Shown: piece by piece, positions 1 through 58,156 of the stretch
How positions within the stretch are numbered: the first letter of the stretch is position 1
How the letters are laid out: the number at the start of each line of letters is the position of its first letter
From: a virus
Lineage: Duplodnaviria > Caudoviricetes
Strand: one strand, 5' to 3'
Virus record (IMG/VR): IMGVR_UViG_3300021976_000015
Coordinates: 1-58,156 of that record
Length of the DNA: 58,156 nucleotides
The notes under the pieces: model-generated
Told to the model about the DNA's origin: nothing
The model's database searches: none
The model's input: the letters and a program-made list of their open reading frames with translations, nothing else
Position numbers and translations under genes: made by a program

Positions 1-222
1 GAACGCGACTACTTCCGAGTCAACCTCGACCCGGACGCCCACCGTGACGTACTGCCAGGCCTTCTCGTGGAATGCCCTGACGGTGATTCCGTCGTACGTG
101 TCGAAATCGCCTGGTGACGTGTCGTTGTCCTCGGACATGGTCCATTCCAGGATCACGCTCGGAACGTTGGTGTTTTCACTCTCGGTGTCAACGACCACTC
201 GGCCGTCCTCGGGCAGGAACAT
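1..222 (-). CDS. hypothetical acidic protein, 3' end beyond window edge (cargo downstream of hammerhead 1)
   Basis: ATG at 222 preceded by GGAGGTCACC. The frame MFLPEDGRVVVDTESENTNVPSVILEWTMSEDNDTSPGDFDTYDG... stays open to base 1. Confidence 0.75.
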   Translation of the reverse strand, partial: MFLPEDGRVVVDTESENTNVPSVILEWTMSEDNDTSPGDFDTYDGITVRAFHEKAWQYVTVGVRVEVDSEVVAF

Positions 223-268
223 GGTGACCTCCATGTAGCGGTGGTAAGGGGTCTGAGAGGCACGCTGT

Positions 269-324
269 GGACTCGTCAGCGGGTGACTGACACCCGGACA
301 CCCCCGGCACGGGGTGTTTCGTCC
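269..324 (-). ncRNA. type II hammerhead ribozyme HH1
   Basis: Minus strand reads GGAC GAAAC ACCCC-GUGCCG-GGGGU GUC^ CGGGUG-UCAGU-CACCCG CUGACGA GUCC. Catalytic core complete, stems I/II/III paired. Predicted cut between 297 and 296. Confidence 0.92.
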
Positions 325-851
325 TAGACGGAGTAGACGACATACCGACCGTCGGGAAGTTCAAACTTCTCGTGGTGGTGCGGTTGGTTGTAATCGAACA
401 GGTCCGAACGGAATTCGGTCTCATCTACCTCGCCGTCGTCACCAAGTGCACCCTGATCGATCATGAAATCGGCGAATGCGTCTTCCGAGTCGTACACGCC
501 CTGGTACTGGTTGTTGAGGAAGTCGGTGAACCCCTTCACCAGGTCAGGGTTACCGCTCGTGCCGAATTCGTACGCGGCCTTGAGGTACTCCGGCTTCCAC
601 GAAGACGGGGACCCGTAGTAGTCCTCACCAGGTAGCGGAATCAGGGCGTTCACGTAGTCCAGGATTTGGTCGCGGTCATCTCCCGCTTGCCATTCCTCTA
701 CCTCCGTGTCAGACCATTCCACTGAGTACTCATCGAACAACGCGGCAACGGCATTGATCCATGCCGTCACGGTGTCGTCGTCTGTGGTGTCCTCGGGGTG
801 TAGTACCCGGAAGCGGGTAAGCGCGTCCGGATGAACGACGGGATCGAACAT
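324..851 (-). CDS. ArdA-like anti-restriction (DNA-mimic) protein
   Basis: Very acidic 175 aa protein. The C-terminal YQGVYDSEDAFADFMID..G...D..EF..DLF...G..V pattern resembles the ArdA C-terminal domains. Strong SD. The TAG overlaps the GGAC of HH1. Confidence 0.6.
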   Translation of the reverse strand: MFDPVVHPDALTRFRVLHPEDTTDDDTVTAWINAVAALFDEYSVEWSDTEVEEWQAGDDRDQILDYVNALIPLPGEDYYGSPSSWKPEYLKAAYEFGTSGNPDLVKGFTDFLNNQYQGVYDSEDAFADFMIDQGALGDDGEVDETEFRSDLFDYNQPHHHEKFELPDGRYVVYSV

Positions 852-874
852 GGTTGACCTCCGTATAGAAATGG

Positions 875-930
875 GGACTCATCAGGGCACTCACCTAAGT
901 GCCGACGGGACATCAGGTCCCGTTTCGTCC
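875..930 (-). ncRNA. type II hammerhead ribozyme HH2
   Basis: GGAC GAAAC GGGAC-CUGAU-GUCCC GUC^ GGCAC-UUAGGUGA-GUGCC CUGAUGA GUCC. Cut 904/903. Confidence 0.92.
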
Positions 931-932
931 TG

Positions 933-1247
933 TCAGGAGTTGTCGTAATAGCGACCGACAACGACATGGTCGCTATCGGTGCCGCCGTACTCATCGCGGA
1001 CGTATCGAATCAGTACCGCTGAGAATGCGGAATCGGCGGAGTATCCGACCCACCCGGTCAGGGAGGGTTGCTGTTCGGTGACGCGTTCGAACTCGCCCAT
1101 GTCGTACGTCCAGTCGTCGTACCGGAAGAACGATGCGTCTTCCTGTCCACCATTGGCACTCAGGTAGGCGAACTCTTCGCGCTCTGTCTCCGAAAGGTCC
1201 GACCATGTCAAGACCTCACGCTCTACGTTGTCGCTTGTGATTGTCAT
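933..1247 (-). CDS. hypothetical acidic phage protein
   Basis: ATG at 1247 after GGAGGTCAACCCCG. MTITSDNVERE...GWVGYSADSAFSAVLIRY. The longer start in the ORF track runs through HH3 and is unlikely. Confidence 0.75.
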   Translation of the reverse strand: MTITSDNVEREVLTWSDLSETEREEFAYLSANGGQEDASFFRYDDWTYDMGEFERVTEQQPSLTGWVGYSADSAFSAVLIRYVRDEYGGTDSDHVVVGRYYDNS

Positions 1248-1269
1248 CGGGGTTGACCTCCAACTAGGG

Positions 1270-1322
1270 GGACTCATCAGGACCGGCATGACCGATCGAC
1301 GCGGCATGGCCGCGTTTCGTCC
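1270..1322 (-). ncRNA. type II hammerhead ribozyme HH3
   Basis: GGAC GAAAC GCGGC-CAU-GCCGC GUC^ GAUCGG-UCAUG-CCGGUC CUGAUGA GUCC, with one G-U pair in stem I. Cut 1298/1297. Confidence 0.92.
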
Positions 1323-1483
1323 TAGGTAGTTTTCATATCGGCGAAATGGTCGGCGAGGAAGAACCCGTCATGTGGAGTCCATCCACACCAACACTCGGCA
1401 GGGATACCGCGAGCGAGGGTGGCGGGATTGACCTCGTGAATGCCAGAGCACAACCCACAGTCGTGCTCTGTGGTCTCAGGCAT
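1322..1483 (-). CDS. small Cys/His-rich (possible Zn-binding) protein
   Basis: MPETTEHDCGLC...ECWCGW...DH. Overlaps the upstream stop. The TAG overlaps the GGAC of HH3. Confidence 0.6.
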   Translation of the reverse strand: MPETTEHDCGLCSGIHEVNPATLARGIPAECWCGWTPHDGFFLADHFADMKTT

Positions 1484-1724
1484 CCTTGCGCGCTCGGTGC
1501 TTGCCACCCTTGCTAGCCCTCTGAGTGCCACCCTCAGCCCTCTTGCGACTGGCGGGGGTACCCGACATCCGGTAGGCGAGGTAGGCAGCGTCGGTCTGGC
1601 CGCTAGGGGTGTCCACGTAGCGGATCGAACGGAACCAATCGAGCACGGACATGGCGAACCTTTCGGGATGGTGAGGCGGAGTGACGTTCGGGATGTTCGG
1701 GTCAGCGGTCAGCGTCGATCTCAT
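1476..1724 (-). CDS. hypothetical protein
   Basis: Fills the gap between neighbours with overlapping ends. Start uncertain. Confidence 0.45.
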   Translation of the reverse strand: MRSTLTADPNIPNVTPPHHPERFAMSVLDWFRSIRYVDTPSGQTDAAYLAYRMSGTPASRKRAEGGTQRASKGGKHRARKDA

Positions 1725-2121
1725 CGATATTGGTCAGGGTGATGTAGTACGAATAGCCCTGCCGCGTGACGGACACCAGGAACGTGTCGCCGTGCAGTTC
1801 CACAAGGTCACCATTCGCGACATTCGCGGTTGGGGTCGCCTTGTCAGGATCGGGTGAGTCCGAAAGCACCGAGGACATCTCGAATGCGTACGCGTAGGGA
1901 CCAGACACGATCGGTCCACCCTGGACACGTCGCGAGTAACCAGTGGAATCGATGTACCCCACCATGTGGCGCCCATAGGCACCCGCGACAGTGAGGTACA
2001 TGGTTCCCTCACCATCCCAATGCCCACGGTCGCGGGAAGTGTTGTCGTCCCAATAGCGGGACCGATTGAGAGGCACCCGCACACGGGTTGGGATGCGCAG
2101 TTCGGTAGTCGTCTCGGGCAT
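1702..2121 (-). CDS. hypothetical protein
   Basis: ATG at 2121 after GGAGGTCACC. MPETTTELRIPTRVRVP... Confidence 0.75.
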   Translation of the reverse strand: MPETTTELRIPTRVRVPLNRSRYWDDNTSRDRGHWDGEGTMYLTVAGAYGRHMVGYIDSTGYSRRVQGGPIVSGPYAYAFEMSSVLSDSPDPDKATPTANVANGDLVELHGDTFLVSVTRQGYSYYITLTNIDEIDADR

Positions 2122-2149
2122 GGTGACCTCCGGGTAGAGCTTCTGATTA

Positions 2150-2205
2150 GGACTCGTCAGCACGGCTACATACCGTGGACGGGGCGAGTGCACCCCGTTT
2201 CGTCC
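2150..2205 (-). ncRNA. type II hammerhead ribozyme HH4
   Basis: GGAC GAAAC GGGG-UGCACUCG-CCCC GUC^ CACGG-UAUGUAG-CCGUG CUGACGA GUCC. Cut 2178/2177. Confidence 0.9.
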
Positions 2206-2206
2206 G

Positions 2207-2659
2207 CTACTCGGTGTCGTCGTCGGTCTCTTCCTCCTCGTCGTCCTCTTCCTCCTCGTCTTCGTTCTCCAGGTCTTTGTAGTCCTGCTCTGCCTGGCCA
2301 AGAAGCTGCCCTGTCAGGTCATCGGCCGCGTAGAAGAGAACCGTTCCGACACCATCCGTGGTGAGTTCGGGTGGGTCTTCCATCTGACCTTCGTAGTGGT
2401 ACAGGGCCAGGTCTACGAAGACCTGCCAGCGCTCGTGTGTGGGAATCGGGACGGCACTGTCGGCGATTTCGGACGACTCGATTTCCTTGGTGTCGGTCCG
2501 CTCTGCCACTGCCGAAACCACGCGGTCACGGATGTCCAGAAGGAATTCCGCGCCGGGGGACGTCATACTCTCCGGGTACGACGCACCGTCAAGCATTCGG
2601 TAGAGGTCATCGGCGTCGTACTTGGAGATTTCAGCGGTGTTGTACATGGCGTAAGACAT
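2207..2659 (-). CDS. Ocr (T7 gp0.3)-like DNA-mimic anti-restriction protein
   Basis: 150 aa, extremely acidic. EIADSAVPIPTHERWQVF resembles the Ocr motif AADNAVPHYYADIFSV, and it has a poly-D/E tail as Ocr does. Confidence 0.55.
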   Translation of the reverse strand: MSYAMYNTAEISKYDADDLYRMLDGASYPESMTSPGAEFLLDIRDRVVSAVAERTDTKEIESSEIADSAVPIPTHERWQVFVDLALYHYEGQMEDPPELTTDGVGTVLFYAADDLTGQLLGQAEQDYKDLENEDEEEEDDEEEETDDDTE

Positions 2660-2683
2660 GGGGTTGTGACCTCCGTATAGGGG

Positions 2684-2737
2684 GGACTCATCAGGCCACG
2701 CGTTACGTGGCGACACCCGCGAAGGGGTGTTTCGTCC
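2684..2737 (-). ncRNA. type II hammerhead ribozyme HH5
   Basis: GGAC GAAAC ACCC-CUUCGC-GGGU GUC^ GCCACG-UAACG-CGUGGC CUGAUGA GUCC. Cut 2712/2711. Confidence 0.92.
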
Positions 2738-2739
2738 TG

Positions 2740-3012
2740 TCAGTAGTAGTTATCCGGCGGGTAGTGGCCAGGTCCGTAGCAGAGGGACGCGGACAATCCG
2801 TGCTCGCACGTCGGGTAGAGGTACTCGGACAGTTCCTGGTGATCCGGGTAGAGATCCGACACCGAATCGATGACGTGACCGGGACGATCGTTCAGGAACG
2901 CGATGGCCATCGTGTCCGCGTTCGGACCTTCGAAGATGACCTTGTACGACCCCTCACTCAGGGGTGAGGTGACGGACAGGATGACGGGCGTGTGCGTGGT
3001 GGTATCGGGCAT
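2740..3012 (-). CDS. hypothetical protein with C-terminal CEHG...C..P.H motif
   Basis: ATG at 3012 after GGAGGTCACACC. Ends YPTCEHGLSASLCYGPGHYPPD. Confidence 0.75.
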   Translation of the reverse strand: MPDTTTHTPVILSVTSPLSEGSYKVIFEGPNADTMAIAFLNDRPGHVIDSVSDLYPDHQELSEYLYPTCEHGLSASLCYGPGHYPPDNYY

Positions 3013-3053
3013 GGTGTGACCTCCCATAGAGCGGACTGGTGAAGCGGACTTGT

Positions 3054-3105
3054 GGACTCGTCAGGGTTGGAGATACCAACCGACGCGCCTAAGCGCGTTT
3101 CGTCC
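3054..3105 (-). ncRNA. type II hammerhead ribozyme HH6
   Basis: GGAC GAAAC GCGC-UUAG-GCGC GUC^ GGUUGG-UAUCU-CCAACC CUGACGA GUCC. Cut 3082/3081. Confidence 0.92.
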
Positions 3106-3302
3106 TAGGCAGGGATGACATCCATGTAATTGGGTGCCACCTTCAGGGTCCGTTTGGACCGATCCATCATCACGTGCACGTACTTGGTTCCGAGCTTGAC
3201 GACGACGCCAAACCGGTCACCTCGCATCCATGCATCGAGACCGGGGTGCAACTCCACCCTTTCCCCCACGGTGTACTGGTTTGTCTTTTTGCGCGTGGTC
3301 AT
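3105..3302 (-). CDS. small basic SH3-like beta-barrel protein
   Basis: MTTRKKTNQYTVGERVELHP...GVVVKLGTKYVHVMMD. The TAG overlaps the GGAC of HH6. The ATGA overlaps the upstream gene. Confidence 0.65.
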   Translation of the reverse strand: MTTRKKTNQYTVGERVELHPGLDAWMRGDRFGVVVKLGTKYVHVMMDRSKRTLKVAPNYMDVIPA

Positions 3303-3562
3303 TTCAAATCCCTTTCTTTGGGTGTGTGGCCGATGAGAACGTCCGGGCAGTACCCGAGTGCGGTGTGGAAGACGAAGCGCAAGCCGTGCTCCCGGTCCCA
3401 CACGTACCCCTGGAGAACACTCCAGTCCGCCATCTCGTTCGGTGTGGTCTCTACCAGGCCAGAGCAGATCTCCTGAGAGACAGCCGCGCTCGGTGAGGTA
3501 GGCGCGTTGTAATCGGTATGGGGCACGGTCACCACAAGGGCCACCGCGATCAGGGCATGCAA
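3299..3562 (-). CDS. small secreted/membrane protein
   Basis: TTG start after GGAAGG. Hydrophobic N-terminus ALIAVALVV. Confidence 0.5.
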   Translation of the reverse strand: MHALIAVALVVTVPHTDYNAPTSPSAAVSQEICSGLVETTPNEMADWSVLQGYVWDREHGLRFVFHTALGYCPDVLIGHTPKERDLK

Positions 3563-3633
3563 GGGGTACCTTCCGACTAGGGGGCAGGGGCTTCAGGGCC
3601 GCTACGGCCATCTGAGGGGGTTGTGAGGTGAAC

Positions 3634-3825
3634 TCAGGCGAGACGAGGAGTTGGGTTGCACGCGGGCACTCGGGTCTCGCTGTAGAAGTTCGTGAGAGTG
3701 AGCCATCCACTCGCCGAGATGTTGTCCGCCACGTGGGTGGCCAGCTTCTCATCGGTGTACGTCTCGGTGACGTCCCGACCCTCGTCGTCGCGGTAGTCGA
3801 CAAAGAACGTGGTGTATTCGGGCAT
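3634..3825 (-). CDS. hypothetical protein
   Basis: ATG at 3825 after GGAGGTCACC. MPEYTTFFVDYRDDEGRDVTE... Confidence 0.7.
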   Translation of the reverse strand: MPEYTTFFVDYRDDEGRDVTETYTDEKLATHVADNISASGWLTLTNFYSETRVPACNPTPRLA

Positions 3826-3856
3826 GGTGACCTCCCATAGAGCGGACTGGTAAGAC

Positions 3857-3910
3857 GGACTCATCAGGACACCCCATAGGTGCCGACACCCCAGGTGGGG
3901 TGTTTCGTCC
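3857..3910 (-). ncRNA. type II hammerhead ribozyme HH7
   Basis: GGAC GAAAC ACCCC-ACCU-GGGGU GUC^ GGCACC-UAUGG-GGUGUC CUGAUGA GUCC. Cut 3885/3884. The upstream TAA abuts GGAC. Confidence 0.92.
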
Positions 3911-4279
3911 TTACTCCTCGGCGTCGGACAGTTCGTACTCGGCTTCCGAGAGAATGTCCGCGAATGGTGTGAGAGCGACGTGATCCGCATTCGCCTCGTC
4001 ATCGGGGTCTTCCACCTCATCGGAGGCGTAGTAGGAGAGGAATCCGGCCGCGTCACGAAGCGCGCGATCGTGATCCACGTACGGGAGGTTGAGGGTGTGG
4101 TCTTTGTCGCCCACCCAGGACACGATCGGCTCACCCTCGGAACGGGTCAGGGTGACGCGGTAGGCCGCGTAGTGGTCACTCCAGTAGCCATCGGTGACGT
4201 GCCGGTCAAGGAACACACCGAGAATCAGGCCATCGTCCAGGTGGGCGATACGGCCATCGCGGGTGGTGGTGACGTTCAT
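3911..4279 (-). CDS. hypothetical acidic protein
   Basis: ATG at 4279 after GGAGGTCAACACC. MNVTTTRDGRIAHLDD..., with an acidic C-terminus. Confidence 0.75.
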   Translation of the reverse strand: MNVTTTRDGRIAHLDDGLILGVFLDRHVTDGYWSDHYAAYRVTLTRSEGEPIVSWVGDKDHTLNLPYVDHDRALRDAAGFLSYYASDEVEDPDDEANADHVALTPFADILSEAEYELSDAEE

Positions 4280-4301
4280 GGTGTTGACCTCCAGGTAGAA
4301 C

Positions 4302-4357
4302 GGACTCATCAGGCCGCGTATGACGCGACGACGCGGGAATGCACCCGCGTTTCGTCC
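4302..4357 (-). ncRNA. type II hammerhead ribozyme HH8
   Basis: GGAC GAAAC GCGGG-UGCAUU-CCCGC GUC^ GUCGCG-UCAUA-CGCGGC CUGAUGA GUCC. Cut 4330/4329. Confidence 0.92.
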
Positions 4358-4367
4358 TAGGGGTAGA

Positions 4368-4541
4368 TCAGACCGGAACGTTGGTAGAGATGAGGGAAGG
4401 GGATGCCGCGCAACGAAGTGCACGAGCAAGTACCCGTTGTGCCTTCTCGGCGGTGAGGAACCAACCGGAGTAGACGGTGCGTCCACCAACGCAGTCGGTC
4501 CAGCGGACGTAGTACGCGCTCTTGGGGCGGGTTGCGTTCAT
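4368..4541 (-). CDS. small hypothetical protein (57 aa), first gene of the ribozyme operon
   Basis: GGAGGTCACCGCACC-ATG. MNATRPKSAYYVRWTDCVGGRTVYSGWFLTAEKAQRVL... Below the ORF-track length cutoff. Confidence 0.65.
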   Translation of the reverse strand: MNATRPKSAYYVRWTDCVGGRTVYSGWFLTAEKAQRVLARALRCAASPSLISTNVPV

Positions 4542-4587
4542 GGTGCGGTGACCTCCAACTAACCCCCGACGTCTGTGTCGGGGAAAG

Positions 4588-4635
4588 TGCCCGTGTGCGG
4601 ATTCGAACCGCTACAAGCCAACTTCACTCACGGGC
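4588..4635 (-). ncRNA. tRNA-like mini-structure (acceptor stem plus T-arm only)
   Basis: GCCCGUG-(17 nt)-GCGG UUCGAAU CCGC-A-CACGGGC-A: a 7-bp acceptor-like stem and a canonical T-loop, with no D or anticodon arm. Confidence 0.6.
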
Positions 4636-5030
4636 ATGACCTACTTACCAGTGCAAGGGATGCTGCCCTTTCGCCTCGCTAGGAATGCAGGTCATCACGG
4701 CAAGGTCGCACTGTTAGGGATTCGGCTACGCGCTTGGTCATGCCTGCCTACGTAAGAGAGCCGTTCTCACCACTTCCTAGTGGCCATGTTGTTGGATACG
4801 CCGCGAGTAAGTCACCAGGGCTTAGGACTGACAGTCCATCGTGAGCCGAGCTGGGTGGCCGCGCGTATGAGGTAAGCAAGTCAGGGGTCTAGGCATTTTT
4901 CGGCGTTAGCACCCGTCGCGATCGATCACCGCCACTCGCGTGGCCTTACGGGGGTTCCGGCGCTTGACTTGCTCTGTAGTTGTGGCCCCCATGTTCGGGA
5001 GCGGGTGGTGCAAGACCCAAGCTACAGCAC
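4636..5030 (-). ncRNA. candidate large structured non-coding RNA / leader
   Basis: No convincing ORF. Nested helices at 4649-56/4706-13, 4674-79/4700-05, 4633-41/4736-44 and 4875-83/4965-73, plus a GNRA hairpin at 4931-4944. Confidence 0.45.
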
Positions 5031-5450
5031 TAGCGCTGTGTAAGAAGGCATATGACATCACACGTTCGGGTGAATGTAACCAGGACACAAGGGACGCGAA
5101 CGGACATCTTGTGCGTGGAGTGGCAGGTGGAGAGGAAGGGAACACGGCTTCTCAGCTATGGCCACAGCTACCCAAAGACACCCCCTAAACGATCACTCCA
5201 AGCGATCACTCAGAGGCCCATACGTGCAGGTCACGGTGTGTTCTGCACCTTGGTTTTCGGGACGGTAGGCAGTGCACCCCTAGATTCCGCGACCAAGACA
5301 CCCCATCTCTACCTGGTTGGAAGGGGGGTAGGCGGGTTAGAACGTCGCGACCGGGGTCCCCTTTCCACACCAGTGGAAGTAGAGGAGATACCAGGTAGCC
5401 GGTAGACCCCAGTTGGATTTTCGCGACGTGGGGTTCCCCATCCGTAGTAC

Positions 5451-5545
5451 AGGGGAGAGAGGGAGAGAGGAGAGGGGGAGGGAAGAGACAGGGTAGGTAG
5501 GGGGTAGAGGTAGAGGGTAGGTAGAACGAAGGTTTGTAGGTAGAT
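5451..5545 (+). repeat. polypurine tract and GGTAG repeats
   Basis: 38 consecutive purines (5451-5488) followed by GGTAGGTAGGGGGTAGAGGTAGAGGGTAGGTAG. Confidence 0.8.
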
Positions 5546-5658
5546 TGGCTACGTATGAAGGATGGTTAGGTGTTTGCAGGGGTGCTTAGAATTGGATAGG
5601 GCTCTGACCTGCACAAAGACAAGGGCTTTGGTTTTAGGGTGTAACCAGGAGGGCGAAA

Positions 5659-6792
5659 ATGGCATTTTCAGCAATGGAAATTTTAGACCAAACAATGACC
5701 GATATGCAGGATTCTTTTGTCCAGAGTGGACAACTTTCGCAACAGTCCAGGGTGATCAACAAGCATGGGACGGCACGGATCACCAGCGGGAAGAAACCCA
5801 AGACGGTAAGTAAGGCCATCCACCCGTGGAGCAAGATCGAAGCCGTCTACGTGGAAGGTCTTCCAGAGACCCACAAAGATGGAAGAACGATCCTCAACTA
5901 CCCGAGTCACCAGGCGGTAGCGGACTTGTTCGCGATCAGTGTCGCGACAGTCCGGCAGAGGGCAGCACGAGAACAGTGGACAACCAGGCGAGAACAACAT
6001 CAGGCACAACTTGCCGCGCAGAGGCGACAGGAACGTCATCGGGAACTTGCTCAGTACGCCAGTGACATCGATGAGAAAGCCGTACATCTCAGTCGTACGG
6101 GGCTTTCCATCGTTCAGGCACGCATCTTGGAGCTTGCCGAGAAAGCCAAGGATCGCGAGATCTGGAAGGAAGACAAGCAACTCTGTGAAGCAAGCGGTAC
6201 ACGGTTCATCCGACCCGAACCCAAGCCGGTTGACGCGAGGGAACTTGACCAACTTGCCGCAGCCGCAACCAAGTGGCATGCGTTGGGTAGACAGGGTTTA
6301 GGCGATGACGTCACGAAGCTTCAGATAACCGGTCCAGACGGTGGACCCGTCCAAACCATTCATGCGCACATGGTCAAGGAAGACCCAGAACGCTTGTCAA
6401 AGGTCCTCGATGCCCTGAAGAGAAGCAACGTCCTCACTGCCCTCATGGGTATGGAGGAACCGATAGAAGCCGAACTTGTGGACGAGATCCCTTACACAGC
6501 GGCAATCGAAGTCATTCCCGACCCATACGAGCACATGACCCAAGAGAACGGGTACGACATCCAATCGGCAGATGCGGGGGTAGGTAGAGGAGAAGATCAG
6601 GGGGTAGGTAGAGGGGATGTCATTCTAGAAACCCCCTCAGATCAACCGAGAGCAATCAAGCACGTCATCCCACCCATTGACCCCAACCCCCTGGGGTTAA
6701 GTCCTCAGAATCAAGCTGAGAGGGATGTGGGGGTAGATACGGGGGTTAGAAGGGTGACCCCAACAAGACGCACGAGGAAGACGCGGGAGTAA
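5659..6792 (+). CDS. terS: terminase small subunit (putative)
   Basis: N-terminal HTH-like segment (SHQAVADLFAISVATVRQRAAREQW), a helical middle, and the typical TerS LQITGPDGGPVQT motif. Start uncertain. Confidence 0.65.
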   Translation: MAFSAMEILDQTMTDMQDSFVQSGQLSQQSRVINKHGTARITSGKKPKTVSKAIHPWSKIEAVYVEGLPETHKDGRTILNYPSHQAVADLFAISVATVRQRAAREQWTTRREQHQAQLAAQRRQERHRELAQYASDIDEKAVHLSRTGLSIVQARILELAEKAKDREIWKEDKQLCEASGTRFIRPEPKPVDARELDQLAAAATKWHALGRQGLGDDVTKLQITGPDGGPVQTIHAHMVKEDPERLSKVLDALKRSNVLTALMGMEEPIEAELVDEIPYTAAIEVIPDPYEHMTQENGYDIQSADAGVGRGEDQGVGRGDVILETPSDQPRAIKHVIPPIDPNPLGLSPQNQAERDVGVDTGVRRVTPTRRTRKTRE

Positions 6793-7190
6793 TGCCCACA
6801 CACAACAGGTACGGGTATGCGGGTACCCACTACACGGACTACACCCGGATAGACAGGGAGTGGCAGGGGGAAGCCGCGTGTGTGGGTAGGTACAGGTTCT
6901 TTGATCACCAGGCCACAAAGGTGGAAAGGCAGGTAGGTAGGGGGATCTGCATACGGGAGTGCACGGTGAGGAAGGAATGCAGGGTGTACGCATACCAACT
7001 CACACCCCATGACAGGGTGGGATGGGGAGTAATAGCAGGGATGAATGTGAGTGGAACAGGGGTGATAGGTACCCGTACACATACCCCCCTACCTATACCC
7101 CCTATGCCCCTGCCCCTACCTATAGGCATACCCCTACCTACCACTGCACCTATAGGCACCTGCATAAAGGCACTATCCACTTTGGAATAG
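6792..7190 (+). CDS. WhiB-family Fe-S transcription factor
   Basis: W..EAAC...FF...IC..EC.V..EC..YA...GWGVIAG: four Cys and a variant of the GVWGG turn. Confidence 0.7.
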   Translation: MPTHNRYGYAGTHYTDYTRIDREWQGEAACVGRYRFFDHQATKVERQVGRGICIRECTVRKECRVYAYQLTPHDRVGWGVIAGMNVSGTGVIGTRTHTPLPIPPMPLPLPIGIPLPTTAPIGTCIKALSTLE

Positions 7191-7782
7191 GCAGGGAAGG
7201 CAATGGGGTATGTGCATTGATAAAGAATGTATGTCCATTGTGGAAAAGTGAGAAAAGTTTTAATGGGGTGGCTGGTGGGAGAAACACCCCAAACACAACC
7301 AGCACTCATACATATTAACTAGGGTCATCGCCACCTACGTCATGATCAAGCACCACCTCAAAGACTAACCACCTCAAAACAAAGGACCTAGGGTCATACA
7401 CACTTAGGTCATGAAGCAAGGTGTACACTGAAGTTTCCTCTGGCCAGGAGATCGAAGGTCCCGAGGTCCCGAAGGGGAGCAAGACGCAGGGATCTACGCC
7501 CCCATGTAGACACCCCGAACTTGCTCCCCTTCCCCATGTCCAAGATGGGCATGTTCGTCCAAGACCTCTGAGAGCTTGCGTGTCTTCAGGGGTTACCCAG
7601 GACACCAGGTGAGGGCTGTTAGGCCCGTAGAGACGATCCTGTGGCGATGAGGGGCATGACCTGCACGTATGGAGTGCCCCCTCCACCAAATTTTGCTGCC
7701 TCCCACACCCCTGTACCGTCTTGTACTATCTACCTAGGGTCATCAGGACCATGGTGAAGGTACGAGGAGGAAGAGGTACGGC

Positions 7783-8451
7783 GTGATGGAAGACGTGTAC
7801 GACCCCACCGATGACGTGGACACCGATGAGTACGGGTGGGAGGACACCGAAGGCAACCTCCAGGACCTGCTCTACCTACTCCGGTGTGAGGAGGAGGGGT
7901 GTGACTTCAGGAAGCAGACGAACTTCCCCGCGACGCGAAACCTTCATCGGCGTATCCATGCCAACCAACACGGCCACCAGAACTTCTGGGAAGCCGAGAT
8001 TCAACATGTTCGAACCAAAGAAGAACAAATTCATGGGCATGCCAAGGAAAAACAGATGTTGGTGCACGACCTACAAGAGACCTTGGACGAACTTCGACAG
8101 GAAACGGATGTGTTCGGCTTGAGTGACTGGCAGCTCATCTCCATGTGGATCCCCATGTACCCCGTGGAGGAGAGGTACTACTTCCCGCGCGGAAGTCGGT
8201 TGGTGGGTGTTCATCTCAACGACGAGAACAACGTGAGCCTCACCGTCATGCAGGCCAGCGAAGAACTTCCGCCCGAGGAGCATGTTCTCGGTTCGGTGGT
8301 TTCTCCCGGACGACCAACACTTCCCGCGAACACCACCTACATCGGTTCGGTGAACTTCCCGCTTCCCGACGGGAAGTGGAGTGGGATGGGTAACCGTCCC
8401 TACCGGACCATTCACTACTTGGACACCATCGTTCGCGGAGATGAAAAGTGA
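7783..8451 (+). CDS. hypothetical protein with C2H2 zinc-finger-like motif
   Basis: CEEEGC...HRRIH motif, a coiled coil and a C-terminal beta domain. SD upstream. Confidence 0.7.
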   Translation: MMEDVYDPTDDVDTDEYGWEDTEGNLQDLLYLLRCEEEGCDFRKQTNFPATRNLHRRIHANQHGHQNFWEAEIQHVRTKEEQIHGHAKEKQMLVHDLQETLDELRQETDVFGLSDWQLISMWIPMYPVEERYYFPRGSRLVGVHLNDENNVSLTVMQASEELPPEEHVLGSVVSPGRPTLPANTTYIGSVNFPLPDGKWSGMGNRPYRTIHYLDTIVRGDEK

Positions 8452-8536
8452 ACATGGGTGTTCGATTTTTAGTTTGATGGGTGTCAAGACAAGAAGTTGG
8501 TGAAAAGAAGGAAAGCGAACACCACTGTTCGATTTT
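8450..8536. promoter_or_regulatory. pair of palindromic operator-like sites GAACA-N4-TGTTCGATTTT
   Basis: Copies at 8450-8469 and 8517-8536 in an AT-rich intergenic gap. Confidence 0.45.
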
Positions 8537-8575
8537 CATGAAGGACCAGAACTTACGAAGAAGGAGGAAAACCCA

Positions 8576-8842
8576 GTGCCAGAAGCAAAAGAAGGAAGTT
8601 TTGACGAAGACGCCTACCAACAGGAGTTGGAAGACTTCTACTTCGCGGATCTCAAGATGAGTTTGACCAGCCACTACCGAAGCGCCTATGGAAGCAAACA
8701 AGGCAGTGCGGTGTGGAAGAACGACGACGATCTGAACGAGATCTCCCGAACGTTGGCCATGTACCTCGCCTACGGGCGGAAGCAAGACATCTCCTACCCG
8801 TTGAGGATCAAGTTTCGCGAAAGTGCGATGAGGCAGTCGTGA
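8576..8842 (+). CDS. paralog family A protein 1
   Basis: FDEDAY...YG...G..VW...L......LA.YL......YPLRIKF. Confidence 0.75.
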   Translation: MPEAKEGSFDEDAYQQELEDFYFADLKMSLTSHYRSAYGSKQGSAVWKNDDDLNEISRTLAMYLAYGRKQDISYPLRIKFRESAMRQS

Positions 8843-9105
8843 ACTTTGACGAGAAGGACTACATCCAGGCGCAGAAGGAGTACTTCCGCGACAACCTTGC
8901 CGACAACATGCAGATCTTCTACGGCGTCATAGGAAAGGACGACCAGGGACGCGACACGTACACCGGGGAAATAGCGTGGAACACCAAGGAACTTCTTCTG
9001 GCCCGTGCACACGTGTTGGCGAACTACCTGGCCACCGAACGTGACCACCACACCCCGTATCCGCTCACCATCAAGTTCCGTCACACCACCAGGAGGGAGA
9101 TGTAG
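8839..9105 (+). CDS. paralog family A protein 2
   Basis: GTGA overlap. FDEKDY...YG...GEIAW...LANYL...YPLTIKF. Confidence 0.75.
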   Translation: MNFDEKDYIQAQKEYFRDNLADNMQIFYGVIGKDDQGRDTYTGEIAWNTKELLLARAHVLANYLATERDHHTPYPLTIKFRHTTRREM

Positions 9106-9351
9106 ATGGAGTTCGACGAGATCGAGTACAGCAACAAAGTCGATGAGCTAAACGCGGAGTCCATCGCGAGCACCTTCCAGTGGAAGCACGGCAACGCCAG
9201 GCCGTGGAAGGGGAAGTTCGAGTGGGACGACAGGGAAGTCCTTCTTGGAGAAGCACGTCTTTTCGCCAACTACATCCGGATGTCCAAGACGAACTTCAAC
9301 TACCCGATCACGATCAAGATCAAGCCGACCCTGAAGAAGGTGGAGGAGTGA
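9106..9351 (+). CDS. paralog family A protein 3
   Basis: FDEIEY...GKFEW...FANYI...YPITIKIKP. Confidence 0.75.
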   Translation: MEFDEIEYSNKVDELNAESIASTFQWKHGNARPWKGKFEWDDREVLLGEARLFANYIRMSKTNFNYPITIKIKPTLKKVEE

Positions 9352-9596
9352 TGGACGACGAGTTCGACGACCAGGACTACTTCGCGCACCTGGAAACGAT
9401 CATCTACCAGATGGTGAAGTTCCAGATGACCAAGAACTACGGGCGCGGAGATGGAAGTGGCATCTTCGCGTGGGCCGAAGAACCACAACTTGGTGTGGTT
9501 GCCCGGCACCTCGCGCGAGTGTCGAAGGCGACGATCCAAACCAACCTCTACCCGCTCACCATCCGGACCAAGCCCATGGCGAAGAGGGTGATCTAG
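9351..9596 (+). CDS. paralog family A protein 4
   Basis: TGATG overlap. FDDQDY...NYG...GIFAW...HLA...YPLTIRTKP. Confidence 0.75.
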   Translation: MDDEFDDQDYFAHLETIIYQMVKFQMTKNYGRGDGSGIFAWAEEPQLGVVARHLARVSKATIQTNLYPLTIRTKPMAKRVI

Positions 9597-9806
9597 ATGA
9601 ACATCCGCGAGATTTCGCAACACATCTTCCGGTACATGTCCCACCAGTACGGGGAGGAAGCCAACACAGGCGTCTTCATGTGGGCAACCGCCGGACGTCT
9701 CGATGACATGGCCGATGACTTGGCGTCGTACATCAACCACCAAGGGCGGATCGAGCCAGTTCCGATTCACATCAAGATCAAGCCCGTCCTGAAGAAGGTG
9801 ATCTAG
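9597..9806 (+). CDS. paralog family A protein 5
   Basis: QYG...GVFMW...DLASYI...PIHIKIKPVLKKVI. Confidence 0.75.
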   Translation: MNIREISQHIFRYMSHQYGEEANTGVFMWATAGRLDDMADDLASYINHQGRIEPVPIHIKIKPVLKKVI

Positions 9807-10040
9807 ATGAAGGTGAAGATCGATAAGAACTACTTGGAAGCACTCATCTCCGACTACATCGTCCTCAACTACGGGTTCGACGAGTACGGAACTCCCAAGG
9901 ACGAGAAGTTCGAATACCACGGGGATGCCGATTACGCGGCAGAAGAGCTTGCCGAGCACCTCATCGCGAACACCCACACGTGGGCACATTTGCCGGAAGT
10001 GCAACTCGTGATCAAGGCAAGAAGAGGAGTGAAGCGATGA
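9807..10040 (+). CDS. paralog family A-like protein 6
   Basis: NYG...KFEY...ELAEHL...LVIKA. Confidence 0.65.
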   Translation: MKVKIDKNYLEALISDYIVLNYGFDEYGTPKDEKFEYHGDADYAAEELAEHLIANTHTWAHLPEVQLVIKARRGVKR

Positions 10041-10264
10041 CCGAGGACGAGTTCATGCACCCGCGCGACGAGATCGCCGGGTATCTCTACGGCCGGTTCG
10101 AGTTCGACCGTGAGGACGACAGCTACGTGATCCAGGCCGATGCGTTCGAGGACGTCATCGATTGGCTTGCCGCGAAGATCCAGAACGAGACGGACGCCTG
10201 CAAGATCGAGGTGGGACTTCTGCGCGAAGAACTGGACAAGGCCAACGCGCGGGGTGCGAAGTGA
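10037..10264 (+). CDS. hypothetical protein
   Basis: ATGA overlap and SD. MTEDEFMHPRDEIAGYLYGRF... Confidence 0.65.
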   Translation: MTEDEFMHPRDEIAGYLYGRFEFDREDDSYVIQADAFEDVIDWLAAKIQNETDACKIEVGLLREELDKANARGAK

Positions 10265-10497
10265 ACCTGTCCCAGCGCGCCATCGCCAACCTCATCGCGA
10301 ACCACTTCGTGAGTCACTACTCGATGCAGAGCGTGCAACGAGGCAGCTTCGTCTGGAGGAGCCCCGACCAGCTCGACTTCATGGTCGTCCGTCTCGCCGC
10401 GACGATCCGAAGCGCCGACCACTTGGCGTCGCCCATGCCACGGTCTATCCCGCTCGTGATCAAGACCCTGCCCAAGACAAGGAAGATCGATGGATGA
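10261..10497 (+). CDS. paralog family A-like protein 7
   Basis: GTGA overlap. SHYS...GSFVW...RLAATI...IPLVIKT. Confidence 0.65.
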   Translation: MNLSQRAIANLIANHFVSHYSMQSVQRGSFVWRSPDQLDFMVVRLAATIRSADHLASPMPRSIPLVIKTLPKTRKIDG

Positions 10498-10639
10498 CAA
10501 CCAGAAACCAGCCGAGACCACCACTCAGTACGTCTTCAGGGTGCTGGAGAAGGAGATCGGCCCGGAGTACGCGAACGAAGTGATGAACGCCCTTTACGAG
10601 GAGTTCGTCGAGGACGAGAAGGAGCACCGCGATGGATGA
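10490..10639 (+). CDS. small acidic hypothetical protein
   Basis: MDDNQKPAETTTQYVFRVLEKEIG... Overlaps both neighbours. Confidence 0.55.
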   Translation: MDDNQKPAETTTQYVFRVLEKEIGPEYANEVMNALYEEFVEDEKEHRDG

Positions 10640-11642
10640 GTTCCGCACGGCCCTCCTAGAGGCCCTGTACGCGAATCTGAAGGACGAACACCAGGTGGCC
10701 GTAGACCCGGCCACCTTCGAGAAGTTCCGCCAGTACGAGTCCCCCCAGCGGCACCGGACCTTTCACGGCAAGACCTACGAACGTCCTGCTACCAACGAGG
10801 AGGTCATCGATGCCCTTCTTCCCACCATCACGCACTGGATGACGAGCGGGAAGTTCGCCCAAGAGTTGAGGAAGGCCCTCGCCGAGCAGACCAAGCAGAT
10901 CACCAAGGAAGTACAGGAGCACGACAGCGAAACCTTCGGCGCGAAGATCAAGACCAAGCGTCGCGAGGAAGGGTTGTCGCTGAGAGACCTCAGTGACCTG
11001 ATCGGGGTGTCCCCCATGGTCCTGTCGCGAACAGAACGCGGCGGAATGCCCCACGTGCGGCACTACAAGACCATCCGCGACTGGTTGAACAAGAACGACG
11101 ACGACTTCGTCAACCCCGAGATCACGAGTGCACCGATGTCCGAGGACGACCGTTACTGGATGAACCAAGCCGCATCGACGGTCACCAAGAAGGCAGACGA
11201 GAAGGGCGGTCGCCCGGACTGGGTGACCAGTGAAGAAGAGAAGCCGGTGCCGCCGTGGGCAAAGGATGCAAGCAAGCGAGCGGCAGAACCCCCCTCCACA
11301 GTTTCCAGCACAGTGGAAAGTGGTTATGAGCTTTTAAAAGACACCTCAAACTTCTATGAAGAAGACGAAGACCCCGAGTACATCAAGGGTCTGCTTGAAG
11401 AAGCGCGACGTGTAGGTCAGACAGGCAAGACCATGCCGCCGATGGAACCCGACCCGGATCTGATCCTGAACTTCGAGGAAGCACCGAGATGTCCGTACGG
11501 GGCCAAGGGATGTTCGTGTCGTGGCGATGCCGACCTGTACTACTGCCCAACAGGAGGCGAGAACGAGCATCCCGTGCACGGGGGCTTCGACGTGTGTTGC
11601 GTTCACCCCGAACTTCACGAACCTCCCAGGGAGGGGAAGTGA
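10632..11642 (+). CDS. XRE-family HTH domain protein with Cys-rich C-terminus
   Basis: FGAKIKTKRREEGLSLRDLSDLIGVSPMVLSRTERGG is a classic HTH_3 pattern. Confidence 0.75.
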   Translation: MDEFRTALLEALYANLKDEHQVAVDPATFEKFRQYESPQRHRTFHGKTYERPATNEEVIDALLPTITHWMTSGKFAQELRKALAEQTKQITKEVQEHDSETFGAKIKTKRREEGLSLRDLSDLIGVSPMVLSRTERGGMPHVRHYKTIRDWLNKNDDDFVNPEITSAPMSEDDRYWMNQAASTVTKKADEKGGRPDWVTSEEEKPVPPWAKDASKRAAEPPSTVSSTVESGYELLKDTSNFYEEDEDPEYIKGLLEEARRVGQTGKTMPPMEPDPDLILNFEEAPRCPYGAKGCSCRGDADLYYCPTGGENEHPVHGGFDVCCVHPELHEPPREGK

Positions 11643-11902
11643 AGCCCGACAAGCCCCTTCCATGGACCGGGTGGAAAGTCATCTCCGTCGTCGCGATAGC
11701 CAGACCCGGAGAAGCAGACCACCGCGTCAGGGACAGGTGTGACGCCATGCTTCAGGCATCGGCGGCCCGGTATCACTACAGGCAGATCGATTGGCGAACG
11801 GTGACCTACGTAACGCAGGACCGCCGCTTCACACAAGCCAGCGTGACTCTGGTTACCCCTACCTTGCTGACTGTCTGGGATCGCCGATGGAGGTACACAT
11901 GA
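11639..11902 (+). CDS. paralog family B protein 1
   Basis: GTGA overlap. ...IDWRTV...LTVWDRRWRY. Confidence 0.65.
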   Translation: MKPDKPLPWTGWKVISVVAIARPGEADHRVRDRCDAMLQASAARYHYRQIDWRTVTYVTQDRRFTQASVTLVTPTLLTVWDRRWRYT

Positions 11903-12195
11903 CATCCCTTCTGGTTAACGGCATCTACCTGCACATGAAGCGAACCTGGAGCATCGGTAGCGACACCATCTACATCAGCGGCCTGACGTCCAACGAGGTC
12001 GACACCATCGTCTATCTCAACTTGACCAACATCACGGAGAAGCTTGACGCCGAACCGGACTGGGATTCGCTTGTCGTGAGTTGCACGTACCCGGTTGGTC
12101 GTCCTCACGTAGCAAACGCGTGGGTCACCGTGACACGGAAAGCCAAGATCGTCCTCTTCAACCGCCGGGGGAGGTATCCGCGATGTACCCCCTGA
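11899..12195 (+). CDS. paralog family B protein 2
   Basis: ...PDWDSL...IVLFNRRGRY. Confidence 0.7.
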   Translation: MTSLLVNGIYLHMKRTWSIGSDTIYISGLTSNEVDTIVYLNLTNITEKLDAEPDWDSLVVSCTYPVGRPHVANAWVTVTRKAKIVLFNRRGRYPRCTP

Positions 12196-12467
12196 CCAAC
12201 GGGATCGTTCGCGAACGTCCCACTTTCACCGTCTCGACCATCATCTCCTGGGAAGAGGGACGTGCCCAGGTGTCGATAGAAGTTTTCGTCAGGTCGCAGT
12301 TGACGACCAAGGCGCGGGCTTACAAAGCCGTTCCGGATTGGTCCACGTTGCAGATCCATGGTTACGACCATGCAACCCACAGCTACCGGGGTGAAGTCAT
12401 CGTTCAGCGACCACCCTGGATCGTGCTGAGGAACCGCCGAGGGAGGTATATGCGATGGACGAGTTGA
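12183..12467 (+). CDS. paralog family B protein 3
   Basis: LTNGI...PDWSTLQI...GEVIV..P..VLRNRRGRY. Confidence 0.7.
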   Translation: MYPLTNGIVRERPTFTVSTIISWEEGRAQVSIEVFVRSQLTTKARAYKAVPDWSTLQIHGYDHATHSYRGEVIVQRPPWIVLRNRRGRYMRWTS

Positions 12468-12739
12468 CCGACGGGATCTTCCGCCAACTCCCAAGTTTCT
12501 ACCTCGACGCCGAGTTGCACTTCCGGGAGAGTCTCAGTGATTTACAGGTCAGAGAAAACTTGAAGTCGGAGTTGGCGTACAAGTCGTCGCGAATGAACCC
12601 CCGGTACATGCTGGACTGGTCAACGTTGCGGATTCGTCGCACGGACCGAGTCGGCAGTGTGTCCACCTATTTGGGTGAAGTCATCGTCTACCAAGCGCCT
12701 CAGGTCGTGCTGAGGAACCGCAGGAAGTGGTACCTGTGA
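12455..12739 (+). CDS. paralog family B protein 4
   Basis: LTDGI...LDWSTLRI...GEVIV..P.VVLRNRRKWY. Confidence 0.7.
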   Translation: MDELTDGIFRQLPSFYLDAELHFRESLSDLQVRENLKSELAYKSSRMNPRYMLDWSTLRIRRTDRVGSVSTYLGEVIVYQAPQVVLRNRRKWYL

Positions 12740-12993
12740 AATCGAAGACCTTCCCGACCTTCAAGACGGAGTTCCCTCTCGAAGCCAACATCGACAACAC
12801 CAGGGGTATGCGCGACGACGAGATCAGGAAGGAAATGAGGATCATGTTGTCGACCAACGCTTACCTCGTTAATGCCACGCCGAACTGGAACAAGTTCGTG
12901 TGGACACGAGGCGGAGGAGCAGCGTGGGGGCAGGTCTGGTGTCGACGAGCGCCCAAGGCCGTCCTCTACAACAGGAGGGGGCGGTACCTGTGA
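12736..12993 (+). CDS. paralog family B protein 5
   Basis: ...PNWNKF...AVLYNRRGRY. Confidence 0.7.
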   Translation: MKSKTFPTFKTEFPLEANIDNTRGMRDDEIRKEMRIMLSTNAYLVNATPNWNKFVWTRGGGAAWGQVWCRRAPKAVLYNRRGRYL

Positions 12994-13256
12994 ACAACAC
13001 CGAAGACCGCTATCACTGGTCCTGGATACGTGTGTCACTACCTCCCCCGCCGCGTCGCAAACGGAAGCACAACGCGATGCGGGACAAGGCCTATGAAGCA
13101 CTCTCCTGGGAGGTGTGGAAAACGCACAAGGCATGGCGCGTCGACGCGAGCCAGTACTGGTGGCACAAGAGGAACGGCGAGTACGGCGCGTACGTAAAAG
13201 CCTTCATCCCGAGAAAGCTCGTGACCCTCAAGTTCCGCCGTGGGAGGGAGTGGTGA
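12990..13256 (+). CDS. paralog family B-like protein 6
   Basis: GTGA overlap. ...VTLKFRRGREW. Confidence 0.6.
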   Translation: MNNTEDRYHWSWIRVSLPPPPRRKRKHNAMRDKAYEALSWEVWKTHKAWRVDASQYWWHKRNGEYGAYVKAFIPRKLVTLKFRRGREW

Positions 13257-13558
13257 ACTCCATGAAGTTGGTGATCAAGGACGTTCGTAAGGGCAACTGG
13301 ACGTTCACCTCGTTCATGGAGAAGCCACGGTTCGTGTACATCACCGCCACGAACCGCCATGAGGTGGGCAGGGGTGACTCCATCGTCAGGGAACTTCGCA
13401 AGGAGCTGATCAAGAAGGCCAAGAAAGAAAAGGGTGAGATCGAGTGGAGTTCATGGCAACGGACCTTCTCCTTCAACGGTGATCTGGTTTTCGCGCGAGT
13501 CAGGGTTGTTCTCAACGGAAAGATCCACCTCCTGGACCGATCGCGTAGGTACCACTGA
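13253..13558 (+). CDS. paralog family B-like protein 7
   Basis: ...IEWSSW...IHLLDRSRRY. Confidence 0.6.
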   Translation: MNSMKLVIKDVRKGNWTFTSFMEKPRFVYITATNRHEVGRGDSIVRELRKELIKKAKKEKGEIEWSSWQRTFSFNGDLVFARVRVVLNGKIHLLDRSRRYH

Positions 13559-13824
13559 TGAAAGAGATCGCCGTTTATACCGAGAACTGGTATCCGTACG
13601 ACACAGAGAGGAACTACGTCGCCGAAGCCACCGACCAGACGAGGTGGCTGATGAAGTACCGGTGGGCGGACTACACGCCGAACTGGAAATCGTGGAAAGT
13701 CCACGCGATGTGGGATTGGTCCCGCGTGGACAAGGGTGAGATCAAAGTCAACACCTCGATCCAGGTATGGCCGAAGCACATCACCCTTCGCGTGAGGAGG
13801 GGTGTCCGATGCCAGAGATCCTGA
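13558..13824 (+). CDS. paralog family B-like protein 8
   Basis: ...PNWKSW...ITLRVRRG. Confidence 0.65.
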   Translation: MKEIAVYTENWYPYDTERNYVAEATDQTRWLMKYRWADYTPNWKSWKVHAMWDWSRVDKGEIKVNTSIQVWPKHITLRVRRGVRCQRS

Positions 13825-14066
13825 AAACACAAGCCAGGTTCAGCGATCTCACAGGATGGTTATACCAACGAACGTCATACCCACGAACATTGAAGGAAGC
13901 GCTTGAGTACAACGCATACCTCAAAGGGTTGATCCTCAATCCGCTGACTTTCCAGTACCGCTGGGTCGAGTGGGACCCCAAGACCGGCAGAGGGATCGCC
14001 GAGGCAAGCGTCGAAGTGTTGTGTGGCAACAAAGTCACCATCAAGTACAGGAGAGGAGTGTCGTGA
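13809..14066 (+). CDS. paralog family B-like protein 9
   Basis: ...AEASVEV...VTIKYRRG. Confidence 0.6.
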   Translation: MPEILKTQARFSDLTGWLYQRTSYPRTLKEALEYNAYLKGLILNPLTFQYRWVEWDPKTGRGIAEASVEVLCGNKVTIKYRRGVS

Positions 14067-14362
14067 ACGAGTGCTTCAACCCTGGCGGGGATGTACCCGA
14101 CCCGAGAGTTAGGTACCGGGCCAAGCAGGAGACGTTCGCGGTCAAGATCACCGAAGAGAACATCGTCTCGGTGGGGAAGTGGGTCCACGCGGTCGCGGGT
14201 GGAAATGTTGAAGTTGCACGCCATGTGGACACCGACAAACTCCGTATGCACGTGAACGGGAGAACTTACGAGACCGGCCAGTACCTGTGGCTTGATGACA
14301 GCATGTCCATTCGCACCAACGGGTCGAACAACTTCGACGAGTTTTGGGAGGAGTGGTCGTGA
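14063..14362 (+). CDS. hypothetical protein
   Basis: GTGA overlap and SD. RYRAKQETFAVKITEENIVSVGKW. Confidence 0.65.
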   Translation: MNECFNPGGDVPDPRVRYRAKQETFAVKITEENIVSVGKWVHAVAGGNVEVARHVDTDKLRMHVNGRTYETGQYLWLDDSMSIRTNGSNNFDEFWEEWS

Positions 14363-14550
14363 GTGAACCTCGCTGGACCAGAGGCGGCGAAGGGAGGGAG
14401 CAACGGCTGATCTACTGCAACGGGTTGTTGGTCGGGATCATGGATACCCCTTCGTTCGCGAAGATGGTGGTCGACGCCATGAACGATCGCGACCGGGGCA
14501 GCATCTTCACCCCGCAGTACATGAAGAAGGTGTACGACGATGACGCGTAA
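14359..14550 (+). CDS. hypothetical protein
   Basis: GTGA overlap and GGAGG SD. Confidence 0.6.
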   Translation: MSEPRWTRGGEGREQRLIYCNGLLVGIMDTPSFAKMVVDAMNDRDRGSIFTPQYMKKVYDDDA

Positions 14551-14743
14551 TGGTCTCCACATACCGGAGGAGGAACCCAACTTGCCGCTCTTCCCCTGCG
14601 AGTCGTATCGAGGCAGCCTCAGTTTTCAGTGCGAGGGCAGAGGTAAGTACCGGCCGGACCCTTTCGCGTTGGAGATCCACGACGAGGTCAAGATGATGGT
14701 GTTGTGCAACCGGTGTTGGCAGGAACGGCACGACGACATTTAG
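14540..14743 (+). CDS. small Cys-rich protein
   Basis: C...C...DPF..EIHD.....LC..CW. Confidence 0.6.
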   Translation: MTRNGLHIPEEEPNLPLFPCESYRGSLSFQCEGRGKYRPDPFALEIHDEVKMMVLCNRCWQERHDDI

Positions 14744-14753
14744 GGAGATCAGA

Positions 14754-15002
14754 ATGGCGATTGACAACAAGTACGGACGAGTCACCCTGGAGAACGGAAC
14801 GGTGGGTGAAGACGAGCCGGTCTTTGTGTTCCGCGCACAGGACGCGATGCTCCTGAAGGTGCTGGCTTATTACCACTTCATCTGCATGAAGGAAGGTTCA
14901 CCGCGTCGCCACCTCGACAAGATCTTGGACGGCCGGGACCAGATTGCGGAGTGGCAGAAGGACTCGGAGAACTTCACGAAGATCCCTGAGTCCAAGGAGT
15001 AA
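14754..15002 (+). CDS. hypothetical protein (DEPVFVFRAQD motif)
   Basis: SD present. DEPVF.LRAQD-type motif seen in small phage proteins. Confidence 0.7.
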   Translation: MAIDNKYGRVTLENGTVGEDEPVFVFRAQDAMLLKVLAYYHFICMKEGSPRRHLDKILDGRDQIAEWQKDSENFTKIPESKE

Positions 15003-15067
15003 GTTGAGGTCACCTTCCGCGACGGAAGGTCCAATGCCCGCGATGGGCAGAAAGAGAGGGGCACACC

Positions 15068-15322
15068 ATGCCCAAGACGAACATCTATCCTCCCCCCAGG
15101 GGCGAAGAGGGTAATCAGCTCCAGGACACCCGCATCGAGATTGGGTGGTTCAAGGGACGTACCGGCGTAACTATCGCTACCACGACCCTCACAGAGGGCT
15201 CAGACCCCACGGAAGACCACAAGTGGTTCGGCCAGTACGTCGAACTCACGCGGTACGAGCTGAACAACATGATCCGGGCACTTCGTACTGCTCGCGATCA
15301 AAGTGAGGGCAAGGACGAGTAG
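15068..15322 (+). CDS. hypothetical protein
   Basis: SD present. Ends LTRYELNNMIRALRTARDQSEGKDE. Confidence 0.7.
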   Translation: MPKTNIYPPPRGEEGNQLQDTRIEIGWFKGRTGVTIATTTLTEGSDPTEDHKWFGQYVELTRYELNNMIRALRTARDQSEGKDE

Positions 15323-15359
15323 TTCTTTCTCGTGGTCACGGGGTCGATAAGCTTTCGCG

Positions 15360-15530
15360 ATGAGATTCTCATTCCGCGCGAAGCAGTTCGACGCCGTGAC
15401 CCAGAACGAACTCGTCACCGAGCGCGTCAAGATCACCCAGAAGCTCAAGAACCAGAACATCAGTGACTCCGAGCGCAAGCAGCTTCGGGCGCGCAACAAG
15501 GAGATCAACGGCAAACTCAGCGGACAGTAG
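15360..15530 (+). CDS. small basic hypothetical protein
   Basis: 56-aa ORF MRFSFRAKQFDAVTQNEL... with phage-like codon usage. Confidence 0.5.
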   Translation: MRFSFRAKQFDAVTQNELVTERVKITQKLKNQNISDSERKQLRARNKEINGKLSGQ

Positions 15531-15543
15531 GGCGGACTACTAC

Positions 15544-15798
15544 ATGAAGCACGATGCGGCGGCGTTCAGCAGCATGAACGGCAACTTGATCGGCCAACGG
15601 ATCAGAGTCACCGTTCCTGGCGGCGACGAGGTGTGTGGAGTGGTCGAGTCAGTCGAGCACTTCTACGCGCCACAGGAGATCTTCGACCCAGAAACCATGT
15701 TGATGATCAAGTCCAGGATTCAGATCAGGGTGTTCGGCGATCCGATCACCATCGACAACACCGACTACGAAGAGATCGACATCGCCACGGTGGTGTAG
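15544..15798 (+). CDS. hypothetical protein
   Basis: MKHDAAAFSSMNGNLIGQRIRVTV... Confidence 0.55.
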   Translation: MKHDAAAFSSMNGNLIGQRIRVTVPGGDEVCGVVESVEHFYAPQEIFDPETMLMIKSRIQIRVFGDPITIDNTDYEEIDIATVV

Positions 15799-15823
15799 CG
15801 CGTAAGATCCAACAGCGCGGAAG

Positions 15824-15868
15824 AGAAGCCCTGCCCTCGTCTTTACGGAGACGGAGGTAGGGCTTCTT
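15824..15868 (+). terminator. long intergenic hairpin (terminator or processing site)
   Basis: AGAAGCCCTGCC..CGTCT / AGACG..GGTAGGGCTTCT inverted repeat, no U-tract. Confidence 0.45.
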
Positions 15869-15915
15869 CCATGTGCCTTATATTCACCTACATCAGCTAG
15901 GTGAAAGGCGGACAC

Positions 15916-16212
15916 ATGAGTTTTGAAGATCACGATCGATATGACGTGTGCGTTTGGTGTTTCGCGCCAGGATGCATGACGGACACCGCCGTTCATGCAG
16001 TGACTTGCCCCATGGTGACCAATTGCTACCCGGTCACCGAACAAGAAGCAGACGAGTGCGCGTGCACCGGATGCAAGGAAGTGTTCCAGCTCGGAGACTT
16101 CTACTCCCTGGTCCCGTTCGAGGAAGAGATTGAAGAGCGCTTCTGGATGCTTTGCTTGGGATGTGCGGTAAGTAACCGCAAGCCACACACCCTCGAAGGA
16201 ACCGATTCATGA
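15916..16212 (+). CDS. Cys-rich (Zn-binding) hypothetical protein
   Basis: Several CxxC pairs. ATGA overlap with terL. Confidence 0.6.
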   Translation: MSFEDHDRYDVCVWCFAPGCMTDTAVHAVTCPMVTNCYPVTEQEADECACTGCKEVFQLGDFYSLVPFEEEIEERFWMLCLGCAVSNRKPHTLEGTDS

Positions 16213-17699
16213 GTGCCCCAGCGATCAACCCAGATGATCCGGAAGAGATCCAGAAGATCCTTGCGCGGATGTCCGCCGACGAGATCAAGGAACTCCAAGA
16301 ACTCCTTCTTCCTCGTATCCCGCCAGGGAACTACATCCCCCACACCCCGCACCCTCCTCAGCAGGCCTTCATGTGTTTGCGCGACAAGGAGGTTCTCTTC
16401 GGAGGAGCAGCGGGTGGTGGAAAGAGCGACGCCTTACTGATGGCCGCGTTGATGTACGCCGATGTTCCGGGTTACTCGGCGTTGATCCTTCGTCGTACCT
16501 ATGCCGACCTTGTTCTTCCTGGCGCGATCATGGACCGTGCGAACACCTGGCTACGAGGAACTGACGCCAAGGCCAAGGATGGCGGCGTGACGTGGATCTT
16601 CCCCAGTGGAGCGCGACTGACGTTCGGGTACTTGCAGAGGGAGACAGACAAGTATCGGTACGCCAGTGCGGAGTACCAATTTATCGGCTGGGATGAGCTG
16701 ACTCACTTTCCCAAAGAAGACACTTATCAGTATCTGTTTTCTCGGCTTCGCAAGCCACAGATCCGGTGTCTTGTGTGCAACTACAGATTGAGACCTTCGA
16801 TCCAGACTGCTGGAAAATGGCTTCATGACACACAAGAACTAAAGAAGCCGTGCGGCAATCCACTGCCGGACCAGGAGAGCTTGGACGAGTACAGGCCTTC
16901 CCTTTACGACGGCACCAGGTTGTTCGACATTCCCTTACGCATGCGCGCGGCCACCAACCCAGGTGGACCGGGCGGTGAGTGGGTCAAGAAGCGCTTCATC
17001 GACAGCAGGACGAAGGAGAAGAACGTCGTCTTCGTGCCATCCCTGCTCAAGGACAACCCAAGCCTTTCGCGCGAGGAGTACGAGGAGACCCTTGGTCACC
17101 TTCACCCTGTCGACCGTGAGCGGCTTTTGAATGGCGACTGGGACGTCACCATGGAGTCCGGCTTCTTCCGTCGCGAGTGGTGGAAGTACGTGGACAAGTT
17201 CAGCCCTGGTCTTCCGCGTGTGAGGTACTGGGACATGGCGTCCACGGCGGACGGTGGTGACTGGACAGTCGGGTGCTTGATGGCCCGCGACGGAAACCGG
17301 TGGTACATCCTTGACATCGTTCGCTCTCAGGCCTCCCCCTACGAGGTTGAGAAGCTCGTGAGGGCCACAGCGACTTTGGATGGCACAGAGGTACCCGTCG
17401 CGATCGAACAGGAACCTGGGTCATCTGGTGTCGCGTTGATGGATCACTACCGGCGCAACATCTTGCCGGGGTACGCGTTCTATCCGATCAGATCCACCGG
17501 AGCGAAGATCGCGCGTGCGACTCCCTTGGCAGCAGCAGCCGAGCAGGGGTACGTGCACTTACGTCCAGCGGAGTGGAACACCAAGTTGATGGATGAGTCG
17601 TCGGTCTTCCCGGAAGGAAAGAACGACGACATTGTCGACGCCATGTCCGGCGCGCATAACTTCCTGGCCAGTCGAGGACGAAGCAGGATCATTGCCTGA
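16209..17699 (+). CDS. terL: terminase large subunit
   Basis: Walker A GGAAGGGKS, Walker B FIGWDELTHF, motif C ATNPGG, and RNase H-like nuclease residues (YWDMAS...DWTVG, NDDIVDA). Confidence 0.95.
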   Translation: MSAPAINPDDPEEIQKILARMSADEIKELQELLLPRIPPGNYIPHTPHPPQQAFMCLRDKEVLFGGAAGGGKSDALLMAALMYADVPGYSALILRRTYADLVLPGAIMDRANTWLRGTDAKAKDGGVTWIFPSGARLTFGYLQRETDKYRYASAEYQFIGWDELTHFPKEDTYQYLFSRLRKPQIRCLVCNYRLRPSIQTAGKWLHDTQELKKPCGNPLPDQESLDEYRPSLYDGTRLFDIPLRMRAATNPGGPGGEWVKKRFIDSRTKEKNVVFVPSLLKDNPSLSREEYEETLGHLHPVDRERLLNGDWDVTMESGFFRREWWKYVDKFSPGLPRVRYWDMASTADGGDWTVGCLMARDGNRWYILDIVRSQASPYEVEKLVRATATLDGTEVPVAIEQEPGSSGVALMDHYRRNILPGYAFYPIRSTGAKIARATPLAAAAEQGYVHLRPAEWNTKLMDESSVFPEGKNDDIVDAMSGAHNFLASRGRSRIIA

Positions 17700-17732
17700 C
17701 AACATGTAGGCAACCAACTTAAGGCGGAAATC

Positions 17733-18035
17733 ATGGTGAGAAGCACGCACATCCCAGTAGATGTCACGGTGTCCCAGGGCGACATCTTTCGCGGATACAG
17801 CAAGGGCAATGTCAGAACGACACGGCGAAACGGCCAACAGGTCGACGTCAAGATCCACGAAAAGGTCTATGAGGATGTGGACGCGGTGTTCGTCGACGGA
17901 GCGTCACTAAAGATCTGTCTTCAGACCGATACCGACACTGAGGTTTGGGAGATTGTTGCCATTGGCCCCTGGTCACCCGTCACGATCAGTACGCGGTCCC
18001 GACCGGAGCCCGTGAAGGTAACCGAGGAGGACTAA
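17733..18035 (+). CDS. hypothetical protein
   Basis: ORF between terL and portal. Confidence 0.6.
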   Translation: MVRSTHIPVDVTVSQGDIFRGYSKGNVRTTRRNGQQVDVKIHEKVYEDVDAVFVDGASLKICLQTDTDTEVWEIVAIGPWSPVTISTRSRPEPVKVTEED

Positions 18036-18296
18036 GTGGTCGAGGGAAAAGAAGAGATCACCCTCCCTTCCGGGCGGAAGTTGAAGTTCGTCGGAGAGAA
18101 CCGACTTCAGGAAGTTCCCGTCGAAACCGCGACCGCGAACAAACTGAAAGTGTTTGCGTCGCTTGGTCTTGTTTCGATCGGTACTCTCCTGACAGTTACG
18201 GGAATAGGTTTTTCCTTTGGTCTACCAGCAGCGATGACAGTGTTCGGCGTGTTGACGTTAAGCATCGGTATCGCACTCGGTTACCAAAAGAGCTGA
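18036..18296 (+). CDS. small membrane protein
   Basis: Two hydrophobic helices in the C-terminal half. Sits directly upstream of portal. Confidence 0.65.
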   Translation: MVEGKEEITLPSGRKLKFVGENRLQEVPVETATANKLKVFASLGLVSIGTLLTVTGIGFSFGLPAAMTVFGVLTLSIGIALGYQKS

Positions 18297-18312
18297 ATTG
18301 AAAGGCACCTAG

Positions 18313-20682
18313 ATGGCCTTCTGGTCCGACCTGTTCACCAAGGCAGGTAAGCCACACGTTCAGTTCGACGACCCTGTTTCCACTTCGGCCGTTGGCCACG
18401 TTGTTGGCAATGTCAGTACCGGCATCACAGGGTTGGGTATCGCCGACGACTTGTCGCGAGCGGTCAACACCCAAGAACGAGTCATCTACGTCTACCGGTG
18501 TGTGGACGCCATCGCATCTCGCGCCGCCACTATCCCCATCGTCGTCAAGAAGGACGGCAAGGGTGACGGGATGGAGCATGAAGACCCCGTCGTTCGCCTG
18601 CTGACCAAGCGGCCGAACACCTACGAGACGGCGACCCAGTTCAAGTACCGGTTGTCCAGCCAGCTCCTGTTGAGCACAAAGGGTGTCTTCGTTGAGGTCA
18701 TTCGCTCTGAGGCTGGGAAGGTCGTCGAGCTTCACCTTCTCCCCTCGGACAAAGTGGAGCCAATCCCAGATCGCCGTCGTTACGTCCAGGGGTTCCGCGT
18801 CTATGACCCTGAAAAGGGTTACGTGGATCTTCCTCCGGATCGTGTGGTGTGGATTCGTAGCAAGCCGCATCCTACGAATGTTTTCGCGCAACTAACCCCA
18901 CTCGTCGCAGCACACCTCGCGGCGGATACCGACTACATGGCGCGTCAGTTCAACCGCAACTTCCTACGCAACGATGGTCGTCCAGGAATGATCGTTGCCG
19001 TCGCAGGCGCGATGAACAACGAAGACCGTGACGCGTTGAGTGCCATGTTCAGCGGTGGGTACGCCCAAGCCGGAGTCACCAGGGTCATTGAGGGTGACCG
19101 GATCTCGGCAGTCGATCTCTCGGGAACGCCGCGTGACATTCAGTGGCAGGACGCATTGGAAGGAACCAAGCAAGACATCTTGCTTGCGTTCGGTGTTCCG
19201 GAAAGCCAGCTCGGTAACGCATCCGGAAGAACCTACGACAACGCCGACGCCGAAGAGGAGATGTTCTACAAGTCGACGATGGTCGATCACTGCAACTCGA
19301 TCGCCAACGCCTTCGACGTCCTCACTACTGGCGGTACCGAAGACGACCTGATCGTTGCCTACGACTGGAGCAAGATCGACGTACTCCAGCGTCAGGAACG
19401 AGCGCGTCACCAGAAGGCCTTCGAGGAGTTCAAGGAAGGCGCGATCACGATCGACGAGTACCGCGAGCTGACCGGTAAGGATGTCTTCGACGTCCCCGGC
19501 ACTCGCGTCCTATGGGTGAAGAACACCGGAGCAGTCGGTATCGGTCACAACTTCCTGGACACCGCCGAGGCAGCGCTTCTTGTCCCGGCAGGACAGAACG
19601 CCTTTGCCCTTCCTCCGGTAGAGGAAGAGAACCCGGCGATCACGCAGACCGAGTCCGATCGAGCGGTCAACGACGGAGTGTCCACGGCGGACAGGGACAC
19701 CGACGATCCCAACGCCGCCGCGAACGCCACCTTGCAGTCCAGTAGGCCCGCCGTGGGCGGTCGATCTGCCGATCGTGCACTGAGGTTGGTCAAGGAACTT
19801 CACAGGAATCCCGCGACTGGTGTCTTCGAGGAGACCAAGGGCGAGCTTCCTGGAGGGCAGCACCCAAAAGAGCTAGAGACAGAGACCAAGGCCGCGCGCA
19901 CGGTTCGATCAACCGTTCAACGTGAGGTCCGTTCTGCTGTCTCTACCTTGGTGCGTGGGTACAGCAGGATGGTCGAGCTTCGGTTCAAGGGCAACGCGAT
20001 CAGGAAGAACACCAGGTACTGGTCACCAGCGGGTACAGCAGCCCTGAACATCAACAAGATGGTCAACAAGTCGGTGGCGATGGCGAAGTTCGGCCAGGAC
20101 ATTCTTGATCTGGTGGAACCCATCGCGATCGATGCCGCCGAACGGTTGTCCTTGCGGTGGGGGAAGAACACCAACCGCGCGCAGTGGATCAACGACATCA
20201 AGCGAATCGTCGTGAACCAGATCGTGGACCAGGCCACGGTGTCCTTCGGTCGATACGTGGATTCTCTTCGCGACCAGATCACCGCCGTGGACATGGATCA
20301 GAGCGCGACCAGGGACGACATCAACAAGGCGATCTCGTCCTACACCTCCTCGAAAGAGAAGGCGTGGGTCCCCCAGTTCGCCGAATACGTCGCTTTCACC
20401 GTAGTTGAGGGTGCTGAAGCCGTCGCGGCACAGCATTTGGACAACTTGATGAAGGTGTGGAACTCCATGGATGACGATTCGGTGCGTCCCAGTCACTGGG
20501 TGATCGATGGTGAGGCCGTTGGAGTCCACGAAAAGTTCAAGGTGGGTGTGTTCCGGCTCGCTTTCCCGCGTGATCCGTCCGCTCCGTCGGTGGAAACCAT
20601 GGGATGCCGTTGTTTCCTGACCTATAGGCGCCCCAAAACCAACGAAAGTGCCGGGGTACCACCAAAAAGGCGGAGCGCGTGA
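18313..20682 (+). CDS. HK97-type portal protein fused to a MuF-like head morphogenesis domain
   Basis: Portal motifs VYRCVDAIASRAA, FLRNDGRPG and ILLAFGVP. C-terminal KVWNSMDDDSVRPSH...FPRDP...GCRC is MuF-like. Confidence 0.9.
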   Translation: MAFWSDLFTKAGKPHVQFDDPVSTSAVGHVVGNVSTGITGLGIADDLSRAVNTQERVIYVYRCVDAIASRAATIPIVVKKDGKGDGMEHEDPVVRLLTKRPNTYETATQFKYRLSSQLLLSTKGVFVEVIRSEAGKVVELHLLPSDKVEPIPDRRRYVQGFRVYDPEKGYVDLPPDRVVWIRSKPHPTNVFAQLTPLVAAHLAADTDYMARQFNRNFLRNDGRPGMIVAVAGAMNNEDRDALSAMFSGGYAQAGVTRVIEGDRISAVDLSGTPRDIQWQDALEGTKQDILLAFGVPESQLGNASGRTYDNADAEEEMFYKSTMVDHCNSIANAFDVLTTGGTEDDLIVAYDWSKIDVLQRQERARHQKAFEEFKEGAITIDEYRELTGKDVFDVPGTRVLWVKNTGAVGIGHNFLDTAEAALLVPAGQNAFALPPVEEENPAITQTESDRAVNDGVSTADRDTDDPNAAANATLQSSRPAVGGRSADRALRLVKELHRNPATGVFEETKGELPGGQHPKELETETKAARTVRSTVQREVRSAVSTLVRGYSRMVELRFKGNAIRKNTRYWSPAGTAALNINKMVNKSVAMAKFGQDILDLVEPIAIDAAERLSLRWGKNTNRAQWINDIKRIVVNQIVDQATVSFGRYVDSLRDQITAVDMDQSATRDDINKAISSYTSSKEKAWVPQFAEYVAFTVVEGAEAVAAQHLDNLMKVWNSMDDDSVRPSHWVIDGEAVGVHEKFKVGVFRLAFPRDPSAPSVETMGCRCFLTYRRPKTNESAGVPPKRRSA

Positions 20683-21629
20683 TGGATTTGACCGAACTGA
20701 GGCACCGATTGACCACGTTGGCCGCGTCGGTGTCCTTCGATGGCAAAAGTGAGGCCCCGACCAGCTCCTCACCGCGTGATCACACCTTCGAACTGCTCGA
20801 TCTTGTCCATGCAGCCGTATTCGAGGGTGTCGGGATCAACGAAATGGCGTCCAAGGCCATGTCAGACCCCAACTACGCGTACTTACGACCCCAAGTGAGG
20901 GAGTTCATGGGCTTCACGAGCCCTTTCAAGGCCCCTGAGAGCCTCGTAGAGCCCTCAGACCAGGCCAAGTCCGTCCTCCACACCTTCACCGGGGCCATGA
21001 TCGCCCTGGTGCCCTCAGAGCGAGACATCGAGCGCCTGAAGAAGCACATCACGGAAGACCCAGACCAGCTCCACATGACGTTGTACTTCCTCGGCGAGGC
21101 AAACGAGTGGGACGACAACGCGCAGAAGGCGGTTGGGGTCCATATCGCAACGTTGAAGAGCATGTTCGCCGCTCAGAAGACGCGCGTTGCAGGCAGAGCC
21201 ATTTTCAACCCCACCGGAGAGACCCCGGCGGACGTGTTGATCCTCAATTCGCCCACCTTGATGGCCGTGAAGCAGGCGGTAACGGGTGCATTGGCGCGAT
21301 GTGGGTACCTGAACAAGCTGCCAGAGCAACACGAACCCTGGATTCCGCATTTGACCCTCGGGTACAGGGTCGAACAACCAGATCTTCCTGACGAGATCTT
21401 CACTGAGCCGATGCGTTTCGATCGAGTGCGGGTGTCTTTCGCGAGAGAACACATCGACATCCCTCTTGTAGGACATCCGGAGCCCGCTAGTTTCAATTCG
21501 TACGCGAAATTTGCAGATGTTGTGGGCGATGAAGAAGCCCAACGTGTCGTACTGGATACCAAAGCAGGTCTGGACGTTCCGCTGAGCTTCTACCGAGCAG
21601 CAGAGAAAGCGCGCAGAGGTAATCGATGA
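20679..21629 (+). CDS. 2H phosphoesterase (2'-5' RNA ligase / LigT-like) domain protein
   Basis: Two HxT motifs: LHMTLYFLG and WIPHLTLGY. Confidence 0.8.
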   Translation: MMDLTELRHRLTTLAASVSFDGKSEAPTSSSPRDHTFELLDLVHAAVFEGVGINEMASKAMSDPNYAYLRPQVREFMGFTSPFKAPESLVEPSDQAKSVLHTFTGAMIALVPSERDIERLKKHITEDPDQLHMTLYFLGEANEWDDNAQKAVGVHIATLKSMFAAQKTRVAGRAIFNPTGETPADVLILNSPTLMAVKQAVTGALARCGYLNKLPEQHEPWIPHLTLGYRVEQPDLPDEIFTEPMRFDRVRVSFAREHIDIPLVGHPEPASFNSYAKFADVVGDEEAQRVVLDTKAGLDVPLSFYRAAEKARRGNR

Positions 21630-22528
21630 ACCTGAACCTAAGGCTTCGACTCACCAAGGAACTGATCGAGTCGGACACAGAGGTCAAGCGGATCATTCGC
21701 GTGCGGACGGCAGCAGGCGCGCGTAGGTACGGCCAGCCCATTGGTTCCATCGTTCAGGTGGACCAGGAAGGTCGCGTCATCGGTAAGCCGAGTGAAGACG
21801 ACGAGAAGCCCCGTCGTACTCCTGCCGGACACCGCAGCACGATCCTGGATGAGGTCGCGAAGTTCGACAAGCGCCTCGAACCGGATGGAAGTGGCGGGTA
21901 CAAGTTGAAGACCCGTAAGCACGGGACGATCTCGATCGTTCCCACCGCCGACGGGCGATACGAGGTTCGGTATCCGAGCGAGGACGGGCTACGGACTCTG
22001 TATGCGCGGTTTGTCACGGCCAAGGAAGCGCGGGCGGCCATTCAGCGGTTGGTTACCGACAGCAAGAGCATCGAAGAACTCCGCATCGAGTTCCAGCATC
22101 GGCGCGTCATGGCCTTCAAGGACGCCGACGGGAAAGACGCGGAAGAGGTAGATGTCACCGAAGACCTGAATGAGGAAGAGATTCAGCAGCTCTTCGACGC
22201 GATGGACAAGGACGACTTTGCTGAGGTTGACCGCATCACGGCGGCCGTGGAGGGCAGAGTCCCTTTTCCGAGTGACGGAGAACCAACCGGCTCAGATAAG
22301 GCTGGAGGCGCTGATCGCAATCGCGGTAACGCCGAGGTTCTCCGTCGCTACTGGACGGTCGGACGTGGTGCAACGAAGATTCGGTGGGGTCCTCACTCGG
22401 GATCGTTTACTAGGTGCGTTCAACATCTGTCGAAGTACTTAGGGCCTAGAGCTAAAGGTTATTGCGCGTTGCGAATGAAAGAGACGATAGGTGTTTGGCC
22501 AGGGTCTCACATCAATCGAGGAGACTAG
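21626..22528 (+). CDS. head-module protein of unknown function
   Basis: RVRTAAGARRYGQPIGS and LRRYWTVGRGATKIRWG...RCV..LSKY...GYCA...G.WPG motifs, recalled from actinophage head genes. Confidence 0.7.
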   Translation: MNLNLRLRLTKELIESDTEVKRIIRVRTAAGARRYGQPIGSIVQVDQEGRVIGKPSEDDEKPRRTPAGHRSTILDEVAKFDKRLEPDGSGGYKLKTRKHGTISIVPTADGRYEVRYPSEDGLRTLYARFVTAKEARAAIQRLVTDSKSIEELRIEFQHRRVMAFKDADGKDAEEVDVTEDLNEEEIQQLFDAMDKDDFAEVDRITAAVEGRVPFPSDGEPTGSDKAGGADRNRGNAEVLRRYWTVGRGATKIRWGPHSGSFTRCVQHLSKYLGPRAKGYCALRMKETIGVWPGSHINRGD

Positions 22529-23199
22529 GCGTGACTCTTTCTCGCGTGGTACCAATCGCGACCACATCCTCGGCAGTACCTACGACCAGTAGTCTTGAGT
22601 CGAACTGTTTCGGATGGGTCGTGCTTCTCGCAGAAGATCTTGCGGAGCAGTGCACGTCGGACGTTTTCAGCGTGTGTAACTGGTTCAAGGTGACTCACTC
22701 GGACACACCTACGGACCTTGCAGAGGTGATCAAGTTCCATCTCTGGAGGGATTTCTCCGTGTACCAAAATGTAGGCCAAGTTCTGAACAGCGACGATCTT
22801 CCCGTTTCCATTGGCGATACCTCCGTAACCCTGACCTCTCTTGGCGCCAGTGAAAATGTGACACGGGCCAAGATCTGGACGGGCTTCTGGAACATCGCCT
22901 ACTACGGTCAAGGCAGCGAGTCTTTCTTTGGCGGTCCTGTCTTTGTCACGTACTTCGAGATCCAAAAGAAGGTCACCCCCGTTCCTGCGTGCTCGGTGAT
23001 AGTGAGCAGGGCAAAGTCCTTCGTTTCGCGGTACTCGACCGCATCCCTCTACCGAACAGGACTTTCGTTTGTAGGGTTGGAGTTGTTCTGCCCCTTCCTC
23101 AGGGTTGCCGTGTCGTTGCCACCGTCGGTAGTGCGCGTTACACCACCCTCTGGCGACGATGTTGTCCCTGGTGCACCCAGTTATCGAGCAAGTAGTCAT
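22525..23199 (-). CDS. HNH homing endonuclease
   Basis: Two CSxxGC...C..HY repeats and LDHLCKVRRCVRVSHLEPVTHAEN. Inserted antisense within the head module. Confidence 0.85.
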   Translation of the reverse strand: MTTCSITGCTRDNIVARGWCNAHYRRWQRHGNPEEGAEQLQPYKRKSCSVEGCGRVPRNEGLCPAHYHRARRNGGDLLLDLEVRDKDRTAKERLAALTVVGDVPEARPDLGPCHIFTGAKRGQGYGGIANGNGKIVAVQNLAYILVHGEIPPEMELDHLCKVRRCVRVSHLEPVTHAENVRRALLRKIFCEKHDPSETVRLKTTGRRYCRGCGRDWYHARKSHA

Positions 23200-23256
23200 G
23201 TCGTGCAGGGTACTGCACGGCCATCAAGTCTAAGAAATGACCAGTAGGGGGAGAAC

Positions 23257-23508
23257 ATGGCCGACACTGATGTGACTCAGACCATCATCACCATCATCAC
23301 GAGTGATCCAGCGCCGGAAGACCCAGGCGCACCCGGTGTTCCGATGCCGATGACCGTGCTTGAGCTTGAAAACTTCTGGGCCGCACTCACTGTACGAAAC
23401 ATCGAGGATGTTCACACCGACGGTGTGATCACGGCGGTATTGAGTGAGCCAGGTGGATTCTTGGTTGGTCTTGTTTGTACCGTGACTGAGATTTCTCACC
23501 CCGTTTAA
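23257..23508 (+). CDS. hypothetical protein
   Basis: GGGGAG SD and an 83-aa ORF. Confidence 0.5.
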   Translation: MADTDVTQTIITIITSDPAPEDPGAPGVPMPMTVLELENFWAALTVRNIEDVHTDGVITAVLSEPGGFLVGLVCTVTEISHPV

Positions 23509-23546
23509 GCCATACTCGCGGCAAACAACGAGAAAGGAACGGCACC

Positions 23547-25094
23547 GTGGGCAACACTTACGACTACAAGGCCGTAGACATCGGCGCTGTCGATGTTGTC
23601 GATGAAGGCAACGGTGTCGTCAGCACCATCGTCTCGGTCACGGGCGTCAAGGACAACGTCAACGACATCATCACGCCGGGTGCGTACGAGAAGACCTTGA
23701 AGGTCCGTACCCCCAAGGGCATCTGGCACCACGACTGGAAGCAGCCGATTTCCAAGACGCTGGAATCCAGGGAGCTTCTTCCTGGCGACAGTGAGCTGCC
23801 CAAGGCAATGCCGAACGGCGATGCGTGGCCATCCGAGGCGGGTGGTCTTCTCATCAAGACCGAGTTCAACATGAAGACTCAAGCCGGTCGTGACGCGTAC
23901 GAGAACGTGAAGTTCTTCGGCGCGGACCAGGAGTGGTCGATCGGGTACAAGGTCGAGAAGTCGCGCCGGGAAGCCAAGACCGGTACCAGGATCATCGACC
24001 AGCTCGCTCTCTACGAGTACTCCCCAGTCCTCGTGGGTGCGATGCCCCTCGCGCATACCACGAAGCTGAAGAGCGACGAGGAGTCCTCGGGCATCAAGGA
24101 AGCCCAGGCGGCGTGGAAGGAATTCAGCACCAAGGAGACCGAAGCCGAGGGAGAAGAGAACGAGGACTTCTCCACAGGAGACGGCGATGGAAGTACAACC
24201 GAAGACACCGAGTCAACCCCAACTCCCCTCGCGACTACGCCGACTGAGGTCGTTCCTGACGCCGACGACGAAGAGGGTGAAACGTCGGAAGAAGGGTCCG
24301 AGGACGCGGATGACCCCAAGTCTTCCGACGAAGACGAGGCAAAGGAAGGCGCTCTAGACACCGATGAGTTCGTCGCGCTGATCAACGACCTGATTCCCAA
24401 GGTCGCTGAGCTGGAGAAGTACCTCCAGTACGCGAAGAACCGCGACCAGGGTCGTACCGCAGAAGACGAAGATCCCGCAAAGCCGGAGAACGCCGACAAG
24501 GGGTACGACGACCTGTACTCGGCGGTCATCGATGTGGTGGCCAAGGCGGACAACATCAACCCCAAGTTTGCGTATGAACTGAAGACCCAGGCGTTGATGT
24601 TCGACACCGTGTACGAGAAGGAAGACGACGTCGCGAAGATCGAGGAGAAGTCCGAAGCCTTCCTCGATGTTCTCGATCTTGTCGCCGACCTCCCCTCGGA
24701 CCAGAAGGTGTTGTTCGCGCCGATCGTCAATCAGCTCGCCGAGATGTTGAAGCCCAGCACTGGTGAAACGAAGAAGACCGGCGCAAGGACCACCGACGAG
24801 CGCGACAAGATGTCGGAGACCGGCAACGCGCTTCCTGATGGGTCGTTCCCGATCGCTGACCGCAGTGAGTTGCGGAAGGCGATCCAGGCGTTTGGTCGCG
24901 CGAAGGACAAGGCAGCCGCGAAGAGGCACATCATCAAGCGGGCGCGCGCACTGAAGTCAGAGTGGATGCTTCCTGACGGGTGGTCGGGCAGCAAGGAAGC
25001 CCAGGAAGAAGACACCGAGGTCAAGATGGTCACGGTTCCGATCAGTGAACTTGGTTTCGATCTTGATGGGTTGAAGTCTTTCCTGGACGACTAA
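23547..25094 (+). CDS. prohead (capsid maturation) protease with acidic scaffold-like extension
   Basis: DNVNDIITPGAY, WHHDW..PI, WSIGY and LYEYSPVLVGA match an HK97-type protease. C-terminal ALPDGSFPI...AFGRA...HIIKRARAL domain. Confidence 0.88.
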   Translation: MGNTYDYKAVDIGAVDVVDEGNGVVSTIVSVTGVKDNVNDIITPGAYEKTLKVRTPKGIWHHDWKQPISKTLESRELLPGDSELPKAMPNGDAWPSEAGGLLIKTEFNMKTQAGRDAYENVKFFGADQEWSIGYKVEKSRREAKTGTRIIDQLALYEYSPVLVGAMPLAHTTKLKSDEESSGIKEAQAAWKEFSTKETEAEGEENEDFSTGDGDGSTTEDTESTPTPLATTPTEVVPDADDEEGETSEEGSEDADDPKSSDEDEAKEGALDTDEFVALINDLIPKVAELEKYLQYAKNRDQGRTAEDEDPAKPENADKGYDDLYSAVIDVVAKADNINPKFAYELKTQALMFDTVYEKEDDVAKIEEKSEAFLDVLDLVADLPSDQKVLFAPIVNQLAEMLKPSTGETKKTGARTTDERDKMSETGNALPDGSFPIADRSELRKAIQAFGRAKDKAAAKRHIIKRARALKSEWMLPDGWSGSKEAQEEDTEVKMVTVPISELGFDLDGLKSFLDD

Positions 25095-25108
25095 ACAACG
25101 CTCTAGTT

Positions 25109-25158
25109 GCGAACTCCTGGGATCATTGAGCTACTCTTTGATCTCAGGAGTTCGCTTT
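25109..25158 (+). terminator. 17-bp stem-loop upstream of the capsid gene
   Basis: GCGAACTCCTGGGATCA / TGATCTCAGGAGTTCGC followed by TTT. Confidence 0.5.
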
Positions 25159-25256
25159 GGTGTTGATCAAGGCAGACGCCACAACTAGCGATCCACTCCA
25201 ATCGGGGTGGCGCGGACGTTGTCGCGCTACCCATCTGCCTCAAGAAAGGTCAACCC

Positions 25257-26573
25257 ATGGCAGACGAAAATCGGATCAGCGAGCTTTCTAAGGCCCTTGA
25301 GGCCAAGGCCGCGATCATCAAGGAAGGCATGGAGAAGGGCGTCACCGTCGAAGGTGAAAACGTCACTCTCTCCCAGGAGACCGCCGACAAGATCAAGGCG
25401 GCGCATGCCGAGGCCCAGGAAATCAAGGGTCTGATCCAGGTCGAGAAGTTCGGCGACGAGGTCAAGCGTTTCCTCGATGACCCGAGCAGCGATCCAGTGT
25501 CCCTGGCGGTGTCCGCGAGCCAGATCTCCCATAAGTCCCTGGGTGAGATGTTCGCTGACTCGCAGGAGTTCAAGGACCTCATCAAGTCGGGTCGCACCGA
25601 CATGCCGGTCCCCTTCCAGGTTGAGCTGGCGGATGTTGCCAGCCTTCAGCAGAAGGACGTTTTCACCGCGTCGGGTTCGGCGGCGTACACCCGGACGATG
25701 GGTCCGATCCAGTTCGACCCGATGGTTCCTCGGGCGCACCTTCAGTCCCGCGTTCGTGACCTTTTCCCGGTCGCGTCCACGTCGGCCAGCGTTATCGACT
25801 ACTTCCGCGTGATGGGATACACGAACAACGCCGCGTCGGTTGCTGAGCGGTACGCGGCGAACGGCACCTCTCCGGCGACCGGTGGTCCTACCGACGTCTT
25901 CGGCAAGAAGCCTCACACCAACCTGACCTTCGAGTCGAAGCAGGCTCCGGTCAGGACGATCGCGCACTGGGAAGCCGCGCACCGCAACGTTCTCGCGGAT
26001 GTTCCCCAGCTCCGGTCCGTGATCGACAACGAGCTTCTGTACGGCCTTCGCCTTGAGGAAGACCGTCAGATCCTCAGTGGAACTGGTACCAACGACCAGC
26101 TTCTCGGCATCCTGAACACCCCTGGAATCCAGACCTACACCCCTCCGGCGGTGGGCATCGAGATCCTGTCGGACTCGCTGCGTAAGGCCGCGACTCTGGT
26201 CATGCTCGCCAACTACCAGTCCACGGGTTATGTCCTGCACCCGAACGACTGGGAGCAGGTCGAGCTGCAGAAGGGTGTTCCGGACGGTCACTACATGCTG
26301 TTCACGAACATCTCGGTCGGTCTGAACGCGACGGTTTGGCGTCAGCCGGTCGTCGAGACCCCGGCGATCGCGGAGGGAACCTTCCTCGCGGGTGCCTTCG
26401 GTCTTGGTGCTCAGCTCTATGACCGCGAGCAGGCCAATGTCCGCATCTCCGAGCACCACGAAGACTTCTTCGTGCGGAACGCGGTCGTGGTCCTGGTGGA
26501 AGAGCGTCTCGCGCTTGCCACCAAGCGGCCCGAAAGTTTTGTAAAGGGATCGGTGGACGTTTCCGCCACGTAA
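25257..26573 (+). CDS. major capsid protein (HK97 fold)
   Basis: VRTIAHW...VLADVPQLRSVIDNEL.YGL..EED.QIL.G.G...GILN and EERLALATKRPESFV. Confidence 0.95.
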   Translation: MADENRISELSKALEAKAAIIKEGMEKGVTVEGENVTLSQETADKIKAAHAEAQEIKGLIQVEKFGDEVKRFLDDPSSDPVSLAVSASQISHKSLGEMFADSQEFKDLIKSGRTDMPVPFQVELADVASLQQKDVFTASGSAAYTRTMGPIQFDPMVPRAHLQSRVRDLFPVASTSASVIDYFRVMGYTNNAASVAERYAANGTSPATGGPTDVFGKKPHTNLTFESKQAPVRTIAHWEAAHRNVLADVPQLRSVIDNELLYGLRLEEDRQILSGTGTNDQLLGILNTPGIQTYTPPAVGIEILSDSLRKAATLVMLANYQSTGYVLHPNDWEQVELQKGVPDGHYMLFTNISVGLNATVWRQPVVETPAIAEGTFLAGAFGLGAQLYDREQANVRISEHHEDFFVRNAVVVLVEERLALATKRPESFVKGSVDVSAT

Positions 26574-26594
26574 TCCAGATTCACCTAGGTAGCC

Positions 26595-26643
26595 GCCTGA
26601 CCCCCTCTTCCATCCGCCTGGAGGTAGGGGGTCAGGCCCCTTT
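26595..26643 (+). terminator. intrinsic terminator-like hairpin after the capsid gene
   Basis: GCCTGACCCCCT...AGGGGGTCAGGC followed by CCCTTT. Confidence 0.55.
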
Positions 26644-26681
26644 ATGACACATATTTGAATGACCTTGGTTAGGATGACCCC

Positions 26682-27365
26682 ATGTCATTTCGCCACCCTG
26701 ATTACCTGGACCGACCTGGGTGGGTTCATCTCGACAACTTGAAGTACCCCATCGGCCAGGAATGGATCGACAAGGGCTACAAGCCGATGTTCGAAGTGTC
26801 CGCATCAGCGGGTACATGTGTCATCTGTGGTGCAACGGACTCCAACTGCACCTCATCTCAGGAAGGATCTGATATGCCCCCTCAGAAGCGCACCACGACC
26901 AGGCGCACGAGCACGAAGCCCGCTGGCGCCGAGGAAAAGGACAACAGCATGACCGAGAAGGATCTGGAAAAGCAGGACCAGACCGGCGCGGAGACCAAGG
27001 AAGCTCCCGAGACCGAGGCGAACCCCACGGGCGACGTCGAGGAGAAGTCGGAGTCCAAGGTCGGAATCACCAGTGGCGGCGCGGAGTACGTCCCAGCTCC
27101 TCCGGAGATCAAGGAGGAGAAGCAGCCCAAGATCGACCTGAAGAAGTGGGAAGGCGCCCCGCGCGAAGGCGTCATTGTCGAGGAGGGAGATTCCGCCAAG
27201 GCGATCCCGACTCAGGAGGTCCAGGGCGCGTCAAACATGGTCACGGTTCGTGAAAATGTGTGGAAGGCGTCCTTGCCCGTGAATTCAAGGCGTCCGGTCT
27301 ATACCCTGCTGGTAGCAGCAGGGTCTTTGATCCCCAAGTCCGACCTGGACACCATGATTGGTTAG
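26682..27365 (+). CDS. hypothetical protein (low complexity; alternative start 26874)
   Basis: ORF between the capsid and adaptor genes. Confidence 0.6.
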   Translation: MSFRHPDYLDRPGWVHLDNLKYPIGQEWIDKGYKPMFEVSASAGTCVICGATDSNCTSSQEGSDMPPQKRTTTRRTSTKPAGAEEKDNSMTEKDLEKQDQTGAETKEAPETEANPTGDVEEKSESKVGITSGGAEYVPAPPEIKEEKQPKIDLKKWEGAPREGVIVEEGDSAKAIPTQEVQGASNMVTVRENVWKASLPVNSRRPVYTLLVAAGSLIPKSDLDTMIG

Positions 27366-27373
27366 GAGCGGGA

Positions 27374-27955
27374 ATGGCCGTCACCACTACTGATGAAGTA
27401 GAAACGGCGATCGGCCGTCCACTCACCACGGAAGAAGAGGCGTTCGTAGAGCTTCTGATTCCTGAACTAACGGCCGTGATCGAGCTTTACCTGAACCGCA
27501 AGGTGGAGCAAGAGACCGTTGTTGAGGAAGCACAAGCCCACCAAGACGGACGCCTCTTCTTGTCGTATGGACCGATCGCATCGATCACCACGATCACGTA
27601 CCCAGGCGAGACTGGACCTGTCGCGTTGGATTCAGCCGCCTTCACCTACGAACACCGTTGGTTGTATGTGCCGTGGGCAAACGCGCCGTACACCGTGACC
27701 TATGTCGCGGGAGACGAGCCGGTCAACCCCGCCGTGAAGATCCTGGTCCGTAACGCGATTGCCAGGACGGTCCTACAAGGCCCTGTAGTGGGTTCTGGGG
27801 CGATCAGTTCCTATTCCGTGGAGGGAACTGCTATCACCTACTCACGAGTCTCTGAGGGCTCTACAGGGGTTCCAGGGGGTGGACAGCCGGTGGGTAAGTT
27901 CACCGTTGCGGACATCACGTCCATCCAGCGCCTACAAAGGTTGAGTTACGCGTGA
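27374..27955 (+). CDS. head-to-tail adaptor
   Basis: MAVTTTDEVETAIGRPLT...VIELYLNR, YTVTYVAG and SYSVEG, plus gene position. Confidence 0.75.
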   Translation: MAVTTTDEVETAIGRPLTTEEEAFVELLIPELTAVIELYLNRKVEQETVVEEAQAHQDGRLFLSYGPIASITTITYPGETGPVALDSAAFTYEHRWLYVPWANAPYTVTYVAGDEPVNPAVKILVRNAIARTVLQGPVVGSGAISSYSVEGTAITYSRVSEGSTGVPGGGQPVGKFTVADITSIQRLQRLSYA

Positions 27956-28359
27956 TCACCGACCCGGTTTTCCCCTTCCCAGACCCAGTGTTCTTGTGGG
28001 TCCACAACATCGCGATCATCAAGACCTCGGATGCGGTTCCCGAGTCCGATGACGAGGGGTGGGAGATCCCAGCCGACCCTGCCCCCCTTGAAGTCGTGCT
28101 GAAGGGGTACGTCACCGCACCTGATCCAGAAGCCACGAACTCCAGCGAACGAGTCGATGCTGTCGTTTTGGTGCCGAGGGACACCGTGGTGAGTTATGCC
28201 GATGGGATCAGGACACCTTCGCAGGCCAATCTCGCGCCGATGTTGACCGGTGTGTGGAAGATCAGCTCGGTACGTCCCAACCCATCGCACATCAGGATCT
28301 TGGTGCGAAGGCCGTCGTCGCCAGACGATGTCCAACTAGGGGAAGAGCAGCTTCTCTGA
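27952..28359 (+). CDS. head-to-tail stopper (putative)
   Basis: Position, size and beta-rich sequence. Confidence 0.55.
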   Translation: MITDPVFPFPDPVFLWVHNIAIIKTSDAVPESDDEGWEIPADPAPLEVVLKGYVTAPDPEATNSSERVDAVVLVPRDTVVSYADGIRTPSQANLAPMLTGVWKISSVRPNPSHIRILVRRPSSPDDVQLGEEQLL

Positions 28360-28730
28360 TGGCACACAACTCTGAAGAAGTGATGATGGCGCTTCGTCGC
28401 GCCAAGCACTCAATCCCCAACTCCTTGGAGAACTTGGGTGTCGCGGTCGAGCGTGACCTGGTGAAGGCAACATCGCGCCCTGGTCCACCGTCTGCTCCGC
28501 CTTTCTCCCCACCAAGGCGTCGCAGTGGACGGTTGAGCGGATCGTTCGACCACAAGGTGCGCGGAACCACCATCTCCTGGTTTAACCGTGCACCCCATTT
28601 CGGTTTCGTCCAGCAGGGCACCAGAAAAATGCAGCCGCGTCCGGTGTTCCCCTGGGAAGTCGTGAAGAATTTGGTGCAGTACATCAAGCGATACATTGGC
28701 GGCGGAATTACCAGGGCGGAGCGAGGGTAG
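28359..28730 (+). CDS. HK97 gp10-like neck protein
   Basis: P..RSGRLSGS...FVQQGTRKMQPRP motif. Confidence 0.75.
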   Translation: MAHNSEEVMMALRRAKHSIPNSLENLGVAVERDLVKATSRPGPPSAPPFSPPRRRSGRLSGSFDHKVRGTTISWFNRAPHFGFVQQGTRKMQPRPVFPWEVVKNLVQYIKRYIGGGITRAERG

Positions 28731-28738
28731 GAAAGCCA

Positions 28739-29131
28739 ATGTCTTCGGTGTACGCAGAGATCAAGCAGATCATCGTGGATTCCACCTTGATCGGGCGGCG
28801 GGTGTATCGAAGCCCAGCTCCTGACAAGGTGGAATACCCGTACGCCGAGATCTATGAGTCGTTGAATCCCGAGAACATTCTGAACGGGGATGCCCGCGCC
28901 CTGTACGAACAACGTGAACTAACCGTTGAGGTGCACCAGAAGCGTGGGGGTCAGGTAAACCCAGATCTTCCTGTTCAGATCGCCAACCTCCTCAGAAGCA
29001 CGACGATTACGGTGGACACCAAACCCTGCTTTGTTCGGGTGTCGTCGTCGTTTCCAGTGGACGACCCAGAGCTGGGTTCTTTCCACAACGACATCACTTT
29101 GACCGTGATGGGTGCAATCGGGGTCGCGTAG
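28739..29131 (+). CDS. tail terminator (putative)
   Basis: RVY..PAP....YPY motif. Lies just before the major tail gene. Confidence 0.65.
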   Translation: MSSVYAEIKQIIVDSTLIGRRVYRSPAPDKVEYPYAEIYESLNPENILNGDARALYEQRELTVEVHQKRGGQVNPDLPVQIANLLRSTTITVDTKPCFVRVSSSFPVDDPELGSFHNDITLTVMGAIGVA

Positions 29132-29225
29132 TCCCTAGAATGCGCTGTAGCTCATCCTTGCAGGTGAGTACACAACCGAAACCGTCGTCGTGACGGTGCC
29201 CTATTAGGCCCTGAGGAGGGTCCTT

Positions 29226-29792
29226 ATGGCTACGCCCAAGGAAACCGTTACGTTTGACGTACACGACGCAAAGGTTCAGCCGCTTCTGACTGACACCGCT
29301 GGTGGTTCTGCCACTTATGCGGTCGCCGTTGACGTACCGGGTATTGCTCAGGTGTCTCTTGACCCTGAGTTCATCACCGCAGAACTGAAGGGTGACGCCC
29401 GAACCATCGCGCGTAAGGGCAAGACCGGTTCCTTCAACGTCTCTGCCACGTACTCCGTCATGAGCATGGATGTTCTCAAGGTGCTCTACGGCGGAACTGT
29501 TACTCCCGAGGTCGCGCCGGAATCCGTGCACTGGATTCTTGAGGGCGACAACTCCGTGCCGTACTTCCTGTTGTCGTTCCTGATCGACGACCTGTCCACG
29601 GGAATCGGTTCGCTCCACGTGAGCCTGTACAAGGCCCAGGTCACTGGTGGATCTCTCTTCGACCAGAGCACCGACGAGTTCGGTCAGCGCTCTTTCCAGG
29701 TCTCTGCGATCCCCACTCTCGCGACCGACGAAATCATCAAGGTCGAGATGTTCACCGCGCAGACCCCGCTCCCGACCGCTGCGATTCCGTAA
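29226..29792 (+). CDS. major tail protein
   Basis: 188 aa with ELKGD and PYF motifs, plus gene position. Confidence 0.8.
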   Translation: MATPKETVTFDVHDAKVQPLLTDTAGGSATYAVAVDVPGIAQVSLDPEFITAELKGDARTIARKGKTGSFNVSATYSVMSMDVLKVLYGGTVTPEVAPESVHWILEGDNSVPYFLLSFLIDDLSTGIGSLHVSLYKAQVTGGSLFDQSTDEFGQRSFQVSAIPTLATDEIIKVEMFTAQTPLPTAAIP

Positions 29793-29836
29793 ACCGAACC
29801 CCACCCCTACTACTCCTGCTCACCTAAGGCGGAAAC

Positions 29837-30433
29837 GTGGAAGCTCTCAAGGCACCGACAGTATTGGCAAACCGAGGCATCCCAGTTCTCGTGTACGAGA
29901 CCGTGGGTGTCAAGGACGAGGAATCCGGACTTGTCGACTGGGAGGCGAACTTCGATGCGCCTCGTGCCCAGAAGTACGTCACCATCAACAACCTGACCGC
30001 GTCTTACCTGGAAGAGAAGTACGGCAGCCTGGACGAGTTCCAGGAAGCTCTTGTTACCAAGACGAACACGGTTGTGCAGGACACCTTGGCTTTCATCTGG
30101 AAGCAGCCAGCACATCAGACGGCGGTGTCTTTGCTCGATGCCGCGATCAACGAGTACCGGATCGCAATCCTTGTTGCCTATCTTCGCGCCCAGGGAGTCA
30201 GCGTTGATGACTCGGGAAAATTGCTGCGCCAGCAGATGGACCTGCTGGTAAAGGGAGTGGAAACGATGGGGGTCCAGGCACTCGGAAGCCTGGACAAGGT
30301 GGAAAAGATCATGGCAAAGAAGGCGGAGGAGACAAGTCCGGAAGAGCCACTGTTCGAATCCCCTGGGACGACTGGCTCAGAATCTGGATCAAGCTCGGAC
30401 GATCTATTGATGAGTTCTGGGCCAGTTCGATAG
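29837..30433 (+). CDS. tail assembly chaperone
   Basis: Lies between the major tail and tape measure genes. Confidence 0.75.
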   Translation: MEALKAPTVLANRGIPVLVYETVGVKDEESGLVDWEANFDAPRAQKYVTINNLTASYLEEKYGSLDEFQEALVTKTNTVVQDTLAFIWKQPAHQTAVSLLDAAINEYRIAILVAYLRAQGVSVDDSGKLLRQQMDLLVKGVETMGVQALGSLDKVEKIMAKKAEETSPEEPLFESPGTTGSESGSSSDDLLMSSGPVR

Positions 30434-30591
30434 CCCAGGTCGCTTTCGTCTTCAGAGTTCATTCCGACGGAGATCAACCGAAGAAGCGCAAGGGTTCGTT
30501 CGAAGAGGCAGCACTTCTCTTCGGTGCAGTGCAGAAGGGCCAGCCGAAGAACAACCGGCCGAGGCGAACGGAAGTAAGCGATACGGCCTAG
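30214..30591 (+). CDS. tail assembly chaperone -1 frameshift extension
   Basis: In-frame G GGA AAA at 30214-30220. The -1 frame is open to TAG at 30589-30591 and encodes IPWDDWLRIWIKLGRSIDEFWASSIAQV. Confidence 0.7.
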   Translation, partial: GKIAAPADGPAGKGSGNDGGPGTRKPGQGGKDHGKEGGGDKSGRATVRIPWDDWLRIWIKLGRSIDEFWASSIAQVAFVFRVHSDGDQPKKRKGSFEEAALLFGAVQKGQPKNNRPRRTEVSDTA

Positions 30592-30610
30592 GACTGGAAA
30601 CGGTCCTAGG
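30587..30610 (+). other. GAAA-tetraloop hairpin before the tape measure gene
   Basis: CCTAGGACTG-GAAA-CGGTCCTAGG. Confidence 0.5.
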
Positions 30611-30639
30611 TCTACAAACCAGAGAGAGGGAGTTGGGAA

Positions 30640-33600
30640 GTGGCGATCCGTCTCCCTAATCTCACGCAGAACGTCAAGATCGACACCAAAGATCTAGATA
30701 AGGCAATTCTCAAGGCGGCGCAGTTCAAGGTCGCCATGGACAAGGCGTTGGACATCGATGACGCCAAGTTCACCGCACAGATGGCCCGTATCCGGGCATC
30801 GATGATGGCGACCACGGATGAGGCCCGTGAGTTCGCGCGCGAGATGGCCAAGGTCCAGAAGGCCATGGAGCAAACGAATCGTCAGACCTCCATCGGGACC
30901 ACCCAGACGCGCAAGTACCGCGACGTCATGAAGAGCACCAAAGATCATGTTCTTCAGGCCAGCAAGAACGTGGATCGCTACGGCGACTCCATGTCCAGGC
31001 TTGAGAAGGTCACGTCACGGACCGCCGTCGCGACAGGGAACTTCAACAGCGAAGTAACCGGTGTTCGGGACAATGTCCGAGCCACCGTCAAGTCCAACGA
31101 CGATCTTTTCAACTCCAACAAGAAGCTCGGTCTCAGCTTCCGTGCCCTGAAGCTCGGTGGAATCGGTGCAGGACTTCTGGTCGCGATCCCTGCCATCGCA
31201 CAACTAGCACCGGTCCTGGTAGGTCTTGGTGCCGGTCTTGCCCCGCTGAGTGGATTCGCAGCACTTCTACCTGGTCTTGTTGCGGCCTTCGCGGGGTTGG
31301 CCGGTGTCATTGCCCTGGTCGCGACGAACAACGAACAACTAGGCGAAGCGTTCAAGTCCTTTGGCGCGGATATGCAGTCCGTGCAGCAGATCGCCCAGGA
31401 CAACATGAACCCCGCGATCATGGAGTTCTTGGACACCCTTCGCAACATGAAGCCGGTCATCGAAGAAGTAACCGGCGCCATCAGTGGTGGGTTAGGGCGT
31501 GCAGTCGAATCCTTCAGCGCGATCTTGGCGTCACCTGCATTTCAGACCGACTTTCTCACTGTGGGTCAGTCTCTTGGTCGGGTGTTCGACACCCTTGGTC
31601 AGGCAGGTGGTCAAGCCCTTCGTGGTCTGACATCCCTCGCAGCTGGAGCATCACCCTTCTTCGAGCGTGTTGCCGAGGCGGTTCGGCAGGGCGCACAGAA
31701 CTTCGCGGCCTTTATTGACCGTGTTCGCGCCAGTGGTCAGCTCGAAGCCTTCCTGGATGCTGCCTTTAAGACCGCTCAGCGCCTCTGGGGGATGCTCAAA
31801 GACCTTGGTAGCACTCTGGTGTCCCTCGGCAGGATCGCAAACGAATCAGGGCTAACTGAGGCGATCTTCGGTGGTCTTGAGGGCGGCATCGCGGGTGCGA
31901 AGAAGTTCGTCGAGGAGAACAAGGCTCTTCTCACCACGACGTTCCAGAACATCGCGGAGAACGTGAAGGCCCTTGGCCCGGTCTTCAGCACCCTGTTCCG
32001 CGAGATTTTCACCACCCTGGGAAACGTCGACCTCAAGCCGATCGCTGGGTTACTGACCGACCTGATCCCGATCATTGCGAACGTCGCCGACAGCTTCGTG
32101 GATTTGATCAACAGCGGAATCGCCGCGTTCGGTCCCGCGATCAAAGCCGTTGCTGGCCCTGCCGCTGACTTCATCAAAGAACTCGTGGACACCGTTGGTG
32201 GTGTTCTCAAGGGTCTTGAGCCCCAGTTCACCGCGTTCGGTGAAGCGATTGGGCGAGTCTTCTCCGCTCTGGGAGCTGCCCTACCTTCGCTTGGTCCGAT
32301 CCTGAAGACCGTCCTGGACGTACTTCTCAATGTGGGTACGGCGATCGCGAACGTGGTGACTGCAGTCCTCCCTGCCTTCACAGGTGCGCTGAAGGTCATT
32401 TCGCCGATCTTGAGTGTGGTTGGGTCAGCGATCGGACTTCTGGTTGATGCGATCAGCTTGATCCCTGGACCAGTCTTTGCTGCTGTTGCGGCGTTCCTAG
32501 CGTTCAAGGCAATCGCCGGTACGTCTCTGTTCTCCGGAATGATTGGCGGACTGACCAAACTTTCTGGCTCCCTTGGCTTCATCGCACAGGGTGGTGGCGC
32601 AGTTGGTGCCGCTGCCACAGCAGGAAGTGTGGGGGCAGGGAAGCTTGCGGGGGCCTTGAGCAAGGTTGGTAGTGCACTTCCTGCTGTTGGTATCGGTGTC
32701 GGTCTTCTCGCCTTCGCGATCGGTGATGTGGTCGAGAAGCAGCAGGAGGCCGTTGCTCAGGGTGGGAAGTGGGCAGAAAGCTTGCGCGCTGGAGGTACCG
32801 CCGCGCAGAACGCCACCAAGGAAATCGAAGCCGCCGCTGACAAGCTGGAAGAGTTCAAGAAGCAGTCGGTTATCGAGAAATCATTCGGTCTTCTGACCGG
32901 CGATACCGGCGAGTCCCTTAATGCTCAGCGTTCGATGGAAGCACTCCAGCAGGCACAGGACGACTACATCAAGAACACTCCACTGCTGACTCAGGCCCAG
33001 GACAAGGTGGACCAAAAGTTCGCCGATCTTCAGGTCGCAGTGGACAAGTACGGCGTGGGTTCGAGTCAGGCAACCGCCGCGTCGAAGACGTACCAGTCAG
33101 CCCAGGACGATCTTGCTCAGGCGCAAGCCGATGTAGCAGCCGCGACCCAGAGTGCGACCGACGCCATCGCGGAGTACCGCGAGACGGCCTTCAACACGGC
33201 AATCGATGTGGCTACGGCGACCACTCGAAACAGCGATGCCCAGATTCGACTTGGTGAAGCGATTACTGGAGTCAACGATGCCAACGCCACCTACGGGGTG
33301 GGAAGCGTCGAGTTCGTCACGGCCACCAACAACCTCGCTACTGCCGCGACCACAGCAGCGGACGCAGCAGGAACCTTGGCGGTGTCGCAGAACGCCACCG
33401 CGACCGAGGCAGAAAAGGCCACGCTTTTCCAGGACGCTTATCTGACCAGCCTTCTGTCCACCGCGACAGCGGCGGGAACGTCGCTTCCAGAAGCCACTCG
33501 TTCGCTGATCCTGTCCATGCTGTCCACTGCGTCAGCGACGGGCACCGCGACAGGGGCGTTCGGTGAACTTCAAAAGGGAGTGATCTCGGTACCGGACAGC

Positions 33601-34308
33601 AAGTCCGTCATCGTGTCAGCTCTCACCCAAGAAGCCGAAGACATGTTGGTTGCCCTTGGGTTCAAGGTCACGCACATGGATGACGGCACGGTCAAGGTCG
33701 AAGCGCTGACTGCCGAGGCAGAAGCGGCGTTGAACCACGTGGCGAGGAACCGACAGTCCACCGTCACGGTGACCTACCGGACCACGGGTGGAAGTACCGG
33801 CCAAGGTGGCATCTTCGCGAACGGTGTTGAGGTCGGTAACGCACGAGGCGGTATCTGGGAACGAGGTGGACGAGGCACCGCAATCAAGAGGTTCGCTGGT
33901 GGAGGAATCCATTCCAACATGTCGCCCAACATCGCGGCGATCGTTCCTCCCAAGACCTTCCGTGTCATTGGTGACCGCACCGCAAACGATGAAGCGTTCA
34001 TCCCGATCACTGGGAGTAAGCAGTCGGCGGCGATTCTTCACGAGACCGCGAAGCGCATGGGGTACCACCTTCAAGCCTTCGCACAGGGTGGAATCAACGA
34101 CGCCCTGGCATCTGCACGAGGCAACTTCCTCTCGGTCCGGCCCCAGACGGAACTCACGCACACGGCGGTCACGTTCCCACCGTCCACTCAGGTCATGCAG
34201 ATCGCCAATGTCACGTTCCAAGTCAGCGCCAAGGACCTGGATGACGTTCAGAAGGTTGTCACCGTGCTCAAGCAGTTGCCGACACAACTTCGCGCGAGGG
34301 GGAAGTAG
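30640..34308 (+). CDS. tape measure protein
   Basis: 1222 aa, Ala/Gly-rich amphipathic repeats, C-terminal FAGGG...IGDR...EAFIP. Confidence 0.92.
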   Translation: MAIRLPNLTQNVKIDTKDLDKAILKAAQFKVAMDKALDIDDAKFTAQMARIRASMMATTDEAREFAREMAKVQKAMEQTNRQTSIGTTQTRKYRDVMKSTKDHVLQASKNVDRYGDSMSRLEKVTSRTAVATGNFNSEVTGVRDNVRATVKSNDDLFNSNKKLGLSFRALKLGGIGAGLLVAIPAIAQLAPVLVGLGAGLAPLSGFAALLPGLVAAFAGLAGVIALVATNNEQLGEAFKSFGADMQSVQQIAQDNMNPAIMEFLDTLRNMKPVIEEVTGAISGGLGRAVESFSAILASPAFQTDFLTVGQSLGRVFDTLGQAGGQALRGLTSLAAGASPFFERVAEAVRQGAQNFAAFIDRVRASGQLEAFLDAAFKTAQRLWGMLKDLGSTLVSLGRIANESGLTEAIFGGLEGGIAGAKKFVEENKALLTTTFQNIAENVKALGPVFSTLFREIFTTLGNVDLKPIAGLLTDLIPIIANVADSFVDLINSGIAAFGPAIKAVAGPAADFIKELVDTVGGVLKGLEPQFTAFGEAIGRVFSALGAALPSLGPILKTVLDVLLNVGTAIANVVTAVLPAFTGALKVISPILSVVGSAIGLLVDAISLIPGPVFAAVAAFLAFKAIAGTSLFSGMIGGLTKLSGSLGFIAQGGGAVGAAATAGSVGAGKLAGALSKVGSALPAVGIGVGLLAFAIGDVVEKQQEAVAQGGKWAESLRAGGTAAQNATKEIEAAADKLEEFKKQSVIEKSFGLLTGDTGESLNAQRSMEALQQAQDDYIKNTPLLTQAQDKVDQKFADLQVAVDKYGVGSSQATAASKTYQSAQDDLAQAQADVAAATQSATDAIAEYRETAFNTAIDVATATTRNSDAQIRLGEAITGVNDANATYGVGSVEFVTATNNLATAATTAADAAGTLAVSQNATATEAEKATLFQDAYLTSLLSTATAAGTSLPEATRSLILSMLSTASATGTATGAFGELQKGVISVPDSKSVIVSALTQEAEDMLVALGFKVTHMDDGTVKVEALTAEAEAALNHVARNRQSTVTVTYRTTGGSTGQGGIFANGVEVGNARGGIWERGGRGTAIKRFAGGGIHSNMSPNIAAIVPPKTFRVIGDRTANDEAFIPITGSKQSAAILHETAKRMGYHLQAFAQGGINDALASARGNFLSVRPQTELTHTAVTFPPSTQVMQIANVTFQVSAKDLDDVQKVVTVLKQLPTQLRARGK

Positions 34309-34310
34309 TC

Positions 34311-36857
34311 GTGGGTATCACCATCACGGGTCCTGACCCCAGTGCACCACAATGGCCGGTCAAGTTGCTCGTAGGCGACGTGCTTACCGCGCCGGGTGGA
34401 TATGACGTAGTGGGGGCCGCTGACACGCCAGCGGGCATCTCAACGGTCATGGCGGACAGTTCTGACGCGACTTACGTTCGGCAGTCCATCGCCGTTGATC
34501 TGTTCAGGATGAAGGCCCAGAGCTACTCGATCCCTCCTGGTGCTCGCGTCACAAGCATGTACATGCAGGGCAGGGTGTCGGCGGTGGAAACCCCAACTCA
34601 CCCCAACCGTGTGGTCAGTTACGCGATCGGTGACATGACCGGTCCTGGTGGGACGAGGAAGCAGAACCCTCCACCCAACTTCATCTTCATCAATTCGCCG
34701 ATCACGACTCAGACTTCTCCTGGTCGTTCCAATCTCGCAAACGGCGGGGTAATCACCCAGGCGGACCTTGAGCGTGGGATTTACGCCGAGTTCGGCCTAC
34801 ACACCTCGTACGGTCTTTCGAACGGTTCGGTCATTCGTTGGTACGACGCGTGGTTGAGCTTGCACTACGACATGGCACCTACGGCGGTGATCACCACGCC
34901 TTCGGGGGTGTGGGATGTCAGCCCATCGCCTCAGGTGTCCTGGGATTACTCAGACGACTTCAAGCCACAGATCGCTTATCGCGTACAGATCCTCAACGCG
35001 TCATCTGTGGTGGTGTACGACAGCGGAATCATCCAGTCCTCGGAAACTGTCCACCAGGTCACCGAGAACCTCACCAACGGGTCGTATACGGCCCAGGTTC
35101 TCGTGTATCAGGAGGAAGTAGGGCCGGTCCAAGGTGCCTTCCCAGCGAAGAACTGGGCCACGTCGGCATTCACGATCGACTTGTTCAAGATCGGCGCTCC
35201 GACGATTTCGACTTCTCAGGTCAACGAGCACATCGATATCGGCCTCGATCTAAACGTGAACTTGCTGAACTTCGACCAGTCCACCTTCGACAACGGACCG
35301 TGGGACTGGACAGCACTGACTGCCGTCACGATCTCTCAAGAAACCACGATCGTGAAGTCGGGAACGAGGGCGCTCAAGGGAACGATGACGGCAGCGTCAT
35401 CGCAAACAGGTCTCGCATCACGTGTGGTCCCAGCAGTCGCAGGTGGGGTGTACGCAGCAGGCGCCTTCATGCGTCCAGGTACCGGTAGCAGAAACATGTC
35501 GATGGGGTTGACCTACTTCGACTCAGTAGGAACTCAGCTTGCTACCGCTTCCACCACGGTGTCCGTTGCCTCGGGTAGCTGGGCAACTCGTGTGACCCAC
35601 AAGTCCACTGCTCCTGCGAACACTGCGTACGTGCGTCCCTTGGTCACTGTTGCCGGAGCCAACACCGAGGTGTTCTATGTGGACGAAGCCGGGATCTGGA
35701 AACTCGACGCCATCGGTGATCCAGTTCCTACCTGGTCGCGAGGTGGGTTTCACCACCCATCCCTGAACGTGTTGTCCGCCGACGACTCCACTTTCGAAGG
35801 AAGCGGCACGACATGGGTCGCGACATCTGCCGGAGGTACGTGGGTTCGTTCCACTACCCAGGCGCGACGGGGAATCAACTCGGCACGGCTGATGAAGACC
35901 ACAGCGGGTGCGGGTGACGTTGTCGCACGGTTGGGTTCCACCACCTTCGCCACGGTGTTCCAGGACCGGTGGTGGTTGGTGTGGTCGATTTACTCGGCGG
36001 CAGTACGAACCGTCGGTATGCGGTTGGTGTGGTACGACGCGGCAGGTGCGGTTCTGAGCACAGGAACCATCACCACGACTTCTACCTTGAACGCGTGGAA
36101 GGAAGTGTCGGGTCAGGTTATTGCTCCCGCCAACACTGCTTCTATGACAGTGGAAAAGTTCGTCATGGCAGCCGCACAAAACGAAGCTCATTACTTCGAT
36201 GCGGTCAGCGTGTACGAATCCAACCCACTTGCGGGATACCAGCCCGGTTACTACCCATCGACAGATCCACACCCGACCTTGTTCGTGGAGTACACAAAGG
36301 ACAATGGCGTGACGTGGGTCCCGCTTCTGTCGCAGGCGATCGACCAAACCTCTTCCAGTATGGCGGTGCAGGACTACGAGATCCCGTCCGGTCAGGTCAG
36401 GAAGTACCGAGCCAAGCTAGCGACCACCGAGAACGGTGTTGCGTTGGATTCGGACTGGGCCACCTCGGGCAACTCATCGATTGTGCTCAAGCAGGCCTGG
36501 CTTCACGCGGCGAACGACGCAGCAGGAACCAGCAAGCAGTTCATCTACGACGGTCATGGTCGTAGTGAGGACATGAACCAGAACGCCGAGCTGGTCAGGG
36601 TGGAAGGGCGGATGTATCCGTTCGCCGAGTTCAGTGCATCCGAGTCCGGTCAACTCAAGGCAGAGATCAAGCTCGACAACGACGCGGACAAGGCCGATCT
36701 TGACGCCATCTTCCACGCAGGATCTGAAGTGGTGTTCCGTGACCAGCGCGGGCGTGGTGTTCGTGGCGTGATGAACTTGTCCTACGAGGACGAGTGGTGG
36801 GGTTACAGCGCCTCGGTCAACATCCAGTTCAGTGGAGAACAGCCGGGGAGGGTGTAG
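34311..36857 (+). CDS. minor tail protein with carbohydrate-binding-module-like repeats
   Basis: Two NLL..STF...W...YFD/YVD jelly-roll-like repeats. Follows the tape measure gene. Confidence 0.75.
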   Translation: MGITITGPDPSAPQWPVKLLVGDVLTAPGGYDVVGAADTPAGISTVMADSSDATYVRQSIAVDLFRMKAQSYSIPPGARVTSMYMQGRVSAVETPTHPNRVVSYAIGDMTGPGGTRKQNPPPNFIFINSPITTQTSPGRSNLANGGVITQADLERGIYAEFGLHTSYGLSNGSVIRWYDAWLSLHYDMAPTAVITTPSGVWDVSPSPQVSWDYSDDFKPQIAYRVQILNASSVVVYDSGIIQSSETVHQVTENLTNGSYTAQVLVYQEEVGPVQGAFPAKNWATSAFTIDLFKIGAPTISTSQVNEHIDIGLDLNVNLLNFDQSTFDNGPWDWTALTAVTISQETTIVKSGTRALKGTMTAASSQTGLASRVVPAVAGGVYAAGAFMRPGTGSRNMSMGLTYFDSVGTQLATASTTVSVASGSWATRVTHKSTAPANTAYVRPLVTVAGANTEVFYVDEAGIWKLDAIGDPVPTWSRGGFHHPSLNVLSADDSTFEGSGTTWVATSAGGTWVRSTTQARRGINSARLMKTTAGAGDVVARLGSTTFATVFQDRWWLVWSIYSAAVRTVGMRLVWYDAAGAVLSTGTITTTSTLNAWKEVSGQVIAPANTASMTVEKFVMAAAQNEAHYFDAVSVYESNPLAGYQPGYYPSTDPHPTLFVEYTKDNGVTWVPLLSQAIDQTSSSMAVQDYEIPSGQVRKYRAKLATTENGVALDSDWATSGNSSIVLKQAWLHAANDAAGTSKQFIYDGHGRSEDMNQNAELVRVEGRMYPFAEFSASESGQLKAEIKLDNDADKADLDAIFHAGSEVVFRDQRGRGVRGVMNLSYEDEWWGYSASVNIQFSGEQPGRV

Positions 36858-38008
36858 TGCAGCCCATCGCACAGAATGGCTACTCCTCCTTTCAGGTTAT
36901 CGACGCTTTACAAAAGTCCGGCCGGACCATGCGTTACCAGTACGAACGCCTGAACACCAGGAATGAGTCACTGGGGTGGATTACCGACCAGATTGTTGAA
37001 GGATCGGGCGAAGTCACCCACGAGTACCTTCGCGAAGTTCAGCGCACCTTGAGGGTCGAGTTTGTCGAAGGGGTAGGAGAGATCACCTTCGACTTCTACA
37101 ACGACCGGATCAGGCCGTGGGTCGGCGTGAAGATGCAGGACGGCGGATGGGTGGACTGGCCGCAAGGGGTGTTCTTGATGTCCACTCCAACACGTTCGTA
37201 CCGCAACGGTGTCGTGACGCGGTCGAGCGACGGGTACGACCAGAACATCGTGTTGATCGATGAGGTCTTCGCTTTCAGGGCAGATGTCGCGGCAGGGGCG
37301 TTGTACACCACGGCGGTGTCGTCTCATCTGTCTGCGATCCCTAACGTCACCATCGCCCCCTCAACTCTCACCCTTCCTGCTGCACGTACCTGGGATCCAG
37401 GCGGTGTGACCAAGTACGAAGTGGTGACCGACCTTGTTGAGGCGATGAACTACGGGAAGTTGTGGTTCGACGGAAGTGGTGTCGGACAACTTGAGCCGTA
37501 CATCGATCCCCAGGATTCGCCAGTGGGATTCACCTACAAGACCGATGATCAGTCCGTGATGCATCCGGAGATGGATCAGACCCTTGATCTCTTCAAGGTG
37601 CCGAACCGGATCGTCTTCGTAGTGAGCAAACCGGATCGGCCGTTGTTGATCAGTGAGTTCGTGAACAACAGCCCAGACTCGCCGATCTCCATCGTCAGGC
37701 GTGGACGCACCGTTACTCAGGTGGATACGGCCAAGGACGCCGCGACCCAGGTCGAACTCGACGGTTTGTGCCGACGTGCCGCGATCAATGCCAGCAACGT
37801 GTACGAGACCGTGGAGTTCTCCACGATGCTGATGCCGTTCCATGAGAACCGCGACACTTTGCAGATCGAGCACGATGGTCTCGGCGTCACGGGGTTGTAC
37901 TCAGAAGTCGGATGGTCAATGAACCTGCAAGCGGGTGGCCGGATGAGCCACAAGGTGCGGAAGATCGTGAACGTCAACGCGATCGTGGTGGGGGTCCCCG
38001 ATGATTGA
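36857..38008 (+). CDS. minor tail / baseplate hub protein
   Basis: WPQGVFLMSTP, LWFDGSG and DLFKVPNR motifs, plus gene position. Confidence 0.75.
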   Translation: MQPIAQNGYSSFQVIDALQKSGRTMRYQYERLNTRNESLGWITDQIVEGSGEVTHEYLREVQRTLRVEFVEGVGEITFDFYNDRIRPWVGVKMQDGGWVDWPQGVFLMSTPTRSYRNGVVTRSSDGYDQNIVLIDEVFAFRADVAAGALYTTAVSSHLSAIPNVTIAPSTLTLPAARTWDPGGVTKYEVVTDLVEAMNYGKLWFDGSGVGQLEPYIDPQDSPVGFTYKTDDQSVMHPEMDQTLDLFKVPNRIVFVVSKPDRPLLISEFVNNSPDSPISIVRRGRTVTQVDTAKDAATQVELDGLCRRAAINASNVYETVEFSTMLMPFHENRDTLQIEHDGLGVTGLYSEVGWSMNLQAGGRMSHKVRKIVNVNAIVVGVPDD

Positions 38009-38651
38009 TGCTGGAGGACTTGCCGCGCACCTTGCCGGACCTGAACCGAGACGATCCATCGCGATCGGTGTGGTCACCAGTCTTACCGGTGGTGTCTTCG
38101 TTCAGTTCGAGGGTGAGTCAGACCCCTCCACCACCGCGATGAGTGTGTTGACCATGGTGACCCCTCGTATGGGCTCCAGGGTCCTCATGGTGGACGTGAA
38201 CGGGTCCTGGGTGATCTTGGGTGCCTTCACCGATGGAACCACCGTGAGCGGGCCTGTGGGGGCTTACGAGGTATCCGCTACCTCGCAGTCCAACGCAGCG
38301 GCGGCGGATGTAACCGATGTGGACATCAACGGGGCCACGATCAACATCACCACGGTGCGGGCCAGTGCAGTCGTCCAGGTCTGGGGTGTGTTCGACATTG
38401 GCGTCACCATCGCGGGAACATCCGGCCAGCGCGCACTAGGTCACCTAGTAGTCGATGGAACGACCCAGGCCGAAAGCGCGGTCATGGGGATGAACCTCCT
38501 CGGCAACAGGGCCACTGTCGCGATGTTGTGGCAGATCGTTTTGGTCACACCAGGCGTGCACAACTTCAAGTTGACAGGTCGAACCAACGGTGGCACGGCG
38601 GCGTACTTCTCGCCCCAGACCAGACTGATGATGGCGGTCTACGAGGCTTAG
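38001..38651 (+). CDS. minor tail protein
   Basis: N-terminal OB-like GVVTS...VQFEGE...GSRVLM...WVILG. Confidence 0.7.
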   Translation: MIDAGGLAAHLAGPEPRRSIAIGVVTSLTGGVFVQFEGESDPSTTAMSVLTMVTPRMGSRVLMVDVNGSWVILGAFTDGTTVSGPVGAYEVSATSQSNAAAADVTDVDINGATINITTVRASAVVQVWGVFDIGVTIAGTSGQRALGHLVVDGTTQAESAVMGMNLLGNRATVAMLWQIVLVTPGVHNFKLTGRTNGGTAAYFSPQTRLMMAVYEA

Positions 38652-38740
38652 ATCAGACAACATTTGGTTCACGTTGTCGCATCATCTGACCATGTGTGTG
38701 CAGAATGCGGCATAGGTTCTGATCTTGGAAGGCCAAACGG

Positions 38741-39199
38741 ATGACAAAAAAGGATCATATTTGGCCACGAATAGCCGCTTATGTGTGCGTCTTCCTAGGT
38801 GGGGTTGGCACATTGCTTGTTCCATCTCTGTCAATTACATCGGTGGCCTTGTGGTGGCAGGTGTCAGCGATTCCACTTTTGATCATCGTAGGATCATCAG
38901 CAGTGATCGTTGGGATACTTGTTGAGCGGACAAGGAGACTTCAGAGACCAGGGTTATTTGCTTTAGGTGCTGGTGTTTTTGCTTATGCCTTGGCGATTTC
39001 AATGTTCGCGTTCATACGTGGGGTGATGGCGATATCGATCTCACTTGGGTTCATCTTCTTGTGCCTTGACCAGTACTTGTTGTACAAGCAGTTGGTCAAG
39101 GTGACGCAGGAGAAAAGTGAACTTGAAAAGAATGTGGACATGCTGCGAAGCATTGTCATGAAGTTCGAAGGTGATAACAATAACGGGGGTAAGGGATGA
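38741..39199 (+). CDS. multi-pass membrane protein (lysis cassette)
   Basis: Four hydrophobic helices, lower GC. Confidence 0.7.
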   Translation: MTKKDHIWPRIAAYVCVFLGGVGTLLVPSLSITSVALWWQVSAIPLLIIVGSSAVIVGILVERTRRLQRPGLFALGAGVFAYALAISMFAFIRGVMAISISLGFIFLCLDQYLLYKQLVKVTQEKSELEKNVDMLRSIVMKFEGDNNNGGKG

Positions 39200-39567
39200 A
39201 CATACTTCAATTCGTTCTTACTGCTGTTATTGGCATTGGTGGAGGTGGATTCCTTGTAGCGGCGTACAAGGCAAGGCAAGAAAGGAAGCAAGCGGTAGCA
39301 AGCACAGATCAGACAAAAGTGGAAACGATGAGTACGTACACCGAGGTGTCTGATCGCCTGGTCCAGATGGTGAACCGAGAACTTCAACGAACCCATGCGA
39401 AGTTGGAGGAGCAGAACGTGAAGATGGACGCGAACGAGAAGCGTACCGAGCAGCTTGAGATCGACTTGCGTAACGTGAAGGCCTACAACGCGATGTTGCT
39501 ACGTGAAGTCCGTGTCAACCAGATCGTCGTGCAGACGTTCACGGAGTTCCTTGAGCAAACTGGGTGA
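39196..39567 (+). CDS. membrane-anchored coiled-coil protein
   Basis: N-terminal TM segment with GIGGGG followed by a coiled coil. Confidence 0.7.
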   Translation: MNILQFVLTAVIGIGGGGFLVAAYKARQERKQAVASTDQTKVETMSTYTEVSDRLVQMVNRELQRTHAKLEEQNVKMDANEKRTEQLEIDLRNVKAYNAMLLREVRVNQIVVQTFTEFLEQTG

Positions 39568-40436
39568 TCATGGCCATGACCAAAAACGACCAGGACGCTA
39601 TTGACGTTGAGCTGAAGAGGTTGTTCGAAGCTGCGCAGAAGGAAACGTTGGCAAAGCAGCACGAGCGTGAGGTCAAGAAGAAGGGTTTCCGCGTTCAACT
39701 GGTATGGCTTGCCGTATTCCTGGTAGGAATCCTTGCTCTGGTCAGTTTCAACCAGGCCATGTACGCCTTGGAGCAACTCACCGAGCAGCAGGCCAAGGAC
39801 GCCGCGCAGGATGTCGCCCGCGAAGAACTCGCATCGCAGCAAGCCCAGGACAGGAAAGATCTTGAAGCTGCGATCGACGCGAAGAACGATGAGTTGACCC
39901 AAGCGGGCCTTCCTGAACTTCCTCCTCCTGACGTCCCTGCCGGGGTCTCGGTAGACATCGCTCAGGCCGCTCAGTTGGCCGCTGCGCTTGTTCCAGTGGT
40001 TCCTGGTCCCGTAGGTGGGGCCGGACCAAGCGGCGCGAATGGTGCCGATGGCGTCGACGGTCTTCCAGGTGGCACTGGCGACCAAGGTGCGCCAGGAACT
40101 TCGGTCACTTCGATCTCGATCATCAGTGACGGAGGAGATCCGCCATTCTGCTCGATGATGGTGTCGTTGAGCCAGGACAATCCGAACACCGACACCGATG
40201 AATCCTTGCCGTACAACATCTCCGGTGACAACAACTTGTGTAGTCGAGGTCCAGCGGGGCAGGACGGCACCAACGGAACGGACGGCGGAGATGGCCGGGG
40301 TATTGCCCAAGGCCCCATCTTCGAATGGCACCCCGACGAGAACAACATCGATATGAGTTGTTACGCCGTCACTTACTACGATGATGGCGATACATTCATG
40401 TCGTTGGCGGGAGACGCCGCATGTCCACCGCCCTGA
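39564..40436 (+). CDS. membrane-anchored collagen-like protein
   Basis: Single TM helix, Gly-X-Y repeats and paired Cys. Confidence 0.7.
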   Translation: MIMAMTKNDQDAIDVELKRLFEAAQKETLAKQHEREVKKKGFRVQLVWLAVFLVGILALVSFNQAMYALEQLTEQQAKDAAQDVAREELASQQAQDRKDLEAAIDAKNDELTQAGLPELPPPDVPAGVSVDIAQAAQLAAALVPVVPGPVGGAGPSGANGADGVDGLPGGTGDQGAPGTSVTSISIISDGGDPPFCSMMVSLSQDNPNTDTDESLPYNISGDNNLCSRGPAGQDGTNGTDGGDGRGIAQGPIFEWHPDENNIDMSCYAVTYYDDGDTFMSLAGDAACPPP

Positions 40437-40456
40437 TGTAACCGAAAGGGCAGCGA

Positions 40457-40699
40457 ATGACTGATGTGACCAGTGCGGGAGATTACGTCAACCCGTACTT
40501 CGGAAACGGTGAGAGTTCACAGGAAGATGAGGTTCTTCCCGCGTCCGACGACATCGAAGGTGTTGACGACAACATCCTCGGTCCGGATGACGACGACCCA
40601 GAGCTGTTGGCCGATCCTGCTAAGGACGACCACGACGTCGAGTATCCGGAAGAGCCGGTCGAGGAGAAGGCCGAGGTAAAGCATGGCAAGCGTCGTTGA
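40457..40699 (+). CDS. small acidic protein
   Basis: 80 aa, D/E rich, overlaps the lysin start. Confidence 0.55.
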   Translation: MTDVTSAGDYVNPYFGNGESSQEDEVLPASDDIEGVDDNILGPDDDDPELLADPAKDDHDVEYPEEPVEEKAEVKHGKRR

Positions 40700-41564
40700 T
40701 GCCGTAGAGGCCTTACAGCAAGTTGGTCTCTCGGTCTCGGGATACGGCGACTGGGAAAACAGGAGCAACGGGAACGCATTCCAGCCGGAAGGATTGATCT
40801 TCCACCACGACGCGACTCCGATAGGTCCTTCCCCCTCGGTGAAGAACTACATGTGGGAGACCGCCAGCATCAGGCCCGCGTGTCACTTCTGGGTCGATCT
40901 GAACGGCGCATGGTGGGTTGGATGCGCGAACGGTGCGAACCACGCAGGTGTTGGTGAGGGATGGGGAATCGTCCCTATCAACGGCGGTAACAGGTACACG
41001 TTCGGTGTCGAGACCGACCACACCGTGAACGAGACCTGGACGGCCGTGCAGTACGACTCAATTGTTCGTGGGTTCGCTGCGATCTGTCGTCGGTTCGGGT
41101 GGAACCCAGGCAACCGCGTCATGGGCCACAAGGAATACACGTCGCGGAAGATCGATCCCTGGGGCGTCAGCATGGATCAGTTCCGCGCCGACGTCGTGTA
41201 CTGCATCGAGCACGGTTTCACCCCACATGCTCCAGCCCCAACCAAGGCATTTGTCGCGGAGGAAGATATGGCACAGTTCATCGCTCCAAAGGCCAACACT
41301 TGGCCAAAGACAGACGGACAACCCGGCCCTGTTATCCCGCCAACATTCCGCATCACCGGTCCTTTTGCGGAGTGGATGCAGAGTACATCCATATTGAAGG
41401 ATGCCCAGGCGGATGCCGTCGCGATGGGTCAGCCGGAGAAGTCAGTTCAGGTTCGCGAGTCGAACGACATCTACACGAAGTTCAGTGTTCTGGTCGGGCC
41501 AGTTCCGAGGGGATTCCGCAAGGACTTCCCGCGCTTGGCGACAAACGTCGCACCAACACCGTAA
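40683..41564 (+). CDS. endolysin, N-acetylmuramoyl-L-alanine amidase (Amidase_2)
   Basis: IFHHDA, ANHAGVG, GVE and GHKEY..RKIDP motifs. Confidence 0.9.
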   Translation: MASVVDAVEALQQVGLSVSGYGDWENRSNGNAFQPEGLIFHHDATPIGPSPSVKNYMWETASIRPACHFWVDLNGAWWVGCANGANHAGVGEGWGIVPINGGNRYTFGVETDHTVNETWTAVQYDSIVRGFAAICRRFGWNPGNRVMGHKEYTSRKIDPWGVSMDQFRADVVYCIEHGFTPHAPAPTKAFVAEEDMAQFIAPKANTWPKTDGQPGPVIPPTFRITGPFAEWMQSTSILKDAQADAVAMGQPEKSVQVRESNDIYTKFSVLVGPVPRGFRKDFPRLATNVAPTP

Positions 41565-41574
41565 GGAGTAGGCG

Positions 41575-41943
41575 ATGTTTCTGCTCTCTGATGTGGTCGT
41601 CGTACCCACGAACACCACGACAGTTGTTCTGAATATGGCGTTCGTTCTTTCGCTACTGGTCTCGACCGTGATCCCGATCATCGTTGGAATCGTGACGAAG
41701 CTGAATGCCTCGTCTGGTACCAAGGCGTTGGTCATGGTCATCTTGAACGCGCTCAACGGATTCCTGATGGAGGCCATCGCAGGTGGAGATGTCTATAACT
41801 GGACACTCGGCTTGGTGAACTTCCTGATCGGCATGGTGACCTCAGTTGCCACGTATTACGGGGTCTTGAAGCCCATCGGTGCATCGAGTTCCGTGCAGAA
41901 CAGCACGGCGAACTTCGGTATCGGTGGTTCTAAGGCCGCGTAA
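41575..41943 (+). CDS. holin
   Basis: Three TM helices directly after the lysin. VIPIIVGIVTK...YYGVLKP. Confidence 0.75.
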   Translation: MFLLSDVVVVPTNTTTVVLNMAFVLSLLVSTVIPIIVGIVTKLNASSGTKALVMVILNALNGFLMEAIAGGDVYNWTLGLVNFLIGMVTSVATYYGVLKPIGASSSVQNSTANFGIGGSKAA

Positions 41944-41955
41944 GGAATCTCAGAC

Positions 41956-41998
41956 CAACGAACCCCTCTCACCCCAGCGAGAGGGGTTCGTTGCTTTT
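41956..41998 (+). terminator. intrinsic terminator
   Basis: CAACGAACCCCTCTC / GAGAGGGGTTCGTTG followed by CTTTT. Confidence 0.8.
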
Positions 41999-42072
41999 CA
42001 AAGGGTGCTTGGGCCAAATCGGACAGGTTGCTGCAATACTCCGTTCGAAACATCAAGGAACACGGAGACCAC

Positions 42073-42573
42073 ATGACTCAGCCGACGCCCAATTATGACT
42101 TGGTGCGAGTTCGTGGGACCTACCGAAACCCTGACGGGTCGAACGCGGTGGGTTCCGTTCGATTCCTGCCCACGGTCGTTGTTCGTGATGTCGTTACCAA
42201 TATCATCGTCGTTCCTGGAAAGCCGCTCATCTTCGATCTGGTCAATGGCGAGCTAGACAGGTTCATCCCGGCCACAGATGACCCAGATCTCACTCCGACT
42301 GGGTGGGTCTACAAGGTCCACGAGAAGGTCCCTGGCGGACGCAAGTTCGACATGGAAGCCCCCATTGCCACCAACCCTGGTGGCATCTTCATGGCGTCCG
42401 TCCCCCCTGCCATTTCCATCTTGAGCAACTCGTCCTACGTGTCGCTCGATGAATTAAACGGGATGATCGTGGGGTACTTCAACGAGCACCCTTGGATTGT
42501 TGTTCTCGAACCGGGAGATCCAGATCCCACCGACCTCGAAGATGGCGTACTTGTCGTCCGTCTCCTCGCTTGA
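42073..42573 (+). CDS. virion/tail accessory protein
   Basis: VRGTY..PDG....G.V.F.P...LVNG...PATDDPDL.PTGW.Y.V.E, an N-terminal module recalled from actinophage tail proteins. Confidence 0.7.
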   Translation: MTQPTPNYDLVRVRGTYRNPDGSNAVGSVRFLPTVVVRDVVTNIIVVPGKPLIFDLVNGELDRFIPATDDPDLTPTGWVYKVHEKVPGGRKFDMEAPIATNPGGIFMASVPPAISILSNSSYVSLDELNGMIVGYFNEHPWIVVLEPGDPDPTDLEDGVLVVRLLA

Positions 42574-42588
42574 TGAAGGGCTGATCTA

Positions 42589-43032
42589 ATGGCAGTGACC
42601 GCACAGATGAATGGTCAGTTGTTGAAGGCGATGTTCAACGGTGAAGTCGACATCGTTGGCGCCAACAGCGTGAAGGTCATGTTGACCACCAACGCGTACT
42701 CCTTCGACCCAGACACCCATGAGTACCGAAACTCGGTGACCAACGAGGTAGTGGGAACCGCGTACGTCGCAGGTGGCGCGACATGTGCCAACCCAGTGTT
42801 GTCCTACGACACCGCGACCAACACCGTGAAGTTCACCTGCGATACGCCGATCACCTGGGCCACGTCCACGATCACCGCGCGTAGGGCCGTCTTCTACGTC
42901 GCGAAGGGTGGTGCGTCGTCAGCGGACAACATCCTCTGCGTGTGGGACTTCGGCGCCGATGAGTCCTCAGTGGGTGCTGACTTCCGCCTGAACGTCCCTG
43001 GTACCGGCTTGATCGCGGGGGTCCATAACTAA
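42589..43032 (+). CDS. virion structural protein (putative)
   Basis: VKVML...D...NEV.GT.Y.AGG...W..STITAR.AV.Y. Confidence 0.7.
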   Translation: MAVTAQMNGQLLKAMFNGEVDIVGANSVKVMLTTNAYSFDPDTHEYRNSVTNEVVGTAYVAGGATCANPVLSYDTATNTVKFTCDTPITWATSTITARRAVFYVAKGGASSADNILCVWDFGADESSVGADFRLNVPGTGLIAGVHN

Positions 43033-43805
43033 TGGCCGTTCTCCTCGATGCGCAAGGTACTTACCTCGCTGGTGCGACTACGAACCAAGCGGTTGTTTCG
43101 GCACCCGCCGGTTTGGCAGCGGGGAAATTGCCGATCGTCATCCTGGAGATGGAAGACCGCGTCGGGAACAACGGGTCAGCGATCGTTCCTGTCGATGCAG
43201 GGTGGACGTTGTACGACCCAGCAGCACTTGGGTACACGTATGGTTTGACCACACCATCGACCTCGGCGATGTACTGCCGCGTCTATCACTACGAGCCCAG
43301 AGGTACCCCCAGCTCCTGGACTTTCAACTGGACTGGAAGTACATGGCGAGCTGCCAAGGCGGTGAGTTTTACCGGAGCAGCAGCGACAGGTAGCCCCTTC
43401 AGATATGGCGGTGCCGGGTCGATGGCGTCAACCGCACTCACCACGGCGAATGCCACGCCACCAGTTACCTTCACCGGGTTTGTGACTGACGACTACGGCT
43501 TGTTCACCTTCGTCCACTTCAACGGGTGGGCGGCGGGAGTCGAAGTAATGACCGATGCCACTCCTGAGACGGATTGGACGTTCCTTAACTTCGCGGACGG
43601 AACAAGCCCTGCCAAGGGAATTGGTCTTGCCGCGAAGACACGGACATCCAGTGGGGACTTGACCAACTTCACTGTTCCCACTCATCGCAACGGTGAACAG
43701 ATCGCGATGATGCTTTCCATCCCACCTGCTGCTGGTGGTCCCGCTTTCACCCCGAAACGATTCGTCCAGTCCCGTGCATCTCGCGTTCGAGCTTCGACGT
43801 ACTAA
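43032..43805 (+). CDS. minor tail protein (putative)
   Basis: Thr/Ala/Gly-rich, beta-rich sequence. Confidence 0.6.
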   Translation: MAVLLDAQGTYLAGATTNQAVVSAPAGLAAGKLPIVILEMEDRVGNNGSAIVPVDAGWTLYDPAALGYTYGLTTPSTSAMYCRVYHYEPRGTPSSWTFNWTGSTWRAAKAVSFTGAAATGSPFRYGGAGSMASTALTTANATPPVTFTGFVTDDYGLFTFVHFNGWAAGVEVMTDATPETDWTFLNFADGTSPAKGIGLAAKTRTSSGDLTNFTVPTHRNGEQIAMMLSIPPAAGGPAFTPKRFVQSRASRVRASTY

Positions 43806-43817
43806 GAAAGGTTTCCT

Positions 43818-44321
43818 ATGGCTGGCCAGCAGTACATCGCATGGAATGGGGCGATGCCCGCAGCGGCAGCGGCCGTTGTTGTCACGACAGGCACCGCGAT
43901 CAAGACCCTGCTCCAGATCCAGACCCCTGCCACTCAGGACATCAGGATCATCCGATGGGGGATTAGCTTCGACGGATCGGCGGCGGCAACACCGATCAAG
44001 TGCGAACTACTCACCACTGCCGCTGTCGCGGCGACGGTGACCGCACACATCGCGGCTGGGGTCATGCCCTATAACAACGCTGGTTCTCCTGCATCGTTGA
44101 TGACCTTGGGTACGACCGGCACCGGTTACACGGCGTCTGCCGAGGGCACCGTCGTCACGACCAGGTTGTTCGACTACCAGCTCGTCTCTCCCACGAGCCA
44201 GTACGTGTACGACTGGTCACTGGGTAGCGAGCCCCATGTCCCGGTCAGCACGATCTTGAGGGTGAGGGTTACCGCAGCGGCGGCCGTAAACGCGGCATGC
44301 TTCGTTGTCTGGGCAGAGTGA
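43818..44321 (+). CDS. virion structural protein (putative)
   Basis: Ala/Thr-rich beta protein in the same cluster. Confidence 0.6.
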   Translation: MAGQQYIAWNGAMPAAAAAVVVTTGTAIKTLLQIQTPATQDIRIIRWGISFDGSAAATPIKCELLTTAAVAATVTAHIAAGVMPYNNAGSPASLMTLGTTGTGYTASAEGTVVTTRLFDYQLVSPTSQYVYDWSLGSEPHVPVSTILRVRVTAAAAVNAACFVVWAE

Positions 44322-44346
44322 TCAGGCTGTGTTTACAATCTGATGC

Positions 44347-45036
44347 ATGACTATCGATGTAGGTGACATGTTCGGGCGCTGGACGGTAACCGCAGATCCT
44401 GACCGTCGAACCGTCATGTGTGTTTGCGTGTGCGGTGTCGAACGAGGAGTTTTTCGACACTCGTTAATTAAGGGTGTGTCCAAGTCGTGTGGATGTCTGA
44501 ACCAGGAAGTCAGGTCATTAAACGGCCGCAAGAACGTGAAGCATCCGATCAACCCTGGTGATCGGTTCAGATGTTGGACAGTAATCGACGCGTCGAACCG
44601 TAGAGCTGTGTTGTGCAGATGTGATTGCGGTACGGACAAGAGCGTTACAGCAAGCAACCTGATTGGGGGCATATCAAAATCATGTGGGTGCTTGAAGCGT
44701 GAGTCATCTAGAGCAACAGCTCTCGACAAATTTGTCCGCCATGGTCTTCGGTACCACCCTCTGTACAACGTTTGGCGGCAGATGGTTCGTCGGTGTACTG
44801 ACCCGCTAGATAAAGCGTGGTATCGGTATGGCGGGCGAGGTGTAAGTGTCTACGAGCCGTGGATGGACTTAGTTACGTTCATCGATTACATCGAGTCGAG
44901 CATTGGGTTGCCAAGTCCTGGTCTTACGCTCGATCGAATCGACAACGATGGAAGCTACGTACCAGGAAACGTTAGGTGGGCGACTCGCAAGGAACAAGCG
45001 AACAACCGGTCACCACGGTCCAAGCACGCAAGGTAG
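44347..45036 (+). CDS. HNH homing endonuclease
   Basis: Two C.C.CG...SKSCGC repeats, YGGRG and TLDRIDNDGSYVPGNVRWAT..EQANN. Confidence 0.88.
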   Translation: MTIDVGDMFGRWTVTADPDRRTVMCVCVCGVERGVFRHSLIKGVSKSCGCLNQEVRSLNGRKNVKHPINPGDRFRCWTVIDASNRRAVLCRCDCGTDKSVTASNLIGGISKSCGCLKRESSRATALDKFVRHGLRYHPLYNVWRQMVRRCTDPLDKAWYRYGGRGVSVYEPWMDLVTFIDYIESSIGLPSPGLTLDRIDNDGSYVPGNVRWATRKEQANNRSPRSKHAR

Positions 45037-45048
45037 GGAGTTAGTCAG

Positions 45049-46104
45049 ATGGTGATTCGCGGACGCGGGTACCCCAACCGTTCGCGGATTCGCCGTTTCC
45101 GCGTCACGACCGCCGTCGTCCTCGCGAACATTACAGGTGTTACCGCGTCGATCATCCTGACGGCGAATGCGGGCACCGTTACCGCCTTGAAGACCACGAA
45201 CATCACTGGTCCCACAGCGAGCATCACCCTTACGGCTAACCCAGGAACGGTCAGCGCGTTCAAGGTTGCCTCGATCACCGGAGTTACGTCGTCTGTCACC
45301 TTGACGGCGAATCCAGGGACGGTGACCGCCCATAAGGCCGTCAGTATCACGGGTGTAACCGGGACGCTCACTCTTACCGCCAACCCAGGAACGGTCGTTG
45401 CTGGCCAATCTGTGGCGATTACGGGTGTCACGGCGGGCATGGTCATCACAGCCAACCCTGGGACCGTCTCTGCGCAGAGTGCAGCATCCATCACGGGTGT
45501 GACGTGTGACGTTGAGATCACCGCGAATCCAGGCACAGTCACAGCTCTGGATTCAGTCGATGTAGTCGGTGTAACGACCGGTGTAGTGCTTATCGCGAAC
45601 CCAGGGGCGGTTACCGCACTCAAGACAACTTCCATCACCGGAGTTTCCAGCAGCCTGGAACTCACGGCGCACCCCGGAAGTATTACTACGGCAGGTCAGG
45701 TCTCCGTAGTTGGCGCGTCGGTAGCGATCGTCCTTACCGCCAACCCCGGCACAGTTACTGCCCAGAAGGCGATCGCGATCACGGGTGTCACGACGTCGAT
45801 GACCGCGACGGCCAATCCAGGGACCGTCACTGGAAACTCTTTAATCTCTATAAGTGGGGTTTCCACCAGCCTGGAAATCACCGCGCACCCAGGAACAGTC
45901 ACTACACAGGGTCAAGTTTCGGTTACCGGTCCGACCGTCGCGATCGTGATGACCGCCAACCCTGGGACCGTGTCAATTGGTGGTGCCGGGGGTATCCCGT
46001 ACACCGCACGTCTCGTGATTGGCGGTGTCCTGATCACCGTGGAAATCCAAGGAGTCTGGCATGACGGAGCCGTACGGCCTTTCGCCATCGAGAACTACAC
46101 CTAA
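45049..46104 (+). CDS. repeat-containing fibre-like protein (12 x 24 aa)
   Basis: Tandem ITGVTxxxxLTANPGTVTAxxxxx repeats. Confidence 0.75.
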   Translation: MVIRGRGYPNRSRIRRFRVTTAVVLANITGVTASIILTANAGTVTALKTTNITGPTASITLTANPGTVSAFKVASITGVTSSVTLTANPGTVTAHKAVSITGVTGTLTLTANPGTVVAGQSVAITGVTAGMVITANPGTVSAQSAASITGVTCDVEITANPGTVTALDSVDVVGVTTGVVLIANPGAVTALKTTSITGVSSSLELTAHPGSITTAGQVSVVGASVAIVLTANPGTVTAQKAIAITGVTTSMTATANPGTVTGNSLISISGVSTSLEITAHPGTVTTQGQVSVTGPTVAIVMTANPGTVSIGGAGGIPYTARLVIGGVLITVEIQGVWHDGAVRPFAIENYT

Positions 46105-46132
46105 CCCAGCAGACCGGAAGGGGATTGCACTC

Positions 46133-46243
46133 ATGAGGTACACCGCAGTGATGTACGCAGTGGCGTTGACCTTGCTCGTGATCTTCTTGTTCCTGTTGAT
46201 CATCAACGTCCTCGGTGGGAACACCGCCACGGTCTTCGCGTAG
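46133..46243 (+). CDS. small single-TM protein
   Basis: MRYTAVMYAVALTLLVIFLFLLIINVLGG, with an SD. Confidence 0.5.
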   Translation: MRYTAVMYAVALTLLVIFLFLLIINVLGGNTATVFA

Positions 46244-46426
46244 ACGTACCCTCAAGGAGCCTCCACTCGACCGGAGGTCCGAACCCCCAGCTCCCACTTC
46301 CTCCCAGGACGTCGGCCGGGGGTTCGGCTTATACTGAGGGTTGCTGTTGCAGGCCATCTGGGCAGCGCATACCCAATGAACTCTCGCCGGACAGCGTAAG
46401 ATCAGCACGTTGTGTGTGGTCAAGAC

Positions 46427-46480
46427 GACGAAGACCCCCACTGCCCTTCATCGCCAGGAAGGACAGCGGGGGTCTTCGTC
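46427..46480. terminator. hairpin between convergent transcription units
   Basis: GACGAAGACCCCC...GGGGGTCTTCGTC. Confidence 0.6.
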
Positions 46481-46491
46481 TGTGTCTGGAC

Positions 46492-46812
46492 TTACGCGTC
46501 GGGAGTGACTTCCTCCGGTTCACCAAGCTCGATGGCCAGCGTGGTGACATCCCCCGCGACGACATCGATCGCGATCGAGCCCATAAATTCCTGGCCGGAC
46601 GTCTCGGTGTCGGTCACGGACAGAACAGCGGTACCGAGAGTTCCGGTCGCGGCGACGGAACACGATCCGTCACCGTTGTCGGTCAGGGAGAGGATGGCGG
46701 TGTCGTCCACGGCGTACACCGCAGTGCCGGTGAACTGGGTGGGGTTCCCCATCTCGTCCACAGCGGATACAGACGCAGAGACCTTCTGGTCGGCCTTCAG
46801 CGCAAAACTCAT
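46492..46812 (-). CDS. Ig-like beta-sandwich protein
   Basis: V...D..GNP...Y.VDD.AIL.L.DNGDGS...A.G.LG.A pattern. Confidence 0.65.
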   Translation of the reverse strand: MSFALKADQKVSASVSAVDEMGNPTQFTGTAVYAVDDTAILSLTDNGDGSCSVAATGTLGTAVLSVTDTETSGQEFMGSIAIDVVAGDVTTLAIELGEPEEVTPDA

Positions 46813-47033
46813 GCTTGGTCCTTCTTTCAGCGTGACGGGTGTCGGTGACGGATGTCCACGGTCGGCGGGTAGGGCGTGTCCACACGGTCCTAGATGCCAC
46901 TGGACCGTGGGATGACGTAGGCCGCGAACCCTGGCTTCGATGAGTAGCTGGATGTCGCCAAGATCAATTCGGATGTCGGCCTCCTCTTCGAGCGACGCCC
47001 ATCTTAAAGTGCGTTGCAGAGGTCCCGTCTACC

Positions 47034-47285
47034 TCAACTGGGTGGAATCCCCATCATCGAAGGCTCATCTCCCACTGGTCGCGTCTGGAACCGCACACCC
47101 CAGTTAGGCCCTGCTCCCACAGGTCGCGGTGTGGGGTTGTTCCGTTCCGCCTCGGACATCTCGTAGAGCAGGTCTTCAGCGGCAAGTTGTTCCAGATCTT
47201 CGGCGACCAGAAGCCACTTCCGCCGCGAGAGGTGTTCGTCCTCCGGCGCCATGGTGGGGTCCCATCGCCACACGTTCCACATCAC
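47034..47285 (-). CDS. hypothetical protein
   Basis: GGAGG SD, overlaps the upstream stop. Confidence 0.6.
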   Translation of the reverse strand: MMWNVWRWDPTMAPEDEHLSRRKWLLVAEDLEQLAAEDLLYEMSEAERNNPTPRPVGAGPNWGVRFQTRPVGDEPSMMGIPPS

Positions 47286-47485
47286 GGTGTTTCCTCCTGG
47301 AGTGCATCGAGTTCTTCCCCGCCGACCATCTCAACTCGCTGAGCACCCAGGGTGAGGGTCACCTGGGGGTACTCATCCCCCTCGACGGTGACTGTCGCAC
47401 CTCCCACGGTCGGTAGGACGACGCCATCCATCTCGACCACCACACGCGTCCAATCCTTCTGGTGTATTCGGATCAGCTTGGCCAT
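47282..47485 (-). CDS. hypothetical protein
   Basis: SD and a 67-aa ORF. Confidence 0.6.
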   Translation of the reverse strand: MAKLIRIHQKDWTRVVVEMDGVVLPTVGGATVTVEGDEYPQVTLTLGAQRVEMVGGEELDALQEETP

Positions 47486-47560
47486 GTCTTGTTCCCTCGT
47501 TCTTCGCCACAGGATGGCCGTAGAGGCCCTAACACTGGTTGGTTGGTGTCTCTGGACCCA

Positions 47561-48085
47561 TCAGAGGGGCACGTGGGTTGCACGCGGTTTGTCGGGACCT
47601 TGCAAAACCCCCTCGACCTCTGCCGGAGTGAAGCGTGATCCCTTGAGTGGCTTTGGCCCATCGGGGTTCACGTCCTTGGTCATGTTCGCCCTCATCACCT
47701 CTCGGATCACCGCGTCCAGATCCACTCCGTACGACAACGCGGTTCCGTAGGCAACGGTGACGACATCGGCCAACTCCTGAACGATGTGCGCGAGATCGTC
47801 TCGTTGCTCGGCATCGAAGTACTCCTCGCATTCGGAGTCCATGAGCGTGTACCGAACATCACGAAGATCGTCCTCTGGAAGCTTGGGGAACTTCCCGATC
47901 GGGATGCCGTACTGCTCGTGGAAGAGGAAGACCAGGTCCTGGGTACTCATTTCAACTCGCTTGCTCTCCAGAACACACGTTCCCGCGATCTGCCCACAGT
48001 CTTCGCAGATGTAGTGCATCTGCCCACAAGGTTCAGGGCAGATGTTCCGGTCGAACCAAGTGTTCTCGTGCGTGCAGTCCGCCAT
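47561..48085 (-). CDS. MazG-like NTP pyrophosphohydrolase
   Basis: FH....P...R..L..SEC.EY...ELADV...YG...GVDLD....EV.RANMTK. Confidence 0.8.
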   Translation of the reverse strand: MADCTHENTWFDRNICPEPCGQMHYICEDCGQIAGTCVLESKRVEMSTQDLVFLFHEQYGIPIGKFPKLPEDDLRDVRYTLMDSECEEYFDAEQRDDLAHIVQELADVVTVAYGTALSYGVDLDAVIREVMRANMTKDVNPDGPKPLKGSRFTPAEVEGVLQGPDKPRATHVPL

Positions 48086-49686
48086 CAGATGAACTCCGCG
48101 TTCTTGAGGCCTCCGAGAAGGAGTGCAGGGTTGATCTCCAGAAGCTTGCCGGGGTCAAGCTTTGCCCTGCCGTTCGGAGGACGAGTCGGGTTGCTGACGT
48201 AGCCCCTGATCTTCGGGTAGGTCATGGCGTAGGTCATGAACTTCGACAACTTGTCGCGAGCACCGTCGAGGTGAGTGATCCGACCAGCAGGTGACTTCTT
48301 GTCCACGCCGTAGATGCCCTGGTATCCAGCGAGGTCCCAGTCGTAGCCCATCACGATCGTGGTCACTCCGAGACGGTGCAGAAGACGCACCTGGTTCTCG
48401 GAGATCGAGGAACCATAGGTCGCCAGACCCTGGTATCCCACGTGCCAACAAGCGATCGCGTCGAGAGCACCTTCACACAACACCACGGTGTGGCAGTCGA
48501 ACTCCGGGATCTTGCCGACCATCCAGGAACCGAAGAGATGTTCCTTGCGCGCGAAACGGAACGGGAGCTTGTACTTCTGCTCCGCATCGGGGTTGCCGTT
48601 CCTGATGTTCAGACCAAGAAGCTGACCATCGGTGTCCCTGATCGGGATGGAGTGCGTGTTGGTCCTGATCTCGTAACCGAGACCGAAGGTAGAGATCCAC
48701 TGCTCGGAGAAGTTCCTGGTGTTCATCCACCAGTCGGAGTGGTTCTTGTACCGGAGCAGTTCTGGTTCGGAGCCAAGTTCAAGCTTCGCGACAGAAGCCG
48801 GGAACGTAGTGACCCCGAAGTTCACGGTGTAGTCAAAGCCACTCTTGCCACCGGTCAAAAGTTCTCGCGCGCGAGTAGTAGTTCTACTTACTGACCTACT
48901 AGGGATCTTGAGTTCTTGATCTCGCTTTCGGGGAAGGACGGAACCTTCTTGGTTTCGGGCTGAAGTTCCTTCGCGTGCGCTTACGCGTGCACCCGCGCCT
49001 GCGTCCGTACGCGTACCCGTGCGCTCGCGCGCACGCGCGTACTTAACTTCTTTTTCTTTTTTATTTTCATGAGGTAGTTGGTAGAGGGAGAACTTCTCAT
49101 CTACGTCAACCCCAACGTCTTCCCTATTACTCAATGGCGATTTATCGCCGGGGAGTTGGGGGACAACGTCAGGGTCAACGTCATACCAACGAGTTGTATT
49201 TGAGTTGATCCCCGAGGTGATCCGGGACTGGCCACTTGTGGCCCATCCCTCTTCACTACTGGGGATTATAGTTATAGGACGCGCGCGAGAAATTTGCAAA
49301 TCTGCAGGTGAGAGGCCCTTTTCGCCATCCTCTGTGGTGGAAGATCGGTACCCAGAGACCTTCGCGAGCTGGACTGCCCGTACCCGGTGTCGTTCGTAGT
49401 TCTCCACCATGGATTCCACCTTGTTGATCATGGAAGGCAAACCCATGCGCGCGGTTCCCTTTCCTGTCATTCGATAGGAAAGGGAATCAGCATTCCCCGA
49501 TTCGTGGCATCCGTGGCACAGCCACAGTCCCGAGTCGGTATTGAAACGCAGTGACGGTGAAGAGTCGTCGTGGAAGGGGCAAACCGCATCAACCTCTGCC
49601 CCGGACACCCGAACGATGTCCAGGAGAGCTTCAGCAAGGTCCGCGTACTCGCCAGTGTTCGCGGCCGGGGTGTTGCGACGTGTCAT
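48085..49686 (-). CDS. DNA primase (CHC2 zinc finger plus TOPRIM) with large internal insertion
   Basis: CPFHDDSSPS...W.CHGC zinc finger and VLCEGALDAI...GYDWDLAG TOPRIM motifs. Confidence 0.85.
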   Translation of the reverse strand: MTRRNTPAANTGEYADLAEALLDIVRVSGAEVDAVCPFHDDSSPSLRFNTDSGLWLCHGCHESGNADSLSYRMTGKGTARMGLPSMINKVESMVENYERHRVRAVQLAKVSGYRSSTTEDGEKGLSPADLQISRARPITIIPSSEEGWATSGQSRITSGINSNTTRWYDVDPDVVPQLPGDKSPLSNREDVGVDVDEKFSLYQLPHENKKEKEVKYARARERTGTRTDAGAGARVSAREGTSARNQEGSVLPRKRDQELKIPSRSVSRTTTRARELLTGGKSGFDYTVNFGVTTFPASVAKLELGSEPELLRYKNHSDWWMNTRNFSEQWISTFGLGYEIRTNTHSIPIRDTDGQLLGLNIRNGNPDAEQKYKLPFRFARKEHLFGSWMVGKIPEFDCHTVVLCEGALDAIACWHVGYQGLATYGSSISENQVRLLHRLGVTTIVMGYDWDLAGYQGIYGVDKKSPAGRITHLDGARDKLSKFMTYAMTYPKIRGYVSNPTRPPNGRAKLDPGKLLEINPALLLGGLKNAEFI

Positions 49687-49735
49687 GTAGTGCCTCCAGA
49701 AAGGCGTCAGAGCGACGGAGACGGACGAACTTCGG

Positions 49736-50518
49736 TTACTGGCGCCTACGGTTGCGGTTGGCGTAGTCGATCAGCCTCTGGACCGTTGAGCGGTCAGGTG
49801 CCTCGGTGACATCGATGTGCATTACCACGTTTTGCTTGACGTCCTTCGGGGCCTCGGGAGTCTTGGTCGAAGGCGGAGGTTGCATCTTGTCCCTGATCCG
49901 CTCATGCTCTGTGTCTGCCAATCTGCTGTAGTAGTCGACCATCGCCGAGTCGGACATCGGGATGGTGACCCCGTAGTCGTAGGTGCTTTCTCGATCACCG
50001 ATCAATCGAAGTGAGTTCGTGTTGGTGGATGTGATGCCATTAGTCCACATCGGACCACTGGGACCGTTGGTCAGGGTGACAGGCCCTTTGCCCACGTAGT
50101 CCCTGTTGCTCGTATGGTCGCCGCCACTCGCACCCTGTTCCGCGACCCGGAGTGTCCGGATGCGCTTGACGTACTCCTCGCGAGCTTCCTCTTCCTTCTT
50201 CAGCAGTACTGCGAGCATGCCCTTGTACTGAGCGATGACGACCTCGTAGATGTGGGCCGTCTCGTCCTCGATCGAGATCTTCAGGTCAGCGGCGGTGTTG
50301 ACGTAGTCGTCGCAGGGCCAAGCCGCGCCCACACAGGTTCGGCACGTGACGATCCCCTTGCGTAGGAAGAGGTCGTCCACCGGGCGACTAGGTGCGTGGA
50401 CATGAGGGCGGTGATCTTCCAGGTGGTGCAACAGCGCACCGATGATCCGAGTTTCGCGAGTTGAGTCCGGCGGGATCTCGGACAGGATCTTCTCCAGCTT
50501 GGTGAGGTGTTCGCTCAC
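49736..50518 (-). CDS. hypothetical protein
   Basis: GTG start overlapping the helicase stop, GAGGAG SD, H.P...C..C...WPC motif. Confidence 0.65.
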   Translation of the reverse strand: MSEHLTKLEKILSEIPPDSTRETRIIGALLHHLEDHRPHVHAPSRPVDDLFLRKGIVTCRTCVGAAWPCDDYVNTAADLKISIEDETAHIYEVVIAQYKGMLAVLLKKEEEAREEYVKRIRTLRVAEQGASGGDHTSNRDYVGKGPVTLTNGPSGPMWTNGITSTNTNSLRLIGDRESTYDYGVTIPMSDSAMVDYYSRLADTEHERIRDKMQPPPSTKTPEAPKDVKQNVVMHIDVTEAPDRSTVQRLIDYANRNRRRQ

Positions 50519-51807
50519 TTCTCCTCCTCGTTCTTGTCCTTGTCCTGAAGCTCCTGCATACGTTCGTACGAGCACTCTTCGATCACACCGTCGCCAGGGC
50601 GGTAATCGACGTGCCACGAGAAGTTGCTCTGCCCGTGCCGGTTCTTGACCGAGCGCATGGTCACCGTGGACGGGGAGTTCTGCTTGATCATGATGATTTG
50701 GTCCGAGTCCTGGCCGATCTGGTCGGACTGAGCGATGGCCTCGGGACCGGCCATGGTGCGCGTGATGCCCTGCGCCCTGTTGAGCTGGGAGGCGATGATG
50801 AACGGGACGCGGTACTCCTCCCCCAGCACCTTGAACTCGGTGGAGATCGCGCCCACGGAGGCCGACGAGGAGTCCGCGTGCCGGTCCAGGAGCTGGACGT
50901 AGTCCACGAAGACCACGTCGGGTTGGCTACGTTCCACCGCGTTGCGGATGTCGCGCATCTGGATCTTTCCCCGCTTCTGGTCGATGACATTCAAGTGACC
51001 AGCGATGCACTTCGAGGTCAGACGCAAGAAGTCCTCGTACTCGTCTAGGTCTACAGAGGACCTACCAAGCATGAGAGCGGCGGAATCGAAGACGGTGCCA
51101 CCGATCAGCGGGGACAACAACGAGTGCACCCGCATCGCGACCTGGGACTTGCCCATCTCCAGGGAGAAGAACAGGACCTTGAAGTCCTTGCGGATTGCTT
51201 CCACCGCCCATTTGGTGAGCATCTGGGACTTGCCGTGACCGAGACGTGCCGCGACGGTGACCAGTTCACCTGGCTTAGCCCCACCGGTTCGCGCGTCGAA
51301 AGAGTCGAACCCCCATGCGATTCCAGCCGAACCCTGGGTGTCTACCCGGTTACGGATCTCGCGAACATCGGCCAGTACTTCTTCGTAGTCGGAAATGATG
51401 TTGTTGTCCTGGACGACGGTGATGCGGTTTCGCGCCTTGGAGAGAACTCCCGTGATGGTGCCGATCGCCGCGTCGATGTCGTCGTTCTTGATCTCCTCCA
51501 TGGAGTCACGGATCGCTTCCACCAAAGCGTTCTTGGTGTCGATGCGCTTGATCTCCTCCGCCAGGAAGGAGGTGTCGTCGGCGGTCTTGACAACCTGGAA
51601 GTCCTTGAAGCGCTGCCTGAAGGTGATGATCGAAGGTGACTTCTTGTGCCGGGTGTACATCCGCACGAGGAAGTTCCACTCACGGTCGAACGCGTTGAAC
51701 ATCTCGCTCTTCACACCAGCCGCGAGGGCGGTGTTCATGTCGCCGTTGACGATCACCGACGAGATCAGAAGCTGCTCGTACGACATGGCCTGGTTCTGGT
51801 CTGGCAT
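50515..51807 (-). CDS. dnaB: DnaB-like replicative helicase
   Basis: AARLGHGKS Walker A, FFSLEM, VFVDYVQL, SQLNR, SDQIGQDSD and KNRHG. Confidence 0.92.
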   Translation of the reverse strand: MPDQNQAMSYEQLLISSVIVNGDMNTALAAGVKSEMFNAFDREWNFLVRMYTRHKKSPSIITFRQRFKDFQVVKTADDTSFLAEEIKRIDTKNALVEAIRDSMEEIKNDDIDAAIGTITGVLSKARNRITVVQDNNIISDYEEVLADVREIRNRVDTQGSAGIAWGFDSFDARTGGAKPGELVTVAARLGHGKSQMLTKWAVEAIRKDFKVLFFSLEMGKSQVAMRVHSLLSPLIGGTVFDSAALMLGRSSVDLDEYEDFLRLTSKCIAGHLNVIDQKRGKIQMRDIRNAVERSQPDVVFVDYVQLLDRHADSSSASVGAISTEFKVLGEEYRVPFIIASQLNRAQGITRTMAGPEAIAQSDQIGQDSDQIIMIKQNSPSTVTMRSVKNRHGQSNFSWHVDYRPGDGVIEECSYERMQELQDKDKNEEEK

Positions 51808-52516
51808 ACGGTCGCCCTGCTTTCGGGTAGGCCGATAGCCGAGTGAGTAGCTCGGCTACACGTGGTGGTTTGCCGATCGGTGTGCTCCCTGGGGTGCACC
51901 ACGACCGAGTGAACGAACAGTACGACCCTCGGTCACCGTGGACCACCCCAACGCCCCAAATTGACGCTGACCTGGGGGAACGAGTCACCCACTCGGACCA
52001 AACGGACATCAGACGAATGGACACCCCCTGACCTGCCCAGAAGACGGAACAGACACGCCATGACATAGGTTGCCATGACCTGGGGTCACAGTGTAGAACT
52101 AGGCCCTCGGTGCGACCGGGGAGGCCGGGGAACTGGCCGATCCGGGGTCTAGCACTTGGACCTTGAGAACTCAACAGACGGAACGAGATCGGGGCTCAGC
52201 GCTCACGTCGTGATGACGTCATGGTCAAGCCGCCATGTGGTGCACCTACTGGTAGCAGCACCAACCGACCGATCTGACCCAACAGCGGAGTGTCACGCGC
52301 GAATGTGACCCGCACAGGGGGAGAAAGCCAAGAATTCGCGATGGAGAAAACAAGGCAAAGCAATTTACATTGAACCGTCGTGCCCAATTCATATATCGGG
52401 ATTGGGTGCGGCGTTCGGTGTGAATACACCGAGTGGGGCAGTCGGCCAAGGAGAGAACGTTTAACCAACATCACTCGCTGATTGCCCTCCTAATTCTCAG
52501 ATGGAGGTGAAAGACA

Positions 52517-52765
52517 ATGGGACCAGAATTGGTAGAGGTCGTTGCACCGAAGTCCGTCGGTAATCCGACCGAGAAGTTCATGGTCGTAAGCAGCACCACC
52601 TACGACATGTTCGTGAACGGCGAGATGGACTTCTTCAGCGTGTGGTTCTGCTTTATCGATCAGAAGAACGCCGAGGACTTCGCGAGGGAGTTGAACTTCG
52701 AACTCCTGAAGGAATTCATCCAGGCCGGAGAAGGACCGAGCGCAGGCCTTTCTGTAGGTTTCTGA
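52517..52765 (+). CDS. hypothetical protein
   Basis: GGAGGTG SD. Confidence 0.6.
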   Translation: MGPELVEVVAPKSVGNPTEKFMVVSSTTYDMFVNGEMDFFSVWFCFIDQKNAEDFARELNFELLKEFIQAGEGPSAGLSVGF

Positions 52766-52822
52766 ACGCACTGTCATCATCAACACGCCATTTGGCAATT
52801 CAAAAGCGACAAAGGAGTAGAA

Positions 52823-53608
52823 GTGGTTCGAACGACCCGAAAGGGTTTAGCCGTCCTGGCAGCGATCATCCTGATCCTCTCGGCGATCTTCCTGTTCGCG
52901 GGATCAGCGTCGGCGACAGATGAAGAGCCCACAGAGACCCCACCTGCACTCGTGTACGAGGTCACGCATTCAGCCGCGCTTGGCGAAGATTGCGGGACGG
53001 TGGTCATCACCGTCGTCAACGAAACCCCCTTCCCCTATGGGTGGGGATTCGCCGTGGGACCGAACGCAGGAGGTGCTGCTGGACTCCAGGGGCAGTTCGA
53101 GGTACCGGCAGGCGAGACAGCCGAACATGTGGTTCCCACTGCTGAGGACTCATTCGGCGGCGATGGGTTCGTGTCGTTCGGCCCGATCTATGGACCGGAG
53201 TTGGAGAAGCAGCCGCAGTGGAAGGCCATCGCCGTGATTACGGACTGTCTTCCTCCTGCCACCGAGGTTCCGACCGAAGATCCTCCCGCACCTTCAGATC
53301 CCCCTGTAGTCACCGTGGCGCCAACAAGTGTCGCGTCGGTGGATCTACTCAACTGTGCGGACTTCGGCACGCAGAAGGACGCTCAGGCCGTTCTCGACCA
53401 GGACCCAAGCGACCCCAACAAGCTCGACGGGAACAACGACGGTCTGGCGTGTAACGGGCGGTCCGGCGTGGACATGGTCAGCTCGACCAAGACTCTCGCG
53501 AACACCGGCACCGACACCGGGTTGCTCGTCGCGCTCGGTGCCGGTCTTCTGGTCGCGGGCGGTGGACTCCTCTTCCTAGTCCGGAAGAGCCGGGGAGCAC
53601 ACAAGTAA
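52823..53608 (+). CDS. secreted, sortase-anchored Excalibur Ca-binding domain protein
   Basis: Signal peptide ending ASA. NCADF.TQ.DAQ...DP..LDGNNDGLAC (Excalibur). LANTG followed by a TM helix and a basic tail. Confidence 0.8.
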   Translation: MVRTTRKGLAVLAAIILILSAIFLFAGSASATDEEPTETPPALVYEVTHSAALGEDCGTVVITVVNETPFPYGWGFAVGPNAGGAAGLQGQFEVPAGETAEHVVPTAEDSFGGDGFVSFGPIYGPELEKQPQWKAIAVITDCLPPATEVPTEDPPAPSDPPVVTVAPTSVASVDLLNCADFGTQKDAQAVLDQDPSDPNKLDGNNDGLACNGRSGVDMVSSTKTLANTGTDTGLLVALGAGLLVAGGGLLFLVRKSRGAHK

Positions 53609-53710
53609 GGAGGCGAACTTTCATGGGTCACAAGCGTGGAGGCGGTCTCAACTAGTAGTGAAGGGGCGCACCGAAAGATGTGCCCTTTCTCATCCCTGAA
53701 AGGAGAAAGG

Positions 53711-53998
53711 ATGTTCTGGAAAACAGCTCTAGTGGGCGGCGCGATCGTGGCCGTCTTCTTGTGGTTCGTGTACACGTTCGGCTTCGAAACGGTAGGCACG
53801 ATCTACCTCGGGTTGGCACTGACGGCGTTCTTTGTCTTCGCGATCCTCCTCTCCGTGTCGATGATCAATGAAGGTGCACCCGATGGCAGGGAGTTCTTGA
53901 CCACCCTGACCGCGATGTTCCTGAGCGCGATGTTCTGGCCGTTCATCATCTACACGTACCTCCAGACCATGTGGGCGGACCGGAAGGCCAAACGGTGA
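53711..53998 (+). CDS. membrane protein
   Basis: Three hydrophobic helices, SD. Confidence 0.65.
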   Translation: MFWKTALVGGAIVAVFLWFVYTFGFETVGTIYLGLALTAFFVFAILLSVSMINEGAPDGREFLTTLTAMFLSAMFWPFIIYTYLQTMWADRKAKR

Positions 53999-54147
53999 TC
54001 GAGTTCGACTGGGTGACTGCACTTCTGGTCATCGTGATCATGATGATCGGATTGTTCGCCGCTTACTTCCTCGGCTACATCAAGGGCCGCGAAGACACCT
54101 TCGAGATCGTGAACAAGATGGAGCGGGCGAAGAGAGGGTTGAAGTGA
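53995..54147 (+). CDS. small membrane protein
   Basis: GTGA overlap, single TM helix. Confidence 0.55.
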   Translation: MIEFDWVTALLVIVIMMIGLFAAYFLGYIKGREDTFEIVNKMERAKRGLK

Positions 54148-54287
54148 GCGACAAGAACGAGGACGCGAAGAAGGCCTACCAAGAGATGAAGGAGGAACAG
54201 GCGAAACAGCAAGCTGAACAAGTCGCGCGACAGTCGCGAATGGATCAATACCTCGCACACCTACGAGATCACGGTGGAGGGAAGTAG
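54144..54287 (+). CDS. small hypothetical protein
   Basis: GTGA overlap. MSDKNEDAKKAYQEMKEEQ... Confidence 0.5.
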   Translation: MSDKNEDAKKAYQEMKEEQAKQQAEQVARQSRMDQYLAHLRDHGGGK

Positions 54288-54289
54288 AT

Positions 54290-54478
54290 GTGGATAAGAG
54301 AGAACAGGCCAAGCAGATCTTGATCGGTCGGCTTCGCGCGTCGTACGTCGACGAATCCTGGGAGCTGGAGACCCTGGAGAAGGAGGCGGAGTGGATGCTC
54401 AAGATGATCGAGGAGACCTACTCCGCCGAGTACGTCGAAGCGACGTACGACGATTGGATCGCGAAAGAAGGGTCCTAG
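54290..54478 (+). CDS. hypothetical protein
   Basis: SD, tightly packed with neighbours. Confidence 0.6.
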   Translation: MDKREQAKQILIGRLRASYVDESWELETLEKEAEWMLKMIEETYSAEYVEATYDDWIAKEGS

Positions 54479-54667
54479 ATGGCCGTACGCGCGTTCGTAG
54501 TCCAACCCGGTACGCGGGTGAACCCCACCGAGTTCTGGCGGGTGGTGGATTACGTGAACTTCGCGAAAGCGGGGCCGATCAAGGACTACCCAGTCGTCGG
54601 TGAGTTCACAACTTTCCAGGAAGCCGAGACGTTCGCGGCGGCGTATGAGAACGAAAAGCTCAGGTGA
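54479..54667 (+). CDS. hypothetical protein
   Basis: Abuts the upstream stop. Confidence 0.6.
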   Translation: MAVRAFVVQPGTRVNPTEFWRVVDYVNFAKAGPIKDYPVVGEFTTFQEAETFAAAYENEKLR

Positions 54668-54855
54668 CCAGTTGGATAAAGGCCCCGCCGGGATTCAAAA
54701 TAGACTTCCTCTACAAACCTGGCGGTCCACGGCGGTGTGGCACGGTCGCTCAACATTCACCGCATTCGTGGGCATTGCTTGCATTCAGATCGAATGAAAA
54801 ATCGACTGAGTACTGGTGTTTCGGTGGTGGAGAGAAGAAGTCCGATGGCCACTGA
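54664..54855 (+). CDS. hypothetical protein
   Basis: GTGA overlap. Confidence 0.45.
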   Translation: MTSWIKAPPGFKIDFLYKPGGPRRCGTVAQHSPHSWALLAFRSNEKSTEYWCFGGGEKKSDGH

Positions 54856-54906
54856 TCTTCGCGATGTTCGACTTGAAGTTGTGGAAGCCGAGGACGTCAG
54901 CGCGAG

Positions 54907-55143
54907 GTGGGCGTCTACTACACCAACTCTGACGACACCGTCGTGTACGGCAGAGGACGTGGCGCGATGTGGGAGGCAGTCCACGCTGCTCGGGATTACC
55001 CGAACCGAAAAAGCCTCATGGTGAGTTTCCGCAAGACGGTTATCTACTTCCATGGTCCCCATCACACGTTCGAAGATTGGGCGCCGCTCGGCACCACGAT
55101 CGTCATCAAAGGCAAAACCGGAATCAAACCCAGAAAGGAGTAG
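54907..55143 (+). CDS. hypothetical protein
   Basis: Fills the gap between neighbours. Start uncertain. Confidence 0.45.
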   Translation: MGVYYTNSDDTVVYGRGRGAMWEAVHAARDYPNRKSLMVSFRKTVIYFHGPHHTFEDWAPLGTTIVIKGKTGIKPRKE

Positions 55144-55145
55144 CC

Positions 55146-55394
55146 ATGCACACGAATGACCGGTTTTACGTGAAGGTCTATTTTGCAGACCACCGCATAA
55201 GACCGGTGAAGACAAGCGTCGGGACGAGAGAAGAAGCGATCGACCTGTACAAGGTCGGGACGTCGTTGAAGAACGTGAAGTCCGTCCTGATGTTCAAGGT
55301 CGGGAACGAGGCCGTCCCCCACGACATCATCGTGGAGTGGTGGACCCATCCCGACCACAAAGAAAACGACAAGCCAGAAACGGTGGCGCCATGA
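55146..55394 (+). CDS. hypothetical protein
   Basis: AAGGAG SD. Confidence 0.6.
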   Translation: MHTNDRFYVKVYFADHRIRPVKTSVGTREEAIDLYKVGTSLKNVKSVLMFKVGNEAVPHDIIVEWWTHPDHKENDKPETVAP

Positions 55395-55537
55395 TGTGGA
55401 AGCAGCGAAGACGTAGGGCCAGCAAGCGCGATCCAGAACCACCGACCGAGGAACGGTCGGTACCCAGTGCTCGAATCGATCTCGATGACCTGATCGAGAA
55501 GATGCGAACCGATCTCAGTGAGGAGGACAAGGCATGA
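55391..55537 (+). CDS. small hypothetical protein
   Basis: ATGA overlaps at both ends. Confidence 0.45.
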   Translation: MMWKQRRRRASKRDPEPPTEERSVPSARIDLDDLIEKMRTDLSEEDKA

Positions 55538-56088
55538 CGAAGGCAGAAGTGATCACCGAGGCCGCTCCTCACTACGGGGAGGACTACGACAGCATGGTGG
55601 CGTCGTGGACGAACGAGGACACGATGAGCCAGATCTTCCATGCGATCCAGCAGGGGTATCTCGACAACAAGGCAGCGGACATCGTTCGCGCCCTGATGGA
55701 ACGCCGCGCACACCTGGCGGAGTTCGGCGTGGTCCCCGCATTGAAGACCATGAACAGGCCCACGCCCAAGGTCACGAACCCCACACCGAAGTTGGTCGCC
55801 GTCGACAGAATGACGTTGTCGAATGGCGACCCCAAGGCGTTCATCGAGTACAACAACATTTTCTACCTCAAGGCTGGCTTGATCGGCATGGAGTTCACCT
55901 TCGACGAGCGGCGGGCACGCACCGGTCTTGAGGGTGTTCGCGCACGAATCCAGGGCTGGAGCAAATCGGTCGCCACGGTGTACTTCCTGGACAGGCCGCA
56001 CAAGAAGGGTCCTGCACTGAATGCCTTCAACTCCAGGTCGACGATGTACATGAAGCACGAACTGGTCGCGCCCTACCTCTTCTCGTAA
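55534..56088 (+). CDS. hypothetical protein
   Basis: GAGGAGG SD, 184 aa. Confidence 0.7.
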   Translation: MTKAEVITEAAPHYGEDYDSMVASWTNEDTMSQIFHAIQQGYLDNKAADIVRALMERRAHLAEFGVVPALKTMNRPTPKVTNPTPKLVAVDRMTLSNGDPKAFIEYNNIFYLKAGLIGMEFTFDERRARTGLEGVRARIQGWSKSVATVYFLDRPHKKGPALNAFNSRSTMYMKHELVAPYLFS

Positions 56089-56146
56089 TTCCACAGCACA
56101 CAACCAAGAATCCAAACCCAAACCTAGATTGGCGGAGATCAACAAC

Positions 56147-57178
56147 ATGTCCAACTCCACGCGCAGCGAGACCCTGGCGAAGCCCCGTCAGGTGGTCACC
56201 GAGCGCGCGACAGACACCAACCACCAGGAAGGCACCAACCCGACCACGGTCGACCCTCAGGCCGTTCCCGACATCGCCTCGGTTCCGCCGAGGGAGGTGT
56301 TCGATTCGTATGTTGGTCGCCAGGTCGGCGGCCAGGACTACATGAACGTGTTCGGCTACGCCCGTGCGCACCACGTCAACTGCCTCATCGAGGGTCCGAC
56401 CGGTTCCGGTAAGACCCACGCGGCACGCGCGTACGCCGCGCACGAGGGGATGCGCTTCTACTCGGTGTCCTCCTCGATCGGCCTGGAGCCCTCACAGCTC
56501 TTCGGCAAGTACATCCCCAACACCGGTCCAGGTGGGGGCTTCGTGTGGCAGGACGGCCCCGTCACGTCGCTTGTGCGGCACGGTGGTTTGCTCCTCCTGA
56601 ACGAGGTCAACTTCATCCCGGAGAGGGTCGGTACGGTTCTGTTCTCGCTGCTCGACTCCCGTCGTGAGATCCAGCTCGTGGACCACAAGGCGGAGGTCAT
56701 CAAGGCGCACCCAGACCTGTTGATCGTCGCGGACATGAACCCCGACTACGCGGGTACTCGGGCGCTGAACGCGGCGTTCCGCAACCGGTTCGGCATTCAG
56801 CTTTCCTGGGGGTATGACACCGACATCGAGGCCAAGCTCATCGCCAGTGCGACCCTGCGCAAGATGGCCGCTCAGCTTCGGAAGTCGCACGCCGAGGGCA
56901 AGCTGGAGACCCCCATCTCGACCAACGCGCTCATGGAGTTCGAGCGCATGGGGAAGGCGCTTGGTTTGGACTTCGCTCGGTACAACTACGTCCAGCACTT
57001 CGCTGAGGAGGAGCGCGCGGCGGTGGACAAGGTGTTTGACACCTACAAGCACGCCCTGCGCACCGAGTTCGAGGTCGACGAGGACAAGGCGGGCGAACAC
57101 GATTCCTTTTGGGGGATCGAGAAGGAGTCCCTCAACTGGGTCTACGAAATCGACGGAAGCAACAACAAGTCCGCGTAG
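56147..57178 (+). CDS. MoxR/CbbQ-NirQ-NorQ-type AAA+ ATPase
   Basis: GPTGSGKT, F.WQDGP, LLLNEVN and MNP.YAGTRALNAAFRNRF motifs. Confidence 0.9.
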   Translation: MSNSTRSETLAKPRQVVTERATDTNHQEGTNPTTVDPQAVPDIASVPPREVFDSYVGRQVGGQDYMNVFGYARAHHVNCLIEGPTGSGKTHAARAYAAHEGMRFYSVSSSIGLEPSQLFGKYIPNTGPGGGFVWQDGPVTSLVRHGGLLLLNEVNFIPERVGTVLFSLLDSRREIQLVDHKAEVIKAHPDLLIVADMNPDYAGTRALNAAFRNRFGIQLSWGYDTDIEAKLIASATLRKMAAQLRKSHAEGKLETPISTNALMEFERMGKALGLDFARYNYVQHFAEEERAAVDKVFDTYKHALRTEFEVDEDKAGEHDSFWGIEKESLNWVYEIDGSNNKSA

Positions 57179-57194
57179 AGCCAAAAGGGTGAAG

Positions 57195-57232
57195 GGAGGT
57201 CCGGTCACCACGACGGACCTCCGCTCTCTTTC
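57195..57232 (+). terminator. intrinsic terminator-like hairpin
   Basis: GGAGGTCCG / CGGACCTCC followed by CTCTCTTTT. Confidence 0.5.
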
Positions 57233-57286
57233 TCAAAAGTCAACCTTTCATTCCGGATACAAAGCTAAAACGAGTAGGAGGAAATA

Positions 57287-58156
57287 GTGAGTGTGAGATG
57301 GGGCCGCCGAATCCTGTCGGACGAAGAGTTGCTGATGTACCGGCAGGATTCTCTGGCCCGAGACTTCGCGAAGTTGAACACCATCCTGTCCGGCTTGAAC
57401 TGCGACGCCCACTTCAGGGGTGACGAAGGAAACAGCGGCGACGGTGTTCCGGCCATGACCAGGGCCATGAAGAAGTGGGGAAAGTGGGGGTCGGAGATCG
57501 AGACGATCTTCAGCCGCGACCAGTTTCGCCTGGACAGCCAGGAAAACGAGGTGTTGGCGCAGGGCGTGGATTACCACGAGCTGGGTCACATTATGTTCAC
57601 CCCACTCAAGGGCCTACCGGGTATCGACACCAGTGATGACTTCGAATTGGCCATCTTCAACGTCGTGGAAGATGGTCGTATCGAGCGTTTGACAGCAGTG
57701 GCCTACGAGTCGATTGTTCCGTACCTGAACTTCATGGTCTCGGAGCTTCTGCTCGAAGAGAACGACGTGGTGGGCAACGGGTACGTCTTGATCTACGGGC
57801 GGAAGTATCTTCCTCAGGGCGTCATCGACTACACGCGGGAGAACTTCAAGAAGCTCGCAAAGGAAGCCGAACGCAACAGGAAGCCCTTCGTCAAGGACGT
57901 GGAGGACTTCGTCAAGGAGTTCGAGCCGTTGGTCGATGAGTACATCGAGCTGATCATTCCTGGTACCAAGGCGGACGAGACGCGCGCCGTGGAGATCGTG
58001 AAAGCGATCAAGGCCCTCTTCGAGAAGCACGGCATCAAGCCCCCCAAGTCCCACATGCACACCGACAAGAACGGCTACGGCGAGTTGGTGCCGGGAGGTG
58101 GCAACAAGGGCGGAAAGGGCGATCGGGCCGAGCAGGAGGAACTCCAGGGCGAGGCG
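57287..58156 (+). CDS. MoxR partner protein, N-terminal metallopeptidase-like domain (probably CobT/VWA type); truncated by window
   Basis: GTG after AGGAGG. Contains YHELGHIMFT (HExxH) and FNVVEDGRIER. Open to the window end. Confidence 0.75.
   Translation, partial: MSVRWGRRILSDEELLMYRQDSLARDFAKLNTILSGLNCDAHFRGDEGNSGDGVPAMTRAMKKWGKWGSEIETIFSRDQFRLDSQENEVLAQGVDYHELGHIMFTPLKGLPGIDTSDDFELAIFNVVEDGRIERLTAVAYESIVPYLNFMVSELLLEENDVVGNGYVLIYGRKYLPQGVIDYTRENFKKLAKEAERNRKPFVKDVEDFVKEFEPLVDEYIELIIPGTKADETRAVEIVKAIKALFEKHGIKPPKSHMHTDKNGYGELVPGGGNKGGKGDRAEQEELQGEA

Follow-up and report, generated by a model that had tools for sequence, protein, structure and literature searches.

Gene block and hammerhead motifs

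The window, i.e., the whole stretch of 58,156 nucleotides that was analyzed, belongs to a siphovirus-like phage from soil that is related to Gordonia phages, with a terminase 51% identical to theirs; judging from these relationships, the host lineage is probably actinobacterial. Between positions 269 and 4357, the minus strand contains eight type II hammerhead motifs, all of which possess a complete catalytic core (CUGANGA, GAAA and the GUC cleavage site) and three helices. They are set into a leftward block of small, mostly acidic genes, which are non-conserved orphans of unknown function.

All features of the block lie on the minus strand. Its first gene (4368–4541; 57 aa, basic, with the SD sequence GGAGG), for which no Pfam or PHROG family was found, is located upstream of HH8 (4302–4357, predicted cut after 4330). 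Cuts at HH8 and HH7 (3857–3910, after 3885) would release an RNA of 445 nt (3885–4329) with one ORF (3911–4279; 122 aa, pI 4.23). The cassette between HH7 and HH6 (3054–3105, cut after 3082) measures 803 nt (3082–3884) and holds ORFs at 3634–3825 (63 aa), 3299–3562 (87 aa, a weak call) and 3105–3302 (65 aa, PHROG 5546). It is followed by a cassette of 370 nt (2712–3081) up to HH5 (2684–2737, cut after 2712) with a 90-aa ORF (2740–3012), and by one of 534 nt (2178–2711) up to HH4 (2150–2205, cut after 2178), the ORF of which (2207–2659; 150 aa, pI 4.05, PHROG 4239) has an acidic tail. HH4 and HH3 (1270–1322, cut after 1298) delimit 880 nt (1298–2177) with ORFs at 1702–2121 (139 aa), 1476–1652 (58 aa) and 1322–1507 (61 aa), and a 394-nt cassette (904–1297) with an ORF at 933–1247 (104 aa, PHROG 1845) extends to HH2 (875–930), whose cut after 904 was placed by eye from the alignment. 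Between HH2 and HH1 (269–324, cut after 297), 607 nt (297–903) carry a 175-aa orphan ORF (324–851, pI 4.05). The RNA 3' of HH1 (1–296) contains an ORF that starts at 234 and leaves the contig end, and the array may therefore extend past the record.

Each motif takes up the entire interval from the stop codon of one small gene to the leader with the SD sequence of the next. The stop codon overlaps the GGAC strand of stem II or lies at most 3 nt from it at all eight motifs, and GUCC is in every case followed downstream by GGAGG and a start codon. At HH8, the TAG stop of the upstream gene shares the first G of GGAC, and the TAA stop at HH7 directly adjoins it. A similar placement was observed for 272 type II hammerheads from IMG/VR loci, which were compared to 666 random positions on the same strands: in 229 of the 272, stem II was preceded at −3 to +15 nt by the end of an ORF of at least 40 codons (random, 86/666), 105 of these 229 ends being located at −1 or 0, and an SD sequence with the start of an ORF of at least 40 codons followed within 90 nt past stem II in 238/272 (random, 170/666).

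The pattern GGACGAAAC-N(10-40)-CTGANGAGTCC matched eight times, always on the minus strand, and none of 100 dinucleotide shuffles contained a match. A relaxed scan of both strands, which allowed any stem II of at least 3 bp, recovered the identical eight motifs and no type I- or III-like arrangement. In addition, a covariance model built from the eight copies, which match it by construction, and run with filters off identified no further copy within the 58 kb; the next best candidate scored 11 bits (E 0.47). In an Rfam search, no copy reached the gathering score (37 for RF02276). Six copies matched RF02276 below this threshold, at 23.1–31.5 bits (HH1, 23.1; HH3, 27.3; HH5, 27.9; HH6, 23.6; HH7, 31.5; HH8, 26.2), HH2 matched only the type III model (18.2 bits), and HH4 was absent from the matches at E ≤ 10.

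Some modules within the array are closely similar. HH5 shares 82% identity with HH7 across 55 nt, and the leader following HH6 shares 91% with that following HH7 across 35 nt; these modules of hammerhead and leader would fit growth of the array by duplication.

Variation of the helices

As the preliminary description had stated, stem II is GGAC/GUCC in all eight copies; it consists of exactly 4 bp without extension. In the alignment, changes on both sides occur at 6/6 pairs of stem I and 5/7 pairs of stem III, and the four pairs of stem II are invariant, so that 11 of the 17 pairs over the three helices show compensatory changes among the eight copies. Paired cells amounted to 99.3%, compared to 73% in shuffles (0/500 as high) and 30–49% with the partners slid. 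Variation affects about 43% of cells in stems I and III and none in stem II. The difference between 0/24 changed cells in stem II and 38/88 in those pairs of stems I and III that vary corresponds to about 1e-6 if cells are treated as independent and shared descent is ignored.

GUCC/GGAC is a common stem II, as had been cautioned earlier, and occurs in at least 119 IMG/VR stretches. A uniform stem II was found in 18 of 52 arrays, and 50 of 117 adjacent pairs had theirs in common, in a sample that is biased to GGAC/GUCC and thereby favors uniformity. However, the 11 other arrays with at least five copies all had a mixed stem II, indicating that the uniformity of all eight copies is unusual; high-GC arrays were likewise mixed. 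The loop I/3'-flank pseudoknot typical of type II hammerheads gave no signal in the GGAC/GUCC subclass, in which complementarity equaled that of the permuted control (152 copies). Nearest-neighbor folding, which ignores tertiary contacts and co-transcriptional folding, assigned the native stem II a probability of only 0.0008–0.155 in a context of ±150 nt.

Cleavage of the transcript and fate of the fragments

We consider it likely that a leftward polycistronic transcript is cut co-transcriptionally into mRNAs of one to three genes, both ends of which lie in hairpins. On the nascent RNA, each ribozyme would fold from the local hairpins of stems I and III and the 4-bp stem II and cut 3' of its own GUC. 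The mRNA 5' end would be a 5'-OH on the nucleotide with which the stem I hairpin begins, and the 3' end a 2',3'-cyclic phosphate one nucleotide beyond the stem III helix. With the ends tucked into hairpins, stability and translation would likely be set separately for each message, uncoupled from its neighbors. In Bacillus, the 5'-OH left by the glmS ribozyme attracts RNase J1, suggesting that any protection of the 5' end would rest on the hairpin and not on the hydroxyl. What the sequence shows are the motifs, their covariation and their exact position between cistrons; in vivo self-cutting, one continuous long transcript and an influence on stability are inferred. Within positions 1–4541, neither a sigma-70-like promoter nor a minus-strand terminator-like site was found, which is weak evidence, and none of the RNA runs contained this phage. 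Support comes from related elements: prophage hammerhead clusters were reported to be cut at all sites upon in vitro transcription of ~2-kb fragments and in E. coli, and processing to gene-length mRNAs was proposed (PMC3088659). Three type II hammerheads near phage-like genes of Desulfovibrio vulgaris are described as cleaving in vivo and in vitro (PMC8782182), and reviews portray phage hammerheads as flanking small non-conserved ORFs (PMC6155905, PMC6765202). Simple processing, however, leaves the constancy of stem II across all eight copies, next to variable stems I and III, without an explanation.

The preliminary description had proposed that a cut cassette rebuilds a nicked hammerhead via its own GUCC and GGAC, with the gene as loop II, and that the ends are joined by the reverse hammerhead reaction or a host RtcB-type ligase, resulting in functional exonuclease-resistant circular mRNAs or reordered cassettes. 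The structural premises stood up to analysis. GUCC and GGAC are placed in 7/7 cassettes as in the proposed order (5'-OH, stem I, CUGANGA, GUCC, leader with SD, ORF(s), stop, GGAC, GAAAC, stem III, GUC>p), they can re-pair in every cassette, which nearest-neighbor folding does not forbid, and the suggested junctions (297 to 903, 2178 to 2711) match the computed cleavage sites. Closure into RNA circles thus appears geometrically possible in these models. The predicted probability of end pairing was 0.45, 0.94, 0.91, 0.35 and 0.24 in five linear cassettes, but 4e-5 and 0.008 in the other two, and shuffled interiors reached the native value in 14/50 cases, so that the cassettes are not distinctive. 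The invariance of stem II described above would also favor functional circles; across the class, however, compatibility is not preserved. Other phage arrays show covariation of stem II inside each ribozyme but often incompatibility between neighbors; every cassette was pairable in only 5 of 22 unique arrays with at least three copies, and adjacent pairs were fully pairable hardly more often (48/84) than non-adjacent ones (183/372). Hammerhead stems accept huge insertions, as in the discontinuous Clec2 hammerhead (PMC6155905), and some natural hammerheads are reported to be about one third ligated at internal equilibrium (PMC2553840). Once cleaved, though, the ends would be held by only 4 bp, and ribosomes at the stop adjoining GGAC, or starting about 24 nt past GUCC, would cover both strands. 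A closed circle would still fold a cleavage-competent ribozyme (modeled stem II probability up to 0.84 and 0.62), and a switch-off alternative fold as in viroids was not evident. The sTRSV hammerhead has the same stem II as these copies. Its internal equilibrium is described as lying greatly toward the cleaved state (PMC2553840). Neither the window nor 10 other array contigs contain an RtcB gene, and Perreault et al., who weighed circular or spliced products of the prophage clusters, state that none was detected (data not shown; PMC3088659). The proposal of functional circular mRNAs therefore found no support, and we regard it as very improbable. Circles might instead be a minor, functionless by-product, if host RtcB occasionally joined the close 5'-OH and 2',3'-cyclic phosphate ends and the rebuilt hammerhead re-cut them. 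The hammerhead mechanism provides this end chemistry, nearest-neighbor folding permits the pairing of the ends, and RtcB is common in bacteria, a control search being positive in 10/14 reference genomes, including Corynebacterium glutamicum. However, the statement by Perreault et al. weighs here as well, and such by-products, which would require a host with RtcB, are rather unlikely.

The ribozymes might also act at the DNA level as module borders, with the 9-nt and 11-nt blocks (GGACGAAAC, CTGANGAGTCC) and the leaders serving as homologies through which cassettes could be duplicated, lost or exchanged. Exchange via such short homologies would yield a uniform stem II as a by-product, and the paralogous hammerhead-leader modules, the non-conserved orphans between the ribozymes and the differing cassette number and spacing in related arrays of other contigs (L079 vs. 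L052; L019/L101 vs. L106) are in line with it. On the other hand, contigs of four DNA runs from two studies displayed the same order and no joints at ribozyme boundaries, and conversion tracts long enough to homogenize stem II should also homogenize stems I and III, in which almost every pair differs. We thus judge a role as module borders improbable. It is very unlikely that the cuts mainly insulate transcription, the severed RNA blocking Rho or a tracking defense nuclease from the polymerase or downstream genes, rather than affecting mRNA stability. A cut at every gene-block boundary and the type II topology, which leaves no single-stranded 5' tail, would suit this role, but it is pure conjecture to which no specific sequence feature points.

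Relation to known hammerhead systems

Gene-flanking clustered hammerheads in prophages are an already known type of element, described in 2011, to which the present array belongs. The clusters described by Perreault et al. are likewise type II, with several ribozymes bordering one gene or a short run of variable phage genes, most of them unknown, and, as here, mRNA processing was proposed and circular or spliced products were considered. The arrangements reported as tested there (PMC3088659) were triple; the present one comprises eight copies within 4.1 kb and differs further in belonging to a subclass without the pseudoknot signal, in its uniform stem II and in its probably actinobacterial host lineage. 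In Desulfovibrio vulgaris (Olzog et al., 2021; PMC8782182), the hammerheads are likewise type II and situated by phage-like genes, with two of the ribozymes close to each other; by that account, they comprise three copies at two loci and no array, and their in vivo cleavage was demonstrated by capture of 2',3'-cyclic phosphate and 5'-OH ends.

RF02276 (Hammerhead_II) agrees with the motifs in core, helix order and cleavage triplet. However, the scores are below its threshold, and two copies are not recognized as type II at all. In its consensus, stem II is shorter and precedes a conserved 3' tail, which the motifs here lack.

In retrozymes and viroid-like RNAs, tandem hammerheads similarly free a unit with 5'-OH and 2',3'-cyclic phosphate ends, the halves of which rebuild one ribozyme. 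These are type I or III and belong to non-coding RNAs of 150–1000 nt that replicate or retrotranspose and for which circles are documented, whereas the cassettes described here, for which circles are hypothetical, are protein-coding and belong to a dsDNA phage. Many of those hammerheads are described as weak as monomers, so that the circle is not readily re-cut (PMC7761336, PMC6155905). A very large loop is tolerated in the 3' UTRs of mammalian Clec2 genes, where 150–1500 nt interrupt a helix; according to the review, the insertion there is into helix I, and the ribozyme, which is of type III, acts in cleavage, not ligation (PMC6155905).

The hammerhead array and its gene context

Eight type II hammerhead motifs occur on the minus strand between positions 269 and 4357 of the window, from HH8 (4302..4357) down to HH1 (269..324). 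Each reads, 5' to 3', GGAC, GAAAC, a stem III hairpin, GUC with the cut, a stem I hairpin, CUGA(U/C)GA and GUCC. The core by which hammerheads were recognized (CUGANGA, GAAA and a cleavage triplet of the form NUH) was complete in 8/8 copies, as CTGA[T/C]GA, GAAA and GTC. A strict pattern matched eight times in the window and not once in 100 shuffles, and a relaxed scan of both strands with stem II left free recovered these eight again, with no arrangement of type I/III. With filters off, a covariance model built from the eight copies, which match it by construction, identified nothing further in the record, the next best hit scoring 11 bits. Cuts were computed after positions 4330, 3885, 3082, 2712, 2178, 1298, 904 and 297, in agreement with the coordinates and junction examples of the preliminary description.

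Stem I comprises 6 bp and stem III 6-7 bp, while stem II is an open helix of exactly 4 bp for which no extension was found in the native form of the eight copies. Standard pairs filled 99.3% of the 136 alignment cells, compared to 73% in shuffles and 30-49% with slid partners, and the covariation score was 0.744, compared to 0.197 for shuffles, none of 500 of which reached the observed value, and at most 0.17 for slid partners. Both sides changed in 6/6 pairs of stem I and 5/7 pairs of stem III, thus in 11/17 pairs when stem II is included, confirming that stems I and III are self-contained hairpins, as had been described, and that they are variable. The reported invariance of stem II was likewise borne out: 0/4 pairs vary across the copies, and hence this helix provides no covariation evidence within the window.

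None of the eight copies matched Rfam at the gathering score (37 bits for RF02276). At a loose threshold, six copies matched Hammerhead_II (RF02276) at 23.1-31.5 bits and one reached 18.2 bits with the type III model; another copy was unlisted. The low RF02276 scores reflect the consensus tail and stem II of the model and not a defective core. As all copies fall below the threshold, the array would escape routine annotation.

The genes of the block are transcribed leftward, and the ribozymes delimit seven units of 370-880 nt with one or three ORFs each, referred to here as cassettes (e.g., HH2>1, the RNA between two successive cuts at 297..903). In 8/8 copies, the upstream ORF ends in a stop codon that overlaps GGAC or falls within 3 nt of it, in four of them as a TAG sharing its G with GGAC, and GUCC is followed by a short leader, GGAGG and ATG. 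No promoter-like or minus-strand terminator-like sites were detected within the block, which would fit a single long transcript without proving it. A stretch of about 1.1 kb (4542-5658) in which no ORF is convincing separates the block from a rightward gene at 5659-6792. It has a terminator-like hairpin of 16 bp on the minus strand (5216-5182), a GC hairpin immediately before the Shine-Dalgarno (SD) sequence of the first gene, and no Rfam family at E<=10; it is possibly a divergent promoter or regulatory region.

The products of the block are mostly acidic (pI <=5.31 in 10/13 ORFs). Ten cassette proteins gave no Pfam family, and three of them matched PHROGs families of unknown function, with no other PHROGs match. 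For two cassette proteins no relative was found in IMG/VR, tblastn of the 13 array ORFs against 244 comparison loci returned one weak match, and an exact 36-nt stretch of the array was absent from the metagenome contigs searched. The 175-aa orphan protein at 327-851 (minus strand) is very acidic (pI 4.05), and word-index and full HMMER searches returned only the protein itself and one repetitive 722-aa protein. The nearest clusters in an ESM Atlas structure search were ArdA antirestriction proteins (TM 0.44 and 0.40, below the bar), and the single-sequence model of the protein (pLDDT 50.5) is too poor for a structure search; at these values no ArdA identity is claimed. In Agrobacterium and Legionella, ardA adjoins hammerheads, according to an earlier survey (PMC3088659). 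The exact 175-aa protein also appears on two recorded contigs, of which the longer measures 94,964 nt, and a more complete assembly of the phage (about 95 kb) thus exists, which could reveal whether the array extends past the left end of the window.

Contigs from four DNA runs of two studies carry the same sequence, and none shows a joint at a ribozyme boundary. A search for sequencing runs matching window positions 1-5000 listed none of RNA. Loose ends were restricted to the low-complexity acidic-tail region at 2211-2270, where a GAG/GAC-rich coding repeat draws contigs of unrelated organisms in 4/4 DNA runs. A rearrangement at this position was rejected, as both the loose ends and the extra depth are spurious and originate from these other sequences.

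The record, which is linear and estimated to be 57% complete, stems from soil metagenomes and further encodes a terminase, portal, protease, major capsid protein, tape measure protein, primase and DnaB-like helicase. Its terminase shares 49-52% identity with the terminases of Gordonia phages (83-93 kb), and the virus is a tailed phage, probably of an actinobacterium. In the Gordonia phages ChisanaKitsune, GMA6 and Gray, its closest relatives in culture, pattern search identified a hammerhead in 0/3, and their scores against RF02276 (11.8-16.2 bits) were no better than those of control genomes.

Placement and stem II of type II hammerheads in other loci

To place the array within its class, two samples were drawn, each of at least 119 IMG/VR stretches: the first with the exact GGAC...GUCC form and the second with a pattern in which stem II was free. 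The GGAC...GUCC form was also found in 119 stretches of genome contigs from bacteria and archaea, with many from Actinomycetota. The first 119 loci listed hold 217 type II hammerheads, 155 with GGAC/GTCC and 62 with other compensated 4-bp stems, and the 117 listed loci unique to the second pattern add 75 hammerheads, 0 of them with GGAC/GTCC. Across the other loci listed, stem II covaries (GGAC/GTCC, GGTC/GACC, GAGC/GCTC and others). Two genome contigs named as Phycicoccus jejuensis NRRL B-24460 (locus L270) and Streptomyces iakyrus NRRL ISP-5482 (L286) share 6,654 nt at 100% identity and 59% GC, including a uniform array of three hammerheads, so that the two assemblies either have a mobile element in common or were cross-contaminated.

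Among the matches listed (loci L009-L244), 272 hammerheads lie far enough from the locus ends for their placement to be counted. An ORF of at least 40 codons ends -3 to +15 nt before stem II in 229/272 of these listed copies, compared to 86/666 random positions, and in 105 of the 229 the stop lies at -1 or 0 nt of stem II. An SD sequence and the start of an ORF of at least 40 codons follow within 90 nt after stem II in 238/272 listed copies, compared to 170/666 random positions, with the next start codon at a median of 24 nt among the matches listed. Compared to random positions, these counts make intercistronic placement a property of the class, and the arrangement suggests a ribozyme that is integral to the junction of translation stop and start. 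With the stop abutting stem II, terminating ribosomes would seem to sit on this helix, and cleavage may therefore be in competition with ribosome traffic.

The GGAC/GUCC copies form a distinct subclass. Among the IMG/VR matches listed, stem-loop I measures 17-18 nt in 143/152 copies, and an A follows GUCC in 120/152, compared to 2/8 copies in the window. The tertiary contact of type II hammerheads, in most cases a pseudoknot between loop I and the nucleotides just 3' of stem II (Perreault et al. 2011), was sought in this form. Complementarity of at least 5 bp occurred in 8% of the 152 listed GGAC/GTCC copies and in 8% of permuted controls, and loop I of these listed copies showed no excess complementarity to either flank. 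In contrast, 27% of 135 listed copies with another stem II had such complementarity, compared to 12% after permutation, which corresponds to the published pseudoknot signal. By eye, no convincing loop I pseudoknot pairing was found in the eight window copies.

Fate of the released cassettes

It is probable that one leftward transcript of the block cleaves itself co-transcriptionally into mRNAs of one to three genes. A 6-bp hairpin would start right at each new 5' end, and each new 3' end, carrying a cyclic phosphate, would lie one nucleotide past a 6-7-bp helix, so that both ends would be buried without any ligation, a consequence peculiar to the type II topology. Such buried ends could provide much of a circle's benefit against end-dependent nucleases.

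The preliminary description went further and proposed that each cassette could rebuild a hammerhead from its two ends and may close into a circular mRNA. The geometry of this proposal is right, since the halves of the two flanking hammerheads can reassemble a hybrid stem II in 7/7 cassettes, but the circles are unsupported. The nearest-neighbour model, a weak judge in that it gives even the native stem II a P of only 0.0008-0.155 in a context of +/-150 nt, allowed hybrid pairing in 5/7 cassettes. The P of the hybrid stem in the linear cassette and the closed circle, respectively, was 0.45 and 0.061 for HH8>7, 4e-5 and 9e-6 for HH7>6, 0.008 and about 0.005 for HH6>5, 0.94 and 0.84 for HH5>4, 0.91 and 0.62 for HH4>3, 0.35 and 0.23 for HH3>2, and 0.24 and 0.045 for HH2>1. 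An extra 2 bp on the hybrid stem was seen by eye for HH4>HH3 only. The native P was reached in 14/50 interior dinucleotide shuffles, indicating that the cassettes are not specially built for end pairing.

If cassettes needed a hybrid stem II, neighbouring hammerheads should keep compatible strands, which is often not the case. Among the matches listed, 18/52 arrays of at least two copies were uniform in stem II; 50/117 listed adjacent pairs shared the stem and 69/117 could form a hybrid as long as the shorter native one. The array figures lean towards uniformity, since the first sample had been selected by GGAC/GUCC. Of 23 listed arrays with at least three copies, 22 remained after one duplicate was dropped, 4 of them uniform and 5 with every cassette pairable. 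In the listed arrays, adjacent pairs were fully pairable in 48/84 cases, compared to 183/372 other ordered pairs from the same array. One listed array of nine copies in a 65% GC contig has six kinds of stem II, and a listed four-copy array alternates GGUC and GGAC; high GC does not account for a uniform stem II. With neighbours so often incompatible, selection maintains pairing within the stem II of each ribozyme and not compatibility across neighbours, and the compared sequences indicate that end-to-end reassembly is not a conserved requirement of phage hammerhead arrays.

Stem II identity in 8/8 copies is nevertheless unusual, as 0/11 other listed arrays of at least five copies are uniform, and recent duplication can hardly explain it by itself, given the differences among the copies in 38/88 variable cells of stems I and III. 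This uniformity, the compatibility of all seven cassettes and the pairing allowed in five of them by the folding model would be consistent with a circular or closed message. It is very improbable, however, that selection keeps stem II identical because released cassettes use it to form a hybrid hammerhead (in which the 3' half of one ribozyme joins with the 5' half of its neighbour) and then close. We attach just as little credence to the closure that this would entail, whether by the reverse reaction or by host RtcB to yield a translatable circular mRNA, or otherwise as a message closed end-to-end by non-covalent pairing. Viroid circles are protected by an alternative fold. In the crude folding model, the circular form produced no general switch-off of stem II across the seven cassettes, so that a closed circle, still presenting a foldable ribozyme with no sign of such a fold, would probably cut itself again. 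Once cut, the two ends are held by 4 bp alone, and both strands of stem II would be covered by ribosomes that terminate at the codon abutting GGAC or initiate about 24 nt downstream of GUCC. Functional circular mRNAs appear highly improbable for the cassettes, and occasional non-functional circles are unlikely. That the repeats serve an exchange of cassettes at the DNA level would agree with the paralogous modules of hammerhead and leader within the array, but the order is identical in the four DNA runs, and we regard this explanation as quite improbable. These readings and self-cleavage into linear mRNAs are not all mutually exclusive.

A search for RtcB (PF01139) identified none in the window and none in ten further virus records with arrays, which are all fragments. 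Enzymes of the 2H phosphoesterase/LigT-like type have 2',3'-cyclic phosphate ends as their substrates. The portal gene is immediately followed by a 316-aa ORF (20679-21626, plus strand) whose product belongs to the 2H phosphoesterase/2'-5' RNA ligase superfamily (LigT/ThpR-like): this protein scores 36.1 bits against PF13563 (cut-off 27), has both HxT motifs, can be aligned to the Thermus 2'-5' RNA ligase structure PDB 1IUH and has a syntenic counterpart in Gordonia phage ChisanaKitsune, annotated there as 'RNA ligase'. As a partner of the array this protein was dropped, since the family occurs in 0/10 of the other array-bearing contigs and the gene is present in Gordonia relatives in which no hammerhead was identified.

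Relation to known hammerhead systems

Phage hammerhead arrays between genes are an already known kind, and the present one stands out by size, by the uniformity of stem II and by escaping the Rfam threshold. The first natural type II hammerheads were described by Perreault et al. 2011 (PMC3088659); in that report, three tandem arrangements were cleaved at all sites in vitro and one in E. coli, and it was proposed that long phage transcripts are processed to mRNAs of gene length. The authors add that cleavage and ligation in succession could give spliced or circular products, neither of which was detected (data not shown). According to later work, prokaryotic hammerheads are tied to phages and flank small non-conserved ORFs without a settled role (PMC6155905, PMC6765202), and type II hammerheads near phage-like genes of Desulfovibrio vulgaris cleave in vivo (PMC8782182). 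A literature search for phage hammerheads and circular RNA, with most subscription journals outside its coverage, found no report of such circles.

The role of bacterial and phage hammerheads is treated as an open question in reviews, for which the array is a clean example in that each of its eight copies takes up one boundary between genes. Counts across the class, i.e., the abutting stop, the start spacing of 24 nt and the subclass without the pseudoknot, sharpen this question. The array comparison makes natural circular mRNAs of phages less likely a priori, and the uniform array of the window is the best place to look for them. Like the units of retrozymes and viroid-like RNAs, its cassettes are flanked by two hammerheads whose halves can be reassembled; those units, however, are non-coding and replicate or retrotranspose, whereas the cassettes carry one to three ORFs with SD sequences and reside in a dsDNA phage.

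Follow-up and report, generated by a model that had tools for sequence, protein, structure and literature searches.

Eight type II hammerhead motifs at the cistron boundaries of a phage operon and their probable role in dividing its transcript

The minus strand of the phage record analysed here (the window, 58,156 nt in full) carries an operon of about 13 small genes, mostly encoding acidic products without an assigned function, and eight short elements which resemble hammerhead ribozymes lie between its cistrons. What are these elements, and what would a phage gain from carrying so many of them in one transcript? The record is a linear fragment (57% complete according to CheckV) with terminase, portal, capsid, tape measure, primase and helicase genes, and its source is a soil siphovirus-like phage, a distant relative of Gordonia phages. 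Features of the operon are listed in Table 1; the array may continue past the left edge of the window. We consider it likely that all eight work as type II hammerheads and divide the polycistronic minus-strand transcript, which would uncouple the stability and translation of the resulting units.

Table 1 Genes, hammerhead elements (HH) and multi-ORF units of the operon, from the first cistron leftwards. The first number of each predicted cut is the H17 position.
Feature	Position	Strand	Predicted cut	R1 model (bits)	Rfam Hammerhead_II (bits)	Remarks
g1	4368..4541	-				first cistron, 57 aa, basic, pI 10.2; SD GGAGGTCA; no hammerhead upstream; no Pfam or PHROG match
HH8	4302..4357	-	4330/4329	71.2	26.2	upstream gene stop TGA (4370-4368) 10 nt away
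g2	3911..4279	-				122 aa, acidic, pI 4.2; only gene of 445-nt unit; no family match (Pfam, PHROG)
HH7	3857..3910	-	3885/3884	67.1	31.5	g2 stop TAA directly before GGAC
803-nt unit	3105..3825	-				about three ORFs (g3, g4, g5)
g3	3634-3825	-				63 aa
g4	3299-3562	-				87 aa, TTG start, weak SD; least certain
g5	3105-3302	-				65 aa; phrog_5546 (unknown function), E 3.7e-19
HH6	3054..3105	-	3082/3081	66.6	23.6	G of g5 stop TAG common to GGAC
g6	2740..3012	-				90 aa, acidic; only gene of 370-nt unit
HH5	2684..2737	-	2712/2711	67.4	27.9	g6 stop TGA 2 nt upstream
g7	2207..2659	-				150 aa, very acidic, pI 4.05, poly-D/E tail; only gene of 534-nt unit; phrog_4239 (unknown function), E 3.8e-15
HH4	2150..2205	-	2178/2177	63		g7 stop TAG 1 nt upstream
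880-nt unit	1322..2121	-				about three ORFs (g8, g9, g10)
g8	1702-2121	-				139 aa
g9	1476-1652	-				58 aa
g10	1322-1531 or shorter start	-				up to 69 aa
HH3	1270..1322	-	1298/1297	68.4	27.3	g10 stop TAG overlaps GGAC
g11	933..1247	-				104 aa, acidic; only gene of 394-nt unit
HH2	875..930	-	904/903	68.7		g11 stop TGA 2 nt upstream
g12	324..851	-				175 aa, acidic, pI 4.05; only gene of 607-nt unit; orphan
HH1	269..324	-	297/296	66	23.1	g12 stop TAG overlaps GGAC
g13	1..222	-				start of further acidic gene, runs off left edge

The elements have the form GGAC-GAAAC-(hairpin)-GUC-(hairpin)-CUGA(U/C)GA-GUCC. A search of both strands of the record with the exact pattern GGACGAAAC-N8-30-GTC-N8-30-CTGAYGAGTCC returned eight matches, all on the minus strand and at the very positions given by the initial annotation, while neither the plus strand nor 100 dinucleotide-preserving shuffles gave a match. 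A looser core search (CGAAA...TH...CTGANGA) and a stem-checking detector found the identical eight and no others in the window, and the detector found nothing in 3.2 Mb of reversed sequence. The hammerhead core consists of C3-U4-G5-A6-N7-G8-A9, G12-A13-A14, the A15.1-U16.1 pair and H17, which is not G. This definition is also summarised in PMC3088659. All eight copies carry CUGA(U/C)GA, GAA, the A...U pair and C17; the core was unchanged across copies, as first described, with 13 of 13 core positions kept in each and 22 invariant alignment columns, and the cut sites predicted earlier agree with the computed H17 positions in every case.

Stems I and III vary between copies yet stay paired. All 127 scored stem cells held standard pairs, 10 of the 16 pairs in the alignment of the eight copies had changed on both sides, and a covariation score as high as that observed occurred in none of 500 shuffles; sliding the partner strand by 1–3 columns left pairing at only 30–50%. 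Because stem I contains G-U and U-G pairs, the structure is readable on the minus strand only, and since the core is kept in every copy and the stems remain paired through two-sided changes, we agree with the initial annotation, which had made each of these points, that selection acts on the RNA fold. Stem II is invariant within the window (GGAC/GUCC, with G10.1-C11.1 present, 8/8) and covaries in the wider family, where 170 of 181 distinct elements, counted without imposing any stem II requirement, form all four pairs, and compensated variants occur among the relatives. Three covariation-supported helices surround the core, in the order stem II 5' strand, GAAA, stem III hairpin, UH, stem I hairpin, CUGANGA and stem II 3' strand. 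In all eight copies stems I and III are capped by loops and stem II opens to the flanks, which is the type II topology assigned originally. By core and topology, the eight elements are type II hammerhead motifs with a complete catalytic core.

It is scarcely credible, given these data, that the elements are no ribozymes but pairs of hairpins between genes, such as terminators, attenuators or REP-like repeats, with a chance resemblance to hammerheads. G+C-rich hairpins are frequent between genes and no copy passes an Rfam gathering threshold; against this stand the eight observed elements compared with none in shuffled or reversed sequence, the wholly invariant core flanked by covarying stems, and the lack of a U-tract after the hairpins on the minus strand. 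At the elements, a terminator scan reported nothing on the coding strand; its only match there was on the plus strand, within HH1.

We folded the elements with a nearest-neighbour model, in which the non-canonical core pairs are not represented. In isolation, MFE and centroid structures were both the three-way junction in 8/8 copies. With 30–45 nt of flanking sequence the MFE retained stems I and III in six of the eight, and the 4-bp stem II in just one, HH5, the sole copy with the full fold; competing structures appeared for HH6 and HH7.

Reportedly, the majority of type II hammerheads rely on a pseudoknot between loop I and the 3' tail for fast cleavage at cellular Mg2+. Following the RF02276 and Perreault type II consensus, we looked for a helix of at least 4 bp between loop I and the nucleotides immediately 3' of stem II, and found none beyond the shuffled control in the eight copies and 202 relatives: such a helix occurred in 1/8 copies compared with 33% of shuffled flanks, and in 23% of the relatives compared with 21% after shuffling. 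The Rfam hammerhead models, named as a check in the initial annotation, gave a divided answer. Hammerhead_II was the nearest family for six copies (E 0.0018–0.29), but none of the eight reached its gathering score (RF02276, 37 bits). The remaining two were HH2, which had just a weak, shifted Hammerhead_3 match (18 bits), and HH4, without an Rfam match at E ≤ 10. A model built from the eight copies (R1) scored them at 63–71 bits, the next best match in 58 kb reaching at most 14. The copies share with RF02276 the catalytic core, the circular permutation and the GUC cleavage triplet, and differ from it in their scores (23–31.5 bits versus 37) and in the missing pseudoknot.

In the relatives, position −1 is A and position +1 mostly A; stem I has 6 bp, and loop I is 5–6 nt long, with U first and in most cases G last. 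A(+1) is found in only two of the eight copies, compared with 144 of the 202 relatives, and in HH4 the A(−1) conserved in the others is replaced by C. A more far-reaching proposal, which we regard as rather doubtful, is that the array is an instance of a distinct and abundant type II subclass, invisible to standard annotation. Its marks would be A(−1), stems I and II of 6 and 4 bp, a U...G loop I and the lack of a pseudoknot; its 5' strand would be fused to the upstream stop codon, and folding and cleavage would be coupled to translation. A ribosome terminating at that stop would sit over GGACGAAAC and reach into stem III, and would couple upstream translation mechanically to ribozyme folding and cleavage; if so, the downstream message would be cut and released depending on translation of the upstream gene, and not constitutively.

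The placement of the elements bears on their role. In seven copies the upstream stop codon overlaps GGAC by 1 nt or precedes it by 0–2 nt, the exception being HH8, whose likely upstream gene (ATG 4541) stops 10 nt before the element. An ATG lies 22–46 nt past the end of every copy, with GGAGGTCA before it (8/8). Both features had been recognised at the outset, and so had the unit lengths of 607, 394, 880, 534, 370, 803 and 445 nt, which we obtained again. The description as a gene-by-gene array was borne out in part: the elements do stand at cistron boundaries on the coding strand, but two of the seven units (HH7-HH6 and HH4-HH3) hold about three ORFs each, which departs from a strict gene-by-gene order. 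The same stop/start layout recurs in many other phage contigs. Across 119 other IMG/VR loci, a frame of at least 40 codons ended between −2 and +1 nt of stem II for 57% of 203 hammerheads, compared with 2.6% of 4060 random same-strand positions, and an SD, a start and at least 40 codons followed within 120 nt in 169 of the 203. Every copy lay on one strand in all 38 multi-copy loci. Hammerhead placement relative to genes is non-random.

Hammerheads cleave themselves 3' of H17 in an Mg2+-dependent reaction, which leaves a 2',3'-cyclic phosphate and a 5'-OH. If the elements divide the transcript, as we favour, each would fold while being transcribed and cut itself after GUC, giving seven or more internal units of 370–880 nt with one to three cistrons each. 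The sequence fixes these ends directly: the 5'-OH of a unit would fall on the first base of the 6-bp stem I hairpin, and a strong GGAGGTCA ribosome site would follow 8–36 nt past that hairpin. At its other end, the stop codon would be followed by the G+C-rich 6–8-bp stem III hairpin and, one base beyond, a 2',3'-cyclic phosphate. We infer that the benefit would be uncoupled stability and translation of the units, whose ends would be protected and which would be insulated from the sequence next to them. In synthetic insulators of the RiboJ type, a self-cleaving hammerhead before the RBS removes upstream RNA and leaves a 5'-OH and a hairpin, which makes expression independent of upstream context. 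Those insulators are engineered single parts, made of a satellite RNA hammerhead and an added hairpin; the array would work alike in principle, but it is natural and repeated, and each of its elements would in addition close the unit before it at the 3' end. No run among the sequencing runs on record as RNA that were searched for the array sequence contained it.

That the copies cleave in vivo is probable by analogy with related elements elsewhere. The triple arrays of prophages cleave in vitro, one of them in E. coli as well (PMC3088659), and a cyPhyRNA-seq study showed cleavage in vivo and in vitro for type II hammerheads at three Desulfovibrio vulgaris loci close to phage-like genes (PMC8782182). 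The latter stand next to hypothetical as well as phage-like genes, with about 300 nt between two of the elements, but are three loci in a bacterial chromosome rather than an eight-member array, and are likened here by their description (PMC8782182).

Active ribozymes could serve another end, such as timed down-regulation, differential decay of early transcripts, or re-joining of ends into circular or spliced RNAs by the ribozyme itself or a host RtcB-type ligase; we hold this whole set, re-joining included, to be unlikely. Stem II is identical in all eight copies while stems I and III differ, and because stem II is shared and the stem I and III hairpins are self-contained, a 3' half-ribozyme could pair with the 5' half of its own unit. 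After cleavage the halves would be joined by only 4 bp, as the sequence dictates. Perreault et al. considered spliced or circular products possible but could not detect them, with the data unshown there (PMC3088659). Neighbouring copies differ in stem II elsewhere, as in locus L121 with six stem II types among nine copies, so cross-compatibility is not general, and the strong SD after every cut fits translation of linear units.

Another possibility, to our minds quite improbable, is that hammerhead and SD mainly form a cassette boundary which travels with small accessory genes, the conserved core of ~20 nt providing microhomology for gene shuffling between phages and cleavage being secondary or neutral. 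The flanked genes are indeed orphans or unknown PHROGs and differ from array to array; g12, for instance, found itself and one weak match only in a search of 1.84 billion representatives. This hammerhead subtype occurs in viral contigs of 44–66% G+C and in genomes of many phyla, HH5 and HH7 are 82% alike, and a 35-nt 5'-UTR module follows both HH6 and HH7 with 91% identity. Relatives identified by terminase or protease also lack the elements: none was present in five distant relatives in culture or in five IMG/VR records whose terminase is related. The lineage therefore does not conserve the array, a point which also tells against the reading favoured here. Yet recombination sites require no intact catalytic core, and here all 13 core positions are kept in 8/8 copies and the stems stay paired through two-sided changes, a pattern which indicates selection on the RNA fold; strand and stop/start placement are strict.

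The arrangement has precedents. Perreault et al. (2011) described several prophage hammerheads flanking genes or short gene blocks and proposed a role in mRNA processing (PMC3088659), an account restated in reviews (PMC6155905, PMC6765202). With eight coding-strand copies between 13 ORFs of phage DNA, the present array belongs with these clustered phage hammerheads. Like them it keeps to one strand, flanks small phage genes that are not conserved, singly or in short blocks, and may process a polycistronic transcript. The triple arrangements are those of Clostridium scindens, Azorhizobium caulinodans and Agrobacterium tumefaciens; there are three copies per tested array, although larger ones may stand in Figure 3 or the supplements, compared with eight in 4.1 kb here (PMC3088659). 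Here every copy is type II, stem II is the same 4-bp helix throughout and the pseudoknot is missing; the copies are known from sequence, whereas cleavage was tested for the arrays of Perreault et al. The A. tumefaciens hammerheads flank the antirestriction gene ardA (PMC3088659), in contrast to the small acidic proteins without assigned function encoded here; g12 gave a weak, sub-threshold structural lead to ArdA, without support from sequence comparison. The view of the initial annotation that such a gene-by-gene array was undescribed fails in view of the arrays of 2011, of whose prophage arrangement the present one is a large example; other IMG/VR contigs carry arrays of 6–9 hammerheads as well.

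The left end of IMG/VR record IMGVR_UViG_3300021976_000015 carries eight hammerhead elements on the minus strand (HH1 to HH8, numbered from the left; see table). The pattern GGACGAAAC-N8-30-GTC-N8-30-CTGAYGAGTCC matched exactly at these eight positions, with no match on the plus strand or in 100 shuffles. A looser core search and a separate detector, which requires the core, a stem II, and stems I and III that close directly at the junction, both returned the same eight and no others in the window, and the detector gave no match in 3.2 Mb of reversed sequence. The eight-element array reported in the initial annotation is therefore confirmed as an observation. Of its interpretation, hammerhead identity, strand, cut sites and unit sizes (the lengths of RNA predicted between neighbouring cuts) were upheld, but a strict gene-by-gene layout and novelty were not.

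Hammerhead elements and other features of the minus-strand operon and its leader (H17, base before the predicted cut; units run from each cut to the next cut on the left)
Feature	Coordinates	H17	Unit (nt)	Remarks
HH1	269-324	297		Upstream stop shares one base with GGAC (TAGGAC)
HH2	875-930	904	607	Upstream stop 1-2 nt before GGAC
HH3	1270-1322	1298	394	Upstream stop shares one base with GGAC (TAGGAC)
HH4	2150-2205	2178	880	Upstream stop 1-2 nt before GGAC
HH5	2684-2737	2712	534	Upstream stop 1-2 nt before GGAC
HH6	3054-3105	3082	370	Upstream stop shares one base with GGAC (TAGGAC)
HH7	3857-3910	3885	803	Upstream TAA abuts GGAC
HH8	4302-4357	4330	445	Stop of g1 10 nt upstream
g1 (first operon ORF)	4368-4541			ATG at 4541
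g12	324-851			175 aa, pI 4.05
Differences in poly-D/E tail of g7	2225-2251			Seen in soil-run contigs
5'-UTR module after HH6	3016-3050			35 nt
5'-UTR module after HH7	3827-3861			35 nt
tRNA-like minihelix	4588-4635			Within leader of ~1.1 kb, 5' of first cistron
Minihelix acceptor-like stem	4635-4629 with 4595-4589			Perfect 7 bp
Minihelix T-arm-like sequence	4611-4597			GCGG-UUCGAAU-CCGC

The alignment of the eight copies bears out an invariant core with stems that differ and stay paired. Its 22 invariant columns are the strands of stem II, GAAAC, GUC and CUGA-GA (N7 being U or C), and all 127 of the cells scored on the named structure are standard pairs, with changes on both sides in 6/6 stem I pairs and 4/6 stem III pairs. 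The covariation score was reached by none of 500 shuffles, and pairing fell to 30-50% once the 3' partner was displaced by 1-3 columns. As stem I contains both G-U and U-G pairs, the fold is specific to the minus strand. In isolation, every element gave a minimum free energy (MFE) structure identical to the centroid and to the three-way junction, with seven pairs in stem I in five copies, while a covariance model of the eight, run with filters off, scored them at 63-71 bits against 14 for the next-best site on either strand of the 58 kb. It is very improbable that the elements are hairpins other than ribozymes.

The elements are of type II, as the initial annotation had proposed: the order is stem II 5' strand, GAAA, capped stem III, U-H17, capped stem I, CUGANGA and stem II 3' strand, with both an A15.1-U16.1 and a G10.1-C11.1 pair. 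Rfam agreed only in part, since Hammerhead_II was the best family for six copies but no copy, and nothing else in the window, reached the gathering threshold (23-31.5 bits for these six, against 37); HH2 was assigned, weakly, to type III alone and HH4 to no family. This shortfall is due to the Rfam/Perreault consensus, which contains a pseudoknot pairing loop I with the 3' tail, and not to absence of the motif itself. When this pseudoknot, or one with the 5' flank, was sought in the eight copies and in 202 related hammerheads from IMG/VR loci L009-L127, pairing was no better than with shuffled flanks. All eight copies share one stem II sequence; elsewhere it was paired at all four positions in 170 of 181 distinct elements found without requiring it, including the compensated variants GGUC/GACC, GAGC/GCUC and GAUC/GAUC.

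The 202 relatives have further features in common. An A lies directly 5' of stem II (-1) in 194 of them, including 59 of the 66 that have no adjacent stop codon, and an A directly 3' of stem II (+1) in 144. Loop I is mostly 5-6 nt long, begins with U in 175/176 and usually ends with G, and stem I was scored at 6 bp in 198/203, six being the maximum of the measure, so that longer stems are possible. We infer that these hammerheads form a subclass in which a different tertiary contact replaces the pseudoknot.

The cut sites and unit lengths obtained from the H17 positions are those predicted initially, and the placement of stop codons at GGAC in seven copies, with HH8 as the exception, was verified copy by copy. 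Every copy is followed by GGAGGTCA and then an ATG, 22-46 nt past the end of the element. Five units hold single genes, in keeping with a gene-by-gene array, whereas two hold blocks of about three ORFs, in which the internal genes are preceded by weaker ribosome sites or have start codons that overlap a stop. Judging from this layout, the array divides five single genes and two blocks of about three ORFs.

Such an arrangement would work by co-transcriptional folding followed by self-cleavage after GUC, freeing units with two defined ends: a 5' end at the first hairpin base, bearing a 5'-OH, and a 3' end formed by a stable hairpin plus one base bearing a cyclic phosphate. Since each cut would fall 3' of a stop codon, no non-stop message would result. 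RNase E and RNase J, which depend on a 5'-monophosphate or on single strands, act poorly on such ends, as do 3' exonucleases that require a single-stranded tail. A standard 5' leader ahead of the ribosome binding site makes translation independent of upstream sequence in synthetic ribozyme insulators, and the units of the window may be alike in this respect. We consider it probable, from the analysis as a whole, that the hammerheads of the window actively cleave and have a processing role, and are less confident of the specific benefit (end protection and context-independent translation). Counted against active cleavage are the absence from these copies of the pseudoknot known from the type II consensus, the departure of HH4 from A(-1), and the MFE folds with flanks, in which alternative pairings outcompete the weak 4-bp stem II in 7/8 copies and competing helices arise for HH6 and HH7.

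The initial annotation knew of no such array, but the central idea is prior art, being present in Perreault et al. 2011 and in later reviews. Perreault et al. (PMC3088659) describe the discovery of natural type II hammerheads and three triple arrangements that cleave completely during in vitro transcription, of which that of A. tumefaciens also cleaves in vivo, in E. coli. They considered that the products might be spliced or circular, yet detected none of this kind; that the elements of the window cleave in the service of circularisation, or of decay, is unlikely. De la Pena et al. 2017 (PMC6155905) and Weinberg et al. 2019 (PMC6765202) repeat the point made by Perreault et al. and treat the biological role as an open question, and Olzog et al. 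2021 (PMC8782182) report in vivo cleavage of three type II hammerheads that lie close to phage-like genes. Our search of the open-access literature found neither arrays of more than three, although Figure 3 or the supplements of PMC3088659 may show larger ones, nor a paper on hammerheads in actinobacteriophages. The array is thus a large example of a kind already known, and what is particular to it is its size and regularity, together with the subclass features, the subclass possibly being present already in that figure or the supplements of PMC3088659. With cleavage and processing as the preferred reading, such a dense array, with at least seven internal units per transcript, would allow cleavage, half-life and translation to be compared copy by copy, making it a good test bed for the open question of hammerhead role; a new mechanism is not established.

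The record is linear (58,156 b, CheckV completeness estimate 57%) and encodes a large terminase, portal, maturation protease, major head protein, tape measure, primase and DnaB-type helicase. Proteases of the Gordonia phage genera Chidieberevirus and Bendigovirus (genomes of 83-92 kb) share ~57% identity with that of the record, and the source is most likely an uncultured soil siphovirus-like phage with an actinobacterial host. Near-identical DNA to positions 1-5200 occurs in four soil-metagenome runs from two studies; all the runs matched were of DNA, none of RNA. Their contigs differ from the window by one A>G at 4186 and by small indels at 2225-2228 and 3014, at low depth, with no variants within any hammerhead. 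At the poly-D/E tail of g7 they show indels and alternative sequence, and several loose contig ends pass into unrelated sequence; these differences are probably low-complexity repeats common to other organisms and not phage variation.

The operon extends from the ATG at 4541 to the left edge of the record and comprises ~13 small ORFs. In the frames called, third-position G+C is 0.63-0.81, and in 10/13 the second-position value is 0.34-0.49; g1, g9 and g10, which are short and basic or uncertain, have 0.56-0.59. All eight genes directly after a ribozyme encode acidic proteins (pI 4.05-4.9). No Pfam family matched ten operon proteins at E<=0.01, and at E<=10 there was only noise; two proteins matched PHROGs, both of unknown function. 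A structural search with g7 gave no usable lead. For g12 we found no sequence relative in the PDB and, among 1.84 billion representatives, only itself and one weak repeat-like match. An ArdA-like fold for g12 (TM 0.44, ESM Atlas) fell below the tool's bar and had no sequence support, and is not claimed; the resemblance is mentioned only because, according to PMC3088659, the ardA gene of A. tumefaciens and Legionella is found behind hammerheads. Scans of positions 1-5800 gave no sigma-70 promoters and four terminator-like sites against 3.5 expected; such scans are uninformative if, as is likely, the host is actinobacterial. ARAGORN called no tRNA or tmRNA. The leader contains a tRNA-like minihelix with only ~17 nt in place of the D and anticodon arms, followed by a hairpin and the Shine-Dalgarno (SD) sequence of g1. 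It was called neither by ARAGORN nor by Rfam at E<=10. Candidate explanations are a processing signal of RNase P/Z type, the remnant of an attP site, and chance.

Parts of the array resemble each other. The 35-nt 5'-UTR modules after HH6 and HH7 are 91% identical, HH5 and HH7 are 82% alike over 55 nt, and the proteins behind HH7, HH6 and HH4 all start with MP(E/D)xTT. These likenesses suggest growth of the array by duplication or recombination of ribozyme-leader modules. It is doubtful, somewhat more so than a role in decay or circularisation, that the elements are cassette-boundary modules; processing by cleavage remains the favoured reading.

Close relatives of the operon were not found in IMG/VR with g7 and g12 as queries, and a megablast of positions 1-6000 against cultured phages gave no match. 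Among related phages, hammerheads were present in 0/5 of the records searched from terminase relatives in IMG/VR (at most 55% identity, mostly short fragments) and in 0/5 cultured Gordonia/Brevibacterium phages related by capsid protease. The same pattern was found in at least 119 other IMG/VR stretches, each entered through at least one GGAC/GUCC copy, a count that may include duplicates, as loci L019 and L103 look like one array. By model or detector, 38 of the 119 loci listed contain at least two copies, all copies of a locus lying on the same strand, and nine contain five or more, the largest among them being L121 (9), L112 and L083 (7), and L052 and L091 (6); many uncultured phages therefore share the layout, with as many as nine copies among the loci listed. 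Units of the multi-copy arrays measure 239-1,979 nt. A long open frame ends within -2 to +1 nt of stem II in 57% of 203 copies, against 2.6% of random same-strand positions, so adjacency of ribozyme start and upstream stop codon far exceeds chance among the surveyed copies, and 169/203 copies in the loci listed have an SD, start codon and ORF downstream. At gathering threshold, Rfam detected one of 67 detector-found copies from 12 array loci, and routine annotation thus under-reports such arrays. Genome G003 (125,690 b, classed linear; its right end is L009) was matched nine times by the model, always on the minus strand, with three matches within the first 1.2 kb and six within the last 4.5 kb; these would be one nine-member array split by assembly if the genome is circularly permuted.

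GTDB species genomes contain the pattern as well, in 72 stretches spread over many phyla. Two cultured actinomycetes, Phycicoccus jejuensis NRRL B-24460 (L159) and Streptomyces iakyrus NRRL ISP-5482 (L167), could serve as laboratory systems in which to study what such arrays do; each carries three same-strand copies of the same subtype, in loci spanning 2.2-2.3 kb.
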